Source of the DNA: a virus
Taxonomy: Duplodnaviria; Caudoviricetes
DNA: 54,421 bases
Reading direction: 5' to 3' (one strand)
Virus record (IMG/VR): IMGVR_UViG_3300045922_000842
Location: 1 to 54,421 of that record
Shown here piece after piece: positions 1 through 54,421 of this stretch. The notes under the pieces were generated by a model that saw only the letters and a program-made list of their open reading frames with translations, searched no databases and had not been told where the DNA came from. The translations under genes and the position numbers were made by a program. Positions within the stretch are counted from its first letter, which is position 1. The number at the start of each line of letters is the position of its first letter.

Positions 1-446
1 TTTCAGTGGTCGGGATTAGCGGTGCTCCGTTGGAAATTATTTCTTTGGTTGGGGCAAATACAACGCCCACCGTTAACGACCGATGGCATGCACCTACCGG
101 AATCACATTAACACCTGGAATTTGGAAAGTTTCTTATAACGCAAATTTTACTTCAAACCCAACAAATGCTCAGTATACCACTTTACAAGGTAACGCCCCA
201 GGAGGTACTTTACTTGCTGACGCAACGAACCCTGCTGCACTTCCAAGTGGAGTCAGCTTTTTGGACAATGCTAACTCAACCTTCCTAACTCAGTGGAACA
301 GTAATTCTCAAGTGTATCAGCCCCCATGTTTTGTAGTTGTAAGCGTATTAACAACGGCCACTTTATATCCACAATATAGAATTTTTGCTTCGACGATTGC
401 TCAAGCAAGGTTAACAGTACGCGTTAGTGCTGAAAGGATAAGATAA
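1..446 (+). CDS. C-terminal part of a tail fibre / virion appendage protein (truncated at window start)
   Basis: Frame is open at the left edge; T/S/N-rich beta-type sequence (LTPGIWKVSY, terminal VSAERIR); followed by a chaperone-like gene and a holin. Confidence 0.55.
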   Translation, partial: SVVGISGAPLEIISLVGANTTPTVNDRWHAPTGITLTPGIWKVSYNANFTSNPTNAQYTTLQGNAPGGTLLADATNPAALPSGVSFLDNANSTFLTQWNSNSQVYQPPCFVVVSVLTTATLYPQYRIFASTIAQARLTVRVSAERIR

Positions 447-976
447 TGAAAAAGTATTTAGTACCAGACGCAGCTAATCCAGAAAAGTTAGCAATTATCG
501 GTGCAAGTGGCTTTGTCCCTCAAGGGGTGGTAGCTGTATTGCCAGAAGAGCTTTACGAAGAAGAAGCTGAGTGGTTGATAGTGACTGATGAAGAAGGTGA
601 ATTTGGTGAGGTTGTTAAAGTAGTTAGTATTAACGAGCCATTAAAAGCTCAAATACTAGCGGAGAGAGAAGCTGCCCAACAAGCTGCTAACAGACTTACT
701 ATGAGAACACAAAAGCGTCAGTTTGGGGAAAGGTTAATTGACGAAATTAGCCTTTTAAACGAAGCTGCTGAAGTGTCCCTAGCTGGACTTGAAGCCATGA
801 TTCTAGATCAAGACCTATTGCTTATCCGAGAATTACTGTGGACCGGTTCTATTAAATCGGCTCATTCTAAACTAATTGAGACAGAAACTAAGTGTATTGA
901 TATTTTCGGTGAGCCAAATTACTTACTAATTAAATTGAAAATGGAACAGTTCTTACAAAGTGTAGGTGAACTGTAA
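446..976 (+). CDS. Putative tail fibre assembly chaperone
   Basis: Coupled to the fibre stop codon (TAATG); acidic N-half, helical C-half; assignment is positional. Confidence 0.4.
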   Translation: MKKYLVPDAANPEKLAIIGASGFVPQGVVAVLPEELYEEEAEWLIVTDEEGEFGEVVKVVSINEPLKAQILAEREAAQQAANRLTMRTQKRQFGERLIDEISLLNEAAEVSLAGLEAMILDQDLLLIRELLWTGSIKSAHSKLIETETKCIDIFGEPNYLLIKLKMEQFLQSVGEL

Positions 977-996
977 TATAAGCGAGGAAGAGGATT

Positions 997-1380
997 GTGG
1001 GAGATGCTTTAAAGTATATTGGGATATCGTTTTTAAGCCTTATAGCCCCCATCCAGCATTTATTAATTATGGTCGGTGTCTTAATCATTGCCGACTTTAT
1101 TTTAGGTGTTGCGGCGGCTGTAAAACGTAAAGAACCTATTACCAGTGCTGGATTTGGTAGAAGTATTGTTAAAATGTTTGTCTATCAAATAGTAGTTGTA
1201 TCAGGTTACTTTATACAAAAATTAATGGGAGATACTATTCCTGTAGTAAATCTTATTTGTGGTATTATTGCCTTGACAGAAGGTAAGTCTTTGCTAGAAA
1301 ATGCAGAAGAAGTTACTGAGCTTAACCTACTTAAGATTAAGGCTGCTTTGAGGTCAAAAAACGACAATAAACAAGACTAA
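997..1380 (+). CDS. Holin (Phage_holin_4_1-like)
   Basis: Several TM segments; ADFILGVAAAVKRKEPITSAGFGRSIVK and TEGKSLLEN motifs typical of this family. Confidence 0.8.
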   Translation: MGDALKYIGISFLSLIAPIQHLLIMVGVLIIADFILGVAAAVKRKEPITSAGFGRSIVKMFVYQIVVVSGYFIQKLMGDTIPVVNLICGIIALTEGKSLLENAEEVTELNLLKIKAALRSKNDNKQD

Positions 1381-1393
1381 TTAACATATAAAG
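1381..1393 (+). promoter_or_regulatory. TTAACATATA motif, putative late promoter (copy 1)
   Basis: Same motif is intergenic at 6558, 49977, 52674 (+) and 15705 (-). Confidence 0.55.
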
Positions 1394-1408
1394 TACGGGG
1401 AGAACACG

Positions 1409-1783
1409 ATGAAAGATTTGAAGAAAATGATGGGTAAAATGCAGCCAGAAGGTGGAAAGCCCGATGTGCGTGAGCAGCTTAAACTGCGAGCACTTAAAGA
1501 GCTTTCAGACGAAATGTCTTCTATCTCTGGTGGATCGTTAATGGAGTCAATGGCTCCTAAAGCAGCGGTAACAGTTGCTACAGACGATCCTAAAAAACTT
1601 CCTCAAGCATTAGAGGATGCAAAAGAGCTTACAGAAGAACTTCCCTCTGAACTTCTTGCTAGTTCTGAAATGGACGAAGAAAACGAAGAAGAGGATGATG
1701 TTGCTGATGCCATGGACGATCTAGAAGAGCTTTCTCCCGAGCAACTCAAAGAAATGATTCGTAAACTTAAAGCAAAAGTTTAA
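1409..1783 (+). CDS. Acidic hypothetical protein of the morphogenesis module
   Basis: GGAG RBS; E/D-rich C-terminus; no family recognised. Confidence 0.6.
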   Translation: MKDLKKMMGKMQPEGGKPDVREQLKLRALKELSDEMSSISGGSLMESMAPKAAVTVATDDPKKLPQALEDAKELTEELPSELLASSEMDEENEEEDDVADAMDDLEELSPEQLKEMIRKLKAKV

Positions 1784-1788
1784 CTAAA

Positions 1789-2718
1789 ATGGCTAGAGTG
1801 TATTCTTCGTCAGCACTAATAGAAAGTGCGGTACGAAAAGCAATGCTTCCGGAAACGCAAATAACGTTTACGGAGACAGATTTTTTAGCTTTCGCCAATG
1901 AAGAGATGGATATGGCTATCATACCATATATTCTTTCTTTTCACGAAGACTACTACCAAACTTTTAAAGTTGTTCAAATCCAAGGTAACAAAACTAAGTA
2001 TAAAATCCCCTATAGGGCTATAGGTAATAAACTTAGATATGTTCACTATCAAGACAGTAACGGTAATCTATACCCGATGCACCGTATTCTTATCGAAGAT
2101 TTGTCTAAAGTTCAGGATTATGGACAAGCAGCTTACAATGTATATTACTACTTAGAAAACGATGAGATTGTTCTTTTGTCTTCTCCCAATGTAGACACAG
2201 GTTTTCTTAGAATTACTTATTATCAAAGACCAAACGCTTTAGTTCCCGATAATAAAGTATCTAAGATTCTTGGTATTAGTGGTAATCAAGTTACAGTAAC
2301 AAATATTAATCTTTATACTGTTGGTTTATTAGTCGATATTGTTTCTGCAAAATCCCCAAACAGAATTGTACACGAAGACTTGCTAATTACTGGAATAAAT
2401 ACTATTACTAATACCTTAACTCTTTCTTCTAGCCCGGCTAATATTGAGTTAGGCGATCAACTATCTATCGCAGAAACTACTGCAATTGCTCAAATCCCCA
2501 CAGAACTACAAAGTTTACTTTCCCAAAGAGTTGCCGCTAGATGTTTAGAAGCACTTGGCGACCAAGCCGGTCTACAAGTAGCAAATACTAAAATTGCTGA
2601 AATTGAACAAAAAGCTGCCACCTTAATAGATAGTCGTGTTGAGGGATCTCCATGGAAAGTAATTGCTTCTAGTAGCCCACTTAAATCAATCAGGAGACGT
2701 TTTTGGTGGAGGCGATAA
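1789..2718 (+). CDS. Putative head-tail adaptor / tail tubular protein A
   Basis: Helical N- and C-termini flanking a beta region; directly precedes the large nozzle-like gene as in podoviruses. Confidence 0.55.
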   Translation: MARVYSSSALIESAVRKAMLPETQITFTETDFLAFANEEMDMAIIPYILSFHEDYYQTFKVVQIQGNKTKYKIPYRAIGNKLRYVHYQDSNGNLYPMHRILIEDLSKVQDYGQAAYNVYYYLENDEIVLLSSPNVDTGFLRITYYQRPNALVPDNKVSKILGISGNQVTVTNINLYTVGLLVDIVSAKSPNRIVHEDLLITGINTITNTLTLSSSPANIELGDQLSIAETTAIAQIPTELQSLLSQRVAARCLEALGDQAGLQVANTKIAEIEQKAATLIDSRVEGSPWKVIASSSPLKSIRRRFWWRR

Positions 2719-5700
2719 ATGGCTACGTCCTCAATGCTTCAAGCAAGGGGCCTTGCGACATTTAACAACTACCTTTCAGCAGTTCCTGAAGGTGCTTTAA
2801 TTAAAGCTAACAATGTTGTTATTGATCGTACTGGTGTTATCGAGCCTAGGCGAGGTTTTAAGCAATACTCTATCCTAAACCAACCCCCAAAACAGCTTTT
2901 AAAGTATCGAGAAAAACTCCTAGTTCATTACGACGATATTCTTGCTTATGACGATGGCACGGGTACTTTATCTAACTACTTAGAACCTATTTTAGAAACC
3001 GAAGTTGGTCTTAGACTTAAGTTTATCGAAGAAAATGGTAATCTTTATCTAACTACATCTACCGGAATTAAAAAACTATCTGCGCTAAACGATCTATCAA
3101 TTGCAACTATTGAGGATGCAGGTGGTATAAAGGCTTTAACGGGCCAAGGAATAGCTGATTACAGTTTAGGCACGGGTTTCCTCCCCGGCCTGTCAAAAGT
3201 TGCTTATAGGCTTACCTGGGGCACTAAAGACATCAATGATAACTTTATTGAGGGAGCTCCGTCTCCGGTCGTCGAAGTAATTAATCAAAGCACAGAAAAT
3301 TGTAACATAATTATTACCTTTGATGTACCTAACGCCGTTACCTCTAATTATTTTTATAGACTTTATCGTACGGATATATTCACTGCTACAACACTAGAAG
3401 AACTCCCTGACATAAGAGTTAATGACGAATTACGACTCGTGTTCGAAGAAGCGTATGTTTCGGGACCTACTGTAACAATTACAGATGTTACTCCAAGAAC
3501 TTTTAGAGATTCTGGTCCTCCTCTTTATACTAACGAGTTTAGTGGAGAAGGTATACTTCAGTCAAACACTCCACCCCCTTTTGCGAAAGACATAGTTACC
3601 TACAAAGGCTACACTTTTTATGGTAATACCAAGCAAAAACATAGCTCACTCATCACTGTACTTGGTACTACTAAATTTACTTCTTTTGGTGCTGTAGAAG
3701 ACAGTATTGACATTGTGTCTATTGTTTATTCTGCCCCAGATACAGATATTACTTTTAGCTCAAGTAGTCATGGAATTACTATTGGGCAAAACATTGTAGT
3801 TAAGAACTCAGGTGCTTCTGGATTAGATGATTTAGTACATACTGTGGTTAATGTTTCTGGTGCTGTAATTACAATTACTGCTGATGGAACCGGAGCCAAT
3901 GCGGCTACATCAACTATTCACTCATCCTATCTTACAATAACTAAAGACACTACTGAAAATAACTATTACTTTGTGGGTCGTAAAGAGATTAATCAGCTCA
4001 CATTTGACGCCTATGCCGATGCGACCGAAAGAAGTGCAAAATACCCTGAAACTGGATTACTAAAACTTTATTCTAGCGAAGATGAAGTAGAGTATGCGTT
4101 ATGGTTTGCTCATAGCCCGACCTCTACACCACCGGCTTTCACTGGTGGAATTTTAATTAAAGTTGAAATATATAATACCTCTGCTACCAATATACAAGTT
4201 GCAGAAGCAGTATTTACAGCATTGTCTGAAAATAGTTTTGATTTTGAATACGTTGTAAATACTCCGGCTGGCACACTAGAAGTACAAACAGCTAGAAGTG
4301 GTAGTTCTACTAATCCAATTATAGACCCATTATTAACTGGAATAACAAATATCAATATACAAGAAGGGTATGGGGAAGACATTACAAAACAGTTTGTAAG
4401 ACTTCCAAAATTTCTTAGTGCTGGTTTATCTATTGATGATTTAACTAGATCGTTATGTAGAAACATTAATTCTAATGTCAATGAAGAAGTAAGTGCATTT
4501 TACATATTTAATAGTGCTGATTTGCCGGGTAGAATACAACTTGAGGCTAGAGTTTTAGATGATGTTTCCTTTACAGTATTAGCCAATAGCGTTGATGTGG
4601 GGTCTTCTTTTAATCCCGTACTTTCACCAGCAACTACGTCAACAAACGAAACTTTTCAAAATAGAATTTACTACTCTAAGTTTAGACAACCGGAAGCTGT
4701 ACCTATTGTAAATTTTATTGATGTCGGATCTAAGAATAAACCAATTGACAGGATTGTGTCATTAAGAGACAATCTATTTATTTTTAAGTCTGAGGGTATT
4801 TATAAACTTTCAGGGGATACCCCAAATACATTCTTTTTAGGTCTACAAGACAGCTCTGCTTTTTTAGTAGCCCCCGATGCACTTTCTGTATTAAACAACC
4901 AAATCATGGCATTTACAACACAGGGAGTAGTTCAAATTAGTGACTCTGGTGTTGGTATTATTTCTAGATCTATTGAAGACACTATTTTAAAAGTTATTGC
5001 CCCTGCTTTTACTAATACAAAAACACTGTCCTTTTCCACTTCTAGTGAATCAGACCGCACTTTCTTTCTATGGCTACCAGAGTCCACAAGTAGTACTTTT
5101 GGCGATGTATGTTATAGATATAATATATTTACACAAACCTGGACTACTATGGATCGAACAGCTAGGTGTGCCATTGACTTAAATAGTAGATTGTATATTG
5201 GTGCCGGGGATTTACCACAAATTGAACAAGAAAGAAAAAATTTAAATAAAACTGACTTTGCTGACCGCGTTTTTGATGTTTCTCTTCTTGCTAATTTTTA
5301 CAGCGGATCTGGTAGCACTATTAAAGTTGGATCTATTGCTAATATAGAGCGTGGAGATGTTTTAGTTCAGAGACAGTATGTTACAATAGCTATAGTTAAT
5401 CAACTTGCACAAAAACTAGCACAAGACCCTGGAGTACCACAAGCCGCTAAACCATTCTATCAAAATTTTATACTAGGTCCAGGAGTTAATCTGCAAAATG
5501 AAGTACAAACATTAATTACACAGCTAAATACAGATTTAGGTACAAGTTTTGATACTATTTTTAACTCTGACCCTTTAGTTTTTCAACTAGAATACAATTC
5601 TGTCATTTTAGATTTAAATCTTGCTCCAGAACTTATTTTTTCAAACTATAAACAAGCTTTAACTGCCATCGACTATGAATTTCTAGTAGAATCTGTTAAC

Positions 5701-6150
5701 ATACCTCAATTAGAGGTAACTGGATTAGCTATTGCCCCTTTTGTTGTTGGAGAAATTGAAGTTAATAAAGCCATAAACTCCGACGTAATTTATTCTGCAA
5801 TTTCTTTTGGTGATCCTGCTGTAATGAAGCACATTAGGTCTGGTACAATTATGTTTGCCAATGCAGACTTAGCTTTTGCTTCTTTGGGATATAGTACAGA
5901 CTTATCCCCGAATTATGAAAATATTTCCTTTCAACTAGAGGGAGATGGTTCTTGGGGCGTGTTTTTTTACAACAGCACGACATGGGGGGGAGAGGGTACT
6001 CAACGACCGTTTAGGACCCTAATCCCAAGACAAAAACAAAGATGTCGATTTATTAGGCCTAGATTTATTCATAAAACAGCCTTTTACAAGTTTATGATAT
6101 TTGGAGTGTCTTTTGATTACGAAGTAACAAACACTAGGGCTTATAAATAA
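2719..6150 (+). CDS. Putative tail nozzle / tubular protein B (P22 gp10 / T7 gp12-like) with extra inserted domains
   Basis: 1143 aa; N-terminal A-x-N-V-V-I-D-x-x-G-x-x-x-x-R-x-G-F pattern, propeller-like NRIYYS and LFIFKSEGIY segments, beta-rich C-terminus. Confidence 0.65.
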   Translation: MATSSMLQARGLATFNNYLSAVPEGALIKANNVVIDRTGVIEPRRGFKQYSILNQPPKQLLKYREKLLVHYDDILAYDDGTGTLSNYLEPILETEVGLRLKFIEENGNLYLTTSTGIKKLSALNDLSIATIEDAGGIKALTGQGIADYSLGTGFLPGLSKVAYRLTWGTKDINDNFIEGAPSPVVEVINQSTENCNIIITFDVPNAVTSNYFYRLYRTDIFTATTLEELPDIRVNDELRLVFEEAYVSGPTVTITDVTPRTFRDSGPPLYTNEFSGEGILQSNTPPPFAKDIVTYKGYTFYGNTKQKHSSLITVLGTTKFTSFGAVEDSIDIVSIVYSAPDTDITFSSSSHGITIGQNIVVKNSGASGLDDLVHTVVNVSGAVITITADGTGANAATSTIHSSYLTITKDTTENNYYFVGRKEINQLTFDAYADATERSAKYPETGLLKLYSSEDEVEYALWFAHSPTSTPPAFTGGILIKVEIYNTSATNIQVAEAVFTALSENSFDFEYVVNTPAGTLEVQTARSGSSTNPIIDPLLTGITNINIQEGYGEDITKQFVRLPKFLSAGLSIDDLTRSLCRNINSNVNEEVSAFYIFNSADLPGRIQLEARVLDDVSFTVLANSVDVGSSFNPVLSPATTSTNETFQNRIYYSKFRQPEAVPIVNFIDVGSKNKPIDRIVSLRDNLFIFKSEGIYKLSGDTPNTFFLGLQDSSAFLVAPDALSVLNNQIMAFTTQGVVQISDSGVGIISRSIEDTILKVIAPAFTNTKTLSFSTSSESDRTFFLWLPESTSSTFGDVCYRYNIFTQTWTTMDRTARCAIDLNSRLYIGAGDLPQIEQERKNLNKTDFADRVFDVSLLANFYSGSGSTIKVGSIANIERGDVLVQRQYVTIAIVNQLAQKLAQDPGVPQAAKPFYQNFILGPGVNLQNEVQTLITQLNTDLGTSFDTIFNSDPLVFQLEYNSVILDLNLAPELIFSNYKQALTAIDYEFLVESVNIPQLEVTGLAIAPFVVGEIEVNKAINSDVIYSAISFGDPAVMKHIRSGTIMFANADLAFASLGYSTDLSPNYENISFQLEGDGSWGVFFYNSTTWGGEGTQRPFRTLIPRQKQRCRFIRPRFIHKTAFYKFMIFGVSFDYEVTNTRAYK

Positions 6151-6557
6151 TGCGAATAGGTAAATTTTCAAACATTACTCCAGAAGACTTTGACGAAGAG
6201 CTTCAGCCGGCAATGTCTAAATTAGCAGAAACCATAAACCCGTTTCTTGAGACCGTATCCTCAGCTTTTGACGGTAAAATTGACTTTGATAACTTAAATC
6301 AAGAAATAGTTGAGTTTCAGGTAGAAGTAGACTCAAACGGGGTTCCTAAAACGCAATTAGGGCTAAGTTCTCGGCTTTTTAACCGCGTTAGGGGCTATAT
6401 TGTAATTAGAGCCCAACCAAACAATCCTAATGCCGCTTTACCTACGGCTAATCCGCTTATAACATATAGCCAAACGGAGTCTGGAATTAGGGTACTGGGG
6501 GTAACCGGACTGCCTCCAAATGTTTTATATAGAATTACAGCTATTGCTATAGGGTAA
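6150..6557 (+). CDS. Hypothetical virion protein
   Basis: Coupled to the nozzle gene (TAATG); lies in the structural module. Confidence 0.55.
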   Translation: MRIGKFSNITPEDFDEELQPAMSKLAETINPFLETVSSAFDGKIDFDNLNQEIVEFQVEVDSNGVPKTQLGLSSRLFNRVRGYIVIRAQPNNPNAALPTANPLITYSQTESGIRVLGVTGLPPNVLYRITAIAIG

Positions 6558-6567
6558 TTAACATATA
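6558..6567 (+). promoter_or_regulatory. TTAACATATA motif, putative late promoter (copy 2)
   Basis: In a 23-nt intergenic gap before the GAGGA RBS. Confidence 0.55.
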
Positions 6568-6580
6568 TTTAGAGGACTAA

Positions 6581-8410
6581 ATGGCTATTGTTTTAAACCA
6601 ACAACAAGAGCAGGAAAAACAAGAACAGAGTCAGCAACAACCTATGCTGCCTGGGGCTACACCTATGTCCTCTTCGGGTGGTCAAATGGCCGCTGTCCCC
6701 GCTGGGCGACAACAACAAAGACCAGCTTCTAGTGGCCAATTTACCAACGTACAGCGATTTATTCAAGCTAACCAGGGTGTTGGTAATCAAATTGCGCAAC
6801 GAATGGGTGAAACTACTAGTAGAGGTCTTGAAAAAGTAGGTCAAGGAGTTGGTCAGCTTACGGGACTAAAACAGGAAGTAGGCCAAGAACGAGAGCGAAT
6901 TGGGCAAGCAGACGCTGTTGCTAATCAAATCCGCGGCAATGTTCAGGAATTAACGACAGGGCCACAATTTGACCAAGCTAGACAATTAATTACTGGACAA
7001 ACTGCTGCTGACCAACAAAGACAGCAATTACAGGGCATATCTGACCCACTACAAACAAATATCTCTCGAGCACAACAACAAATATCTCAACTAGGTTCTG
7101 AGCCTGGACGGTTTAATTTACTTAGACAAGTAATTGGTGCCCCTAGCTACACAGCTGGACAACAAAGATTAGATCAGCTACTTACACAAACTGAAGGCGG
7201 ACGCACACTCGGACAACAGTTTCAGCAGCAACGTGGTCAACTAGGCTCGCAAACAGCTCAGTCTGAGGACTTAATGAATCGAATTTCTGGTGGTATTTCT
7301 GAATACGGTCAGCAAGCAGCTCAAGCTAGCCAAATGCTTACTGGTCTTCTTGGTTCAGAAATTGGCGGCGTTCAACAAAGAGGTAGAACTGCTCTTGAAC
7401 AAGAGGCAGCTAGAAGACAAGAGGATGAAAATCTTTTGCGTCGGTATTTTGCTGGAGAATTCTCGAGTCCTCAACTAAACGCACCCCCTGGTGCTACTAT
7501 GAAAATGCAGGCGGTTAGTCCAGAATTAGAGAGAGTAAATCAATTATTAAATCAAGTTGGATTTACTCCAGGGCAAAGAACTTTTGGAACTTTAGCAAAT
7601 AGACAGCTAGGAGAAATTTTTACTGGATTCGGTTCTCGTCCCGAAAGAATTCAACAAGTTTTGTCTGATGAGGAAATTGCTAGATTTAATGCTCTACAAC
7701 AATTATCAGGCTCTGCTGATAGAATGAGTAAAGAACAGTTAACCGGTCTTGGATTAAACCAACAAGTAGCCCAAGAAATTGAAGATAAACAAAAACAATT
7801 TCAAAACTTAATATCTGGTGGCGTAGAAGGTGTATACACTTGGGGTGCCGAAGGCGACTCTGGTCTAATTAATACTGGTAGCGGAACTAGCGGAGGTTCA
7901 TTCGGAAGAACTTACTCAGCACGAGATATCTACTCTCCAACTGTAGACAGTTTAGACAGACTTCTTGGTACTGCTTTTGGCGTGGATCCAACTAAACTTA
8001 CGCAAAGGGATTTAGGCGGCCCTCGTTTTGAAGTTAAACCCTTTGACTCTCTGCGTACAGGTGTAGTAAACTTATCTAATCAGCTTCAAAATCTTGGATA
8101 TTTTAATACTTCAATGGACCCGTTTGCTCCTCAAAAAACTCGGGAGCAGTTTGTCGCCGATACTTTAAATAGAATTTACACTAGAGCTAATGAGTTGGCA
8201 TTACAAAACGAACTTAATAAAGCTAGAAGCTCTTTGGGTGGTTTGTTAACACAAAATCCAACTGGTAGAAATGAAATTATGGGTCGAGGTATAGCTATTA
8301 ACTCATTAAATAATAGAATACCCCAACTAGAACTAGCTTTAGAAAATAATCGTAAACAATTACAACAAATGCTAGGTCAAGTACCGAATTTACCAACTAA
8401 ACGAGGCTAA
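6581..8410 (+). CDS. Putative internal virion / DNA ejection protein
   Basis: 609 aa, very Q/G-rich, helical, no Cys; follows tail genes. Confidence 0.55.
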   Translation: MAIVLNQQQEQEKQEQSQQQPMLPGATPMSSSGGQMAAVPAGRQQQRPASSGQFTNVQRFIQANQGVGNQIAQRMGETTSRGLEKVGQGVGQLTGLKQEVGQERERIGQADAVANQIRGNVQELTTGPQFDQARQLITGQTAADQQRQQLQGISDPLQTNISRAQQQISQLGSEPGRFNLLRQVIGAPSYTAGQQRLDQLLTQTEGGRTLGQQFQQQRGQLGSQTAQSEDLMNRISGGISEYGQQAAQASQMLTGLLGSEIGGVQQRGRTALEQEAARRQEDENLLRRYFAGEFSSPQLNAPPGATMKMQAVSPELERVNQLLNQVGFTPGQRTFGTLANRQLGEIFTGFGSRPERIQQVLSDEEIARFNALQQLSGSADRMSKEQLTGLGLNQQVAQEIEDKQKQFQNLISGGVEGVYTWGAEGDSGLINTGSGTSGGSFGRTYSARDIYSPTVDSLDRLLGTAFGVDPTKLTQRDLGGPRFEVKPFDSLRTGVVNLSNQLQNLGYFNTSMDPFAPQKTREQFVADTLNRIYTRANELALQNELNKARSSLGGLLTQNPTGRNEIMGRGIAINSLNNRIPQLELALENNRKQLQQMLGQVPNLPTKRG

Positions 8411-8412
8411 GT

Positions 8413-9438
8413 ATGTGGGGAGCAATTCTAGGGGCAGCGGCCCCGATAGTAACAGGGATATTAGGAGGGCAAGCGGCTCGACAGCAGTCAGACGAAGCTT
8501 TGTCTGCACTTGATCAGGCAAGGGGACAGTTTGCTGGCATTGCATTACCAGATATTGAGAAGCTTAGACTTCGCCCTGAAGAGCTTACCTCAGCGGGACA
8601 ACTAACTCCAGAAGAATTAGCAATTGTTGGACAATTAGGTCCGTCTGCTTTCGAACAAATACAACTTGATCCTAGACTTAGAGGCGACCAACTTTCAGCT
8701 TTAGACATGGCTAGACAACGTGCTCTAGGTGGATTTACTGCTGAAGATGCCGCGATGCTTGACCAATACATGCGCGGTATGACAAGCTCTATGCAGTCAC
8801 AGCAACAAGCAGTACTACAAGATGCAGCTAGACGTGGAGTTGCTGACTCTGGTATGGCTCTTGCAGCAGCATTACAAGGTGGTCAGGGAATTGCTAACCA
8901 AGCTTCTGAACAGGCTCTTCAAAGAGCGGCTATGAGAATACAACAACAGCAATCTGGAGCCGAAGCAATGGGGCGACTTGCTGCGGGAATTGAAGCTAGT
9001 GATTACTCTAGAGGAGCTGATCTTGCTGGCCGCAGAGACGCTATTAGTGAGTTTAATCAAAGATTAGCGCAAAGTGTTGCAGATAGAAACACTGCTTTAC
9101 GCAATGAGGCGCAGCAACGAAATCTTGCTGAAAGACAACGTATTCAAGATGCTAATGTTGCTGGGAGAAATCAAGCTCAGCTTAATTGGCAGGATCTTAA
9201 TCAACAAAACTTTCAAAATCAAATGTCTAGGGCGGGGGGCACTGCAGGACAACTGCAAAACATTGCCAATGAGCGAAATAGACGAGGCGCGGCTGAATCT
9301 CAACTTTATGCAGGAATTGGAAGAGGTATTTCTGGAGCTGCTGGGGCTTTAGGCGGTGTGGGCGGAGCTTCTGGTGGGACTTCTGCGCTAAATACCGGTG
9401 GTAATAGTTGGATGGATTTAGTTGGCAAAATTGGTTAA
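8413..9438 (+). CDS. Putative DNA ejection / pilot protein
   Basis: G/A-rich hydrophobic N-terminus (MWGAILGAAAPIVTGILGG), Q/A/N-rich coiled body, G-rich C-terminus. Confidence 0.6.
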   Translation: MWGAILGAAAPIVTGILGGQAARQQSDEALSALDQARGQFAGIALPDIEKLRLRPEELTSAGQLTPEELAIVGQLGPSAFEQIQLDPRLRGDQLSALDMARQRALGGFTAEDAAMLDQYMRGMTSSMQSQQQAVLQDAARRGVADSGMALAAALQGGQGIANQASEQALQRAAMRIQQQQSGAEAMGRLAAGIEASDYSRGADLAGRRDAISEFNQRLAQSVADRNTALRNEAQQRNLAERQRIQDANVAGRNQAQLNWQDLNQQNFQNQMSRAGGTAGQLQNIANERNRRGAAESQLYAGIGRGISGAAGALGGVGGASGGTSALNTGGNSWMDLVGKIG

Positions 9439-9451
9439 AAAGAGAGATAGT

Positions 9452-10741
9452 ATGAATAAACAAAAAAATGCTCTTGATGATATTTTAAGTTTAAATAAAA
9501 TTCAAGAGTTGGCTTTTCAACCACAAGAAATTGTTTCGCGGCAACAAGGTCAAGATTTAATGGACGAACTGGCACCAATGCCAGACACAATTCTTCAAAG
9601 ACAACTACCAAATCCACAACCAGAACTAAATCCCATAAATCAGTATGAACAAGCAATTGCTAGTGCACAACGGGATCAACGAAATTTAGCTTTACTTCAA
9701 GCAGCAAATCAAGTAGGAGCTGCTTTGGCTGGTGGGGGTCGATTTACACCGCAAGTAGATACTAATCTCTCTGAATTACGACCCCTGGTTGGACAAGAGT
9801 TGTCTGGAATTAAAGAAAGAGACGCTATTGTTGAGACCCAAGGCAAACGAGAACTAGCTCGTATTAAACAGTCTACTGAAAAAGATAAAATGAATCCACA
9901 AAGCGAAGCTTCTAGAATTGCAAGAGAAGCTTACGCATCGTCTTTGCGTCGTATTGGTAGAAATAGATTAGCTGACCAAGTTGAAGAGCGGGAAATGTCT
10001 TTAAACGAGCTTGAGTCTATTTTTGGAGGATTAAATCTTCAAAATATGGAAACTCTTTTTGAATCCGCACAATCCAGAAAAGAACTAGCTCAAATTAGGG
10101 AACAAGCTAAAAAAGACACAAAATTAGAAGAATTAAACCCATTTGAAAAAGAAGAAGTTAAAAAGCTTGCCTCTGCTGCTTCTGAGTACACTTCAAAAGA
10201 CAGACCACAATTAATTACTAACTTAAATAAAGTAGATTCTGCCATTGAACTATTAAACACTAAATCTGGTATAAGCGGCCCGGGGGTAGGTAATATTCCT
10301 CAAGCAATTAGATATTTTACAAACCCTGATTCTATTAGGGCACGAGATGACGTAAGATCCGCTATTCAAGACACACTAAGACCTACTTTAGGTGCTCAAT
10401 TTACCGAAAAAGAAGGTGAAAGAATTATGTCTTTTGCTTTCGACGAACGACTCCCACAAGAAGAAAATGTTAAGCGGGCAAATCGTCTACGAGAAGCAAT
10501 TACTCGTAAAGTAGAATTTCAAGACGCTTACTATAATCATTTAAGGCAAGGTGGAAGACCTAAGGATTTTGATTTTGCTAAATATGGTATGCAGCCTGTT
10601 GTAGAAGCTACTACTGTACAACCAACAAATAAACAAGCAGAATTTATTACACTTAGGGCCCCAAACGGTGAAATAGCAAGAGTAAGGGCAGACCAAGCTA
10701 AAAAATATTTAGATAAAGGTGCGGTAAGAGTTGATGAGTAA
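9452..10741 (+). CDS. Putative ejection protein
   Basis: Helical and charged, contains LGAQFTEKEG; ATG at 9452 after a purine-rich RBS is a likelier start than 9422. Confidence 0.5.
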   Translation: MNKQKNALDDILSLNKIQELAFQPQEIVSRQQGQDLMDELAPMPDTILQRQLPNPQPELNPINQYEQAIASAQRDQRNLALLQAANQVGAALAGGGRFTPQVDTNLSELRPLVGQELSGIKERDAIVETQGKRELARIKQSTEKDKMNPQSEASRIAREAYASSLRRIGRNRLADQVEEREMSLNELESIFGGLNLQNMETLFESAQSRKELAQIREQAKKDTKLEELNPFEKEEVKKLASAASEYTSKDRPQLITNLNKVDSAIELLNTKSGISGPGVGNIPQAIRYFTNPDSIRARDDVRSAIQDTLRPTLGAQFTEKEGERIMSFAFDERLPQEENVKRANRLREAITRKVEFQDAYYNHLRQGGRPKDFDFAKYGMQPVVEATTVQPTNKQAEFITLRAPNGEIARVRADQAKKYLDKGAVRVDE

Positions 10742-12800
10742 AAAATCGTTTTTTGATCCCGAAGATGTTGAAAGTCAACAAGGTGGGTCATTTTTCAATC
10801 AAGAAGATATTGCACAAGAGTCTCCACCTGAGATTAGTGCGGCTAGAGCTTTAGTACTAGGTGCTGCTCAGGGTGCAACTTTTGGATTTTCTGACGAACT
10901 TGAGGCAGCACTTAGAACCGCAGCCTCAACAGCATCTCCAGACAGGTTTGGCTTATTAGCAGGACTAGACGAGCAGGTAGAGCCCCCTACATCTTACAGA
11001 GAAAATGTTGAACAAGCTAGACAAAAGTACCGAGAAGCCCAAGAGCAAAGGCCAATAACGTTCATGGGTGGAGAGTTGGCTGGTGGTTTAGCTGTGCCGG
11101 TGCCACTAACTGGTACTTTAGCTGCTTTACGAGGTTTACCACGAGCAGCTAGAATTGCTACGCAAGGGGGAATTGGGGGAGCTATTTATGGTGCTGGTGT
11201 ATCAGAGGCCGACAATACTCAAGATGTTGCCTTAGATGCTCTAGCTGGAGGAGCCGTCGGAGGTGCTGTTGGTGGTGCGTTAGGTTCTGCGGTTCCAGCT
11301 ATTGGTAGAGGTATTGGTAAGCTTGTAGAGACATTTCCTCTGGTCGAAGACACCTCTAAAGTTTTTAGTGCTTCTAAAGAAACAGCTAGAGCGGCTAGAG
11401 ATCAGATTAGAAATGTCGGTAAACAAAAACAAGAAGTGATTAAAAATCTAAAAAAAACAGGCGTCGACAGCGAAGCTATTAAAAAAATTGAAGAGCAGGG
11501 AAAGTTAAGAGCATCAATAGAAGTACTAACAGAGCCTGCCGACATTGTAAAAGCAGAGTCCGCACTACTTACCCCTGAAAACTTAGCCCGGGGTTTTGAT
11601 GCGCCACAAGATGAAATTACAAGACTTTTAAACCTAGCTAAAGATGAGTCTTCTGCTAGAAATATGAGCTTTATCAGCCAAAGCGGTCTCGCAAAAGCAA
11701 AACTAGATGCATCTAATGAAGCTAGGAATTTTGTACGAAAAATCACTGGAGTAGGCGAAAAAGAATCTGTTCCAGGATTTGTTTCTCAAAAATTTGATGA
11801 TGTTGTAGACGAGGCTGTTAAAACCGGATTTAAGGCTCCAACAGAAGACATACTAGGTTCCATTTTAGTTCCTCCAGGTGCGACAGCCGGACCAACTTCA
11901 TCCTTATCAAATAAAATTATAAAATCTTTAGCATTAGATCCTGAAAATATACCGCCCGAGCTTACCGCTAAACAACTAAAAACAGTTAGGGATTTAGTCA
12001 ATAAAGAACTACGGTCAACTCGATCTGATCAAACTTTTGACACTTTGGTTGGAGTCAAAGAGCAAATTGATACTTTGTTTAATAGTGCAGTAGAAGGCAC
12101 TGCTTCCATGACCCAAGCTAAGCAAGCAAGAGTTTTGCAGTCGGGTGTTGATGAAATTCTTCCTGGTCAAGGAACCATTAGAGACGTTCGTAAGTTAAAT
12201 ATTACCAACAAAGATAAAGCAGAAAAAACAATTAAAGATTATGCAGAGTCTTTGATCGAAAATCTATCTAAAGTAAAAGATGCTCCTGGTGAAAGAGAGT
12301 TGTTAAAATATAAAAATGCTCGAGAAACTCTAAAGAGATTTGGTGATCTCGGCATGAAAGAGGCTCCTGCGCTTATAGCTCAGCTTGATGACTTAGTTAA
12401 TAGGGCGTCTCGTCTTGATATTCAATCCCGAGTAGTTACTACTCAGGGTATTGGAGCACAAGGTCGAGAAGTTAGCGCTCTTATGAGGCTTGGTGAAACC
12501 GCTAAATCTGCCGGTCTTAAAGCAGTAGGGGTAGTTGGAGAAGCAACTGGTAAATTACAGGGGGCCGCTTCGCCTGCATCTAACCTAGCTCAAAGAGTAA
12601 TTGATCTGCCAAGTGATACATTAATGATGTTATCAAACCGATCTAACAATCCCATTTTAAAGAGATTTTTTGAAGAGGCTGCGTCTGGAGATGCCAGAAA
12701 ACGGAGAGCGTTATCTTTAAATCTAGCTCAACAGCCAGGACTTAGGGATATGGTAAAAGATATGATTCCGGGAGTATTAGAAGAAGATCAAGAAGAGTAG
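10731..12800 (+). CDS. Putative large ejection / DNA transfer protein
   Basis: GAAQGATFGFSDE motif and G/A-rich hydrophobic stretches typical of podovirus ejection proteins; last gene of the + operon. Confidence 0.6.
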   Translation: MMSKKSFFDPEDVESQQGGSFFNQEDIAQESPPEISAARALVLGAAQGATFGFSDELEAALRTAASTASPDRFGLLAGLDEQVEPPTSYRENVEQARQKYREAQEQRPITFMGGELAGGLAVPVPLTGTLAALRGLPRAARIATQGGIGGAIYGAGVSEADNTQDVALDALAGGAVGGAVGGALGSAVPAIGRGIGKLVETFPLVEDTSKVFSASKETARAARDQIRNVGKQKQEVIKNLKKTGVDSEAIKKIEEQGKLRASIEVLTEPADIVKAESALLTPENLARGFDAPQDEITRLLNLAKDESSARNMSFISQSGLAKAKLDASNEARNFVRKITGVGEKESVPGFVSQKFDDVVDEAVKTGFKAPTEDILGSILVPPGATAGPTSSLSNKIIKSLALDPENIPPELTAKQLKTVRDLVNKELRSTRSDQTFDTLVGVKEQIDTLFNSAVEGTASMTQAKQARVLQSGVDEILPGQGTIRDVRKLNITNKDKAEKTIKDYAESLIENLSKVKDAPGERELLKYKNARETLKRFGDLGMKEAPALIAQLDDLVNRASRLDIQSRVVTTQGIGAQGREVSALMRLGETAKSAGLKAVGVVGEATGKLQGAASPASNLAQRVIDLPSDTLMMLSNRSNNPILKRFFEEAASGDARKRRALSLNLAQQPGLRDMVKDMIPGVLEEDQEE

Positions 12801-13279
12801 TCTTTTTTAGAGTCAATAAAATCTATAAGACTGTCTTCAACGCTATTTCTTTCGTCTGAGTCAATAAAAATTCCTGGTTCATTCGATATTTTAGTGTACA
12901 GAGATGCAATGTCTCTGTTGCGAGCATTATTAGCACTAAAAATTTGTTTTCTGTCCTTTTTAGATTTATGTATTTTTTTGAATGGGTGATTTAGTCTGGC
13001 CCCAAGACTTTCCTCAAGAAAGGAGTTAAGCCATCTTTTTTCTTTGTCAGAAAGTTGGTCTACATAGTCGATATCGTGATACTCTTGCTTAGCCTTTGAA
13101 AAAAACCTTTTTTCCAAGCCAGGAAATGAAGAAGCGTCTCGTCTCTTTAATTTTTTTTTTACTTGTTTTTTTGCCTTCGCTTTAACCCGTCTTTTATGGG
13201 ATCTAGCTTTACTTTTTTTAAGAGACTTTCTAATTGTTTTCTTTTTTTTGCGGACAGCCAAGCAACCTCCTTGTTGCAT
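12788..13279 (-). CDS. Hypothetical protein with very basic N-terminus
   Basis: K/R-rich N-third, then DIDYVDQLSDKEKRWLNSF; GGAGG suggests a TTG start near 13261. Confidence 0.55.
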   Translation of the reverse strand: MQQGGCLAVRKKKKTIRKSLKKSKARSHKRRVKAKAKKQVKKKLKRRDASSFPGLEKRFFSKAKQEYHDIDYVDQLSDKEKRWLNSFLEESLGARLNHPFKKIHKSKKDRKQIFSANNARNRDIASLYTKISNEPGIFIDSDERNSVEDSLIDFIDSKKDYSS

Positions 13280-13575
13280 CTATAGGCCAGGATTGTTCCC
13301 CTGTAGTTTCGGACCTTTTCTAACCTATCCCCTATAAGGTCTTCTAGATCATAGTATAAGTTTTCTTTTTCTTCGTCAAGCAAATTCTTCTTCCAGGTGA
13401 CAAAATGAAACCACACGTGAAGCTTAGGACATTTATACTCATCTCTAACTAAGCCTAGGTCCGCCATAAACTCGTCAACTTCCCCCCAAGGAAGGTCGCT
13501 TTCAACCTTACTAGGATTCCTTACAAGCTCTAATAGCTCCTCAGAACTCAATTCCGAGGGAGATTCCGAATTCAT
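13159..13575 (-). CDS. Hypothetical protein
   Basis: In-operon ORF; start uncertain (13575 chosen). Confidence 0.5.
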   Translation of the reverse strand: MNSESPSELSSEELLELVRNPSKVESDLPWGEVDEFMADLGLVRDEYKCPKLHVWFHFVTWKKNLLDEEKENLYYDLEDLIGDRLEKVRNYRGTILAYRCNKEVAWLSAKKRKQLESLLKKVKLDPIKDGLKRRQKNK

Positions 13576-13930
13576 TCTTTGTATTACCCCAAACCCCGAG
13601 TTTAAAATCACCAAAAATTCTTCGTTGTATTTGAATTCCGTAAACAGGCTCTCCTACTATAATACCATATTGGATAGACAGATCATAGTTATTTTTGTTA
13701 ATTTTAACTTTTCTATCTTCTTTTTTATCTTCGGTTGTTTGTCGCTCAATAGTTCGAACCGTAGTTCCATCCTTTTTAATAAGTTCTTTAATTACCTCAA
13801 CAACTTCTTTTTTTTCAACAATTTTCTCTACAGTTTCAACTTTAGGTTGTGGGGGATACAAAAAACGCCCTCCTACGAAGCCTATTAGGACTGCTATTAA
13901 GAGAACTGCTACCAACCGTAACTTTGCCAT
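13541..13930 (-). CDS. Membrane-anchored protein with C-terminal amphipathic beta strands (spanin- or OM-protein-like)
   Basis: N-terminal TM, VEK-rich linker, alternating hydrophobic strands ending in GISLGIEF. Confidence 0.55.
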   Translation of the reverse strand: MAKLRLVAVLLIAVLIGFVGGRFLYPPQPKVETVEKIVEKKEVVEVIKELIKKDGTTVRTIERQTTEDKKEDRKVKINKNNYDLSIQYGIIVGEPVYGIQIQRRIFGDFKLGVWGNTKNEFGISLGIEF

Positions 13931-14610
13931 AATCTACTCCTACTCCCGATAACAGGGCTAATAATAACCCCAGAATGGTCTACTGCACTATTTACACCGA
14001 TTACAGTCGGCTTACCCCTACACATTGCCATAACGGGCCCGCCACTTTGACCCTGAAATATCGGTCCTCCCCTAGCCCGAAGTTGAAAAAACGTATTGTT
14101 TGTAAATACTGCACTTGAACAAAAAAGAGCCTCTCCACTAGGATAGCCGCAAAGTAGTAGCTTCTCTTTTTGTAGATCCCATTGGCAATTCCCGTACCAG
14201 TCAACATCCAGGGACTCAAAATTTGTAAAGTCCCCTCGAATTAGAGCTAAATCCCTTAGATTGTCTACAGCTGCAATTTTAACATTTAAACTATGTAAAT
14301 TTCCCATAATATCGTAAATATGCAAATCTCTTTTTTCTACTTTACCCCAAGAGTCTACCAAGCAGTGGGCTGCTGTTAAAGCGTAATGCTTACTTATCAC
14401 AACTCCAGAACAAAAAAAGAAATACTGGGCATCACCGATACGAATAATTGAATTGTTCTTTCCATCAGATTTCTCTAAATCGTAGATTAATGTATGTTCT
14501 GGAAAAACTTGTAAATCAAAAAAACTACGGTATATAGTTAAAAGGCTGTACGCTAAAATAACTAATAAAACACACACTAAGGATAGTCTAAAGTATTTTA
14601 AAAATCTCAC
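13909..14610 (-). CDS. Trypsin-like (S1) serine protease with N-terminal TM/signal
   Basis: Catalytic motifs LTAAHC, DLALI, GQSGGP. Confidence 0.9.
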   Translation of the reverse strand: MRFLKYFRLSLVCVLLVILAYSLLTIYRSFFDLQVFPEHTLIYDLEKSDGKNNSIIRIGDAQYFFFCSGVVISKHYALTAAHCLVDSWGKVEKRDLHIYDIMGNLHSLNVKIAAVDNLRDLALIRGDFTNFESLDVDWYGNCQWDLQKEKLLLCGYPSGEALFCSSAVFTNNTFFQLRARGGPIFQGQSGGPVMAMCRGKPTVIGVNSAVDHSGVIISPVIGSRSRLWQSYGW

Positions 14611-14945
14611 TTTGTCCTTTTCTTTCTTGCTGATTTTCGAACTGCGTTTTCAGATATACTTTTTTCTCTATGGTGTTTTTTACAAAGAACCTGAAATTCA
14701 CCATCATCCGCAAACATTCTATCAATAAAACCATCCCAGTTATCCCAACCTGACGTTGGCATTACCGGGCTAATATGGTCTATCTGAACATCATTTTTTT
14801 TGTGTGTAACTCCTTCTGGACACTTAGCACACACATACTCGTTACGACCAACCCTAGCGGCTTTGAGGGCATTATAGCGAGCCGGCCACTTATAGCTGGC
14901 CCGCCTTAGTGCTGCCATTGCAAATTTCATCTTTATTTTATCCAC
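14607..14945 (-). CDS. HNH endonuclease-like protein
   Basis: CAKC, VQIDHISPV, QVLCKKHHREKS. Confidence 0.8.
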   Translation of the reverse strand: MDKIKMKFAMAALRRASYKWPARYNALKAARVGRNEYVCAKCPEGVTHKKNDVQIDHISPVMPTSGWDNWDGFIDRMFADDGEFQVLCKKHHREKSISENAVRKSARKKRTK

Positions 14946-15195
14946 TTATTTTCTTCCTATATCCACAAAGATTACAACTTTCAAAAATCTTGCCTATTAG
15001 TTCTAAAATTGTTAATTCACCTTTACCACAATCAGGACAAGAGTGTTTCTTTTTCTTTTCTTTTTCAAACTCCTCTTTTATTGGTCTTTTGCCCAAGTTT
15101 TTTAAGCTTCTTTCTAGCTGTCGTATTTGTTTTTGCGCTTCTCGCAGCTTTCCTCGATAAAATTCTTCTGAACTTTTTTCTTTCTTCTTTGGCAT
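14938..15195 (-). CDS. Coiled-coil plus zinc-ribbon protein
   Basis: CPDCGKG and CNLCGY pairs. Confidence 0.65.
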   Translation of the reverse strand: MPKKKEKSSEEFYRGKLREAQKQIRQLERSLKNLGKRPIKEEFEKEKKKKHSCPDCGKGELTILELIGKIFESCNLCGYRKKISG

Positions 15196-15691
15196 ATATA
15201 GCCGCCCTTTTATTATTTATTTCTTCTTGCTCCGGGAAAGTACCATTTTCATAAAAATAATAATACATCCACTTATCTAGTTCTTTCTGTTTTGCGTGTA
15301 TTGAATTATCTATTTTTAAATTTAGTTCTTTAACTATGAGGTCTTGGTACTCAGAGTCTGATACCTCTAAGTCATAAATAATTTTTCTTAGGTTTTTAGG
15401 AACTTGATTAGGTTTAGCCATTGCCTCCAAGGCTTGATTTATTTTTTTGCTGTTTTTTCTACCACGATACACCCAAGATAGGTAGTGAGCTAGTTCATGT
15501 AGTAATGTTAATATTACCTCAATTTTAGAGGTATGGTTGTTGCGAAATATGTGAATGTATGGTTTTTTACTTATTACTGCAAAATAACCGTCGTCGGGAC
15601 TGTTCTTAGACACAGAGTCCAAGGTTATGGTGATTCCTAAACTTTTACCATAATTCTCAAGTCGTTTGAGTTCTGAATCTCGAATCCCCAT
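15065..15691 (-). CDS. HEXXH zinc metallopeptidase-like protein (ImmA/IrrE-like)
   Basis: TLLHELAH motif with a downstream Glu. Confidence 0.65.
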   Translation of the reverse strand: MGIRDSELKRLENYGKSLGITITLDSVSKNSPDDGYFAVISKKPYIHIFRNNHTSKIEVILTLLHELAHYLSWVYRGRKNSKKINQALEAMAKPNQVPKNLRKIIYDLEVSDSEYQDLIVKELNLKIDNSIHAKQKELDKWMYYYFYENGTFPEQEEINNKRAAIYAKEERKKFRRILSRKAARSAKTNTTARKKLKKLGQKTNKRGV

Positions 15692-15692
15692 A

Positions 15693-15705
15693 CTTTATAT
15701 GTTAT
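15693..15705 (-). promoter_or_regulatory. ATAACATATAAAG motif, putative late promoter
   Basis: TAACATATAAAGTA is identical to the copy at 1382; lies immediately before the ATG at 15691. Confidence 0.5.
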
Positions 15706-15751
15706 TTTTTAAAACTCTAAAATACGGGGATTTTGCCTTAAGTAGTTGAAA

Positions 15752-17278
15752 TTAAAGCTTTTTAGTAGTAAATTTATTATTTATAAAATTTAACAGCTGT
15801 CTAGACCCATTTTCATGGATTAAGCAGTGCGTATTCATCCAAGATGATGGTCCACTACCATAGTCAGGGGATGTGGGGGTTGATGTACCCACACACCAAG
15901 CATCCCGCATAATTTCTGGTGTATGCATGTGTCCATACACTACTTTGCGATAAGCATTTTCCATTGAATTAATACCACCCTTAGATCCATTGGCACCCTT
16001 GTCCCCATGAGCACCTAGTTGTATTCCTTGAAAAGAATAATCCTCATCTCGACTTAGCCAGCGAATATTTTTTGGTTGTCGCGATCGGTTGAAATAATAC
16101 TCTAGTGGGTTATTTCCATTGATATAAGCAAGGGCTAATTCTAATGCAAGTTTATGGTTTTGGGGGTCATTAACATATCTACCCTCGTTTAAGTATCGCT
16201 CTAGGTGCTCATCGTGGTTAGATTTAACAATAACTACTTGACGGCTGTTAGAAAGCCAGATTAAGTCTCTAACATAGATGTCTAATTCAGCCTCTAAATT
16301 AAGTTTATTTTTAACCTGTTTTTTAGCCAATGTAATATTTTTACCAATATCATGGTGACTACAACTCGTTGCTGAAAAAGCATCGTGAAGTACAAAAGTA
16401 CTAATCCCTAGCTTTTTTCCTAAATTGTCAGTGTGTCTTGCTACATTGTAGTCCGTTTCACCCGCGTGCCAATCACCCAGGACTAAAACGCTAGGACTAC
16501 TTTTACTAACACCTTTTGGAGTGATTTTTTGATTTAAATCATAAAACACACCTTTTGGGTCACTTTGAATCTGCCTAAAATGAAAATGGCCGTCAGACTC
16601 AATTTCAACAATCAAAGCTCCTAAAGTATGGTCATGGTCAGCTAAATAGCTCGTTTTATCTACAAAACTTTTTTTAGCTAGGTAATTCTTTTTAGTCACG
16701 GCTCCAGTGCTCATAAGAGCATGTGGTAGCGCTGAGGGACCAGTAGCAACATACTTAAGTCTTTGTTTTGGCGAGGGGCAAATAATTGAACCATTTCGAC
16801 GCCCAATCCTAGGTAAACCGGTAATTGGATCTACCTGCTTAGCTCCGTTTCTAATACTAAGAATTGACAGATTATTATTAATGTCTGCGTCAGAATCAAT
16901 AATAGTTAATCCCCTAAGTGCAGGATCAAGTTCTAACTCTGAGTTTTGAAACGACACTAAAACAAGTAGTTGAGCATTATTTTTCTTACAGTATTTCTTA
17001 AGAGACTTAAGGAAGTCTTGGTTTACCTCTGCACCAGTAACCGCAGTTGTAATAATAAATCTATTTTTAGTTTGGTCAATCTGACTATTAAACTTTTCAA
17101 GATTTAAATCAAAAATATCATTCTTAATGTATGGATAGGCTTTTTCTTTTAATCCAGTAAGATTTTCTGAAAAAGTTCTAACCTCGGCTCTAGTAATTCC
17201 CAGAGTATTTAACTCTGCCATTTTTGGATAACGCTTGTGTTTTTTAACAAAACTAACAAAGGTTTTTAGTACGGACAT
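15752..17278 (-). CDS. Calcineurin-like metallophosphoesterase
   Basis: GDWH, LHD, SNHD, HGD and GHMH metal-binding motifs. Confidence 0.8.
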   Translation of the reverse strand: MSVLKTFVSFVKKHKRYPKMAELNTLGITRAEVRTFSENLTGLKEKAYPYIKNDIFDLNLEKFNSQIDQTKNRFIITTAVTGAEVNQDFLKSLKKYCKKNNAQLLVLVSFQNSELELDPALRGLTIIDSDADINNNLSILSIRNGAKQVDPITGLPRIGRRNGSIICPSPKQRLKYVATGPSALPHALMSTGAVTKKNYLAKKSFVDKTSYLADHDHTLGALIVEIESDGHFHFRQIQSDPKGVFYDLNQKITPKGVSKSSPSVLVLGDWHAGETDYNVARHTDNLGKKLGISTFVLHDAFSATSCSHHDIGKNITLAKKQVKNKLNLEAELDIYVRDLIWLSNSRQVVIVKSNHDEHLERYLNEGRYVNDPQNHKLALELALAYINGNNPLEYYFNRSRQPKNIRWLSRDEDYSFQGIQLGAHGDKGANGSKGGINSMENAYRKVVYGHMHTPEIMRDAWCVGTSTPTSPDYGSGPSSWMNTHCLIHENGSRQLLNFINNKFTTKKL

Positions 17279-20200
17279 TACTTACACTCCCCATAGCTAC
17301 GACCTACAATTGGTTCTGATTTTAATTTAATTGGATCTAAATTTACAGCAGTTTCCATCGCAAGTTTTGTAAGCTCTACCGCTTTATCAACTTGATCTTC
17401 CCGCACTTCAATGATTTGCTCATCGTGAATAGTCATAACAATATAACCATCAATCCCGTTTTCTTTAAATAAACGAGCTGTTTTAAGCATAGCCCTATTC
17501 ATTGCATGACCAGCAGTACCTTGAACTTGAAAGTTTACAGAATTGTTTAGCAAATTTTTATAAACCCTTCTTTGTTCTACAAGATTATGTTTCTTGGCCC
17601 ACCTTGAGTCAAGAAGTTTGTCTCCATACATTTTATACATATTTTTAAGTTCTTGCAAGTGTCTTGTTCTACCAAAGATAGTTTTAACAAATCCTTGCGT
17701 TTTTGCTAAATAGTGAGTCTTTTCAATAAAGTTCTTAATTCCTGGAAACGCAGAAAAATAACCTTGAATAAGTTCATCAGCTTTTTCTGGAGTGTCGTTA
17801 ATTACTTGTGATATTCGATACTTGTCGGCTCCGTAGAACACAGCCAGACAGTTATGTACTCTTATGTTATTAGCATAAAATTCATGTACAGACTCGACAG
17901 TTATGTCATAGACATCTTCGGTGCTACCTGGAGTTATTCTTAATACTCTACAGGTATCTTTTGATTTAAATATTTTAGGTGGAGTTGCGAGTTCTATAGC
18001 TTCTTTTTTCCTTGGGCACTGCAAAAATTCTGAAAGCCCCAATTGTTTAAGTAAAAATATACCTGATCTAGTCAATGAGATTGTATAATAATCTTTATTA
18101 TAAGTTTTATTATACTGTATTTGGAGCCTTGCGTCAACTCCTAAATCCGACAATAATTTACAGATATCAGAAGCAAAGTCTAAAGATTTTGTACAAACAG
18201 CAACGTCAGAATATTTTTTTGTTTTATTGTGCTTTAAATAGCCATCTGTATCAAAAAGTCCTGCTAAAAAAGCTAACCTAACTCTAAGATTACTATTAAA
18301 AACAAAAGGTTGTATTCTGAGATTTTTATGACCGCGCCCCTCATTACCAATACAAAATGCGTTTAGAGTTTTTTGAAATAAATTTGTCAGTTCAGTAGAA
18401 GAAATAAGAAATGTTTTAAAGCTTTGTTTTTGTTTACCGGGCGGTATCTCACGAGACCTATATCCAAAGCTTTCAAAAAAATCAACCCATTTATTTACAA
18501 CATTGTCTTCTGATAAACCACAAATACCCACATAGGCAGAAATTAAATGACTATTAATATTTCGTTTAGCCCGCTCTTTTCTATTAGTCCAAGAACCAAC
18601 GCCATCTCCCAGAAAAGCTCCTAATATCCAAGCCCAATCTTCGTTGAATGTTAATTCTAAAAAAGCATTTTTGTTTGGTTTTCCGATACTACTAACGGAA
18701 TAAAATGGTAGTTTTAAATAGTTTTCGGAATAGTTTCTAAAGTCTCGATTACTTTCTAAAATATCATTAATTTTTAATTTAGCAGCTTCTACCCAACAAT
18801 TATCTGTGTTTGACCAAATCTTATGGTCCGGCGTACACTTCAATATTCCTTTATTAGTAATAACTGTTACCGTTTCACTTTTTCTTGTAAAAGTGTTTGT
18901 AACTTTAAAATAACCTTTTTTAGTTTTAATTTGATCGCCGACAACAACTCTACTAATAAATGACATTTTATTTTCTAAATCAACTATAGTATCTTCTGTA
19001 AAGCAATAAGTTTTTGTTAAAGCTCTTTTTTTCTTATCAACTTTACCTAAGTAGTTTGGTTGATTTGAGTCCGCAGAAACGCCGCTTAATTTAAACTGTT
19101 TAATTGCAATGGCTGAGTAGAAATCTACATCGTCAATAAAAATTTGTTGGAGTCCTTTGTCCCCCGACACATAAGAAGCGACTCGCGGCTCTAAAGACGA
19201 AAAGTCTGATCCGATTAGTTTATACCCGTTTCTTGAGACAATACCGTTTCTTACTCCGTTAACAAATTCATCCATTGGTGTACCTGTTTTTTGCGGAGCT
19301 GGACAGTTTTGAAGATTAGGATTTCTAGAAGCAAATCTACCAGAAGTAGTTCCAAATTGCAGAAAAGAAGCTCTTAGTATTCCATCAGAGTTGATACGTT
19401 CTAAAATACCGTCATAATAGGTACTTTTCATTTTTTGGACAGTATTTAAATCTCGCAATTTTTCTATCCAAGGATAACGGTCCTTAATAGAGTCTAAAAA
19501 AGTATCATCAACTTGGGGAGCACCTTTATCAGTAGTAGATAGTGGCTCTTCGTTATAGCGACTAAAAAACAACCACTTTAAATGCTGTTTACTGTTTACA
19601 TTAAATATTGCAGTTTCTTCAGGATATTTTGTAAAATACATTTGCCTTTGAATAACTCTAGTTAAATTAGGATTTAATTCGATGTCAGAAGTTAGCCAAG
19701 TTTTAAACTGAGTTTGCTCGGGACTTTGAGGATTGATGCTTTGTATTGCTTTTTTAGATAGTGAATCTATTTCTAGTCCCACTACTTTTGCGTACATTTT
19801 AGGAAAATTACCAGTTTTTTTAACTGGAAACTCTTTCTCCAAAAGTTCGTCCTCAAATGCTTTAATATCACCAGAAATAGAATCCAGTACTTCTTTTTCT
19901 GTTTTCTTAATAAACTCAGTTCCTTTTTCTGAAAGTGTTTTATAAAGCTCAGTGTCAATTTGAACCCCCCGCTTCTTCATTGGAATTGTTACTTCTCTAT
20001 ACAGGGGCATTATTTCGTCTTCATAGAAAAGCTTATGAGTTCCTTCAATTTCAAGGGTTTGAGAGAATTTATTAAAGAGCTTATAGGTAAGCATTACATC
20101 GTAGGCACAGTATTCGCCTAAGACCTCCGTATCGGCCTTATACATCTCCAGATTGGTTTTAGTAATGCTCCCGCCATTGGTTTTTATGTTTTCGTATAAG

Positions 20201-20658
20201 CGTTCCTGGGCCTTATCTGCCCAAGCCCCAAGATACTTAACGGCAGTCTCTTTAAGTCCAAAAGGCTGCTCTTCGTCTACAACGTGCTTCATTAGGATTG
20301 TGTCTGCATAAATCGAATTGGTATGATCTATGCCAGTAGAAAAATACCAAACTAAAATATCGTACACAAGGTTGTGTCCAATAATTTTTTTAGATCCGAG
20401 TAGGTTGTTTATTAAAACATAAATACGCTCAGTAGTTTGAGGATCAAAATATAACTCCCCTAATTTATTCCTAATTGGAATATAAAACCCTTCGTCCTCT
20501 TCAAACGCTAAACCTATCCCATAAATATTAGCTGTTTCTTCGTTTACCGAGTCAGTTTCTAAGTCAAAAGAAACTATAGAAATATTACCAAACTCTGAGT
20601 TTACAAAGTCTATAAACTCAGTTAGAGTTAGTTTATCTAGAAACAAAACATGCTTCAT
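17278..20658 (-). CDS. polA: DNA polymerase family A with 3'-5' exonuclease, interrupted by an intein
   Basis: FDLET, GHNLVYD, YCAYD (exo); TTSGRFASRNPNLQN, SDFSSLEPR, NFQVQG, TIHDE (pol). Confidence 0.95.
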   Translation of the reverse strand: MKHVLFLDKLTLTEFIDFVNSEFGNISIVSFDLETDSVNEETANIYGIGLAFEEDEGFYIPIRNKLGELYFDPQTTERIYVLINNLLGSKKIIGHNLVYDILVWYFSTGIDHTNSIYADTILMKHVVDEEQPFGLKETAVKYLGAWADKAQERLYENIKTNGGSITKTNLEMYKADTEVLGEYCAYDVMLTYKLFNKFSQTLEIEGTHKLFYEDEIMPLYREVTIPMKKRGVQIDTELYKTLSEKGTEFIKKTEKEVLDSISGDIKAFEDELLEKEFPVKKTGNFPKMYAKVVGLEIDSLSKKAIQSINPQSPEQTQFKTWLTSDIELNPNLTRVIQRQMYFTKYPEETAIFNVNSKQHLKWLFFSRYNEEPLSTTDKGAPQVDDTFLDSIKDRYPWIEKLRDLNTVQKMKSTYYDGILERINSDGILRASFLQFGTTSGRFASRNPNLQNCPAPQKTGTPMDEFVNGVRNGIVSRNGYKLIGSDFSSLEPRVASYVSGDKGLQQIFIDDVDFYSAIAIKQFKLSGVSADSNQPNYLGKVDKKKRALTKTYCFTEDTIVDLENKMSFISRVVVGDQIKTKKGYFKVTNTFTRKSETVTVITNKGILKCTPDHKIWSNTDNCWVEAAKLKINDILESNRDFRNYSENYLKLPFYSVSSIGKPNKNAFLELTFNEDWAWILGAFLGDGVGSWTNRKERAKRNINSHLISAYVGICGLSEDNVVNKWVDFFESFGYRSREIPPGKQKQSFKTFLISSTELTNLFQKTLNAFCIGNEGRGHKNLRIQPFVFNSNLRVRLAFLAGLFDTDGYLKHNKTKKYSDVAVCTKSLDFASDICKLLSDLGVDARLQIQYNKTYNKDYYTISLTRSGIFLLKQLGLSEFLQCPRKKEAIELATPPKIFKSKDTCRVLRITPGSTEDVYDITVESVHEFYANNIRVHNCLAVFYGADKYRISQVINDTPEKADELIQGYFSAFPGIKNFIEKTHYLAKTQGFVKTIFGRTRHLQELKNMYKMYGDKLLDSRWAKKHNLVEQRRVYKNLLNNSVNFQVQGTAGHAMNRAMLKTARLFKENGIDGYIVMTIHDEQIIEVREDQVDKAVELTKLAMETAVNLDPIKLKSEPIVGRSYGECK
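17851..19005 (-). mobile_element. Intein (385 aa) with LAGLIDADG homing endonuclease, in polymerase motif B
   Basis: KTY|CFTEDT ... CTPDH ... VYDITV ... IRVHN|CLAVFYG; LGAFLGDG and LAGLFDTDG blocks. Confidence 0.95.
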
Positions 20659-20921
20659 TATTGAACATTCCCATCATCAGCAGAATCAAGCATTTCAAAC
20701 ATCTCTACAGACTGTTGATCTAAGATCATGGCAATTTCTGACAAAGCGATGGCAGCATCCATGCCGTCACCATTTTGTGATACATATACAAAAGTATCAT
20801 CATATTCTAAAATTTTACAAACAAAAGTGACATTTTCTAAAGAAAATGTCGAGTTTGAGTTAGCTTGGCTTTTTATTGACTTTAGCACTAAAGAAACCTG
20901 TTTGTCTAAAAATTGCTTCAC
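20658..20921 (-). CDS. Small hypothetical protein (possibly Sm/SH3-like fold)
   Basis: Coupled between helicase and polymerase genes; short beta-rich protein. Confidence 0.5.
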   Translation of the reverse strand: MKQFLDKQVSLVLKSIKSQANSNSTFSLENVTFVCKILEYDDTFVYVSQNGDGMDAAIALSEIAMILDQQSVEMFEMLDSADDGNVQ

Positions 20922-22825
20922 AAATCACCGCTTTTTCTTAAATCTTTGTGTTTTCTAATTCCAGCAAGAGCAAACCGCTCATCATCAGATAGCTCTGTTA
21001 TTTCTCCTCGCTTACCGTTCCAACTAAAGTCATAGCTCGCAACTTCACCCAAGTCATTCTTTAAAACATTAACTGTTAAAAATCTGTCTTGTTCAGGAAT
21101 TCTCGGATCAAAGCCCTCTCGATAAACCCCCAAAATCATCCTAAAACTCTGTGCAAGAAATGAGCTGCCTTTGATATTTGTATACGAGTAGATTGGGTGT
21201 GACAAATCTCCGCTTAACTTATTTGGTTGAACTAAGGTAATTAAACATATATCTAAATCGTTTACTAAATCTTGTAATTGTCCAGCAAGTTTTTTACTAG
21301 CTGCAGTATCTTCATTAATGTCAGTATATAGTCTTTCGAAATAGTCCACAAGAACTAATTTAATTTTTTCCCCCGAGTGTTCTTGGCACGCTAAAATGTA
21401 GTTTCTAAGATCATCAACTGTTGGCATAGTTTTATCAAAAAAATAAACATTTTTGTAGTTTTCGTTAATTAAGTCAACAACCTTGGACTCTTGGTCATTT
21501 TGAAACAAGCTGTAGATATTGTCTCTTTTTTCTCCAGTAAGCTTATATAGAATTTTTTCATAGATTCTAATCGAAACCATGTCCAAAGAAGCAAAAACAC
21601 TTTTAATGCCCGCCTTAGAAGTATTTCTTAGGATTTCTAGTGCTAAGGAACTCTTTCCGCTACCGGGACTTCCTAAAATAGCAAGGTTAGTGCCCGTAGA
21701 AATAAATAAATTATCATCTAGAGTTTTAATACCAGTTTTAATTGTATTTTTATCAATGTTCTTAACGTGGTTTTTAAATTTATCTGTAATGTTGTTAATG
21801 TGCTTAGGGCCACTAAAGTCCTCTTTAGGGGGCTTCAAACCCAATCTTTTAGTTACTTCTTGTAAAAGCGGTGTGGCTTCATAGGAGTAAGTTCCACCCT
21901 GCCAGCCGTCTGAATAAACTACGCTTAAAATGTTGTTTTTAATTTCTTGGTCGGTAAAGCGATCTTGATTATTTCTTTTAGCTTGGATATCAGCTACTCC
22001 CTGAAGCAGTCTAAAAGCCAGCTCCTCGTTAAACCCCTGGCTTCTATATGTAGCTGCCAGAATCATGAACGCAGAGTTTCTTTCTCCAGGTAAAAAATAC
22101 CCCTCTTGAAGAGCGTATTTAGCATCAATCATCCACTTAGGTTTGTTGGATAAATCAGCTACCTCAGTAATAAAAATCCCAGATTCTTTTTCTTTTTTAG
22201 GCTCTTCAAACACTGTCTTTGGTAGATTACTTTTTTTCCACCGTCTAGTAATTTCTACCTGTTCTTCTGTAAGAGCGCTTGCAGATTTTTTAATCTGCTC
22301 GCAGCTACTATCTAAATCATTTAGCTTTAAGGGAATTTTGTAAAGGCCACTTTTTAAATTTTTTGTACCAATAACTCTTAGGATTCGATTTGGGTCATAA
22401 ACTACTTTATCGAACGTCTCTAGATCTCCAGCAAGGTTCATTACCGCAACTTTAAATTCTTTAGGAGTAATGTCACTTGTTGTGTGAACCTCAACGCAAA
22501 ACCCCTTGTTGCCTGAAAAAGATAATCGAATAGCGCTGTCATCAACGCCCAATTTTCTTAATCTATTAACTAATACTTTTGTATCGTGTTGAGCCTTTTC
22601 AATATGATCCTCTGAATCAAAATCAAACACTAATTTATCAGTTTTAACATCGGTGATACCACGAACAGATTTTTTATCTTTCCAAATGCGATAGTGATCT
22701 TCTGTATATTTATAAATAGATTGGTAGTAGTCTTTTTCAGTAGTTTGAATATAATCCCAAATATCATCCGTAGTTGGGATAAGACGATAGTTTTTTACGC
22801 CTTCTGATAATCTGATATATTCCAT
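20918..22825 (-). CDS. Primase-helicase fusion (AEP-type primase, PriCT-like region, DnaB-like helicase)
   Basis: FDFD, FSGNKG, D-P-N-R-I-L-R, GERN; Walker A GSPGSGKS, LVDY, LVQPN, KGS. Confidence 0.88.
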   Translation of the reverse strand: MEYIRLSEGVKNYRLIPTTDDIWDYIQTTEKDYYQSIYKYTEDHYRIWKDKKSVRGITDVKTDKLVFDFDSEDHIEKAQHDTKVLVNRLRKLGVDDSAIRLSFSGNKGFCVEVHTTSDITPKEFKVAVMNLAGDLETFDKVVYDPNRILRVIGTKNLKSGLYKIPLKLNDLDSSCEQIKKSASALTEEQVEITRRWKKSNLPKTVFEEPKKEKESGIFITEVADLSNKPKWMIDAKYALQEGYFLPGERNSAFMILAATYRSQGFNEELAFRLLQGVADIQAKRNNQDRFTDQEIKNNILSVVYSDGWQGGTYSYEATPLLQEVTKRLGLKPPKEDFSGPKHINNITDKFKNHVKNIDKNTIKTGIKTLDDNLFISTGTNLAILGSPGSGKSSLALEILRNTSKAGIKSVFASLDMVSIRIYEKILYKLTGEKRDNIYSLFQNDQESKVVDLINENYKNVYFFDKTMPTVDDLRNYILACQEHSGEKIKLVLVDYFERLYTDINEDTAASKKLAGQLQDLVNDLDICLITLVQPNKLSGDLSHPIYSYTNIKGSSFLAQSFRMILGVYREGFDPRIPEQDRFLTVNVLKNDLGEVASYDFSWNGKRGEITELSDDERFALAGIRKHKDLRKSGDL

Positions 22826-22845
22826 TAACCCTCCATAAATGAAAT

Positions 22846-22874
22846 AAAAACTCCCCAGATTGCGGGCTGAGGAG
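22846..22874 (-). terminator. Intrinsic terminator-like hairpin upstream of the primase-helicase
   Basis: Minus strand CTCCTCAG-cccgcaat-CTGGGGAG followed by TTTTT. Confidence 0.65.
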
Positions 22875-22906
22875 CCCCGTTGTAGCGGTGGAAGAGGAGG
22901 GCCGCT

Positions 22907-23140
22907 TTATTCTTCACTAATTAAGTAAACTTCTTGACGAATATAATCAGGAATCTTAGCTAATCGTTCCTTGGCTTTGTCTTCAGTAAGCTTACCCGCT
23001 TGAACCATTCGATCCAAAGATACCCTAGGATCTTGTAGTTGAAGCACAGCTCCCTTTTTAAGACTTAAATCTTCGTCCAGTTTTAAGTACAAAGATTTTT
23101 TTTGGCTTTTTCGGATTGTTCCTACTTTAGTCCACTTCAT
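22907..23140 (-). CDS. Small basic protein (possibly nucleic-acid binding)
   Basis: GGAG RBS; lies in the recombination/replication cluster. Confidence 0.5.
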   Translation of the reverse strand: MKWTKVGTIRKSQKKSLYLKLDEDLSLKKGAVLQLQDPRVSLDRMVQAGKLTEDKAKERLAKIPDYIRQEVYLISEE

Positions 23141-23475
23141 GTTGTTACTCCTTCTTTTTTGATTTCGTTTGCTGTTTGTTCTAATTTTTGCTTTAGTTCT
23201 TCGTCTTTTTGCACTGCTTCAAGCATAACTTTTTTGTTTTCACCCATTGCAAGGCAAAGTAAAAATAGATCGTTTTCGTCTTTCTTTAATAACTCCGGTT
23301 GAGTTTTATTAAAAGGAAACTCCTGTACTGCAATAAATGCTCTTCGTAATGATCTTAGGCTCATATTAGAAATTTTAACTTTCAGTTCACTAGTAAGTCC
23401 CATAAAGTTACGAGCAGCCATGTTTACTTCCGGGGTGTCTAAGTGGTCAACTTCTTGTTTTACTTCTTCGCTCAT
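23137..23475 (-). CDS. Hypothetical protein
   Basis: ATGA coupling to neighbouring genes. Confidence 0.55.
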   Translation of the reverse strand: MSEEVKQEVDHLDTPEVNMAARNFMGLTSELKVKISNMSLRSLRRAFIAVQEFPFNKTQPELLKKDENDLFLLCLAMGENKKVMLEAVQKDEELKQKLEQTANEIKKEGVTT

Positions 23476-24014
23476 AATTCATCCCGCTGTCTGTTTGAAA
23501 AAGACACTTTTTTTGGTGTCATTAATGTTACCGGAGCTGGTGGTGGAGGAACTGCAGTAGATTTTGAATTACTAGTTAATTCTGGGCTTTCTAGATCCCC
23601 ATCAACCATGTCTTCTGTAGGAACACTGAAAGTTTGAATTAGTGCATATTTTAAAGCGGCAGAAAGGGCTTTATTAGTTGCTTTATCACCACTGTCTAAT
23701 CCCTCTGCTGCAATAGGTCCCACTGTAACTTTAGACCCGTCTTCAGCATAAAAATCATACTCTACCATTAAGTGGACAGTTTTATCTACCCCAACTTTTC
23801 CGTTCGACCTAGTAATCTCTCGTTCGGTATGATTAACAGAAATAACTCTAGGAGTCATAAAAACACCAGCTTTTGTAAGAGCAGGATACAGAGCATTTAC
23901 GAATTGATCGATCCCTCTAAATTTAAATCCTTGCTGTAAGTTTTTCTGATCCTTACTTACTGCCTTAATCGATGACATTACCTCTGACATTTTTTTATAA
24001 ATTAAATTTGACAT
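23472..24014 (-). CDS. erf: ERF-family single-strand annealing protein
   Basis: KDQKNLQQGFKFRGID, DSGDKATNKALSAALKYALIQTF. Confidence 0.85.
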   Translation of the reverse strand: MSNLIYKKMSEVMSSIKAVSKDQKNLQQGFKFRGIDQFVNALYPALTKAGVFMTPRVISVNHTEREITRSNGKVGVDKTVHLMVEYDFYAEDGSKVTVGPIAAEGLDSGDKATNKALSAALKYALIQTFSVPTEDMVDGDLESPELTSNSKSTAVPPPPAPVTLMTPKKVSFSNRQRDEL

Positions 24015-24036
24015 ATTTTCCCTCTTTATTTTAGTT

Positions 24037-24375
24037 TTATCTTTGAGTCTTAAATAACTTTCTAGAAGTTCGTTCCGCAGTTTTTGCTACAGCTACTGCA
24101 ATATTGTCCGTAAGATCTGAAACAGCATTAATTTTAGCATAGTCGTGTTCTAAGTTGTAGTCAATTAAAACTTGCACAAACTTTTTAGTTTCTTTATTGT
24201 AAAAAACATCTTGAGCTTGTTGAGTAGAGAAGGTTTTTTCCGGTTCCCCAATTTCCATAAGTTCTTCTTTTGTTTCCTCAACCGAAACTGGTTTTACTGC
24301 TTCGGTAATACCCAGTAACTCTTCTACATTATCAAAAAGATTATCCTCTTTTACTACTAGTTTTTTCTTAGACAT
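24037..24375 (-). CDS. Hypothetical protein
   Basis: In-operon ORF with RBS. Confidence 0.5.
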   Translation of the reverse strand: MSKKKLVVKEDNLFDNVEELLGITEAVKPVSVEETKEELMEIGEPEKTFSTQQAQDVFYNKETKKFVQVLIDYNLEHDYAKINAVSDLTDNIAVAVAKTAERTSRKLFKTQR

Positions 24376-25459
24376 TTTCTAGTCCCTCCATTTTGTTTTT
24401 ATAGCATAACCCAAAATAAGGACAAAGTCCACCCCAATAATTAGTACAGTTATTAAGATTTCTAGGAAATATCTGTGCTTTAATAGCCTCATTTACAGTG
24501 TCTACATTCTCAATTACTATTTGCTCTGTCTGCTCAGGAATTTCGTCTATTAGGATTTGAATATCAATATCAGGCTTAATTGTTTCTTTCCAGGCCCCCC
24601 CGCATCTTTTCTCATTAACGATGTTGTTGCAGGTCTTATGTTTTGATCCAGAGCCGTCATAAGAGCAAACACTACAAATTTTAGTTCTATTTTTATTAAC
24701 TATTTTTTTTAAAACAATATATCCAGCTTTTCGAGTTTTATACTTATCGCTTGTAGCGTGGAGATACAGCGCTAATTGTGAGGACGTAACTACACTATCG
24801 GCGGCATACTCTCTAGTAGAAGTTTTATTGTCTAAGATAACAAGACCGTGATCTCCAAACTCAGCAACTAAATCTAAATACCCAGTAACTTTTTCATCAA
24901 GTTCATTAGATAATTCAATTTGTTCCTGAACTGATATTACTTTTTTTACAGAGGGAATTACTTTTTTAAGATAAGCCCTTAACATTAACTTACCCTTGTT
25001 TCGCATACTCAACCAGTTAAACAGGTTATATATTCTAAGGTCGTCAGCGGATAAGCTCTTTACTGACGGGGATAATCGTTGGTATAAGTCCAATGGATGA
25101 CCAAAGTCTTCCCCGTGTATTTTTTTATAAGTGCTTTCAATCTGTTTGATATCCTCGTCAGTAAGAAGGTCAAAATCAAAATCTGTTTTCGAATAAACCA
25201 CTTTCTCGCAGGTAGGAAGATAGTATTCTTTATTGTTGATTTTACCCATTGTAAACTGTTTTTCAAATTCCACCTCTGCTTTTTCTAAATTTTTTTCTAA
25301 TAATAAAATGTTTAGAGCCGAATCAAGGGCGCTACCGAAAAGCAAGGCCCCGCTTGTAACTTGCGGCCTAATCTTTTTAACGTAGTGGTACTCATAGCTT
25401 TTAGGGCACATTGAGTATTTAGATATTTGCGAGTGGCTTAGTGGGGATCTTTTAGTCAT
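24368..25459 (-). CDS. PD-(D/E)XK (RecB/Cas4-like) exonuclease
   Basis: LSHSQI..CP, GYLDL, ILDNKT, QLALY, C-terminal C...CPY..LC; the MTKRS start after GGAG is preferred. Confidence 0.85.
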   Translation of the reverse strand: MTKRSPLSHSQISKYSMCPKSYEYHYVKKIRPQVTSGALLFGSALDSALNILLLEKNLEKAEVEFEKQFTMGKINNKEYYLPTCEKVVYSKTDFDFDLLTDEDIKQIESTYKKIHGEDFGHPLDLYQRLSPSVKSLSADDLRIYNLFNWLSMRNKGKLMLRAYLKKVIPSVKKVISVQEQIELSNELDEKVTGYLDLVAEFGDHGLVILDNKTSTREYAADSVVTSSQLALYLHATSDKYKTRKAGYIVLKKIVNKNRTKICSVCSYDGSGSKHKTCNNIVNEKRCGGAWKETIKPDIDIQILIDEIPEQTEQIVIENVDTVNEAIKAQIFPRNLNNCTNYWGGLCPYFGLCYKNKMEGLENV

Positions 25460-26209
25460 CTCTTCTCCAAAGAATCTTTTTAGTAAAATGGTGACGAATA
25501 GCCACGCCTTTTTTGTCCACAATAACTTCTCCCCTTAGTTGTTTGTACCGCCAAGAGTTTTTACTAAACCTACCTACAATAAGCTCCAACTCATCCAAAG
25601 ATAAATCAGTAAGCTCCATAGCTTTAGCCAGGTTATTATTATCCGACAAGTAAAAAGAGTCAATTAAAAAATTCATTTCTTTAATACTGTAATTATTAAA
25701 ATGTCTGAATTTACTGAATCTGGGTCTATGGACACACTAAAAATACTGCCTTTTGTTTCCCCGTAAGTTTCTGTGAGAAGTTTATCTAGAACACTATTTA
25801 TAGATTCTAAATCATAACAACGCATAATATCTTCAATTTCAGCAGCTGTTGATCTAAGTTGATACATTACCATTTCACTCTCCTATTTTTTATATAAAGG
25901 ACAATAATCACTGTGGCCTGTGTTTTCCCCATACACCCAGGACCCACATTCGCACCCATTTCCTTTTGATGGCTTGGTTGTATTTGTAGTGAAATTTACA
26001 GGGGAATCTTCCATATCAAAAGGGAAACCAAAAGCGTCTGAGATTGGCAATTGTGTGAAATCAGGTATGAAAAGTTTCCCCCTACTGTCTACCCAAGAGC
26101 TTAGACCTTCGTCCCAAGTATATGTTTCATTATTTTTATAATCATAAAACTTTTCTTGGTCAATCGGAGTATTTTTTAAAGTTCCGTCCGGAAAAATAGT
26201 TTTATTCAT
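25452..26209 (-). CDS. Three small hypothetical genes (25452-25676, 25673-25873, 25883-26209)
   Basis: Coupled minus-strand ORFs; the last ends in a CECG..HSDYCP metal-binding-like motif. Confidence 0.5.
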
Positions 26210-26318
26210 TTTGCCACCCCACCTCTAATTTTACTAACTAAATATAGAATTTACCATCTATTTTTATAAAATTTAAAAAGTAATCCAGTTATGTTACAAA
26301 TCTTATCACAAAATAACC

Positions 26319-26708
26319 TTATTTATAGTTTTCTAACAGAAAGGTCTCAGGAGAAGCACTTCTTACATAGTTATATGCTTTACTTAAAATACTAGAAACA
26401 TAGTTATTGTCATTTAAATTTCTGTTTAATCCTGATGGGTGTGGGAGTGAGAAGTGGTTTATACCTTGAGTTGTAAGTTTATTGCTGGCATTTTTTCCTA
26501 AAGCTATAATCTTAAAGTCATTGTAAAAAAGTAATTTGATTTGACATAAATCATAATTTAACTCACTATTAATGAGAATATAATAGTCTGGATTTATAAC
26601 CTTAATCCAACTTACTAACCGCTCAAAGCACTTAGCGCCGACGAAGGGGATGTCTTTACTTAGATTTAAGCTTGAAGGACTATCCCCCACAAAGACCACT
26701 TTTATCAT
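26319..26708 (-). CDS. Minimal uracil-DNA glycosylase-like protein
   Basis: VVFVGDSPS, PFVG, IIALG..A and LPHPSG motifs of the UDG superfamily. Confidence 0.75.
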   Translation of the reverse strand: MIKVVFVGDSPSSLNLSKDIPFVGAKCFERLVSWIKVINPDYYILINSELNYDLCQIKLLFYNDFKIIALGKNASNKLTTQGINHFSLPHPSGLNRNLNDNNYVSSILSKAYNYVRSASPETFLLENYK

Positions 26709-26924
26709 TTAAGGCTGATCTCCTTCTTCCCAACCATTAACTTCGGTGCAGGATGCAACATAAAAATCTTCAGACCTACCGAAAATATACTCTTTAGTAT
26801 ATGTTGGCGGGAGCATACCCAGGCTTTCAAAAACCTCTAATTCGTTTTCTACCTGGTCGTTAGTAGTAAATACAGTATTGTTTGGACTATCCAATACCAT
26901 ATTTATAAAATCACTCTTTTTCAT
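26709..26924 (-). CDS. Small protein, MKRSE/GMLPP paralogue family
   Basis: MKKSD..GMLPP..WEEGD. Confidence 0.65.
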   Translation of the reverse strand: MKKSDFINMVLDSPNNTVFTTNDQVENELEVFESLGMLPPTYTKEYIFGRSEDFYVASCTEVNGWEEGDQP

Positions 26925-27216
26925 CTTTAACTACTTCCGCCTCATTTAAAAAATACTTTATTCGCTCAAGCGTTTCTTTTACCAGCTCAGTCTGCTCGCC
27001 TTCATATTTGTCCCCAGGCAAAGCTCCAATAAAAAGTCTCTCCGATGAGTACCGATCTCCCAATACACCTAAAACCTCTTGTACATAGTAAAAAAGCTCA
27101 ATTAAAGCTTTCGTCTCGCTTTCATCCGAAGAAAAAACTTCCTTTGTAAGTAAGCCTTCTTCATTTTTGTAGGATATGATAAATCCATTTCTTGCAGATT
27201 CGATTGTTAGTTTCAT
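26911..27216 (-). CDS. Hypothetical protein
   Basis: MKLTIESARNGFII start; in-operon. Confidence 0.55.
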   Translation of the reverse strand: MKLTIESARNGFIISYKNEEGLLTKEVFSSDESETKALIELFYYVQEVLGVLGDRYSSERLFIGALPGDKYEGEQTELVKETLERIKYFLNEAEVVKDEKE

Positions 27217-27235
27217 AAATTATCCTAATTGTTTA

Positions 27236-28297
27236 TTACTCACAAACTTTCTTTGTCTTAATCATATCAGATGGTTCGATATATCGCAAGGTAGAATTTC
27301 CTGGAGTAGACCACTTTAGCTCTGCTGCAATCTGTGTTCTTGGTCCTTGGAACCACTGTACTTCCATTTCATATAGCCCTTTAAGTAAATTAGCACTACC
27401 CACTTTTGTTCTTGGTGCGTGTAGACCGTCGTCTTCTAAAACTGGGAATCCATTAAGAATAACTCGCATACCATCATCAGAGGTAATAGAAAAGTTATGT
27501 GTTCCACTACTAGCAACATTTAACTTAGTAAAACATCTAACGGCATAGTTTTCTCGTAAGTGTGCTAGGCTTGCAGGAAACTTAGGAAAACCTTGATCCC
27601 AGCTTCTAGGAGTCACATCAAAACGGTTCATGTAAAAACTACCTAAGTGTGGTGCTCCATCTAGCTGTGTAGCTAAACTGCTCCGCCCGGTAAAATCGTA
27701 AGCGTGGCAAAGCATGTTAAGAGTGGGGTGCGGATCATTACATTGTCTAGGCTCAAGAGTATTATCTTGCTCAGCTAAATAAAAGTAATCCTGCCAACCA
27801 AGTAGCAGCAAATTAAAGCTATAGTCTAAAGTTTGGTTAACTTCAGAGCTAGTAGTATTTGTACTATTCCCACTACCAGTAACCCCAGACTCAGAGGAGT
27901 TGGTGTTGCTGTTATTTGCCTGGTTAGAGGCAGACCCGCTATTGGTAGAGCTATTTGTACTGTTAGACGAGCTAGAGTTGTTTGCTGTGCTGTTACCAGC
28001 AGAGCTAGACCCTCCATTGCCTCCATTACCAGACCCACCAGTTGCAGAGTTGTTACCGGACGTAATGTCGTTAGTATTCGAGCTAGATCCACCACTACCA
28101 CCAGTTGCAGTGTTCGACCCACCATTTACTGTGTTCGTACTACCTTCTACTACAACGGTAACATTAATGGGCTGCCCCACTGGCTGTGTTGTAACAATTG
28201 GATCTTTTTCTTTTTGTTCCGGTAATTTTTCAACCTGGATAAATTCACCGCACCCAGATAAGCTTACTGCTGCTAAAATAATTAATAATGCTTTCAT
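27236..28297 (-). CDS. Lipoprotein with S/N/G-rich linker and C-terminal PA14 domain
   Basis: AAGGAG RBS, MKALLIILAAVSLSG-C lipobox; FSITSDDGMRVILNG, DDGLH and QWFQG PA14 motifs. Confidence 0.8.
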   Translation of the reverse strand: MKALLIILAAVSLSGCGEFIQVEKLPEQKEKDPIVTTQPVGQPINVTVVVEGSTNTVNGGSNTATGGSGGSSSNTNDITSGNNSATGGSGNGGNGGSSSAGNSTANNSSSSNSTNSSTNSGSASNQANNSNTNSSESGVTGSGNSTNTTSSEVNQTLDYSFNLLLLGWQDYFYLAEQDNTLEPRQCNDPHPTLNMLCHAYDFTGRSSLATQLDGAPHLGSFYMNRFDVTPRSWDQGFPKFPASLAHLRENYAVRCFTKLNVASSGTHNFSITSDDGMRVILNGFPVLEDDGLHAPRTKVGSANLLKGLYEMEVQWFQGPRTQIAAELKWSTPGNSTLRYIEPSDMIKTKKVCE

Positions 28298-28313
28298 ATA
28301 TTCTCCTTTAAAG

Positions 28314-28769
28314 TTAAAAATCAAAACTAACAGAACCACTAATTGTACCATTACTTTGCACTTGTACGCCAACAGATAAATCAGAATCTAGCATTCTTTG
28401 GTACTGCAATCCATAAACAATACCCCGCTCAAGTCTAGCTTCAGATCCCGCAATAGATAGTTTAGTAGGGCCAGAGCCAACCAAGCCACTAATTCTATTT
28501 TTCTTGTTTTCTTTTTTAATAACTGTTTGTGTAACTTTTACAGGCACACGCTCTACTACTCGAACTGGAATGCGCTGTTCAACAACTCGCACCACTTCTT
28601 TTTCTACAATAACTGGAACAGGCTTTTCTACAACCTTAGTTCTAGTTATAACTCTGGGCCTTGGTTGCTTACAAACAACCTCTTTTTTCTGCTCACACTC
28701 TTTCGGACAACACTCAGCAAAAGCTGGGTAATACCCTAACAACACAAATACAACTAGTAATTTTTTCAT
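28314..28769 (-). CDS. Secreted protein with C-terminal beta strands ending in Phe (outer-membrane type)
   Basis: Signal peptide, V/E/K-rich linker, VYGLQYQR..GSVSFDF. Confidence 0.6.
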   Translation of the reverse strand: MKKLLVVFVLLGYYPAFAECCPKECEQKKEVVCKQPRPRVITRTKVVEKPVPVIVEKEVVRVVEQRIPVRVVERVPVKVTQTVIKKENKKNRISGLVGSGPTKLSIAGSEARLERGIVYGLQYQRMLDSDLSVGVQVQSNGTISGSVSFDF

Positions 28770-28789
28770 AAATCCTCCTCTTTGTAATG

Positions 28790-28818
28790 ACAGTACCGGA
28801 AAAAAACCTAGTAAGCAA
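28790..28818 (-). promoter_or_regulatory. Sigma70-like promoter
   Basis: TTGCTT-N17-TACTGT upstream of the GAGGAGG RBS of 28769. Confidence 0.5.
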
Positions 28819-28854
28819 TGTATTTTTTTAAGTGTATCAAACTGAGAAATAGAA

Positions 28855-29114
28855 GGTGTGACAGGCTGGGCGCTACTCCAGCAATGTGCTTACTGAGGTT
28901 CAACCTAAGCACGGCCTTAACCATCAGGTTCGGAAGGCGATTACCCTCTTATTCGGCACCGAATATTGTCTTCATCTGCGCGTTCCAGCCCTCAAAGCTC
29001 CGTTGTCGACCGACCTGTTTCGTTGTTTTAGCTTGCGCCTGCACATTTAAGTGCTAACCGATAAGGTGGAGTCTTGGTTTCCCGTCAAAGGTCAGCTTCC
29101 GCGCCTCTGTCACA
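28855..29114 (-). ncRNA. Unclassified structured ncRNA (~260 nt) with a tRNA-like closing stem
   Basis: GC-rich intergenic block; 5' TGTGACAG pairs with 3' CTGTCACA, followed by CC; adjacent GCTGG/CCAGC hairpin; several internal stems; starts just after a sigma70 promoter. Confidence 0.7.
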
Positions 29115-29120
29115 TTTATT

Positions 29121-29149
29121 AGAATACTATGTTAATTACTTAAAGTCAA
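29121..29149 (-). promoter_or_regulatory. Sigma70-like promoter for the ncRNA
   Basis: TTGACT-N17-TATTCT, with 6 nt between the -10 box and the terminal stem. Confidence 0.7.
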
Positions 29150-29240
29150 GCTTTTTTGTTTTTATATCTAAGTGTTGTATCTAGAATATTTAAAGCCTGT
29201 TTATGGAGTTAAGTATTACATATAGATTACTAATCTGTGT

Positions 29241-29480
29241 TTATTTTGTTTCATCTTCCGGTTCCCACTCGTTAAATTCAGCATAAGAATTTTCAGCCCT
29301 ATCCCAGATAGATTTGTCGGTATAGGCCGGGGGCAGCATACCTACCTCTTCGACCTCGTCTAGAAGCGCCCAGACTAGGTAATCGTCGTTTGGGTAAAGT
29401 TCTTCGCCTGTATCAGGATCATTACCTTTGATCTGGTTTAAACGTGTTTTGAGGCGCTCAATCATTTCACTTCGTTTCAT
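29241..29480 (-). CDS. MKRSE/GMLPP/WEPED family small protein
   Basis: MKRSE..GMLPP..WEPEDE. Confidence 0.7.
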   Translation of the reverse strand: MKRSEMIERLKTRLNQIKGNDPDTGEELYPNDDYLVWALLDEVEEVGMLPPAYTDKSIWDRAENSYAEFNEWEPEDETK

Positions 29481-29578
29481 TCCTGCTCCTTTTTAGGCCC
29501 ATAATAAAATTCTAGATGTCCACCCTCTATTGTGTCTTTATGTACCCAAAATTCTCGTGGTTTATTTTGCTTATTCAT
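29477..29578 (-). CDS. 33-aa ORF absent from the ORF track (MNKQNKPREFWVHKDTIEGGHLEFYYGPKKEQE)
   Basis: GGGAG RBS; ATGA overlap with the next gene; shares EGGHxEFYYGxKK with 30880-31215. Confidence 0.55.
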   Translation of the reverse strand: MNKQNKPREFWVHKDTIEGGHLEFYYGPKKEQE

Positions 29579-29597
29579 ATCGACACTCCCTTACCGT

Positions 29598-29858
29598 CTA
29601 CCATCCACGTTTTTTTGCTGCATTCCAGTAGGAATCCTCAACATTTTCTTCATCTTCCGGCTCCCATTTATTGATTGACCTAATAACATTTGCTCCAATA
29701 GGTAAGGTAGGAACAGTCGGAGGCAGCATACCCACTTCTTTTTCTAAAGTGTGTAGTAAGTTATCTGCCCACTCCTGATAATTTTTAGAGTAAGTATCAT
29801 CTAAAATTTCTGGTTTTGCCCAGTTAGCTAATAACTTAACAACTTCACTTCTTTTCAT
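29598..29858 (-). CDS. MKRSE/GMLPP/WEPED family small protein
   Basis: GGAGG RBS then MKRSE; GMLPP, WEPEDE. Confidence 0.7.
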   Translation of the reverse strand: MKRSEVVKLLANWAKPEILDDTYSKNYQEWADNLLHTLEKEVGMLPPTVPTLPIGANVIRSINKWEPEDEENVEDSYWNAAKKRGW

Positions 29859-29920
29859 AAGATTTAACCTCCAGGTAAAAAAGGGCAATTATAAAACCAA
29901 CAGACGCCGCTCGTACAAAG

Positions 29921-30426
29921 CTAGCGTTTACGGCGCCCATTAAAACTACTAGCATCTCCCTCAGTCTTCAAGTCCCCAATTTGTAATCGCCAGCTAACTT
30001 CTTCATCAATCCTAGAAAAATCCAACCTTTTATAAAAGGTCCCATAGAAAGTGATAAACGAGTTCCTTACCCCTCTTAAACTCTCAGTATTACCTACAAA
30101 GTAAATCTCAGCGTACTTATCCTTGTTAACCTTTTTAAACTCTTGAAACTCTCTCATGTTCCCAGCGACCACCATTATCTTATTCACGATTCCCCTTTCT
30201 TTATCTTGCCGTATTCATCCGTACCTCTTGCTTCGGCGTAATCTTTTCGAGCACGCTCGATACCGCCAAAGTTTGTATCTTTAATCAAGTAATCCCAGAT
30301 TATATCAAGATCTCGCCAACCCGAGAACCATCGATGAACCTGCCAGAACTTATAAGTTTTGGTCTCAAGTTGAATATAACGCCGGTAAGTTTTCTCGGTA
30401 GTAATCCAAAGCCCAAAAAGCCTCAT
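29921..30426 (-). CDS. Two small hypothetical genes (29921-30187, 30184-30426)
   Basis: Coupled minus-strand ORFs. Confidence 0.5.
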
Positions 30427-30538
30427 ACCTTATTTCTCCACTCTTCCCTTGTCTTTACCCTATCCATTACCCTTATATCTTGCTCTACTACTTCTTCCCA
30501 TTGGTTCAGGTTTGTGACTATGTACACATCATATCATC

Positions 30539-30567
30539 ATCGTATAGAAAAAAACCCTAGCTAGCAA
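30539..30567 (-). promoter_or_regulatory. Sigma70-like promoter
   Basis: TTGCTA-N17-TACGAT; spacer resembles that of the 28790 promoter (CTAGG + T run). Confidence 0.45.
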
Positions 30568-30572
30568 GTATC

Positions 30573-32860
30573 TCATGGTAGTGCCACCTTCAAGTAATAA
30601 AGTGTTATTTCGTGCAACTTCGTATGCTCAGTAGACCAGTGAACACAATCTAAACCTACAAAAGGATATTTCTTAGCTATCATATTAAGAGCATTTTGGT
30701 GCTCGATATTTCTAATGACTTCAGGGGAGACTGCCATATCCAAAGAAACCTTGCTAATCATACGCTTTAACAGAGGAATCTCTTTATACTTTACTTCCGG
30801 TAGACCTGCAAAATCTGAATCGTCGTAAGCTGAGTAACTCATAAACTTTGCTCCTCCGTTGTAACCTATACATAGTATACTATAAACTATGTACCTTGTA
30901 ATTTTTACAAATCTTTTTTTCACCATAATAAAACTCTGGATGTCCGCCCTCAACATACTCTTCCCTAGCATCTGGCCTGTGAACCATAAGATGCGTATAA
31001 ACTAGTCCTAAGATGTCGCCCCATTGCAACTCGTGTTCGTCAATCATTTGGTCTAAAACTTCTTCTAGCTTAAGAAGGTGTTCGCCTAGGGGCTTGGACT
31101 CTGTTGGTTTTAATAACTCAATAATCTCTTTAGCACACTTACCATCTGTAAGTCTGGAGTTTTCCCATTCAGCAAGTAACTTATTTAGTTTTTTAATAGT
31201 TTCACTTTTTTTCATAAACTAAGAACCCTCGTCATCCCAGAATTTAATTCTATTCGACTTTTGTATAGAGGCATATTCGACTGGGAATTTTGAAGTAAGG
31301 CCAGTAGCTTCTAAGCCCTTTAGCACATAATTCATTATTTCTTCAACAGAGGCAGAAGGATTAGCTTCTTTATACCCCTCATACCTAATTTTCATTAATT
31401 CAATCGCCTCACTGCGTTTCATAAGCTAAAACTCCCACAAAGATTGGTAAATAGCTAGTGCAGCAACAATCAGTACAGCAGACAACAGCACTCCAAAAAA
31501 TCCGTGGAAAAAATCATCAGAATGAATCCACTCTCGTGCTGAGTAAATAAAGAAAACAAGCCCAGCGACAAGTAAAAGAGTTGATACTAAATAAGAAATT
31601 AACTTGTAGGTTACCATTATTTTACCCAATTTTTTGCTACTTGATAGGCTTCAAACAAATCCTTGGCCCAGTCACTATTGTCTCTAGGGAACTCTTCCTT
31701 GCAATCTGGGCACCTTAAAGCTACGATTCCATCGTATATACCTATAAGCCCACCATCAATACCAATATACCTTTTCCAATGGGTAGCGGCATATAGGTGA
31801 GCTATATCTTTAGGAATCTCTTCACCAATCCAAGAAACGCCACACTTAGGACAATTATCCATTTTAACTTTCCTAACTACTTTTTAAATTTGTCAATCCC
31901 AAAAATGATCCGAATATTTTATTAAAAGTTTACTTAATAACTCTTTATCTTGTTTTTTTAAATACTCAGCGTGCTTGTATAAATCCCGCATTTTTTTATG
32001 ATACTGTTTTCTTTGGTCTAATGTCAACCGGTCTTCTCTAGTACTTTCCAAAGTAGTATAAGGGCCCCAAGTTTTATTTTCGCTGCCCAGCACCGGCTTA
32101 AAATAGTATTCTTCATCTCCGTACAGCCGGGTAAGTTCTTCGTCAACTAAATTGGAATACTCTTCTTTAGATAATCTATTGTAAAGCTCTTGGATGGTTT
32201 GTAGGGCTCGTTTGTGATTTTTATTAGGTAAGTGTACCCCGTCTATATAAAGCGCTTTGTAGAGCCTTTTATGCAACTCATAATTAAATGTAAAAATATA
32301 GCCGTAATCCCAGTCCTGATGCTTCCAGACAATGGGTAAAAACTCTATTACTTTTTTTAAATTCCTAAAAAAATTTAGTAGTCTGTGCATATATTTTAAG
32401 GTTACATACCAATTTTATAACATCGAAGCAGGTTTTCTTCTTTTGTTGCTTCACTTCTGATTTTTTTAATAACCAAATCTAATCTTTCTTTATAATACTG
32501 GTACTCTTTAAGTAATTCATTTGGAATAAAGTGCCCATGTTCCGCCAAGAGGGTTTCATCAACTACTCTTTTTGTTTGAGGTAGAATTTGACCTTCTAAA
32601 TAGAATGCTAAATTTAATTCCGAGTTTAAAGATATATAACAATTATTTTTCATTTTGTTTCCCTACTAACAAGAAGAATAATTCCTCCGACTACATATAA
32701 AAAACCAAGTGCATGAAGTGCTGCTTCCGAGTCAGATCTTAGCCCGTCATATAAAACAAATCCCAAAGTAATTAATGTAGCTGGTATAAAATAAATAAGA
32801 TTACGCATTTGTATTCCCAATAGGCAAAACAGTAGACATATTTTTTGGCTTCTTTGCGGT
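30573..32860 (-). CDS. Cluster of small hypothetical genes (30573-30842, 30880-31215, 31219-31422, 31426-31629, 31617-31862, 31893-32390, 32402-32653, small membrane ORF ending 32650)
   Basis: Tightly packed minus-strand ORFs; include two MKxSE-start proteins, a 2-TM protein and a CxxC..CxxC protein. Confidence 0.5.
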
Positions 32861-33088
32861 ATAAAAATCATATAAAACGCAATCAACTTCTGAAGGCAGT
32901 TTAACATACTTGGCGAGTAACTCAATCCGATTAGAAACTCCTTCTGATTTGTATATTTGTGTAATGTGCCATTTAAGGCCTTTAATAGAAAAAGAAAACA
33001 TGTCTTCAATTTCCCGAAGACTTTTACTAGTCAGCAGCTGTCTGAGTATATATTTCCTAGTCTCTTCCCCAATATTTTTTGAAGTCAT
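32801..33088 (-). CDS. LuxR/GerE-like helix-turn-helix protein
   Basis: SLREIEDMFSFSIKGLKWHITQIYKSEGVSNRIELL matches the LuxR C-terminal HTH pattern. Confidence 0.7.
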   Translation of the reverse strand: MTSKNIGEETRKYILRQLLTSKSLREIEDMFSFSIKGLKWHITQIYKSEGVSNRIELLAKYVKLPSEVDCVLYDFYTAKKPKNMSTVLPIGNTNA

Positions 33089-33106
33089 CTTCCCTCTCCC
33101 TCTTTC

Positions 33107-33550
33107 TTAGTTTCCAGTAGAACCAAATCCTCCAGAGCCTCGATTCGAGTCTGATAAACTAAGGGACTCTTCAAACTCTATTGTAGGATATGGCAACACA
33201 ATTAATTGACCAATTCTATCTCCAATTTTATAGTCGCCTCTATTTTTATTCTCCGCGGTCCAAAAAAACTTAAACTTAATCTCCCCACGATAGTTAGAGT
33301 CTATAACCCCAACACAGTTTGTTAAACTTAGGTTTGTTTTATATATTGATGAGCGCGGGAAAATAAGGCCTATATGTCCTTTAGGAATTTCAAAGGCTAG
33401 ACCAGTGCCATAAACTTCTAGATCTCTTCCGTGTTCGTTTACTTCGAAGGTTTTAGAAACGGCCACAAGATCGCAGCCCGCGTCTCCCTCTAGCATATAT
33501 TTTGGTAATTCGGCTTTGGGGTTAAGTTTTAAAACTTTAACTTTTACCAT
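33107..33550 (-). CDS. dut: dUTPase (trimeric)
   Basis: AGCDL, PRSS, GVIDSNYRGE, RIGQL, RGSGGFGSTG. Confidence 0.95.
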   Translation of the reverse strand: MVKVKVLKLNPKAELPKYMLEGDAGCDLVAVSKTFEVNEHGRDLEVYGTGLAFEIPKGHIGLIFPRSSIYKTNLSLTNCVGVIDSNYRGEIKFKFFWTAENKNRGDYKIGDRIGQLIVLPYPTIEFEESLSLSDSNRGSGGFGSTGN

Positions 33551-34249
33551 CTATTTCTCCTCTATTAGTTTAACTAAAGGCGTAAAAATCATTTGTCCTT
33601 TACGCCAATCAAGGAAATACAGTTCCATTCTTTTTTTCCAATTTGGTATTAATTTTTTAAACAAAGGAATTAGATTTAAAGAATATGCGGTAGAAAAGTA
33701 TGTTCCAAGATCGTCATTATTACCGAGTTTAAGAGATAGACCTTCTAGTATAAATGTTGTTAAACTGATCGGATAAATAAACCAATGCCATTTTTTACCA
33801 GCACTTTTTACCATTGCATGAATATGGTGAGGCAATAAAGGGTCGCGATAATTAAACCAAGAAAATCTTTTTACTTCGTGTAAATCAGTATAATAGTGTG
33901 GGTAAGGTTTTTTGGGAGTATTTGGCCAATCCCTATCAATATTTTGAGCAAAGAAAAATCTTTTTGCGTGTTGTTTTAAAATTTTATCTACTAAATCCTG
34001 TCTTTTCTGAACAGACAACGCTACTACAGTGGGTATTGTTTGGTCCCTACTTGTATTTCCAGGATTAGAGTGCCACTCCACAAGTCCGTCCCCAGGATGA
34101 CGAATTACATACCCCTGACCGTTGACTAATTTCTCTAAACTTAGAGTCGCCTTGTTATTTGTAGCAATAACATAAAGGGATGAATAGTGGGCACTATCTC
34201 CCCCAGAGCCGTTTTGCTCGACTATTAAGTTGTGGGCATCAATAAACAT
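33551..34249 (-). CDS. Hypothetical protein
   Basis: 232-aa ORF with GGAGG RBS; GGDS, RHP and SRDQ motifs; no family recognised. Confidence 0.55.
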   Translation of the reverse strand: MFIDAHNLIVEQNGSGGDSAHYSSLYVIATNNKATLSLEKLVNGQGYVIRHPGDGLVEWHSNPGNTSRDQTIPTVVALSVQKRQDLVDKILKQHAKRFFFAQNIDRDWPNTPKKPYPHYYTDLHEVKRFSWFNYRDPLLPHHIHAMVKSAGKKWHWFIYPISLTTFILEGLSLKLGNNDDLGTYFSTAYSLNLIPLFKKLIPNWKKRMELYFLDWRKGQMIFTPLVKLIEEK

Positions 34250-34261
34250 CGTGTCCTCCTG

Positions 34262-34462
34262 TCAAAACTTCCAAAGTGAGTCATAAATAACTACTGATCC
34301 CAAAATAAAAATACCGCCAACAACAATTCCTATCACTGCAATAGGGGCCTCGGTATGCCCCCAGATTAAGTCTCTACAGGATAAGGCTAGGCAAATAAAC
34401 CCAGTAAAACCAGTAATTATTGATAAAAAATAGCAGGTTATTTTATATAAAGTTGTAAACAT
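34262..34462 (-). CDS. Small two-TM membrane protein
   Basis: Two hydrophobic helices; similar to 31426-31629. Confidence 0.6.
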   Translation of the reverse strand: MFTTLYKITCYFLSIITGFTGFICLALSCRDLIWGHTEAPIAVIGIVVGGIFILGSVVIYDSLWKF

Positions 34463-34479
34463 ACTGTCTCCTGCTGTTC

Positions 34480-34508
34480 ACAATAACTGGTGTTTTTTGT
34501 TAAGTCAA
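34480..34508 (-). promoter_or_regulatory. Sigma70-like promoter
   Basis: TTGACT-N17-TATTGT. Confidence 0.6.
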
Positions 34509-34512
34509 GAAC

Positions 34513-35040
34513 TTACCCGCCGGCATAGTATTTTTTACTAGGTCTTTTATATGGGAACTTTTTGTTTGATCGTAACCAGTTGTCCTTAAAATAGCAATAG
34601 TTATTTGGCAAAGCTGCAAATTGCCCATTATCTAACTGAATTAAATTGTGTGTTTTATACTGCTCAGGATCTTCTGCAAGGCCCGATCCCTCATAGTCCA
34701 AAGTTAAAACATAGGAACCAGAAATCCCAAGTTTAGTGTCTAAATTAGCGTCTTTAAGAAGTTCATAAGAAACTAAACTCACTGGACCTTCTAGGCAGGT
34801 AAAAGGCTGTAATTCCTCGTTCGTTAAGGGAGTGCCCTTTATTTCAGGTCTAGATGTAATAGCCTCAATTGGTAACCCAGAAAAAATGGCACCATGCTCG
34901 GTATATACTGTAAACTGTAACGCTTTATTAGCAACGGCCTTAACGGCAACAAAATAGGCGGCAACGAAGTCATCCTTAACCCCGTCGGCACTTAAGTATT
35001 CACTTCTAATAAAAATTTTTTTCGCTGGTAAGTTTATCAC
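34513..35040 (-). CDS. Conserved-looking phage hypothetical protein
   Basis: EDPEQYKTHNLIQLDNGQFAALPNN segment; coupled to nrdA. Confidence 0.6.
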   Translation of the reverse strand: MINLPAKKIFIRSEYLSADGVKDDFVAAYFVAVKAVANKALQFTVYTEHGAIFSGLPIEAITSRPEIKGTPLTNEELQPFTCLEGPVSLVSYELLKDANLDTKLGISGSYVLTLDYEGSGLAEDPEQYKTHNLIQLDNGQFAALPNNYCYFKDNWLRSNKKFPYKRPSKKYYAGG

Positions 35041-37127
35041 TATCCCTCACATGCCACACACTCATCTGCTCCTCTGGACGCTAAATCGGCTCGAATCGGA
35101 GAAGAGCTTCTTAAATAATATAAAGACTTAAGTTCTTCTTTCCAAGCTTCTAAGTGCACACTGTTAATATACTTCGGATCGGAGTTTGATGCAAAGAATA
35201 AATTAATAGATTGTCCCTGGTCAATAAATTTTTGTCTTTGACCAGCTTGTTTAATAATAGCAAATTGGTTTATTTCTCTAGCGGTAAGAAATACTTGTTG
35301 TACTTCTTCTGGAATTTCTTTAATGCCGAATACACTACCTTCTTGTTTAATAATCTTATTCCACACTTCATCGGTATTTAATTTAAGCTCTTCTAGTGCT
35401 GCTCTTAAAATAGGATTATATTGAATAAAAGTTCCTTTAGCAGACTTTTTCACATAAACATTAGCTGCTAGGGGCTCAATGCCCGCTGACACATTGCCAG
35501 AAATAGTAGAGTTTGATACTGTAGGGGCTATCGCGAGTCTGTGGGTATTTCTAAGTCCCGTACCTAACATCCACTCAGGTTCACCTAATAACTGGGCTAA
35601 CTCTTTAGAAGCCTCTAGAGATTCTTTATCCAGTTTAGAGAATATTTCAGCATTTAACATCATGCTATGAAAAGAGTCAAATGGTAGTTTTTTAGATTGT
35701 AATAAACTGTGCCAACCTAAAACTCCTAAGCCCAAAGCCCTAGACTTAGTAGCGAAGTTACAAGCTCTTTCCAAACCTGGAATAGTTTTAGCTTTTTTAA
35801 TAAACTCTTCCATTACACCGTCTAGAAAGTATATAGCAATTTTAACTAAGTCAGTATTTTTCCACTCGTCGTATTTAGTTAGATTCAAAGAAGACAAACA
35901 ACAAACCAAAGAATGGTCTTTGTCTGTGTTCAAAAAGATTTCTGAGCAGTTTCCAGTCATAATACCGTTAGCTAGAGCAAACTGTGAACTAGACTCTACT
36001 GTTGTACAAAAAGCTGGTCCTGTTAACAAAGATTTTTTAACTCCAGTAACGGTGGCCACATGTTCGCCGACCATAACACTAATTAAAGAATATTCTTTTA
36101 ATTCTGTAGTGGGAACTAATCCAACCCCAATAACAGGCCACCTGTGGTTAGGAGTACAAACTACTATATCTTGATTATTAAATTCAACTTCATAAAATTC
36201 AGAGTAAGCTTGTGTCATTCTAAATGAGTTATTTTTAACCCAATTATATCCGTCAAAAATAGTAACTTCTAGACCAACTAAATCTTTGATAAATACTCCA
36301 CCAAATTCTTTAGTTAGTACTTTAGTTAGGGGATGTAAACAAAGATTTGAACCTTTGACTTCATACCAAGGTAAGTGTTTAGGATTGCCTTTCTGGGCAT
36401 GATCTGTAAAAAATAAATATGGCTCTCCTGTTTCAAACCTTGATTTCAATACTTCTGACCACAACTCTCTTTTTTTAGTATCCCCGGAAATTAAATCATT
36501 CATCCAGGAGTTTGAGATGTTAATTCCATGATGAACATTTGGACACCATCGGTTAGGGTCTCCTTCTGGCCTTCTAACTTTTAAAAACTCTTTAATGTCT
36601 TTATGTTCTATTGGTAAGTAGGATGCAAGTGCTCCCCGCCTAGTTCCTCCCTGATTTGTTGATGCAATCATAGAGTCAAATACTTTAAGCCAAGAAACTA
36701 CTCCGCTAGAATTTCCACCTTTAGATATCTTGTTTCCAGCGGGCCTAACATCTTTTAGATGGATAGATGTTCCGCCGCCGTATTTAGACATTAAAGCCGT
36801 TTCTTTAACAGTATCAAAAATATCACCTAAATTATCGGGGACATAAGACGAGAAACAACTAATTGGTAAAGCTCGTTCCGTTCCCATATTTGCGGCTACT
36901 GGAGTAGCTGGGCACAACCAACCTTTCCACATATAATCAAAAAACTTACTTTCAATTTCTTTTGGGTAATTTGCCGCAGCTGCTTTAGCTACTCTCTTGT
37001 ACATGTCGATAGGATTTTCATTCTCCAATAAATATCCATTTTTTAGAGTTGAGTACCCCTCTTCTGTTAAGAACTCTGGGGCTAAACCTAAATCTTTTAA
37101 AGTTTGTAAATTCATTAGTTCTCCCAA
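35040..37127 (-). CDS. nrdA: Ribonucleotide reductase class Ia alpha subunit (no ATP cone evident), intein-containing
   Basis: PISCF, GGG, NQGGTRRG, SNL/CSEI, AIAPT, DQGQS, SLYYLRS, terminal CVACEG. Confidence 0.95.
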   Translation of the reverse strand: MGELMNLQTLKDLGLAPEFLTEEGYSTLKNGYLLENENPIDMYKRVAKAAAANYPKEIESKFFDYMWKGWLCPATPVAANMGTERALPISCFSSYVPDNLGDIFDTVKETALMSKYGGGTSIHLKDVRPAGNKISKGGNSSGVVSWLKVFDSMIASTNQGGTRRGALASYLPIEHKDIKEFLKVRRPEGDPNRWCPNVHHGINISNSWMNDLISGDTKKRELWSEVLKSRFETGEPYLFFTDHAQKGNPKHLPWYEVKGSNLCLHPLTKVLTKEFGGVFIKDLVGLEVTIFDGYNWVKNNSFRMTQAYSEFYEVEFNNQDIVVCTPNHRWPVIGVGLVPTTELKEYSLISVMVGEHVATVTGVKKSLLTGPAFCTTVESSSQFALANGIMTGNCSEIFLNTDKDHSLVCCLSSLNLTKYDEWKNTDLVKIAIYFLDGVMEEFIKKAKTIPGLERACNFATKSRALGLGVLGWHSLLQSKKLPFDSFHSMMLNAEIFSKLDKESLEASKELAQLLGEPEWMLGTGLRNTHRLAIAPTVSNSTISGNVSAGIEPLAANVYVKKSAKGTFIQYNPILRAALEELKLNTDEVWNKIIKQEGSVFGIKEIPEEVQQVFLTAREINQFAIIKQAGQRQKFIDQGQSINLFFASNSDPKYINSVHLEAWKEELKSLYYLRSSSPIRADLASRGADECVACEG
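35949..36341 (-). mobile_element. Mini-intein (131 aa, no endonuclease) at the NrdA catalytic cysteine
   Basis: GSNL|CLHPLTKVLT ... CTPNH ... ANGIMTGN|CSEI. Confidence 0.9.
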
Positions 37128-38083
37128 ATTTTTGAAAAGTCTACAGAACCTCTAGAGTATGCACTTGGCTGCATGGCAAAAAAATCAGCGTGTTCAACTC
37201 CTGCTGACAGAGGTTCAAACCAAGAAGTTACTCTATTAACTGAATCAGAATCTATGTTTTTCCAATTACTTTTTAGTCCAAGGTCTTTTAACTTGGTGTT
37301 AGCTCGGTGCCGTATAAATTGCTTTAAATCTTTAGAATCTAGTCCTTCTACGTGACCAGCACTAAAACTAAAGGCTTGGTCTATAAAATCGTCTTCAATT
37401 TTAACTACAATCCTAGCTGCTTCATATAAAGGTTTTTTAAATTCATCTGTCCAAATGTCAGGAAACTCTTCTTTAACCTGATTAAACAATCTACAACCAA
37501 ACTCGGAGTGTAAACTTTCATCCCGAATACTCCAAGAAATAATTTGTCCAACGCCCTTTAATTTATTAAATCTACTAAAATTAAGTAAAATAGCAAATGA
37601 GCTAAATAAAGAAACGCCCTCACCAAAACCACTAAAAACTGCTAAAGACCTTGCTATATCTTCAATGTTTTTTGTTTTAACTAATACCCAGTTGTCTACT
37701 TTGGCTTTAGATACTGGGTCTGTTAAAAATTCTGAAAAATTGTTAATTCCCAAAGTATCGTTTAAATGAGCGTAAGCCCGTTGATGGATGGATTCAAAAG
37801 CACTCATAATAGCCGCAGCTTGGGCAATCTCTGGATGGGGGAACCAATTAGCAACATTTCTCCAATAGTCACCAATTAAAATTTCTACTTGAGTAAATGA
37901 TTTTAAAATGCTACTGATTAAATATTTTTCGGAGTCTGTCAAAACCATTTGCCAATCCATTATATCAGATTGCATGTTTACTTCTTCTGGTAACCAAAAT
38001 GATCTTAGCGAGTTTTGGCTGTACTGATCTGCAAATTGATAAATAAAAGGTTTATAGGTCTGTCGCCTATGAGTAATTTTCAT
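37115..38083 (-). CDS. nrdB: Ribonucleotide reductase beta subunit
   Basis: FWLPEEV, ESIHQRAY, EGVSLFSSF, WSIRDESLH. Confidence 0.95.
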   Translation of the reverse strand: MKITHRRQTYKPFIYQFADQYSQNSLRSFWLPEEVNMQSDIMDWQMVLTDSEKYLISSILKSFTQVEILIGDYWRNVANWFPHPEIAQAAAIMSAFESIHQRAYAHLNDTLGINNFSEFLTDPVSKAKVDNWVLVKTKNIEDIARSLAVFSGFGEGVSLFSSFAILLNFSRFNKLKGVGQIISWSIRDESLHSEFGCRLFNQVKEEFPDIWTDEFKKPLYEAARIVVKIEDDFIDQAFSFSAGHVEGLDSKDLKQFIRHRANTKLKDLGLKSNWKNIDSDSVNRVTSWFEPLSAGVEHADFFAMQPSAYSRGSVDFSKIWEN

Positions 38084-38101
38084 TCGAAGTCCTCTCCCAA
38101 A

Positions 38102-38545
38102 CTACGAAAAAGATAAAAAATAAAAATTGTTTTTAAACTCTAACTGTGTTCGTAAATCTTTGGCTTGTTCAATGCTTACTAAATCTTGTCTTTTTTCTTT
38201 AAATACTATTCTAGTTATACCAGCATTGCAACACAATCTTACACATACTTCACACGGGCTGTGTGTACATACCAGCGTTGTGTTTTCCGTTTTAATTCCA
38301 TGCCTAGCTGCATTACATAGTAAATTTTGCTCGGCATGTAAAATGTATCTGTATTTATTTGGTCTAGTATTTGGTAACTGATCGTCGGGAGCGCCGCGAA
38401 TAAACCCATTGTAGCCGGTAGCTATTACAGAGCCCGATGAGTTATCAATAAGCACGGCCCCAACTTTAGTCTCAGAATCGTGTGATCGCAGGGCACAAGT
38501 CTCAGCAAGCTGCATCCAATTTGAGACTTTATCCTGTCGTACCAT
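38102..38545 (-). CDS. dCMP deaminase
   Basis: KVGA, TGYNG, HAEQN, SPCEVC. Confidence 0.9.
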   Translation of the reverse strand: MVRQDKVSNWMQLAETCALRSHDSETKVGAVLIDNSSGSVIATGYNGFIRGAPDDQLPNTRPNKYRYILHAEQNLLCNAARHGIKTENTTLVCTHSPCEVCVRLCCNAGITRIVFKEKRQDLVSIEQAKDLRTQLEFKNNFYFLSFS

Positions 38546-39956
38546 TATTGACCGCCCTTTTCCTTAATTAATTCTACCAAGTATTTTTGTTTCATGTCGT
38601 TAGCCTTAATAGCATCCTTAAAAGGTGCTTTAAGTTCTTTTAATTCTTCTTGAAGCTGCTTAATATCGTCCCTACCAACTAAATCCTCTAAGATTTCTTG
38701 TCGGTGCTTTGCTAAAGTTACAAGGTGTGTTTCTAATTCTGACACAGACCTACCGTTTAGCGTATCTACCCAAGACCCATGCTCTTTTTCTACTTTAATT
38801 TTAAATTTACTCATTTTGACTCCTTTTGTTTAAATTCAATTATAGCTAAACTTATAAATGAGCTCATATAGTTTTCTGCAATAGCTTTTGCCTGATCGTC
38901 AAACTTAGCATAAAAAGAAAATATTGTAAACCCAGTTTCTGATACAATTTTATAATAAAAATTTCTCTCTTTTACTAAGAAAACCTTCTTAACTGTCACT
39001 GTAGTCCTTCTTTTGTAAAGAGCTCGTAGTCTTCTGTTTCAACTTGCGCACAAACACTCTTGACAATTGTTTTATCTCCTAGAATAATATGGCTTATGTT
39101 ATCAGCTGGCAAAGCTAAACACCACCCTAGAGAAGCAGCTATCTCCGCAATTTGCTCAATTTTATCTTTTTTCGTATCGCCCATATTCGACCTTACAATG
39201 TTCAACTGTTTCTTTTTTGATCATTCCATTTTCAGTCACGCAACAATTTACCATATAGTCCATACATTTAAAATTGTCGTCAGTAGGTGGAGTAGGATTA
39301 TTAAATCCACAAAATACAAAAATAACTGCTGCTAATTCTGCTGCTGTCATGCTTACCTCTCTATTCGTCTTTATAAACTTCGTTAGGATCGATTCCCAAT
39401 CGTCTTAATACTCGTTTTACTTTAACCTCAACAGGAGTATCTCTTTTTTCTACACCGATATCAACACCCAGTTTTTTAAGAGCTTGCCTAAGTTTAATTT
39501 TAATTTTATGTGGGCTAGACGCTGAATAGGACAGGATAGGTATTTCTCCAATGGCCGTGATAACTGAACCACTTTTATTATCTTCATTAATTAAAAGTTT
39601 TAATTGAGTGCCGTCTTTATCGGTAAAAACTCGCATGGAAACTTTTTTACCGTCCGATCTTTTTACATACTTAACTCTGAGCATTAGTGTACTCCCTCAA
39701 ATTCTTTTGTGTAGTAGAGATAAATTACTGTTTTAATCTCATCGCAATCAAAAGCCTCTTCGACTTCAATGTAGTTTAAATCTTTTCTAGTTCTAGCAAC
39801 TAGAAGTTTCAATGCGTTTATTATTGTTTCTTTTGCTTGATCCTTACTCTGATCTTTTGCTTTTAATAAGGCTTCGCGGTAAATTGAGTGCAGCTTTAAA
39901 ATTTTTTCCTCATAAAGCAGGGTTTCTGCAATGGAATACTCAATTGCAATACTCAT
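38545..39956 (-). CDS. Six small hypothetical genes (38545-38814, 38811-38999, 38996-39205, 39162-39350, 39361-39684, 39684-39956)
   Basis: Coupled minus-strand ORFs with RBSs. Confidence 0.5.
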
Positions 39957-40066
39957 TTACAACCTCAGCAAACGCACTTTTATAACATAAACCATCATAC
40001 AGCCAATACTTTAAAAAAGCTAGTAAAATAAATCCTATATACGCAATATAAATATAAATTAAAATT

Positions 40067-40711
40067 TTACCTAGAAGTAGCATTAATCCTCCGGCATTCT
40101 TTGTCAAGAATTTTATTTAGATACTTGGGTGCTGAAAATGAAGTTCCCCAAAAAGTTCTGTTTAAAGCAAAAATCTTACCCGATATATCGTTAACAGTCC
40201 AGTCCCCTTTTGAGGCTGCGCTCATATCGTTTGCAGAAATAGTTCGTACATTTGGATAGTGTTTTGCATAAGATTGTGGAAACCTATCATGCTTATTTAA
40301 ATCAACTCCGTGATTTCCAGCTGAAATTATTATTTTTGTTTTGCTTTTTGCAGCTCGGTCAAAAGCCTTTCTTTCAATAGCAAACGGGGAAGCAGTACCC
40401 TCGTATGGAATAAGTACAAACTTAATATTACTGCTTATAGCTTTATTGATACACTTTGCGACTTCCCAAGCATAAATAGTTTCAGATTCTAAGCAAAGAT
40501 GAATTTCAACTTGAGAACAAAGTCGGTTAGGATTTGTTGTTAGTGTGTGTATAGTTAAGAGGCTATGTAGGGAGTTTGTTTGCTTTTTAGTTCTGAAAAC
40601 TCGATGAGACACCATGGGGTGATCATAAAAAGCTGTGTCAATAACCATAACTTTAATTGGCTCGGCTAAGCTTATGAGTGGACAAAGAGTCAGAAATAGA
40701 AGTGTTCGCAT
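40067..40711 (-). CDS. Compact subtilisin-like (S8) serine protease with signal peptide
   Basis: VMVIDT, SLHS, ISAGNHG, GTSFSAP; start MRTLLFL after GGAG. Confidence 0.75.
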   Translation of the reverse strand: MRTLLFLTLCPLISLAEPIKVMVIDTAFYDHPMVSHRVFRTKKQTNSLHSLLTIHTLTTNPNRLCSQVEIHLCLESETIYAWEVAKCINKAISSNIKFVLIPYEGTASPFAIERKAFDRAAKSKTKIIISAGNHGVDLNKHDRFPQSYAKHYPNVRTISANDMSAASKGDWTVNDISGKIFALNRTFWGTSFSAPKYLNKILDKECRRINATSR

Positions 40712-42059
40712 AATAATCTCCTGCTTGGTTTTTAGTGAGTGTTTTTTTCTCAAGTTCTTCTTTTATAAAATCATAAACGTAAAAATCATATTTTTCTGGT
40801 TCATATAAAGCTAACATAGCAAAGTCTAGTCTTGTAAATTTTCCTTTTGACTGGTCAATGTATTTGTTTTCCATCAGTTCACAAATGTCGGCAAACGAAA
40901 GTTTTATCATTTTAACTCCTATCTGTCAAAGTCGTATAAATCATCACTATTATTAATTATACTCACCTCATCTAACCAATACTCTCCTCCGTCGTTTGTA
41001 AACACCATTTCCCTAAAGTGAGCTTCTCCGCAGCAAGTTTGTTTTTCTTTGCGAAAATCTCCGCAATACTCGCAAACCTCGAGAATTTCATTGATATTAC
41101 TGTCATCAATAACATGATAACCTAGATCCATATTTTTACCCACAAACTACCTCCAATAAAAAATCATAGTCCTCATTTTGTTTCTGGTTTCGTAAGTAGT
41201 CAACCCACTTTTTAGCTTCGACAAAATCAGCATAAATATCTTTTAAATAGTACTCAAACTCTCCGTCTTTGGCTCGCATAAGTATACGGTATTTCATGTC
41301 AATACTTCCTGCTAAGCAAAACTACAGGTGCGGTTAGTTTTTCAATTCTAACCCGGGTAGCTGGTTTTAATTCAACCGCAGATTGCGCAACTCTTAAAGC
41401 CTCTTCGCGCGATGTCACTACACGCTCGAAAGTGTGTCCGCCTGTGTAGTAAAGTTTAACTAACCACTGCTCTTGGGTCATGATTCTACTCCTTCTTTTT
41501 GAATCAAACTTAAAAACTCATCTACAATATAATGTCTATTTTTGTCTGTGTGCTGCCCTACAAATCCCCAACAGGAGTCAACTGTTTCCCATCCAATTCC
41601 AATCATAGGATTCCATTTTTCTAGAGTATAGCCAAAAACTCCCTCAGTTTCAACTAGGTTATTAAATATCTTTTCCTCTCGCATAAGTAGCTGGCTGTCT
41701 GTTTCGGTATTTACTACTGGACAAAAACAATCTCCTTTAAGTAACTCTAGGCTAGTATTTGTGTCGATAATTTCTACAATTCGGTAGGGTCCGCGTTCAT
41801 AGATTATTCTCATATTCTCCTCCTATAGTCTATCGGTCTTTCACTGCTATTTCTTTTTAGGTGGGTTTTTTAAAATCTTTAATGGATTGTTTTTATTGCC
41901 AATATAAGTATAGCTAATGTTTCCAACCATTGTTCTTATAAAGTCCTCAGCTTGTTCGCGGGTACTTAGCGGTATTGACAAAGGTCTTAACCCAGCACCC
42001 TCGCTAACATAGTACCATACTTTAGACCCTAATTGGTGACGCTCAATAAATACTTTCAT
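40653..42059 (-). CDS. Small hypothetical early genes (40653-40910, 40919-41143, 41299-41481, 41478-41813, 41847-42059)
   Basis: Packed minus-strand ORFs; 41478-41813 has a DSCWGFVG motif. Confidence 0.5.
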
Positions 42060-42358
42060 AGACCCTCCGGTAAATCTGTCTTTGTTTTTGGAAAGAAAAT
42101 CTCTCTAAGAGTATTGTTAGACAACTTAACTAGCACGGTTTTAATTGGTAAATGATCTAGTGCTTTTTCGTTTTTATAAAGCAGCTCTGCTAACGAGGAT
42201 GCTATTACTTTATTAGTAAAATCCTCTCCCGTAGGATGCTGCGTGACTTTAAAGGGCACTGAGTTTTTTAGTGCTTTAAGTATGTGAAAACTCGTGACGT
42301 ACTGTTTAGTCTCAGGATCGTAAATTTTACGGTTTTTATATCTAATGAAATTTTTCAA
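42056..42358 (-). CDS. PhaR-like (PHB_acc_N) DNA-binding domain protein
   Basis: IRYKNRKIYDPETKQYVT..F.V....TGEDFT..V matches the PhaR N-terminal domain pattern. Confidence 0.75.
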   Translation of the reverse strand: MKNFIRYKNRKIYDPETKQYVTSFHILKALKNSVPFKVTQHPTGEDFTNKVIASSLAELLYKNEKALDHLPIKTVLVKLSNNTLREIFFPKTKTDLPEGL

Positions 42359-42693
42359 GCGTATCTCCTTTTAATTGACTCTTCTAAAAGCTTCACTACT
42401 TCAGTATGTCCATAATAACTAGCCCAGTACAAAGCACTCTGACTAATTCGATCAACTCCTCTGTCTAGCAGTAGCTTTACTATTTCAATATGTCCTTTAA
42501 CACTAGCTTTCCACAAAGCCTCCTGACTACTAGGATCAGCTCCTCTATCTAGCAATAATTTCGCTATTTTAACATGTCCATTGGTACTAGCAGAACCCAA
42601 AGCATCCTGGCTATTAGGATCAGCCCCTTGATCTAGTAACAGCCTTACTACCTCAACATGCCCGTATCGTGCTGCTGTTTGTAATTGGTTCAT
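42355..42693 (-). CDS. Ankyrin repeat protein (3 short repeats)
   Basis: GH..VVxLLLDRGADP repeats, 28-aa period. Confidence 0.9.
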   Translation of the reverse strand: MNQLQTAARYGHVEVVRLLLDQGADPNSQDALGSASTNGHVKIAKLLLDRGADPSSQEALWKASVKGHIEIVKLLLDRGVDRISQSALYWASYYGHTEVVKLLEESIKRRYA

Positions 42694-43118
42694 ACTGCCT
42701 CCTTTTGTTTTGTAATTGCATCTTCTAAAAGCTTTACTACCTCAACACGCTCATACTTATTAGCAATATGCAAAGCATCCTGGCTATTAGGATCAGCCCC
42801 TCGATCAAGTAAGAGCTTTACTACTTCACCATGTCCATTAAGACTAGCAAAGTAAAGAGCATCCTGACTATTAGGATCAGCTCCTCTGTCCAGTAGTAGC
42901 CTTACTACCTCAACATGCCCATTAGCACTTGCCCAGTACAAAGCATACTGACTACTAGGATCAGCTCCTCTATCTAGTAATAGCTTAACTACCTCAACCT
43001 GTCCCTTAAAACTAGCCACGTACAAAGCATCCCGACTATTAGGATCAGCTCCTCTGTCCAGTAATAGCTTTACTACTTCAGTGTGTCCGTATCGTGCTGC
43101 TGTTTTTAATTGGTTCAT
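42690..43118 (-). CDS. Ankyrin repeat protein (4 short repeats)
   Basis: Same 28-aa repeat. Confidence 0.9.
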   Translation of the reverse strand: MNQLKTAARYGHTEVVKLLLDRGADPNSRDALYVASFKGQVEVVKLLLDRGADPSSQYALYWASANGHVEVVRLLLDRGADPNSQDALYFASLNGHGEVVKLLLDRGADPNSQDALHIANKYERVEVVKLLEDAITKQKEAV

Positions 43119-43543
43119 ACTGCCTCTTTTTGTTTTTTAATTGACTCTTCTAAAAGCTTCACTACCTCAACATGTCCACAATAATTAGCCCAGTACAAAG
43201 CACGCTGATTATTAGGATCAGCTCCTCTATCAAGTAATAACCTTACTACTTCAGTGTGACCATGCCTACTAGCCCAGTACAAAGCACGCTGATTATTCGG
43301 ATCAACTCCTCTGTCCAGTAGTAGCTTTACTATTTTAATATGTCCATCAAAACTAGCCAAGAACAAAGCATCCTGACTATTAGGATCAGCCCCTCTGTCC
43401 AGTAATAGCTTTACTACTTCAGTGTGACCATGCCTACTAGCCCAGTACAAAGCACGCTGATTATTCGGATCAACTCCTCTGTCCAGTAGTAGCTTTACTA
43501 TTTCAGTGTGACCGTACTGTGCTGCTGTTGTTAATTGGTTCAT
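43115..43543 (-). CDS. Ankyrin repeat protein (4 short repeats)
   Basis: Same 28-aa repeat. Confidence 0.9.
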   Translation of the reverse strand: MNQLTTAAQYGHTEIVKLLLDRGVDPNNQRALYWASRHGHTEVVKLLLDRGADPNSQDALFLASFDGHIKIVKLLLDRGVDPNNQRALYWASRHGHTEVVRLLLDRGADPNNQRALYWANYCGHVEVVKLLEESIKKQKEAV

Positions 43544-44262
43544 ACTGTTTTCCTTGCCTTTAGATTTTGGTACTTATAAACATATTTTTTGCCACCGAAG
43601 CTAATATAGTTATAATCTTGACCATAGACTTCCTCAAAAAGCTTTAAATAATCAGGATCAAAAGTAATATAGCCTAGATTCTCCATTTCACTATCGCGAA
43701 CTTCCATTTTATGATACTTAAGTATTTTTAAGATATAGCTAATATATTTAGGGTGGATACTACCATTTCCTTTACCTTTAATCTGATTAACCGATCCTGT
43801 TTTAGTAATTTCAATAGTGGCGTGGGGCTCGTTGTTTTCATCGCGCAAAGAATACACCTCAACTTCAGAATTTCCAAAATAACTAGCGACACAGTGGCGC
43901 ATGATAGCACCTTCGCGCTTAAAGGCATTTTCTCCAACAAGCTTCACATATCTAAAACCTGATTTTTTAGACCTCAAAATTATTTCTACATCATCTTCAG
44001 TTTCGACAATATTCTGTCCTTTTTTCTGCAGAGCTTCGGTCCACTTTCTAGCAGACTCTTTAGCCTGATCATAGCTCATCTTCTGCAGTCGTTTTGGTGC
44101 TTTATCTGAAAGTAGAAAGTCCAAAATATGCTCCACCTCAGACACGTTCTGCGGTCTAGCAATGTCTCTTTTTAACGCAGCTTTTAAAGTGTTATCAATC
44201 CACCATTTTACTTCGGGGTTACCGCTTGCGTTGTTATAGTTTAAAAATTGTTCTAAGTTCAT
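43540..44262 (-). CDS. PcfJ-like domain protein
   Basis: REGAIMRHCVASY..YSLRD..PHATIEI..QIKGKGN. Confidence 0.75.
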   Translation of the reverse strand: MNLEQFLNYNNASGNPEVKWWIDNTLKAALKRDIARPQNVSEVEHILDFLLSDKAPKRLQKMSYDQAKESARKWTEALQKKGQNIVETEDDVEIILRSKKSGFRYVKLVGENAFKREGAIMRHCVASYFGNSEVEVYSLRDENNEPHATIEITKTGSVNQIKGKGNGSIHPKYISYILKILKYHKMEVRDSEMENLGYITFDPDYLKLFEEVYGQDYNYISFGGKKYVYKYQNLKARKTV

Positions 44263-44880
44263 ACTGCCTCCAAAGCCGTAACTAATTTAAGTATTTTTTT
44301 ATAGGAAAGCGGGCCTTGGTATCCTCTTACGCCTGGTTTAACCCCATTTTCGTTAACTTCACCGTAGGCCCGCCAAACACTTACAGTAGTAGCTTTACCA
44401 CGAAACCCACCTCTACAAGTAGTGTCTGGACGTACTTTCAATAAATATTTTTTATTTTTAATAGTCAACTCAGTTGAAAAATACATACCGCTTGATTTGT
44501 CCGCTGTAAGTTTTAAAATTAAATCTTGCATTTTCATACTATTCCCCCAATTCCTTAAGAAATTTTTTAGCTTGATGCAAACTTAGGTTATTAAATTCCC
44601 CCACTGTTTGGATGCTAATTGTAGAAACTAGCGCTCCATCCCCTCGTCTAATGTCCTCAATAACTGCCTTTCTAACCGTTGCGCGCCTTGGGCTATAGTA
44701 GTCCATACGTTCAGTTGTTATAAAATAAGCTTGTTTGTCTGACACTCGCTTAAAGTGATTAGTTAACTTGGTTTTAAAAGCTCTCATATTATTTGGGCTA
44801 AACCAGTTACCTGATCCAATTTGTTCGTAAAGGTATCTAAGTTCGTTAACATTCCAAGGCATTGTTTTTGTGTAATTCAT
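44259..44880 (-). CDS. Two hypothetical early genes (44259-44537, 44539-44880)
   Basis: Strong RBSs; the second has a WFSPNNMRAF motif. Confidence 0.55.
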
Positions 44881-44904
44881 GTTGTCTCCTTTGTTATAAT
44901 CTAC

Positions 44905-44931
44905 TCATCGGTAAGTTTTAAAAATACTTTA
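44905..44931 (-). promoter_or_regulatory. Sigma28 (FliA)-like promoter
   Basis: TAAA-N15-ACCGATGA versus consensus TAAA-N15-GCCGATAA. Confidence 0.55.
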
Positions 44932-44945
44932 ACAAAAAATTTTAA

Positions 44946-45744
44946 TTAATCCCATAACAAATGTTTATTATGCAGTACCACTGAAAGCCTTTGCTCCCTA
45001 ACCTTAATCTTAAACGATACCTTCACTTGATCCTGAGTGAATATCCTAGAGCTAACAAGTCTGCCATTTAGGTACTGATCCAGTCTAAACCCTTGTATAT
45101 GTCCCTCATGGCACCTGTAAAGCTCTAATCGCCCCTTGGTTCGTTTATTTATACCAACTGCTACAATTCTCTGGATCATTAAAAAACTCCTTGCAAGTTA
45201 GCTGCCATTCGTTTAACATATATTACTGAGGTGCCCGTAATAGTTCGACACATATCAAGGCGGCCACTTCGGTTACTGAGGAGAAAAACTAAGCTTATCC
45301 TAGCTGCCCGTGTTTTGCGGCGGGCTACCCTAGACAGTAACCCCTCGATTTGGCGAGGCAGATACCAAGTCACCTTCCAGTTTCTCATCCAAAGGATATC
45401 CTAATGGTAATCTTTTGTTTGGATCATAATTAAACAGATTTCCTTGATTTACGAACGCCGGCTCCGGAACGGCGGGCAACACCAACAGAACTAACTCCTA
45501 AATGTTCGGTTAGAAAGTAGTTAACTGTTTCTTGTCCGTAGTAGTGGATCATCTGCTTAACTGCTAAGGTACGCTTAGATTGATTAAATACAGCCATATC
45601 AAAAGCACCGTCACCACAGGTTAGGTTGTAGTTATCTCGGTGTACCTGTAATTGATACATAATGGGTTCGCTTTCCAAACCAAAGCGTACAGTAATGAGC
45701 TCTCCTTTGGTGCTGTTTAGTTCGGTTATTTCTGCATGTTTCAT
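44946..45744 (-). CDS. Small early genes (44946-45179, 45179-45388, 45430-45744)
   Basis: Minus-strand ORFs; 45744 has an AAAGGAGA RBS. Confidence 0.45.
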
Positions 45745-45779
45745 GTGGTCTCCTTTGTCAGTTAGTTGGCTACTTGGTT

Positions 45780-45808
45780 AGAATATGATAAATTACTAAT
45801 TGCGTCAA
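45780..45808 (-). promoter_or_regulatory. Sigma70-like promoter
   Basis: TTGACG-N17-TATTCT. Confidence 0.6.
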
Positions 45809-46062
45809 GTGTGTAATAACTATAGTGGTTATAAGTAGATTTGATAGTAGGGTTATAAGACAGGTGAGAAATTGTGAAAAAGCTGCTTTGCGTGTCTGAA
45901 AGCAATTTTCGTGCCACGATTTTATTCTCCTCTCGTCTAAAATACAGCCTAGAATCAAATATAAGTCAGTTACGCAGTCACACTGTCTACAACGATCGGA
46001 GACGTACCTCGGTCTAGTCGGCCAGAGGTGTGTCTTTACAGACCCGGATATGCTAGGATGTC

Positions 46063-46269
46063 TCATGCTGCCACCTTTTCGATCAAGAATTTGTCTTTAT
46101 CAGTTACGATTAAGGTAATGGTGCCAAATGTCTTAATACCTCTCACTCCATGTCCTAGTTTAGTGAGCTGTTTCTTTAAAGCAGTCTGACACTGATCTAA
46201 CGATCCTAGGCAAAGGGAATCGGTCTCGTAGGTGCTCCGACGGTATCTTTTAAGTTCGTGAATGTTCAT
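46063..46269 (-). CDS. Small hypothetical early protein
   Basis: Purine-rich RBS, ATG start. Confidence 0.5.
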   Translation of the reverse strand: MNIHELKRYRRSTYETDSLCLGSLDQCQTALKKQLTKLGHGVRGIKTFGTITLIVTDKDKFLIEKVAA

Positions 46270-46354
46270 GTGTCCCCCCTCTTTTGTTACCCGTCTAGGA
46301 CAGCTGCTACTGTCCCTATTGTAATAATCAGAGTTATTAAATAAATAAGCTCCG

Positions 46355-46807
46355 TCACGATATCACCTCCAAGTTGATCAGTCCCAAGTCCTTAAACATG
46401 TCCGGACAGAGTGTTGCTTTCACCCGTTGACCGTCTTTAAGTTGAACGTTGGTTACAAGTTGAGGATACTGGCTGTTAGCCCCATTAAAGTTACATGAAA
46501 AGAAATGAATACTTCGACTTAAATCACCATCTCCAAGTCGTATAGAGCCCTCACCGGATATTTGGTCAAACCAGCGTACCGTACCCTCAACTTGATGAGT
46601 ATTGTTTGATAAGCCTTCCCATAACACACATTCCTCACCGTAGATGATGATTTTAAACTGGTATCCGTCCCCCTCTTCTACAGCTATTGATTCAATGTAC
46701 TGCCCTGGTTTATTTGGTAAGACCTGAGTCTGAACATATAGGCAATGTGGCTTCACGAATTCTAGAACAAAGTCTTTATCGAATTTGGTGTTATTAAATA
46801 GTCTCAT
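46355..46807 (-). CDS. Protein with C-terminal cold-shock (OB-fold) domain
   Basis: EGTVRWFDQISGEGSI..IHF..LKDGQRV resembles CSD RNP1/RNP2. Confidence 0.65.
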   Translation of the reverse strand: MRLFNNTKFDKDFVLEFVKPHCLYVQTQVLPNKPGQYIESIAVEEGDGYQFKIIIYGEECVLWEGLSNNTHQVEGTVRWFDQISGEGSIRLGDGDLSRSIHFFSCNFNGANSQYPQLVTNVQLKDGQRVKATLCPDMFKDLGLINLEVIS

Positions 46808-46825
46808 GGTATGTCTCCTTTGTTT

Positions 46826-47080
46826 TTAAATTAAATTTGTTTGTAAATTCCTGAGTTCAGTCCCAGTCGCTGTCCCCGTTTTCACGGTCTCACATACTTT
46901 CTTAAGGAGAGTTTGAGATGTTTGTTTTAGTATTCGCTCAGGCAGATGCATTCTAGACTTATTCACCCAGACTTGAATCTCAACATTATCAGGAAGTGAA
47001 GCGTCTTCCCAGATGTGAATGATGTCTACTTGTCCAACTTCGGTTTCAAATGTTTGGATATGTTCCTTGTATTCACACAT
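46826..47080 (-). CDS. Hypothetical protein, probable first early gene
   Basis: GAGGGAG RBS downstream of the sigma28-like promoter. Confidence 0.5.
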   Translation of the reverse strand: MCEYKEHIQTFETEVGQVDIIHIWEDASLPDNVEIQVWVNKSRMHLPERILKQTSQTLLKKVCETVKTGTATGTELRNLQTNLI

Positions 47081-47131
47081 GATGAGTCTCCCTCTTTTGT
47101 GTCAACCGTTATTGATTGACTTATAAAAAAC

Positions 47132-47158
47132 ATATCGGCGGGTTTTTTAAATAATTCA
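47132..47158 (-). promoter_or_regulatory. Sigma28 (FliA)-like promoter
   Basis: TGAA-N15-GCCGATAT. Confidence 0.5.
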
Positions 47159-47452
47159 ATGAAACTTTCTTATAGCTAGTATAAGCAAGGGGGGTACCCT
47201 CCCAGAAAGCTCGGATGCACCAAGACCCCTTTCGTACTTTGTCTATTTCAGGATGGTGTTTTTGTGGGGAGTAATATGATGGGAATATGTGTGTTGGTAG
47301 CCCCGACGGCTTAGGCAGACTTATTATGAAAACGGTGATATCCAGGAAAATTCAAATAGGGGGGTGGGTGTTTTTTGTGGGGGGGTATAGTTTTACCCTG
47401 CAAGACAAAAAATTTTTTATTTTTAATCCTAATAACCCTTTTTGCCCACAGG

Positions 47453-47761
47453 CTAGCCCCTATCATCCATTTCAGGCTTGCGGGCCAGCATGTATTGCAG
47501 TAAAGCTAATGTGGCTGCCGCGTGATGGATGTGATTCAGTCCTGATTCGGGATCATTGTCCTCTCCTGATAAAAAAGCATAGATGTGCCTAAGGGTAGCA
47601 TCCGTAAGTCTTGTGTAGGCTAAGCCACCAGTAAAGTTATAGGTACCATACTTGTCAGCACCATATCCTAAAGCTTTAGCAGTACCTTCCATTGCCTCGC
47701 GGGGGATAAGGGATAGCCTTGGCTTACCTTTGTCATACTTTTTACCAGGTTTATTTTTCAT
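47453..47761 (-). CDS. DUF5664-family dATP/dGTP diphosphohydrolase-like protein
   Basis: KYDKGKPRLSLIP, YGADKYG..NF, RHI, DPESGLNHIHHAA, DDR. Confidence 0.85.
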   Translation of the reverse strand: MKNKPGKKYDKGKPRLSLIPREAMEGTAKALGYGADKYGTYNFTGGLAYTRLTDATLRHIYAFLSGEDNDPESGLNHIHHAAATLALLQYMLARKPEMDDRG

Positions 47762-47766
47762 AAATA

Positions 47767-48962
47767 TTAAAATCCAAAATTTTTCTCGGGCCACTTAGAT
47801 TTAATAACCTTTTTATCTTCATCACTAAGTCTAGAGCTTAGTAGATCGTGAAGTGTTTCTACAGGAGGTTTAGGATCGGTTAAAACTCGCCCGGCCAGTG
47901 CTTCTATTGCCTGAAGCATGACCTGAGCCGTCTTTCCTTCGGCTAAGTGGTACACAACATCCCCGTTCCTGTTAAAGTACTTGGTTATGACTAGATTGGG
48001 TCTAGAAAAATAATGAGCCGTCCCTGGCTCAGTCAAACTCGTCTCTCTCCTAAGACTGCTCGCCCTCGAAACCCACAAAAGGCGAGGATAAAACGCTGTA
48101 ACCCTATCTCCCTTATCATAACCCTTTGTGTGGATGAATGCAAGGGGTATTTCGTGTCCGATCATGTTTGAGGTAATAAAATCATATCCAGTGTCGTCAA
48201 GGATGCCCTTCATCTGGTTTATTAAACTTCGGTAAGTATCCTTACCTGGCCTAAACTCGCCCCAGGTAGTTTTATTTAGCTTGAGCGGGGCCAACCCATA
48301 CTCCCTTTAAAACCAATAAAAAGCCGTCTTCCCCCGTCTGTTCGTTTACCGAATGCGTAAGCCCTTCCTGAAAGGAAACATAGGACAGCCCAAACCTGCC
48401 TTCTGTTGGTTTTCCGAAGGTGTGGGCGTAGCGAGACAGGGCAATCGTAAGCACTTGATCAAAGAAGTAGTTAAAGTAAGCAGGCTGGTTCAACGCCGCC
48501 TCGACCTCGGATGCAGGTACGAAAAGGCGATATAGGGCCGTAGTTGGCTTCTGAGCCCTTAATTTCACACTGACGGCGGCTGGGGGTGGCAGCTTCAGGG
48601 GATCGTCGCTTGTAGGGGCTAATAGAGCGCCACCGCCGCCGGCAATCTCGATAGTAGGCACTTCTAGCTCGCCTGCGTCGTTTAAAGCAGCTGGAAATAC
48701 GTTTTGGTTCAGTTCAGCCAATTTCTTGGCATATCGGGTAAATAATAGCTTATTGGCTTTCTCGGCCATCTCTTTGTATGTCATCTGGTCTCCTTGTCAC
48801 TTTTGCGTTTTTAAGCAAGTTAATCACTCCACCCATTACTTCCAGGGCTAGAATGACCAGTACTAAGTTTACAAGTGACAGAACATAAGGGTAGGGCACT
48901 CCAAGAATTACAGACATTAGGAAGGAAGCACCGGCCACAATTACAAATAAAGCATATCTCAT
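47767..48962 (-). CDS. Hypothetical genes (47767-48294, 48272-48784, 2-TM protein 48750-48962)
   Basis: Overlapping minus-strand ORFs with RBSs. Confidence 0.5.
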
Positions 48963-49201
48963 TAGAACTCCCAGGTATAGGATATTTTTTGATCTTGTAC
49001 GGATTTAATAACCAGTCCCACGTTCCCAAGGATTTTCTGGGTGTCTTTACCTACGTTTTTATTTAGAAAATCCTGGAACATCTTATCTATCTCCAACTGT
49101 ACCATCAGTGCCTCCGCAGCTTTTTGGACTGCGGTGGTTTCTGTGTTCGCTAGAACAAATGGCGCGCTAGTTAAAAGTACGAAGGCTGTCAATGCGCCCA
49201 T
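48962..49201 (-). CDS. Small secreted protein ending ISYTWEF
   Basis: GAGGA RBS, signal peptide MGALTAFVLLTSAPFVLA. Confidence 0.5.
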   Translation of the reverse strand: MGALTAFVLLTSAPFVLANTETTAVQKAAEALMVQLEIDKMFQDFLNKNVGKDTQKILGNVGLVIKSVQDQKISYTWEF

Positions 49202-49961
49202 TATTAGTCCTCGAATCTTTGAACTCAACAGGTACTGCATCTTCAAGTGCTCCCTTTGTTGGTACAACTAAAGCTAACCTATCTACAAATCCTAGCTTAA
49301 AAGCGTCTGGTCCGTCAAGCCATAATTCATCCCTAGAAAGCTGTTTAAATTTAACATACTCCATTTTACTCCGAGAAACTGCGTGTTGGTCAAAACGATC
49401 CACGTATTTGTTGATTGTTTTTAACAAGCTGGACATTTCTTCTAATGTTCCTTTTAGTCCACCAGAGGCGGGGTGAAACATGATAATAGCTTTTTCGCCG
49501 GAGTATCGGGTTTTACCTGCCTGTAGGATGTGTGCCCCCATTGAAGCACATAAAAGTTTACAGTATGTATTAATTACCATTGGAGATGAGTTTATATAAG
49601 CAATCAATTCAGCTCCAGCAAAAACACTGCCGCCCGGACTGTCGATAACCAACAAAGCCTCTCGGTACCCCCGCATTCTAATTTGCTCTAGTCTAGCCAA
49701 CGTTAAAGCTACGCTTCTAGGATTTACGGAGCCAGCTAAAACAGCAATCTGATCTAAATCAATACCCAATCTTACAACCTGCAGTTGTTCCGGTGCAGCC
49801 TTAACAGACAAGTTTTCTTTTGATTTGGTATTCGGCACAGAAAAAGGAATTAAGACTTCTTCTTGAGTCACCAGACCTGAGTTATTATTGATAATAGCTA
49901 AGGTTATTGGTAAACCTATAACCAACACCAAAGCAATCCCTAAAACAATATATCTTGACAT
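49167..49961 (-). CDS. Membrane-anchored ClpP/crotonase-fold serine protease
   Basis: IDSPGGSV, CASMG, IMFHP, ELWL..A...G.VD; N-terminal TM. Confidence 0.85.
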   Translation of the reverse strand: MSRYIVLGIALVLVIGLPITLAIINNNSGLVTQEEVLIPFSVPNTKSKENLSVKAAPEQLQVVRLGIDLDQIAVLAGSVNPRSVALTLARLEQIRMRGYREALLVIDSPGGSVFAGAELIAYINSSPMVINTYCKLLCASMGAHILQAGKTRYSGEKAIIMFHPASGGLKGTLEEMSSLLKTINKYVDRFDQHAVSRSKMEYVKFKQLSRDELWLDGPDAFKLGFVDRLALVVPTKGALEDAVPVEFKDSRTNNGRIDSLRTFN

Positions 49962-49976
49962 AGTACCTCCAAGCTA

Positions 49977-49986
49977 TTAACATATA
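49977..49986 (+). promoter_or_regulatory. TTAACATATA motif, putative late promoter for the terminase operon
   Basis: Lies in the divergent intergenic region. Confidence 0.45.
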
Positions 49987-50100
49987 CTATGAGAAACGAA
50001 AAAACAAGGGGCAATGTGCTATTGCACAAAAAAATTTTAAACAAGCCGTCACGTTAAGTAGTAATCTCAAGTTGGTCCGATATGGAAATTGGAGAGTTTT

Positions 50101-50364
50101 ATGATTAAAAAACTAGATATAGTTTTGACGGTAGCCATTGCTTTGGGCATTCGCGCCCTTATTGATATGAGTATTGCCCAAGCCCTAGTAGCACTCGGTT
50201 TCCTTGGCGTACTCGCCTATACTAAGTATTTAGAAAGCAAAAAACAACCAGACTATGTTAGTATGTTTAAAAGTGAGCTTGACGACGTAAAAAGCAAAAT
50301 GTCGTCACTTTATGTTAAACAAGCCGTAAAAACTCAGAATACCGAAGGTAAGAGATTTTTCTAA
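50101..50364 (+). CDS. Small two-TM protein with coiled C-terminus
   Basis: GGAGAG RBS; two hydrophobic helices. Confidence 0.55.
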   Translation: MIKKLDIVLTVAIALGIRALIDMSIAQALVALGFLGVLAYTKYLESKKQPDYVSMFKSELDDVKSKMSSLYVKQAVKTQNTEGKRFF

Positions 50365-50777
50365 TGAGTAATGTAATTGATATAAACGAACTCCGTAAAA
50401 AAGCGGAGTCTATTTCTAAACCAAAAGACTTAAAAGCTTTTATTGAAGCTCAGCATGAACTCATTGGTAAGTTACAAAGAGATTTAATTTTTCTTCAAGA
50501 CAAACTCAAAGATGCTGAAAGATTGCTTCTATCCGCACCTAAGACTCAGCTATCAGTTAGTCCAGAGGAAATGATTTGTATTGAACAAATTGAAATGCTG
50601 CGCAATAGGTCTTATGGTCGAGAGCTTTCTTTGGATGAAGTAAAGCGCCTTGATTTGCTTGTTAAAAACCTAAGACTTATTCGTGAACAATCAACCCAGG
50701 TATTAAATACTACCGCATACGAACATATTAAGGAAGATGAGCTCCTCTCAATTGCCGCAAAAAGCGAGGATAGATAA
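50364..50777 (+). CDS. Possible terminase small subunit
   Basis: Helical 137-aa protein directly upstream of, and overlapping, terL; positional only. Confidence 0.4.
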   Translation: MSNVIDINELRKKAESISKPKDLKAFIEAQHELIGKLQRDLIFLQDKLKDAERLLLSAPKTQLSVSPEEMICIEQIEMLRNRSYGRELSLDEVKRLDLLVKNLRLIREQSTQVLNTTAYEHIKEDELLSIAAKSEDR

Positions 50778-52206
50778 GAGGCAAGCCGTCGCAGAGCTTT
50801 GGCGACGCGGCACTTTAAAATGGAAGTTGTATCCACACCAGTTGGAAATGTACGACTTTATTCATAACAACCCTGCTCCAGTATTAGTAATTGCCTCTAG
50901 CAGACAAATCGGTAAATCAACACTGTCTACCCTACTTGCTGTAGAAGAGTGCATTAAAAAACCAAATAGCATTGTTAAATTCGTTGCTCCTAAAGTAAAA
51001 GACATTAGGCGCATTATTGCACCAATTATAAGAGATTTAACAAAAGATTGCCCACCAGATGTCAGGCCAAAGTATAATACGCAGGATCATATTTATAGAT
51101 TTCCTAACGGAAGTGAAATTCAGTTAGCTGGTACAGATAATGGGCATGCAGAATCTATTCGCGGTACTAAAGCTAATTTGTGTATTATTGACGAAGCTGG
51201 GTTTTGTGATGACTTAGATTACGTTGTCAGTTCAGTTTTAGTTCCGACACTCACGACGACCGGTGGAAAAATTATAATGATTTCTACTCCATCTAAATCT
51301 CCTGACCATCCTTTTATGGAGTTTATGGCGGAGGCTGAAGCCGAGGGTAGATTCATTAAGCGAACTATTTATGACAATACAATGTTGTCTAGGGAGCAAA
51401 TTAAAAAGATTGCGGAAGCTATCGGCGGAGAAGACAGTGTTGACTTCAAACGAGAATATTTAGTAGAAAAGATTATTTCTGAGGACGATGCGGTAATTCC
51501 TGAGTTTACTGACGAGTTGCAGAAAAAAATTGTTGTAGAAACTACTCGGCCTCCATTTTTTGATTCTTATGTTTCGATGGATATTGGTGGTCGAGACTTA
51601 ACTGTTGTATTATTTGCTTTTTACGATTTTTTGGGCGGTAGGACTGTTATTGAGGATGAGCTTGTTTTTAACCGTAAAATCTTAACGGACGAGCTTGCTT
51701 ACGCAATTAAAGAAAAAGAAGAGACGCTGTGGGCACACCCTATTACCAAAGAACCACACAGACGAATACTGCGAGTTGCGGACAACAATAATATTATTCT
51801 TCTTAATGATTTAGCGGCTAAGCATGAAATTGCTTTCGTACCAACTGCAAAAGATAATAAAATTGCCGCCCTTAATAATATGCGAATGATGCTAAAAACT
51901 GGTAAAATCATTATTAATCCAAGATGTAAAACTCTTATTAGTCACCTTAAAGGTGCAATTTGGAACAAAACTAAAACAGATTTTGCTAGAAGTACCGACA
52001 AGGGTCACTACGATAGCGTATCTGCAATGATGTATTTAACTCGAAATATTAATTTGACAAAAAACCCGTATCCTGGTAACTATAGTTTTAGTGGAAAAGA
52101 AAGCGTTGTCTTCTTACAAAAAGAAGAAACTCTTTCTAATTTCGAGCGACAACTAGTTGAAAAGACCAAATCTTTTAAACTTTACAGCCGCTGGAAAAAA
52201 AACTAG
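50737..52206 (+). CDS. terL: Terminase large subunit
   Basis: SRQIGKST Walker A, IIDEA Walker B, ISTP, MDIG and HYDSVSAMMY nuclease motifs. Confidence 0.93.
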   Translation: MSSSQLPQKARIDKRQAVAELWRRGTLKWKLYPHQLEMYDFIHNNPAPVLVIASSRQIGKSTLSTLLAVEECIKKPNSIVKFVAPKVKDIRRIIAPIIRDLTKDCPPDVRPKYNTQDHIYRFPNGSEIQLAGTDNGHAESIRGTKANLCIIDEAGFCDDLDYVVSSVLVPTLTTTGGKIIMISTPSKSPDHPFMEFMAEAEAEGRFIKRTIYDNTMLSREQIKKIAEAIGGEDSVDFKREYLVEKIISEDDAVIPEFTDELQKKIVVETTRPPFFDSYVSMDIGGRDLTVVLFAFYDFLGGRTVIEDELVFNRKILTDELAYAIKEKEETLWAHPITKEPHRRILRVADNNNIILLNDLAAKHEIAFVPTAKDNKIAALNNMRMMLKTGKIIINPRCKTLISHLKGAIWNKTKTDFARSTDKGHYDSVSAMMYLTRNINLTKNPYPGNYSFSGKESVVFLQKEETLSNFERQLVEKTKSFKLYSRWKKN

Positions 52207-52560
52207 CAGCGAACTCCACCTGGGACCGTCAAAAAATGGCTTAGACTTGTATGAGAGAGCCGGATATAGATGCCGCACCCACGGGGACATGCATCACTAG
52301 GAAACGAGCATTAAGTTCCTAGCGGAAAGCCTGGCTGGAGAGTCCGTAAGGACACAGTAGTAAGCAATCGGTACAAGCGAACTTACTATAAGCGAAGACA
52401 ATTTGAGTCCGTTTAGTGACAGTTTCAAGGTCGCTAGACCATCGACTCCAGGGATTGGGGTGAAATCTTGTCGTACTTAACCTCAATCCTCGGTTGAAAA
52501 CAGTAAAACTACGACTGTTTATTCAACTAGTATATAATATATGATATATAGACCGAGGTG
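52207..52560 (+). ncRNA. Candidate structured RNA (or structured DNA site) between terL and portal
   Basis: No ORF; at least eight stems; G-U pairs and a GUAA tetraloop favour the + strand. Confidence 0.5.
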
Positions 52561-52673
52561 CGTTTAAAATTATATAGGCTTTTTTAGGATAAAATTAATA
52601 ATATTAATAGTATACCATAATATATTTAAAAAATAATTGTCTTGAAATAATGTCAGTGTTATAATTAAGCTTA

Positions 52674-52683
52674 TTAACATATA
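52674..52683 (+). promoter_or_regulatory. TTAACATATA motif, putative late promoter for the portal gene
   Basis: Starts 23 nt before the ATG, the same spacing as the 6558 copy. Confidence 0.55.
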
Positions 52684-52696
52684 AATCGAGGTACTT

Positions 52697-54421
52697 ATGT
52701 CAGAATATTTCGCTAAGAAGCCAGCTTCAGAGGCAGCAGCCGTTATCCTTTCTAGATCTGAAGATTGGTTTAAGGGTTTGTATTCAAACGGATACTTCGA
52801 TAAAGTTAAAATGAGTTGGCTTGCATACCATGGAGCATACTATGGATCTGATCACTCCATCTCTTTTGGTGGTGAGCAGGGTGAACTAGCTCAAATGGCG
52901 GTAAATCACTATAGAAATATTGGTGATTTAATGTGTACCTTAATTACAAATACACGTCTTGCATATCGAGCAAGAGCTACTAATAGTGATAGTAAGTCAC
53001 TTATTCAAACAGATTTAGCAAATGGTCTATTAGATTACTATGTTCGTCAAAAACGAATCGAAAAGTACATTCAACACTCTGTAAAGCAGGCTGTAATTTT
53101 AGGAAGCGGGTACATTAAAGTTGACTGGAACGCCACTTCAGGCGAAATATATGATTATCATCCTGAAACTAATGCCCCAATCTATGAAGGTGACATTGAA
53201 TTTTCAAATTTAGAGCCATTTGATGTTGTTTTTGATCCTAATAAAGGATCAAATGACAAACACGAGTGGGTTGTTTGTCGATCCTTTAAAAATAAATACG
53301 ATTTGGCTGCAAAATACCCTGAATTTAAAACTAAAATTGAAAATTTAGGTACAAAATCAGATTTAATTAACTATAAAACAGGTTTTACACTAGCTTCTAC
53401 TGAAAAATCGGACGACGTACCAGTTTATGAGTTTTTTCATACTCGAACTGAGTCTCTACCTGAAGGTAGATACATGTTACTTTTGTCTCCAGACTTAGTT
53501 TTAATTGATATGCCTATGCCATATCGAAGATTGCCTATTTTTAGGATCGTTCCTGCTGAAATTATGGGAACTCCGTTTGGCTATACTTCAATGTTTGACT
53601 TATTACCACTCCAAGATGCGCTAAACTCATTATATAGCACTGTTTTAACAAACCAACACGCATTTGGTGTACAGAACATTTACATCCCAAGAGGAGCTGA
53701 CATCCAATATAAGGCACTAGAGGGTGGGTTAAACATTATCGAGGGTAATTCTGGAGCTGGTGAGCCTAAGGCAATGAACTTTACTCAGACTCCGGCGGAA
53801 GTTTTTAAATTTATTGAGATGCTAAAGAAGGAAATGGAAACTATCTCTGGAATGAACTCTGTAATCAGAGGTGATCCAGAAGCTTCTATTAAATCTGGTG
53901 CAGCAATGGCCTTAGTTCAATCTATGGCTTTACAGTTTATTTCTGGCCTACAAACTCAATACATCCACTTAGTTGAAGACATTGGTATGATGGTGGTTGA
54001 GCTATTAAGAGACTTTGCCACGGTTCCAAGAGTAGCTCTTATCGCTGGTGAAAGTAATTACGGTTATGTAAAAGAGGAGTTTACTGGTGACGATTTATCT
54101 GAAGTAGACAGAGTAATTGTAGATATTGGTAATCCAATTGCCGTAACAAATGCCGGTAAAATGCAAATGGCATCGGAACTTCTCCAATATGGTCTAGTAA
54201 AAACTCCAGAAGACTATTATACTGTTTTAAATACTGGACAATTTGCTTCTTTTGTAGAAGATCCACAAAAAAGTAATAACTTTGTAAAACGAGAAAACGA
54301 AAAGCTTCTTAGGGGTCAACCTGTTAGAGCTTTAGCTACTGATGCGCACACATATCACATTAGAAAGCACAAAGCCCTACTAGATGACCCAGACATGAGA
54401 GATTCTGAAAGTCCAGTAGTC
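52697..54421 (+). CDS. Portal protein (truncated at window end; absent from the ORF track)
   Basis: GAGG RBS, ATG 52697, MSEYFAKKPASEAA..; frame appears open to the edge; VNHYRNI, GSGYIKVDW and PFDVVFDP segments are P22-like; follows terL. Confidence 0.85.
   Translation, partial: MSEYFAKKPASEAAAVILSRSEDWFKGLYSNGYFDKVKMSWLAYHGAYYGSDHSISFGGEQGELAQMAVNHYRNIGDLMCTLITNTRLAYRARATNSDSKSLIQTDLANGLLDYYVRQKRIEKYIQHSVKQAVILGSGYIKVDWNATSGEIYDYHPETNAPIYEGDIEFSNLEPFDVVFDPNKGSNDKHEWVVCRSFKNKYDLAAKYPEFKTKIENLGTKSDLINYKTGFTLASTEKSDDVPVYEFFHTRTESLPEGRYMLLLSPDLVLIDMPMPYRRLPIFRIVPAEIMGTPFGYTSMFDLLPLQDALNSLYSTVLTNQHAFGVQNIYIPRGADIQYKALEGGLNIIEGNSGAGEPKAMNFTQTPAEVFKFIEMLKKEMETISGMNSVIRGDPEASIKSGAAMALVQSMALQFISGLQTQYIHLVEDIGMMVVELLRDFATVPRVALIAGESNYGYVKEEFTGDDLSEVDRVIVDIGNPIAVTNAGKMQMASELLQYGLVKTPEDYYTVLNTGQFASFVEDPQKSNNFVKRENEKLLRGQPVRALATDAHTYHIRKHKALLDDPDMRDSESPVV

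What the first reader, a model, noticed from the sequence alone, without database searches (positions are those of the whole stretch)
52207..52560. Hairpin-dense ~350-nt non-coding element inserted between terminase and portal
terL and portal are normally adjacent, but here 490 nt separate them. Seen stems: GGCT/AGCC, GATGC/GCATC, CTAGGAA/TTCCTAG (52297-52322), GTCC-GTAA-GGAC (52342-52353), TAGTAAG/CTTACTA, TTTAGTGAC/GTCGCTAGA, CTGGAG/CTCCAG, GGATTGGGGT/ACCTCAATCC, GTTGAA-AACAGT/ACTGTT-TTCAAC, and CCTCGGT/ACCGAGG enclosing a TATA-rich tract. G-U pairs and the GNRA loop favour a + strand RNA. Inference: an undescribed large phage ncRNA, perhaps packaging-associated by analogy with phi29 pRNA. 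An alternative is a replication origin with an AT-rich unwinding tract.
Basis: partly seen in the sequence, partly recalled or inferred. Interest (0 to 1): 0.7.

Follow-up and report, generated by a model that had tools for sequence, protein, structure and literature searches.

The report
Uncatalogued structured RNA gene in phages
The hairpin-rich stretch between the terminase and portal genes is one copy of a conserved, folded RNA found in many unrelated uncultured phages but not in the standard RNA family catalogue, and its function is still unknown.

Summary
A non-coding, GC-enriched, hairpin-rich segment (about 52207-52540) sits where 145 of 153 related phage loci have a spacer of at most 85 nt.

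It is not an orphan. Its first 130 nt (52212-52345) belong to a structured RNA family that I found in 32 copies on 27 records: 26 viral contigs, counting this window, and one prophage-like island in a bacterial MAG. These include unrelated ~40-kb phages.

The core is a four-helix junction (P1a/P1b, P2, P3, P4) with near-invariant junction letters (GGACCGUNAAA, CGGAARGCC). In 26 distinct sequences, 88.8% of pair cells are paired against 64% in shuffles, and 22 of 27 pairs show double changes. A model built without the window finds it at E=7.6e-7.

No Rfam 15 family, tRNA or tmRNA matches.

Most copies have a sigma-70-like promoter just upstream on the RNA strand (14 of 24 against a 14% background). 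The window copy has none and would be read through from terL.

Copies lie in either orientation relative to their neighbours, and the carriers share no protein. I therefore read it as an autonomous RNA gene with an unknown host or ligand partner. The packaging (pRNA-like) and replication-origin readings are not supported.

The parts
50737..52206 (+). terL (large terminase), complete; its stop TAG (52204-52206) abuts the element
   Evidence: PF03237, E=3.6e-11. Full-length alignment to 30 homologues.
52207..52540 (+). The RNA element as a whole: a promoter-less copy of the family, made of a 5' leader, a four-way-junction core and 3' hairpins
   Evidence: Insertion relative to 145 of 153 relatives. 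Model matches. Fold. The right limit is set by spacer copy 1.
52207..52213 (+). 5' leader CAGCGAA(C). The GCGAAC motif is shared with L198 and L199, where it lies at the predicted transcription start.
   Evidence: Upstream alignments.
52214..52224 (+). P1a 5' strand (CUCCACCUGGG); pairs with 52330-52340
   Evidence: Columns 6-17/196-204 of A8: 8 of 9 pairs show double changes and 84% of cells are paired. Constrained fold.
52225..52236 (+). Invariant A, then the P1b 5' strand CCG (52226-52228), then junction UCAAAAAA (family consensus GGACCGUGAAAUAG)
   Evidence: A is invariant in 27 of 27 aligned copies. CCG/CGG pairs show compensatory A:U (L199, L206) and a G:C flip (L196).
52237..52262 (+). 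P2 hairpin (UGGCUU ... GAGCCG), variable in length across the family
   Evidence: This is the least consistently aligned helix: 72% of cells paired and 3 of 4 pairs with double changes.
52263..52268 (+). J2/3 GAUAUA, a conserved junction
   Evidence: Alignments A6 and A8.
52269..52295 (+). P3 hairpin (GAUGC ... GCAUC); the loop varies in sequence and length across the family
   Evidence: 4 of 4 pairs show double changes and 100% of cells are paired.
52297..52322 (+). P4 hairpin (CUAGGAA ... UUCCUAG) with conserved loop letters (..CG.. and ..AUUAAGU)
Evidence: 5 of 7 pairs show double changes and 92% of cells are paired.
52323..52340 (+). P1b 3' strand CGG (52323-52325), internal-loop AAAG (52326-52329) and P1a 3' strand CCUGGCUGGAG (52330-52340). 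CGGAAAGCC is the family signature.
52342..52389 (+). Two 3' hairpins: GUCC-GUAA-GGAC (52342-52353) and GUAGUAAG ... CUUACUAU (52357-52389)
   Evidence: Single-sequence fold only. No comparative support.
52398..52405 (+). GACAAUUU, a second motif shared with some members (L199, L197, one of the two fam2 copies examined (L192), L204-206; a related GACAUUC/AUAUUC/UUAUUC...CUGUGCC stretch in L208, L209, L212)
52405..52528 (+). Three further 3' hairpins: GAGUC[GUUUAGUGAC ... GUCGCUAGAC]GACUC (52405-52448); GGGAUUGGGGU ... ACCUCAAUCCU (52451-52490); GGUUGAAAACAGU ... ACUGUUUAUUCAACU (52492-52528)
   Evidence: Fold. Partial similarity to the L199 3' region.
52544..52563 (+). Spacer-like copy 1 (GATATATAGACCGAGGTGCG). 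It resembles the terL-portal spacer of relatives.
   Evidence: Direct repeat D4. Spacers of 14 relatives.
52564..52674 (+). AT-rich segment (GC about 0.2) with a promoter-like site TTGTCT-17-TATAAT (52637-52665, TG-extended) facing portal
52675..52696 (+). Ancestral terL-portal spacer (TAA-CATATA-AATC-GAGGT-ACTT) with the portal ribosome-binding site
   Evidence: 14 of 14 relatives examined have (stop)-CATAT.-...-GAGG/AGGA-ATG.
52697..54421 (+). Portal gene (runs off the window)
   Evidence: PF16510, E=3.9e-12. Aligns to relatives from residue 1-4.

Best explanation
Window 52207 to about 52540 is a promoter-less copy of an autonomous, modular RNA gene of about 300-350 nt. It belongs to a structured RNA family that is not in Rfam 15.

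Shown: the 5' 130 nt fold into a four-helix junction. A closing helix is split by a conserved A / AARG internal loop into P1a and P1b. Three hairpins (P2, P3, P4) change sequence freely while keeping their pairing. The junction letters are near-invariant (GGACCGUNAAA, GAUAUA, CGGAARGCC, and part of the P4 loop). The family occurs once or twice per genome in several unrelated phage lineages, in different places and in either orientation relative to its neighbours. It usually sits directly behind its own sigma-70-type promoter. In this phage it was inserted between the terL stop and the ancestral terL-portal spacer.

Inferred: the window copy has no promoter of its own, so it would be made on the + strand by read-through of the late terL transcript. 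The invariant junction forms a specific binding or catalytic core, and the RNA acts as a self-contained unit in trans. Its partner would be a host factor or small ligand, because the carrier phages share no protein. It would not be a regulator of terL or portal, nor a part of the packaging motor.
For: Homology: a covariance model built only from seven related copies elsewhere (R1) finds window 52212-52342 on the + strand at 31.5 bits, E=7.6e-7. It is the only significant hit in the 54-kb window.

Spread: model R2 and three motif scans gave 32 copies on 27 records.

Structure: in 26 distinct sequences, 88.8% of 660 pair cells are paired against 64.1% in shuffles (0 of 500 as high) and 30-44% when partners are slid. 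22 of 27 pairs have double changes. A MAFFT alignment not fitted to a model gives the same direction: 85% against 74%, and 9 pairs against 3.6.

Strand: 58 G.U cells against 24 A.C cells. The window + strand has fold z -3.42 against -0.84 for the - strand. A promoter-like site lies within 90 nt upstream on this strand in 14 of 24 copies against 14% of random windows; four match 11-12 of 12 positions. Core GC is above the locus mean in 22 of 22.

Autonomy: copies are antisense to both neighbours at three independent sites (the tail-fibre-like site, L196 and L198) and sense elsewhere.

No shared protein: five ~40-kb carriers share no protein cluster in 4 or more of 5. Only 1 of 13 new carrier records has the window-type terL.

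Discrete gene: one chromosomal copy (L231) ends in a clear hairpin-U9 terminator 308 nt from the core start, which shows a separate RNA gene of about 320 nt.

Insertion: relatives have TAA-CATATA...GAGGT-ATG between terL and portal. The window keeps this spacer at 52675-52696, behind the insert.
Against: No expression data: no RNA run holds the sequence, so transcription is inferred.

Thermodynamics are unremarkable. The window segment ranks 40th of 445 by GC-adjusted energy, and a relative's copy has fold z of only -0.67.

The window copy lacks a recognisable promoter.

Only 1 of 25 copies has a canonical terminator, so many copies could be 5' leaders of longer transcripts rather than separate RNAs.

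In several ~40-kb phages the RNA lies in sense orientation just upstream of genes, which fits a cis-regulator.

Alignment A8 was fitted to the model's structure, which favours pairing. Several copies are close relatives, so cell counts overstate the number of independent events.

The 3' two-thirds of the window element has only patchy comparative support.

The trans-acting, partner-binding function is untested.
Confidence: 0.5

Rival explanations
1. It is a cis-acting leader: a riboswitch-like aptamer or a processive antitermination RNA (as put of phage HK022 works). It would control transcription that continues past it. In the window this would set read-through from terL into portal.
For: It is promoter-proximal in 14 of 24 copies. 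There is no canonical terminator behind 24 of 25 copies. It lies in sense orientation upstream of genes in L207, L212, L221, L213, L208 and L209, and in the window. The conserved core with variable downstream sequence resembles an aptamer plus an expression platform. In the window the P1 5' strand can alternatively pair with 52551-52565, which is the closing helix of the unconstrained fold. Some genomes have two copies, as with putL and putR (recalled).
Against: It is antisense to both neighbours at three independent sites. The downstream genes are unrelated to each other: Erf, an exonuclease, an HNH endonuclease, unknowns and portal. Part of the 3' region is itself conserved (GACAWUUY). Portal has its own promoter-like site behind the element. 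No known riboswitch or leader family matches.
Confidence: 0.22
2. It is a ribozyme, for example a new self-cleaving class. The invariant junction would be the active site, and the RNA would process itself out of the late transcript.
For: It has a compact multi-helix junction with near-invariant unpaired letters and freely varying helices. It occurs in phages in variable places, orientations and copy numbers, as recalled for several self-cleaving classes. The window copy lacks a promoter, so it would need processing to become a discrete RNA.
Against: No known ribozyme model matches. Most copies start at their own promoter and would not need excision. No cleavage-site signature could be identified. 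The reading is untestable with these tools.
Confidence: 0.1
3. It works as DNA: a structured single-strand or transcription-activated replication or recombination site.
For: An AT-rich tract follows it in the window. It is independent of orientation and present once or twice per genome. It is adjacent to single-strand-annealing or exonuclease genes in 4 small-phage contexts: L221, L212, L223 and L207.
Against: The AT-rich tract is not conserved: the only other stretch below 0.25 GC behind the core is one in L211 (0.18). In the window it is a separate segment between two spacer copies. G.U cells outnumber A.C cells 58 to 24. Promoters lie on one defined strand. In the 80-kb phages the Erf gene is far from the RNA, and phages without the RNA also have Erf.
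Confidence: 0.08
4. It is a packaging RNA, working like phi29 pRNA on the portal and terminase motor.
For: The window copy lies between terL and portal. L199 and L086 have it just upstream of terL. L211/L220 have it 0.8 kb from a different terL.
Against: The remaining copies are not near packaging genes. Of about 170 terL loci of this phage group, only 3 have it within 2.5-3.5 kb of terL. Eleven of 16 nearly complete relatives have no copy at all. No match to the pRNA family. Carriers have unrelated terminases.
Confidence: 0.03
5. It is a template RNA of a reverse-transcriptase system, like a retron or the UG27 ncRNA units described in bioRxiv 10.64898/2026.09.22.753630.
For: UG27 units are described there as about 135-167 nt, structurally conserved and sequence-diverse, with short discontinuous motifs around a variable central hairpin, and as borne by phages (passages read). 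The family here also has a variable central hairpin (P3).
Against: There is no RVT_1 match in the window (0 of 1) or in 10 nearly complete carrier genomes (0 of 10), while the control genomes did respond. The copies are single, not arrays.
Confidence: 0.02

Closest known systems
Large orphan phage-borne structured RNAs (ROOL, GOLLD)
   Same: These are stand-alone, intricately folded RNAs carried by phages or prophages. They have no fixed neighbouring gene and no known function (recalled; abstract of bioRxiv 10.1101/2024.12.08.627333 seen in the listing).
   Different: There is no match to their Rfam models. This RNA is smaller (about 300-350 nt, with a 130-nt conserved core). It has no tRNA neighbours. 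Multimer formation is unknown.
phi29 pRNA (Rfam RF00044)
   Same: A phage non-coding RNA of a few hundred nt or less. The window copy lies beside packaging genes.
   Different: No model match. Most family members are far from packaging genes. The carriers use ordinary terL-type terminases of different families.
Riboswitch aptamers built on multi-helix junctions
   Same: A closing helix P1, variable peripheral helices, invariant junction letters and a promoter-proximal position.
   Different: No known class matches. There is no consistent downstream gene. Three sites are antisense to both neighbours. The ligand is unknown.
Candidate structured RNAs predicted from IMG/VR (DNAVirus_N set, PMC10690425)
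   Same: The same data source and the same kind of object: conserved intergenic phage RNA with covariation, 29-151 nt (passages read).
   Different: The main text names no such motif.
HK022 put antitermination RNAs
   Same: Promoter-proximal phage RNA elements, up to two per genome, that act without a phage protein (recalled).
   Different: put RNAs are two simple stem-loops of about 70 nt (recalled). Here the core is a 130-nt four-way junction, and some copies face away from any operon. No test was possible.

Membership tests
The new family itself (four-way-junction RNA with GGACCGUNAAA ... CGGAARGCC) | Significant match to a covariance model built without the window | tested here: met
   R1 was built from 6 sequences of other contigs. 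It matches window 52212-52342 on the + strand at 31.5 bits, E=7.6e-7.
The new family itself | Helices P1a, P1b, P3 and P4 can form, and the junction letters are present | tested here: met
   Window rows of A6 and A8; all signature motifs are present. The constrained fold costs 5.6 kcal/mol over the unconstrained fold.
The new family itself | Own promoter directly upstream on the RNA strand | tested here: not met
   No site matching 9 or more of 12 positions within -90..+5 in the window, against 14 of 24 copies overall. This is typical of the family but not universal.
Any Rfam 15 family | Match at the gathering score, or at least a consistent sub-threshold match | tested here: not met
   0 matches at gathering over the whole window. 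Only unrelated matches at E of 3 or more on 52100-52750. Nothing over the element in L186 beyond IMES-1 at 18.7 bits against a cut-off of 81. Nothing in 9 other members.
tRNA / tmRNA | ARAGORN detection | tested here: not met
   0 genes in the window.
Group I / group II intron | Interrupts a gene, and matches an intron model | tested here: not met
   terL and portal are both full length against their relatives. No intron model matched at E of 10 or less.
phi29-type pRNA | Match to the pRNA model | tested here: not met
phi29-type pRNA | Consistent linkage to the packaging genes | tested here: not met
phi29-type pRNA | Intermolecular loop-loop pairing that builds a ring on the portal | not tested
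   No analysis of loop complementarity was made. It needs experiment.
Retron / UG27-type template RNA | A reverse transcriptase encoded in the same element | tested here: not met
   PF00078 was found in 0 of 1 (window) and 0 of 10 carrier genomes.
Riboswitch (generic) | A fixed position in the 5' leader of functionally related genes | tested here: not met
   The neighbours differ, and three sites are antisense.
Riboswitch (generic) | Ligand-dependent structural change | not testable with these tools
   Needs in-line probing or similar.

The most novel reading that the evidence does not exclude
The family is a new class of phage-borne functional RNA whose invariant four-way junction binds a host molecule. 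It could be a nucleotide second messenger or a defence or RNA-processing protein, so that the RNA would act as a decoy or sponge during infection. Alternatively the junction could be a new ribozyme core. This would explain why unrelated phages with no shared protein keep the same core, why some carry two diverged copies, and why it moves between intergenic sites like a moron gene.
Probability: 0.15. Interest if true: 0.9.

Novelty: new variant of a known kind. Interest (0 to 1): 0.62.

Why it matters
Phage non-coding RNAs with conserved tertiary-looking cores are few, and almost none has a known role. This one is defined well enough to test: a 130-nt core, a consensus structure backed by covariation in 26 distinct sequences, a working covariance model, and natural variants.

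It occurs in unrelated phages that share no protein. That points to a host target or to an activity of the RNA itself, either of which would be new biology.

For annotation, it explains an otherwise puzzling 490-nt gap in a tightly packed packaging module. It also shows that the terL-portal junction of this phage group is a recurrent insertion site.

Tried and rejected
- **Direct similarity:** blastn and nhmmer of the element against 160 terL loci found nothing. blastn against 50,697 phage records found nothing with the window element or with three other members. One query gave a 41-nt hit outside the core, which I judged to be chance.
- **First exact scan:** a 22-mer scan of viral contigs gave 0 hits.
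- **Protein remnant idea:** the five longest open pieces hit no Pfam or PHROGs family.
- **Sequencing runs:** no RNA holder is listed. The two holders appear to be the source data set. Laid contigs showed no variants and no joined (insert-free) form.
- **GC-adjusted energy scan:** not discriminating, rank 40 of 445.
- **False positives of the motif scans:** L188 lies inside a 133-aa ORF. L225-L229 are GC-rich sequences without the 5' motif. L210 is not confirmed.
- **Weak model hits left out of all counts:** G023 and G015, at E of about 0.02.
- **Pseudoknot idea:** I first thought ACCG pairs with the P3 loop. I dropped this in favour of P1b (CCG/CGG), which has compensatory changes.
- **AT-rich unwinding tract as a family feature:** not found.
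- **Terminators:** strict terminators are found behind only 1 of 25 copies.
- **Partner protein:** no cluster is shared by 4 or more of 5 small carriers. An Erf cluster seemed linked to carriers among the 80-kb phages (4 of 5 against 0 of 2), but the non-carriers have another Erf subfamily.
- **Reverse transcriptase:** none.
- **Bacterial genomes:** apart from G092, 0 of 150 sampled genomes of its phylum have a match under the stricter filters.
- **Cultured relatives:** the best terL hit is 29% identity, to a Silvanigrella phage.
- **Literature:** searches by topic and by the motif strings found no description. The supplementary alignments of PMC10690425 could not be opened.

Full report
**What is at the coordinates.** terL (50737-52206, PF03237) and portal (52697 onwards, P22_portal) are both real and full length. 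The 490 nt between them hold no credible ORF. The five longest open pieces match nothing in Pfam or PHROGs. GC rises to about 0.47-0.50 over 52200-52500, against 0.33-0.39 in the flanking genes, and falls to 0.22 over 52500-52700. As RNA, the + strand folds to -107.2 kcal/mol with z -3.42 (1 of 100 shuffles as good). The - strand has z -0.84. One caveat: with a GC-adjusted energy measure the segment ranks only 40th of 445 sense-strand windows of this contig. Stability alone would not single it out.

**It is an insertion.** The contig is a 65%-complete viral record from a hot-spring / microbial-mat metagenome. I collected terL relatives at 41-61% identity. In 78 of 78 viral loci with both genes, the terL-portal gap is -23 to 85 nt. 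The same holds in 67 of 75 metagenome loci, at -14 to 85 nt. The other 8 have 256-1376 nt that hold protein ORFs. In 14 of 14 close relatives examined the spacer reads stop-CATAT(A/T)...GAGG/AGGA...ATG. The window keeps exactly such a spacer (TAA-CATATA-AATC-GAGGT-ACTT-ATG) at 52675-52699. A second, degenerate copy lies at 52544-52563. The layout is therefore: terL, the RNA element (52207 to about 52540), spacer copy 1, a 110-nt AT-rich segment with a promoter-like site TTGTCT-17-TATAAT (52637-52665), spacer copy 2, then portal.

**Known families are excluded.** There is no Rfam 15 match at gathering score in the whole window. Only unrelated matches at E of 3 or more appear over 52100-52750. 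There is no tRNA or tmRNA. Other family members also match nothing. Both flanking genes are complete, so this is not an intron.

**Finding relatives.** blastn and nhmmer against the 160 terL loci found nothing, because in relatives the element lies elsewhere. A BLAST of the element against 33 full viral records of terL relatives hit the same 37 nt (element positions 91-127) in three records. A motif taken from those hits found 8 contigs. A second motif found the same 8 plus one false hit inside an ORF. Three lineages emerged (the window, L183, and a group of seven contigs). They share a core of about 130 nt in which helices differ in sequence but keep their pairing.

**Formal tests.** A covariance model built from six sequences of the seven-contig group alone (R1) finds window 52212-52342 on the + strand at 31.5 bits, E=7.6e-7. 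It finds L183 at 16.9 bits, and nothing else of note in 69 kb. A MAFFT alignment of the three lineages gives 85.1% paired cells against 74.1% in shuffles, and 9 pairs with double changes against 3.6 (0 of 500 shuffles as high).

**Spread of the family.** Model R2, run over 74 viral records, matched 13 of them. That includes second, diverged copies in five genomes. Two more motif scans gave 13 and 7 new contigs, of which 12 and 2 were confirmed by R2. One further copy lies upstream of terL in L086 (1 of 90 loci). Another lies in a bacterial MAG (1 of 5 genomes). That copy sits on a 75.8-kb chromosomal contig, about 3.6 kb from a phage capsid gene. In all I count 32 copies on 27 records. Two weak hits and L210 are left out.

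**The family crosses phage lineages.** Only 1 of the 13 newly found records has a window-type terL. Five complete or nearly complete ~40-kb carriers share no protein cluster in 4 or more of 5.

**Structure.** On the 27-row alignment (26 distinct sequences), 27 pairs in five helices give 88.8% paired cells. Shuffles give 64.1% (0 of 500 as high), and sliding the partners gives 30-44%. 22 pairs have double changes.
- P3 is 100% paired, with 4 of 4 pairs covarying.
- P4 is 92% paired, with 5 of 7 pairs covarying.
- P1a is 84% paired, with 8 of 9 pairs covarying.
- P1b (CCG/CGG) has an A:U replacement in two unrelated copies and a G:C flip in one.
- P2 is the least consistently aligned helix.

This alignment was fitted to the model, which favours pairing, and several rows are close relatives.

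In the window the parts are:
- P1a: 52214-52224 with 52330-52340
- invariant A: 52225
- P1b: 52226-52228 with 52323-52325
- P2: 52237-52262
- J2/3 GAUAUA: 52263-52268
- P3: 52269-52295
- P4: 52297-52322
- internal-loop AAAG: 52326-52329

Forcing this structure costs 5.6 kcal/mol relative to the unconstrained fold of 52207-52600.

**Strand and transcription.**
- G.U cells outnumber A.C cells 58 to 24.
- A sigma-70-like site matching 9 or more of 12 positions lies within 90 nt upstream on the RNA strand in 14 of 24 copies. The background is 14% of random windows from the same loci. Four sites match 11-12 of 12.
- The window has no such site. Its element begins at the terL stop with CAGCGAAC. In L198 and L199 the same motif lies at the predicted start of transcription.
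- Core GC exceeds the locus mean in 22 of 22 copies.
- Strict terminators follow only 1 of 25 copies. That one (L231) ends 308 nt from the core start.

**Context.**
- At one conserved site between tail-fibre-like genes, the RNA is antisense to both neighbours. This holds for the seven-contig group, L197, L214, L215 and L222.
- It is also antisense to both neighbours in L196 and L198.
- It is in sense orientation in the window, in L199 and L086 (upstream of terL), and in most ~40-kb phages.
- In four of those small phages it lies beside recombination genes: Erf in L221 and L212, RecT plus a RecE-like exonuclease in L223, and a RecE-like exonuclease in L207.
- That link does not hold in the 80-kb phages, and phages without the RNA also carry Erf.
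- No reverse transcriptase is present in the window or in 10 carriers.
- The AT-rich tract behind the window copy is not a family feature.

**The 3' part.** Behind the core the members differ. A short motif (GACAWUUY; window 52398-52405) recurs in the window, L199, L197, one of the two seven-contig-group copies examined, and L204-206; a related GACAUUC/AUAUUC/UUAUUC...CUGUGCC stretch occurs in L208, L209 and L212. The hairpins at 52342-52528 rest on single-sequence folding only.

**Reading.**
- Shown: a conserved, structured, + strand RNA family, with the window copy as a member inserted at the terL-portal junction.
- Inferred: it is an autonomous RNA gene whose invariant junction is the working part. 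It acts on a host factor or ligand, or is itself catalytic. The reasons are that carriers share no protein and that position and orientation vary. In this phage it would be expressed late, by read-through from terL.
- Main rival: a cis-acting leader (riboswitch-like or antitermination). This is favoured by promoter proximity, by the missing terminators, and by the sense copies upstream of genes.
- Not supported: the packaging-RNA and replication-origin readings.

**Literature.** A topic search and a search for the motif strings found no description. PMC10690425 (passages read) predicts 8,495 candidate RNAs of 29-151 nt from IMG/VR. This core may be among them, but the alignments are in supplementary files I could not open. 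The UG27 ncRNA units of bioRxiv 10.64898/2026.09.22.753630 (passages read) resemble it in outline but need a reverse transcriptase, which is absent here.

Noticed in passing
window 52675-52696, and the terL-portal spacers of L002-L006, L009, L013, L015, L082-L086, L088: Directly after the terL stop, 14 of 14 relatives examined have CATAT(A/T), followed by a GAGG-type ribosome-binding site and the portal ATG. This short conserved word may be a late promoter element, a processing signal or a coupling signal.
   Followed up: partly
window 52544-52563 and 52675-52696, with 52564-52674 between them: Two copies of the spacer flank a ~110-nt AT-rich segment that carries a promoter-like site facing portal. 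It looks like a second, separate insertion or duplication behind the RNA element.
   Followed up: partly
L120, L140, L141, L145, L148, L149, L155, L157 (terL-portal gaps): Eight relatives carry protein ORFs at the same junction. Six have a ~250-270-aa ORF with a hydrophobic N-terminus, one a 93-aa ORF, and one a 355-aa ORF on the opposite strand. The junction is a recurrent insertion site. The ORFs were not annotated.
   Followed up: no
window 17278-20658 (-): The family A DNA polymerase carries an intein with a LAGLIDADG homing endonuclease. Three terL homologues elsewhere also carry intein or LAGLIDADG domains (P0049, P0095, P0103).
   Followed up: no
G001, G032, G071, G072, G073: Five ~60-82-kb relatives carry two copies of the RNA. 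The second copy is strongly diverged (25-36 bits against 45-151 bits for the first). In four of the five (not G072) the second copy lies within about 4.5 kb of a contig end.
   Followed up: partly
L183 3420-3668 (- strand): The 823-nt non-coding gap that holds the L183 copy has a second promoter-like site (TTGACA ... TATAAT-like, about 3632-3600). It is followed by about 180 nt of further non-coding sequence, possibly another small RNA.
   Followed up: no
window 52225 with 52326-52329, and the same columns in all members: The P1a/P1b internal loop (a single A opposite A-A-N-G, with the A and G invariant) has the outline of a kink-turn-like motif. This is a resemblance recalled from memory and was not tested.
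   Followed up: no
L167, L168, L231; Weak host clues point to the Bdellovibrionota. Two terL relatives and one chromosomal RNA copy lie in Bdellovibrionales MAGs. The only cultured phage with a similar terL (29% identity) infects Silvanigrella. Other terL relatives are binned with Bacteroidia/Flavobacterium and other groups.
   Followed up: partly
window 23472-24014 (-), 24368-25522 (-), 49167-49961 (-): The phage encodes an ERF-family annealing protein, a PD-(D/E)XK nuclease and a ClpP-like protease.
   Followed up: no
L231 1345-1385 (- strand): The chromosomal copy in the MAG ends in a textbook hairpin-U9 terminator. It is the only copy with a clearly defined 3' end, which makes it the best template for an expression construct.
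   Followed up: partly
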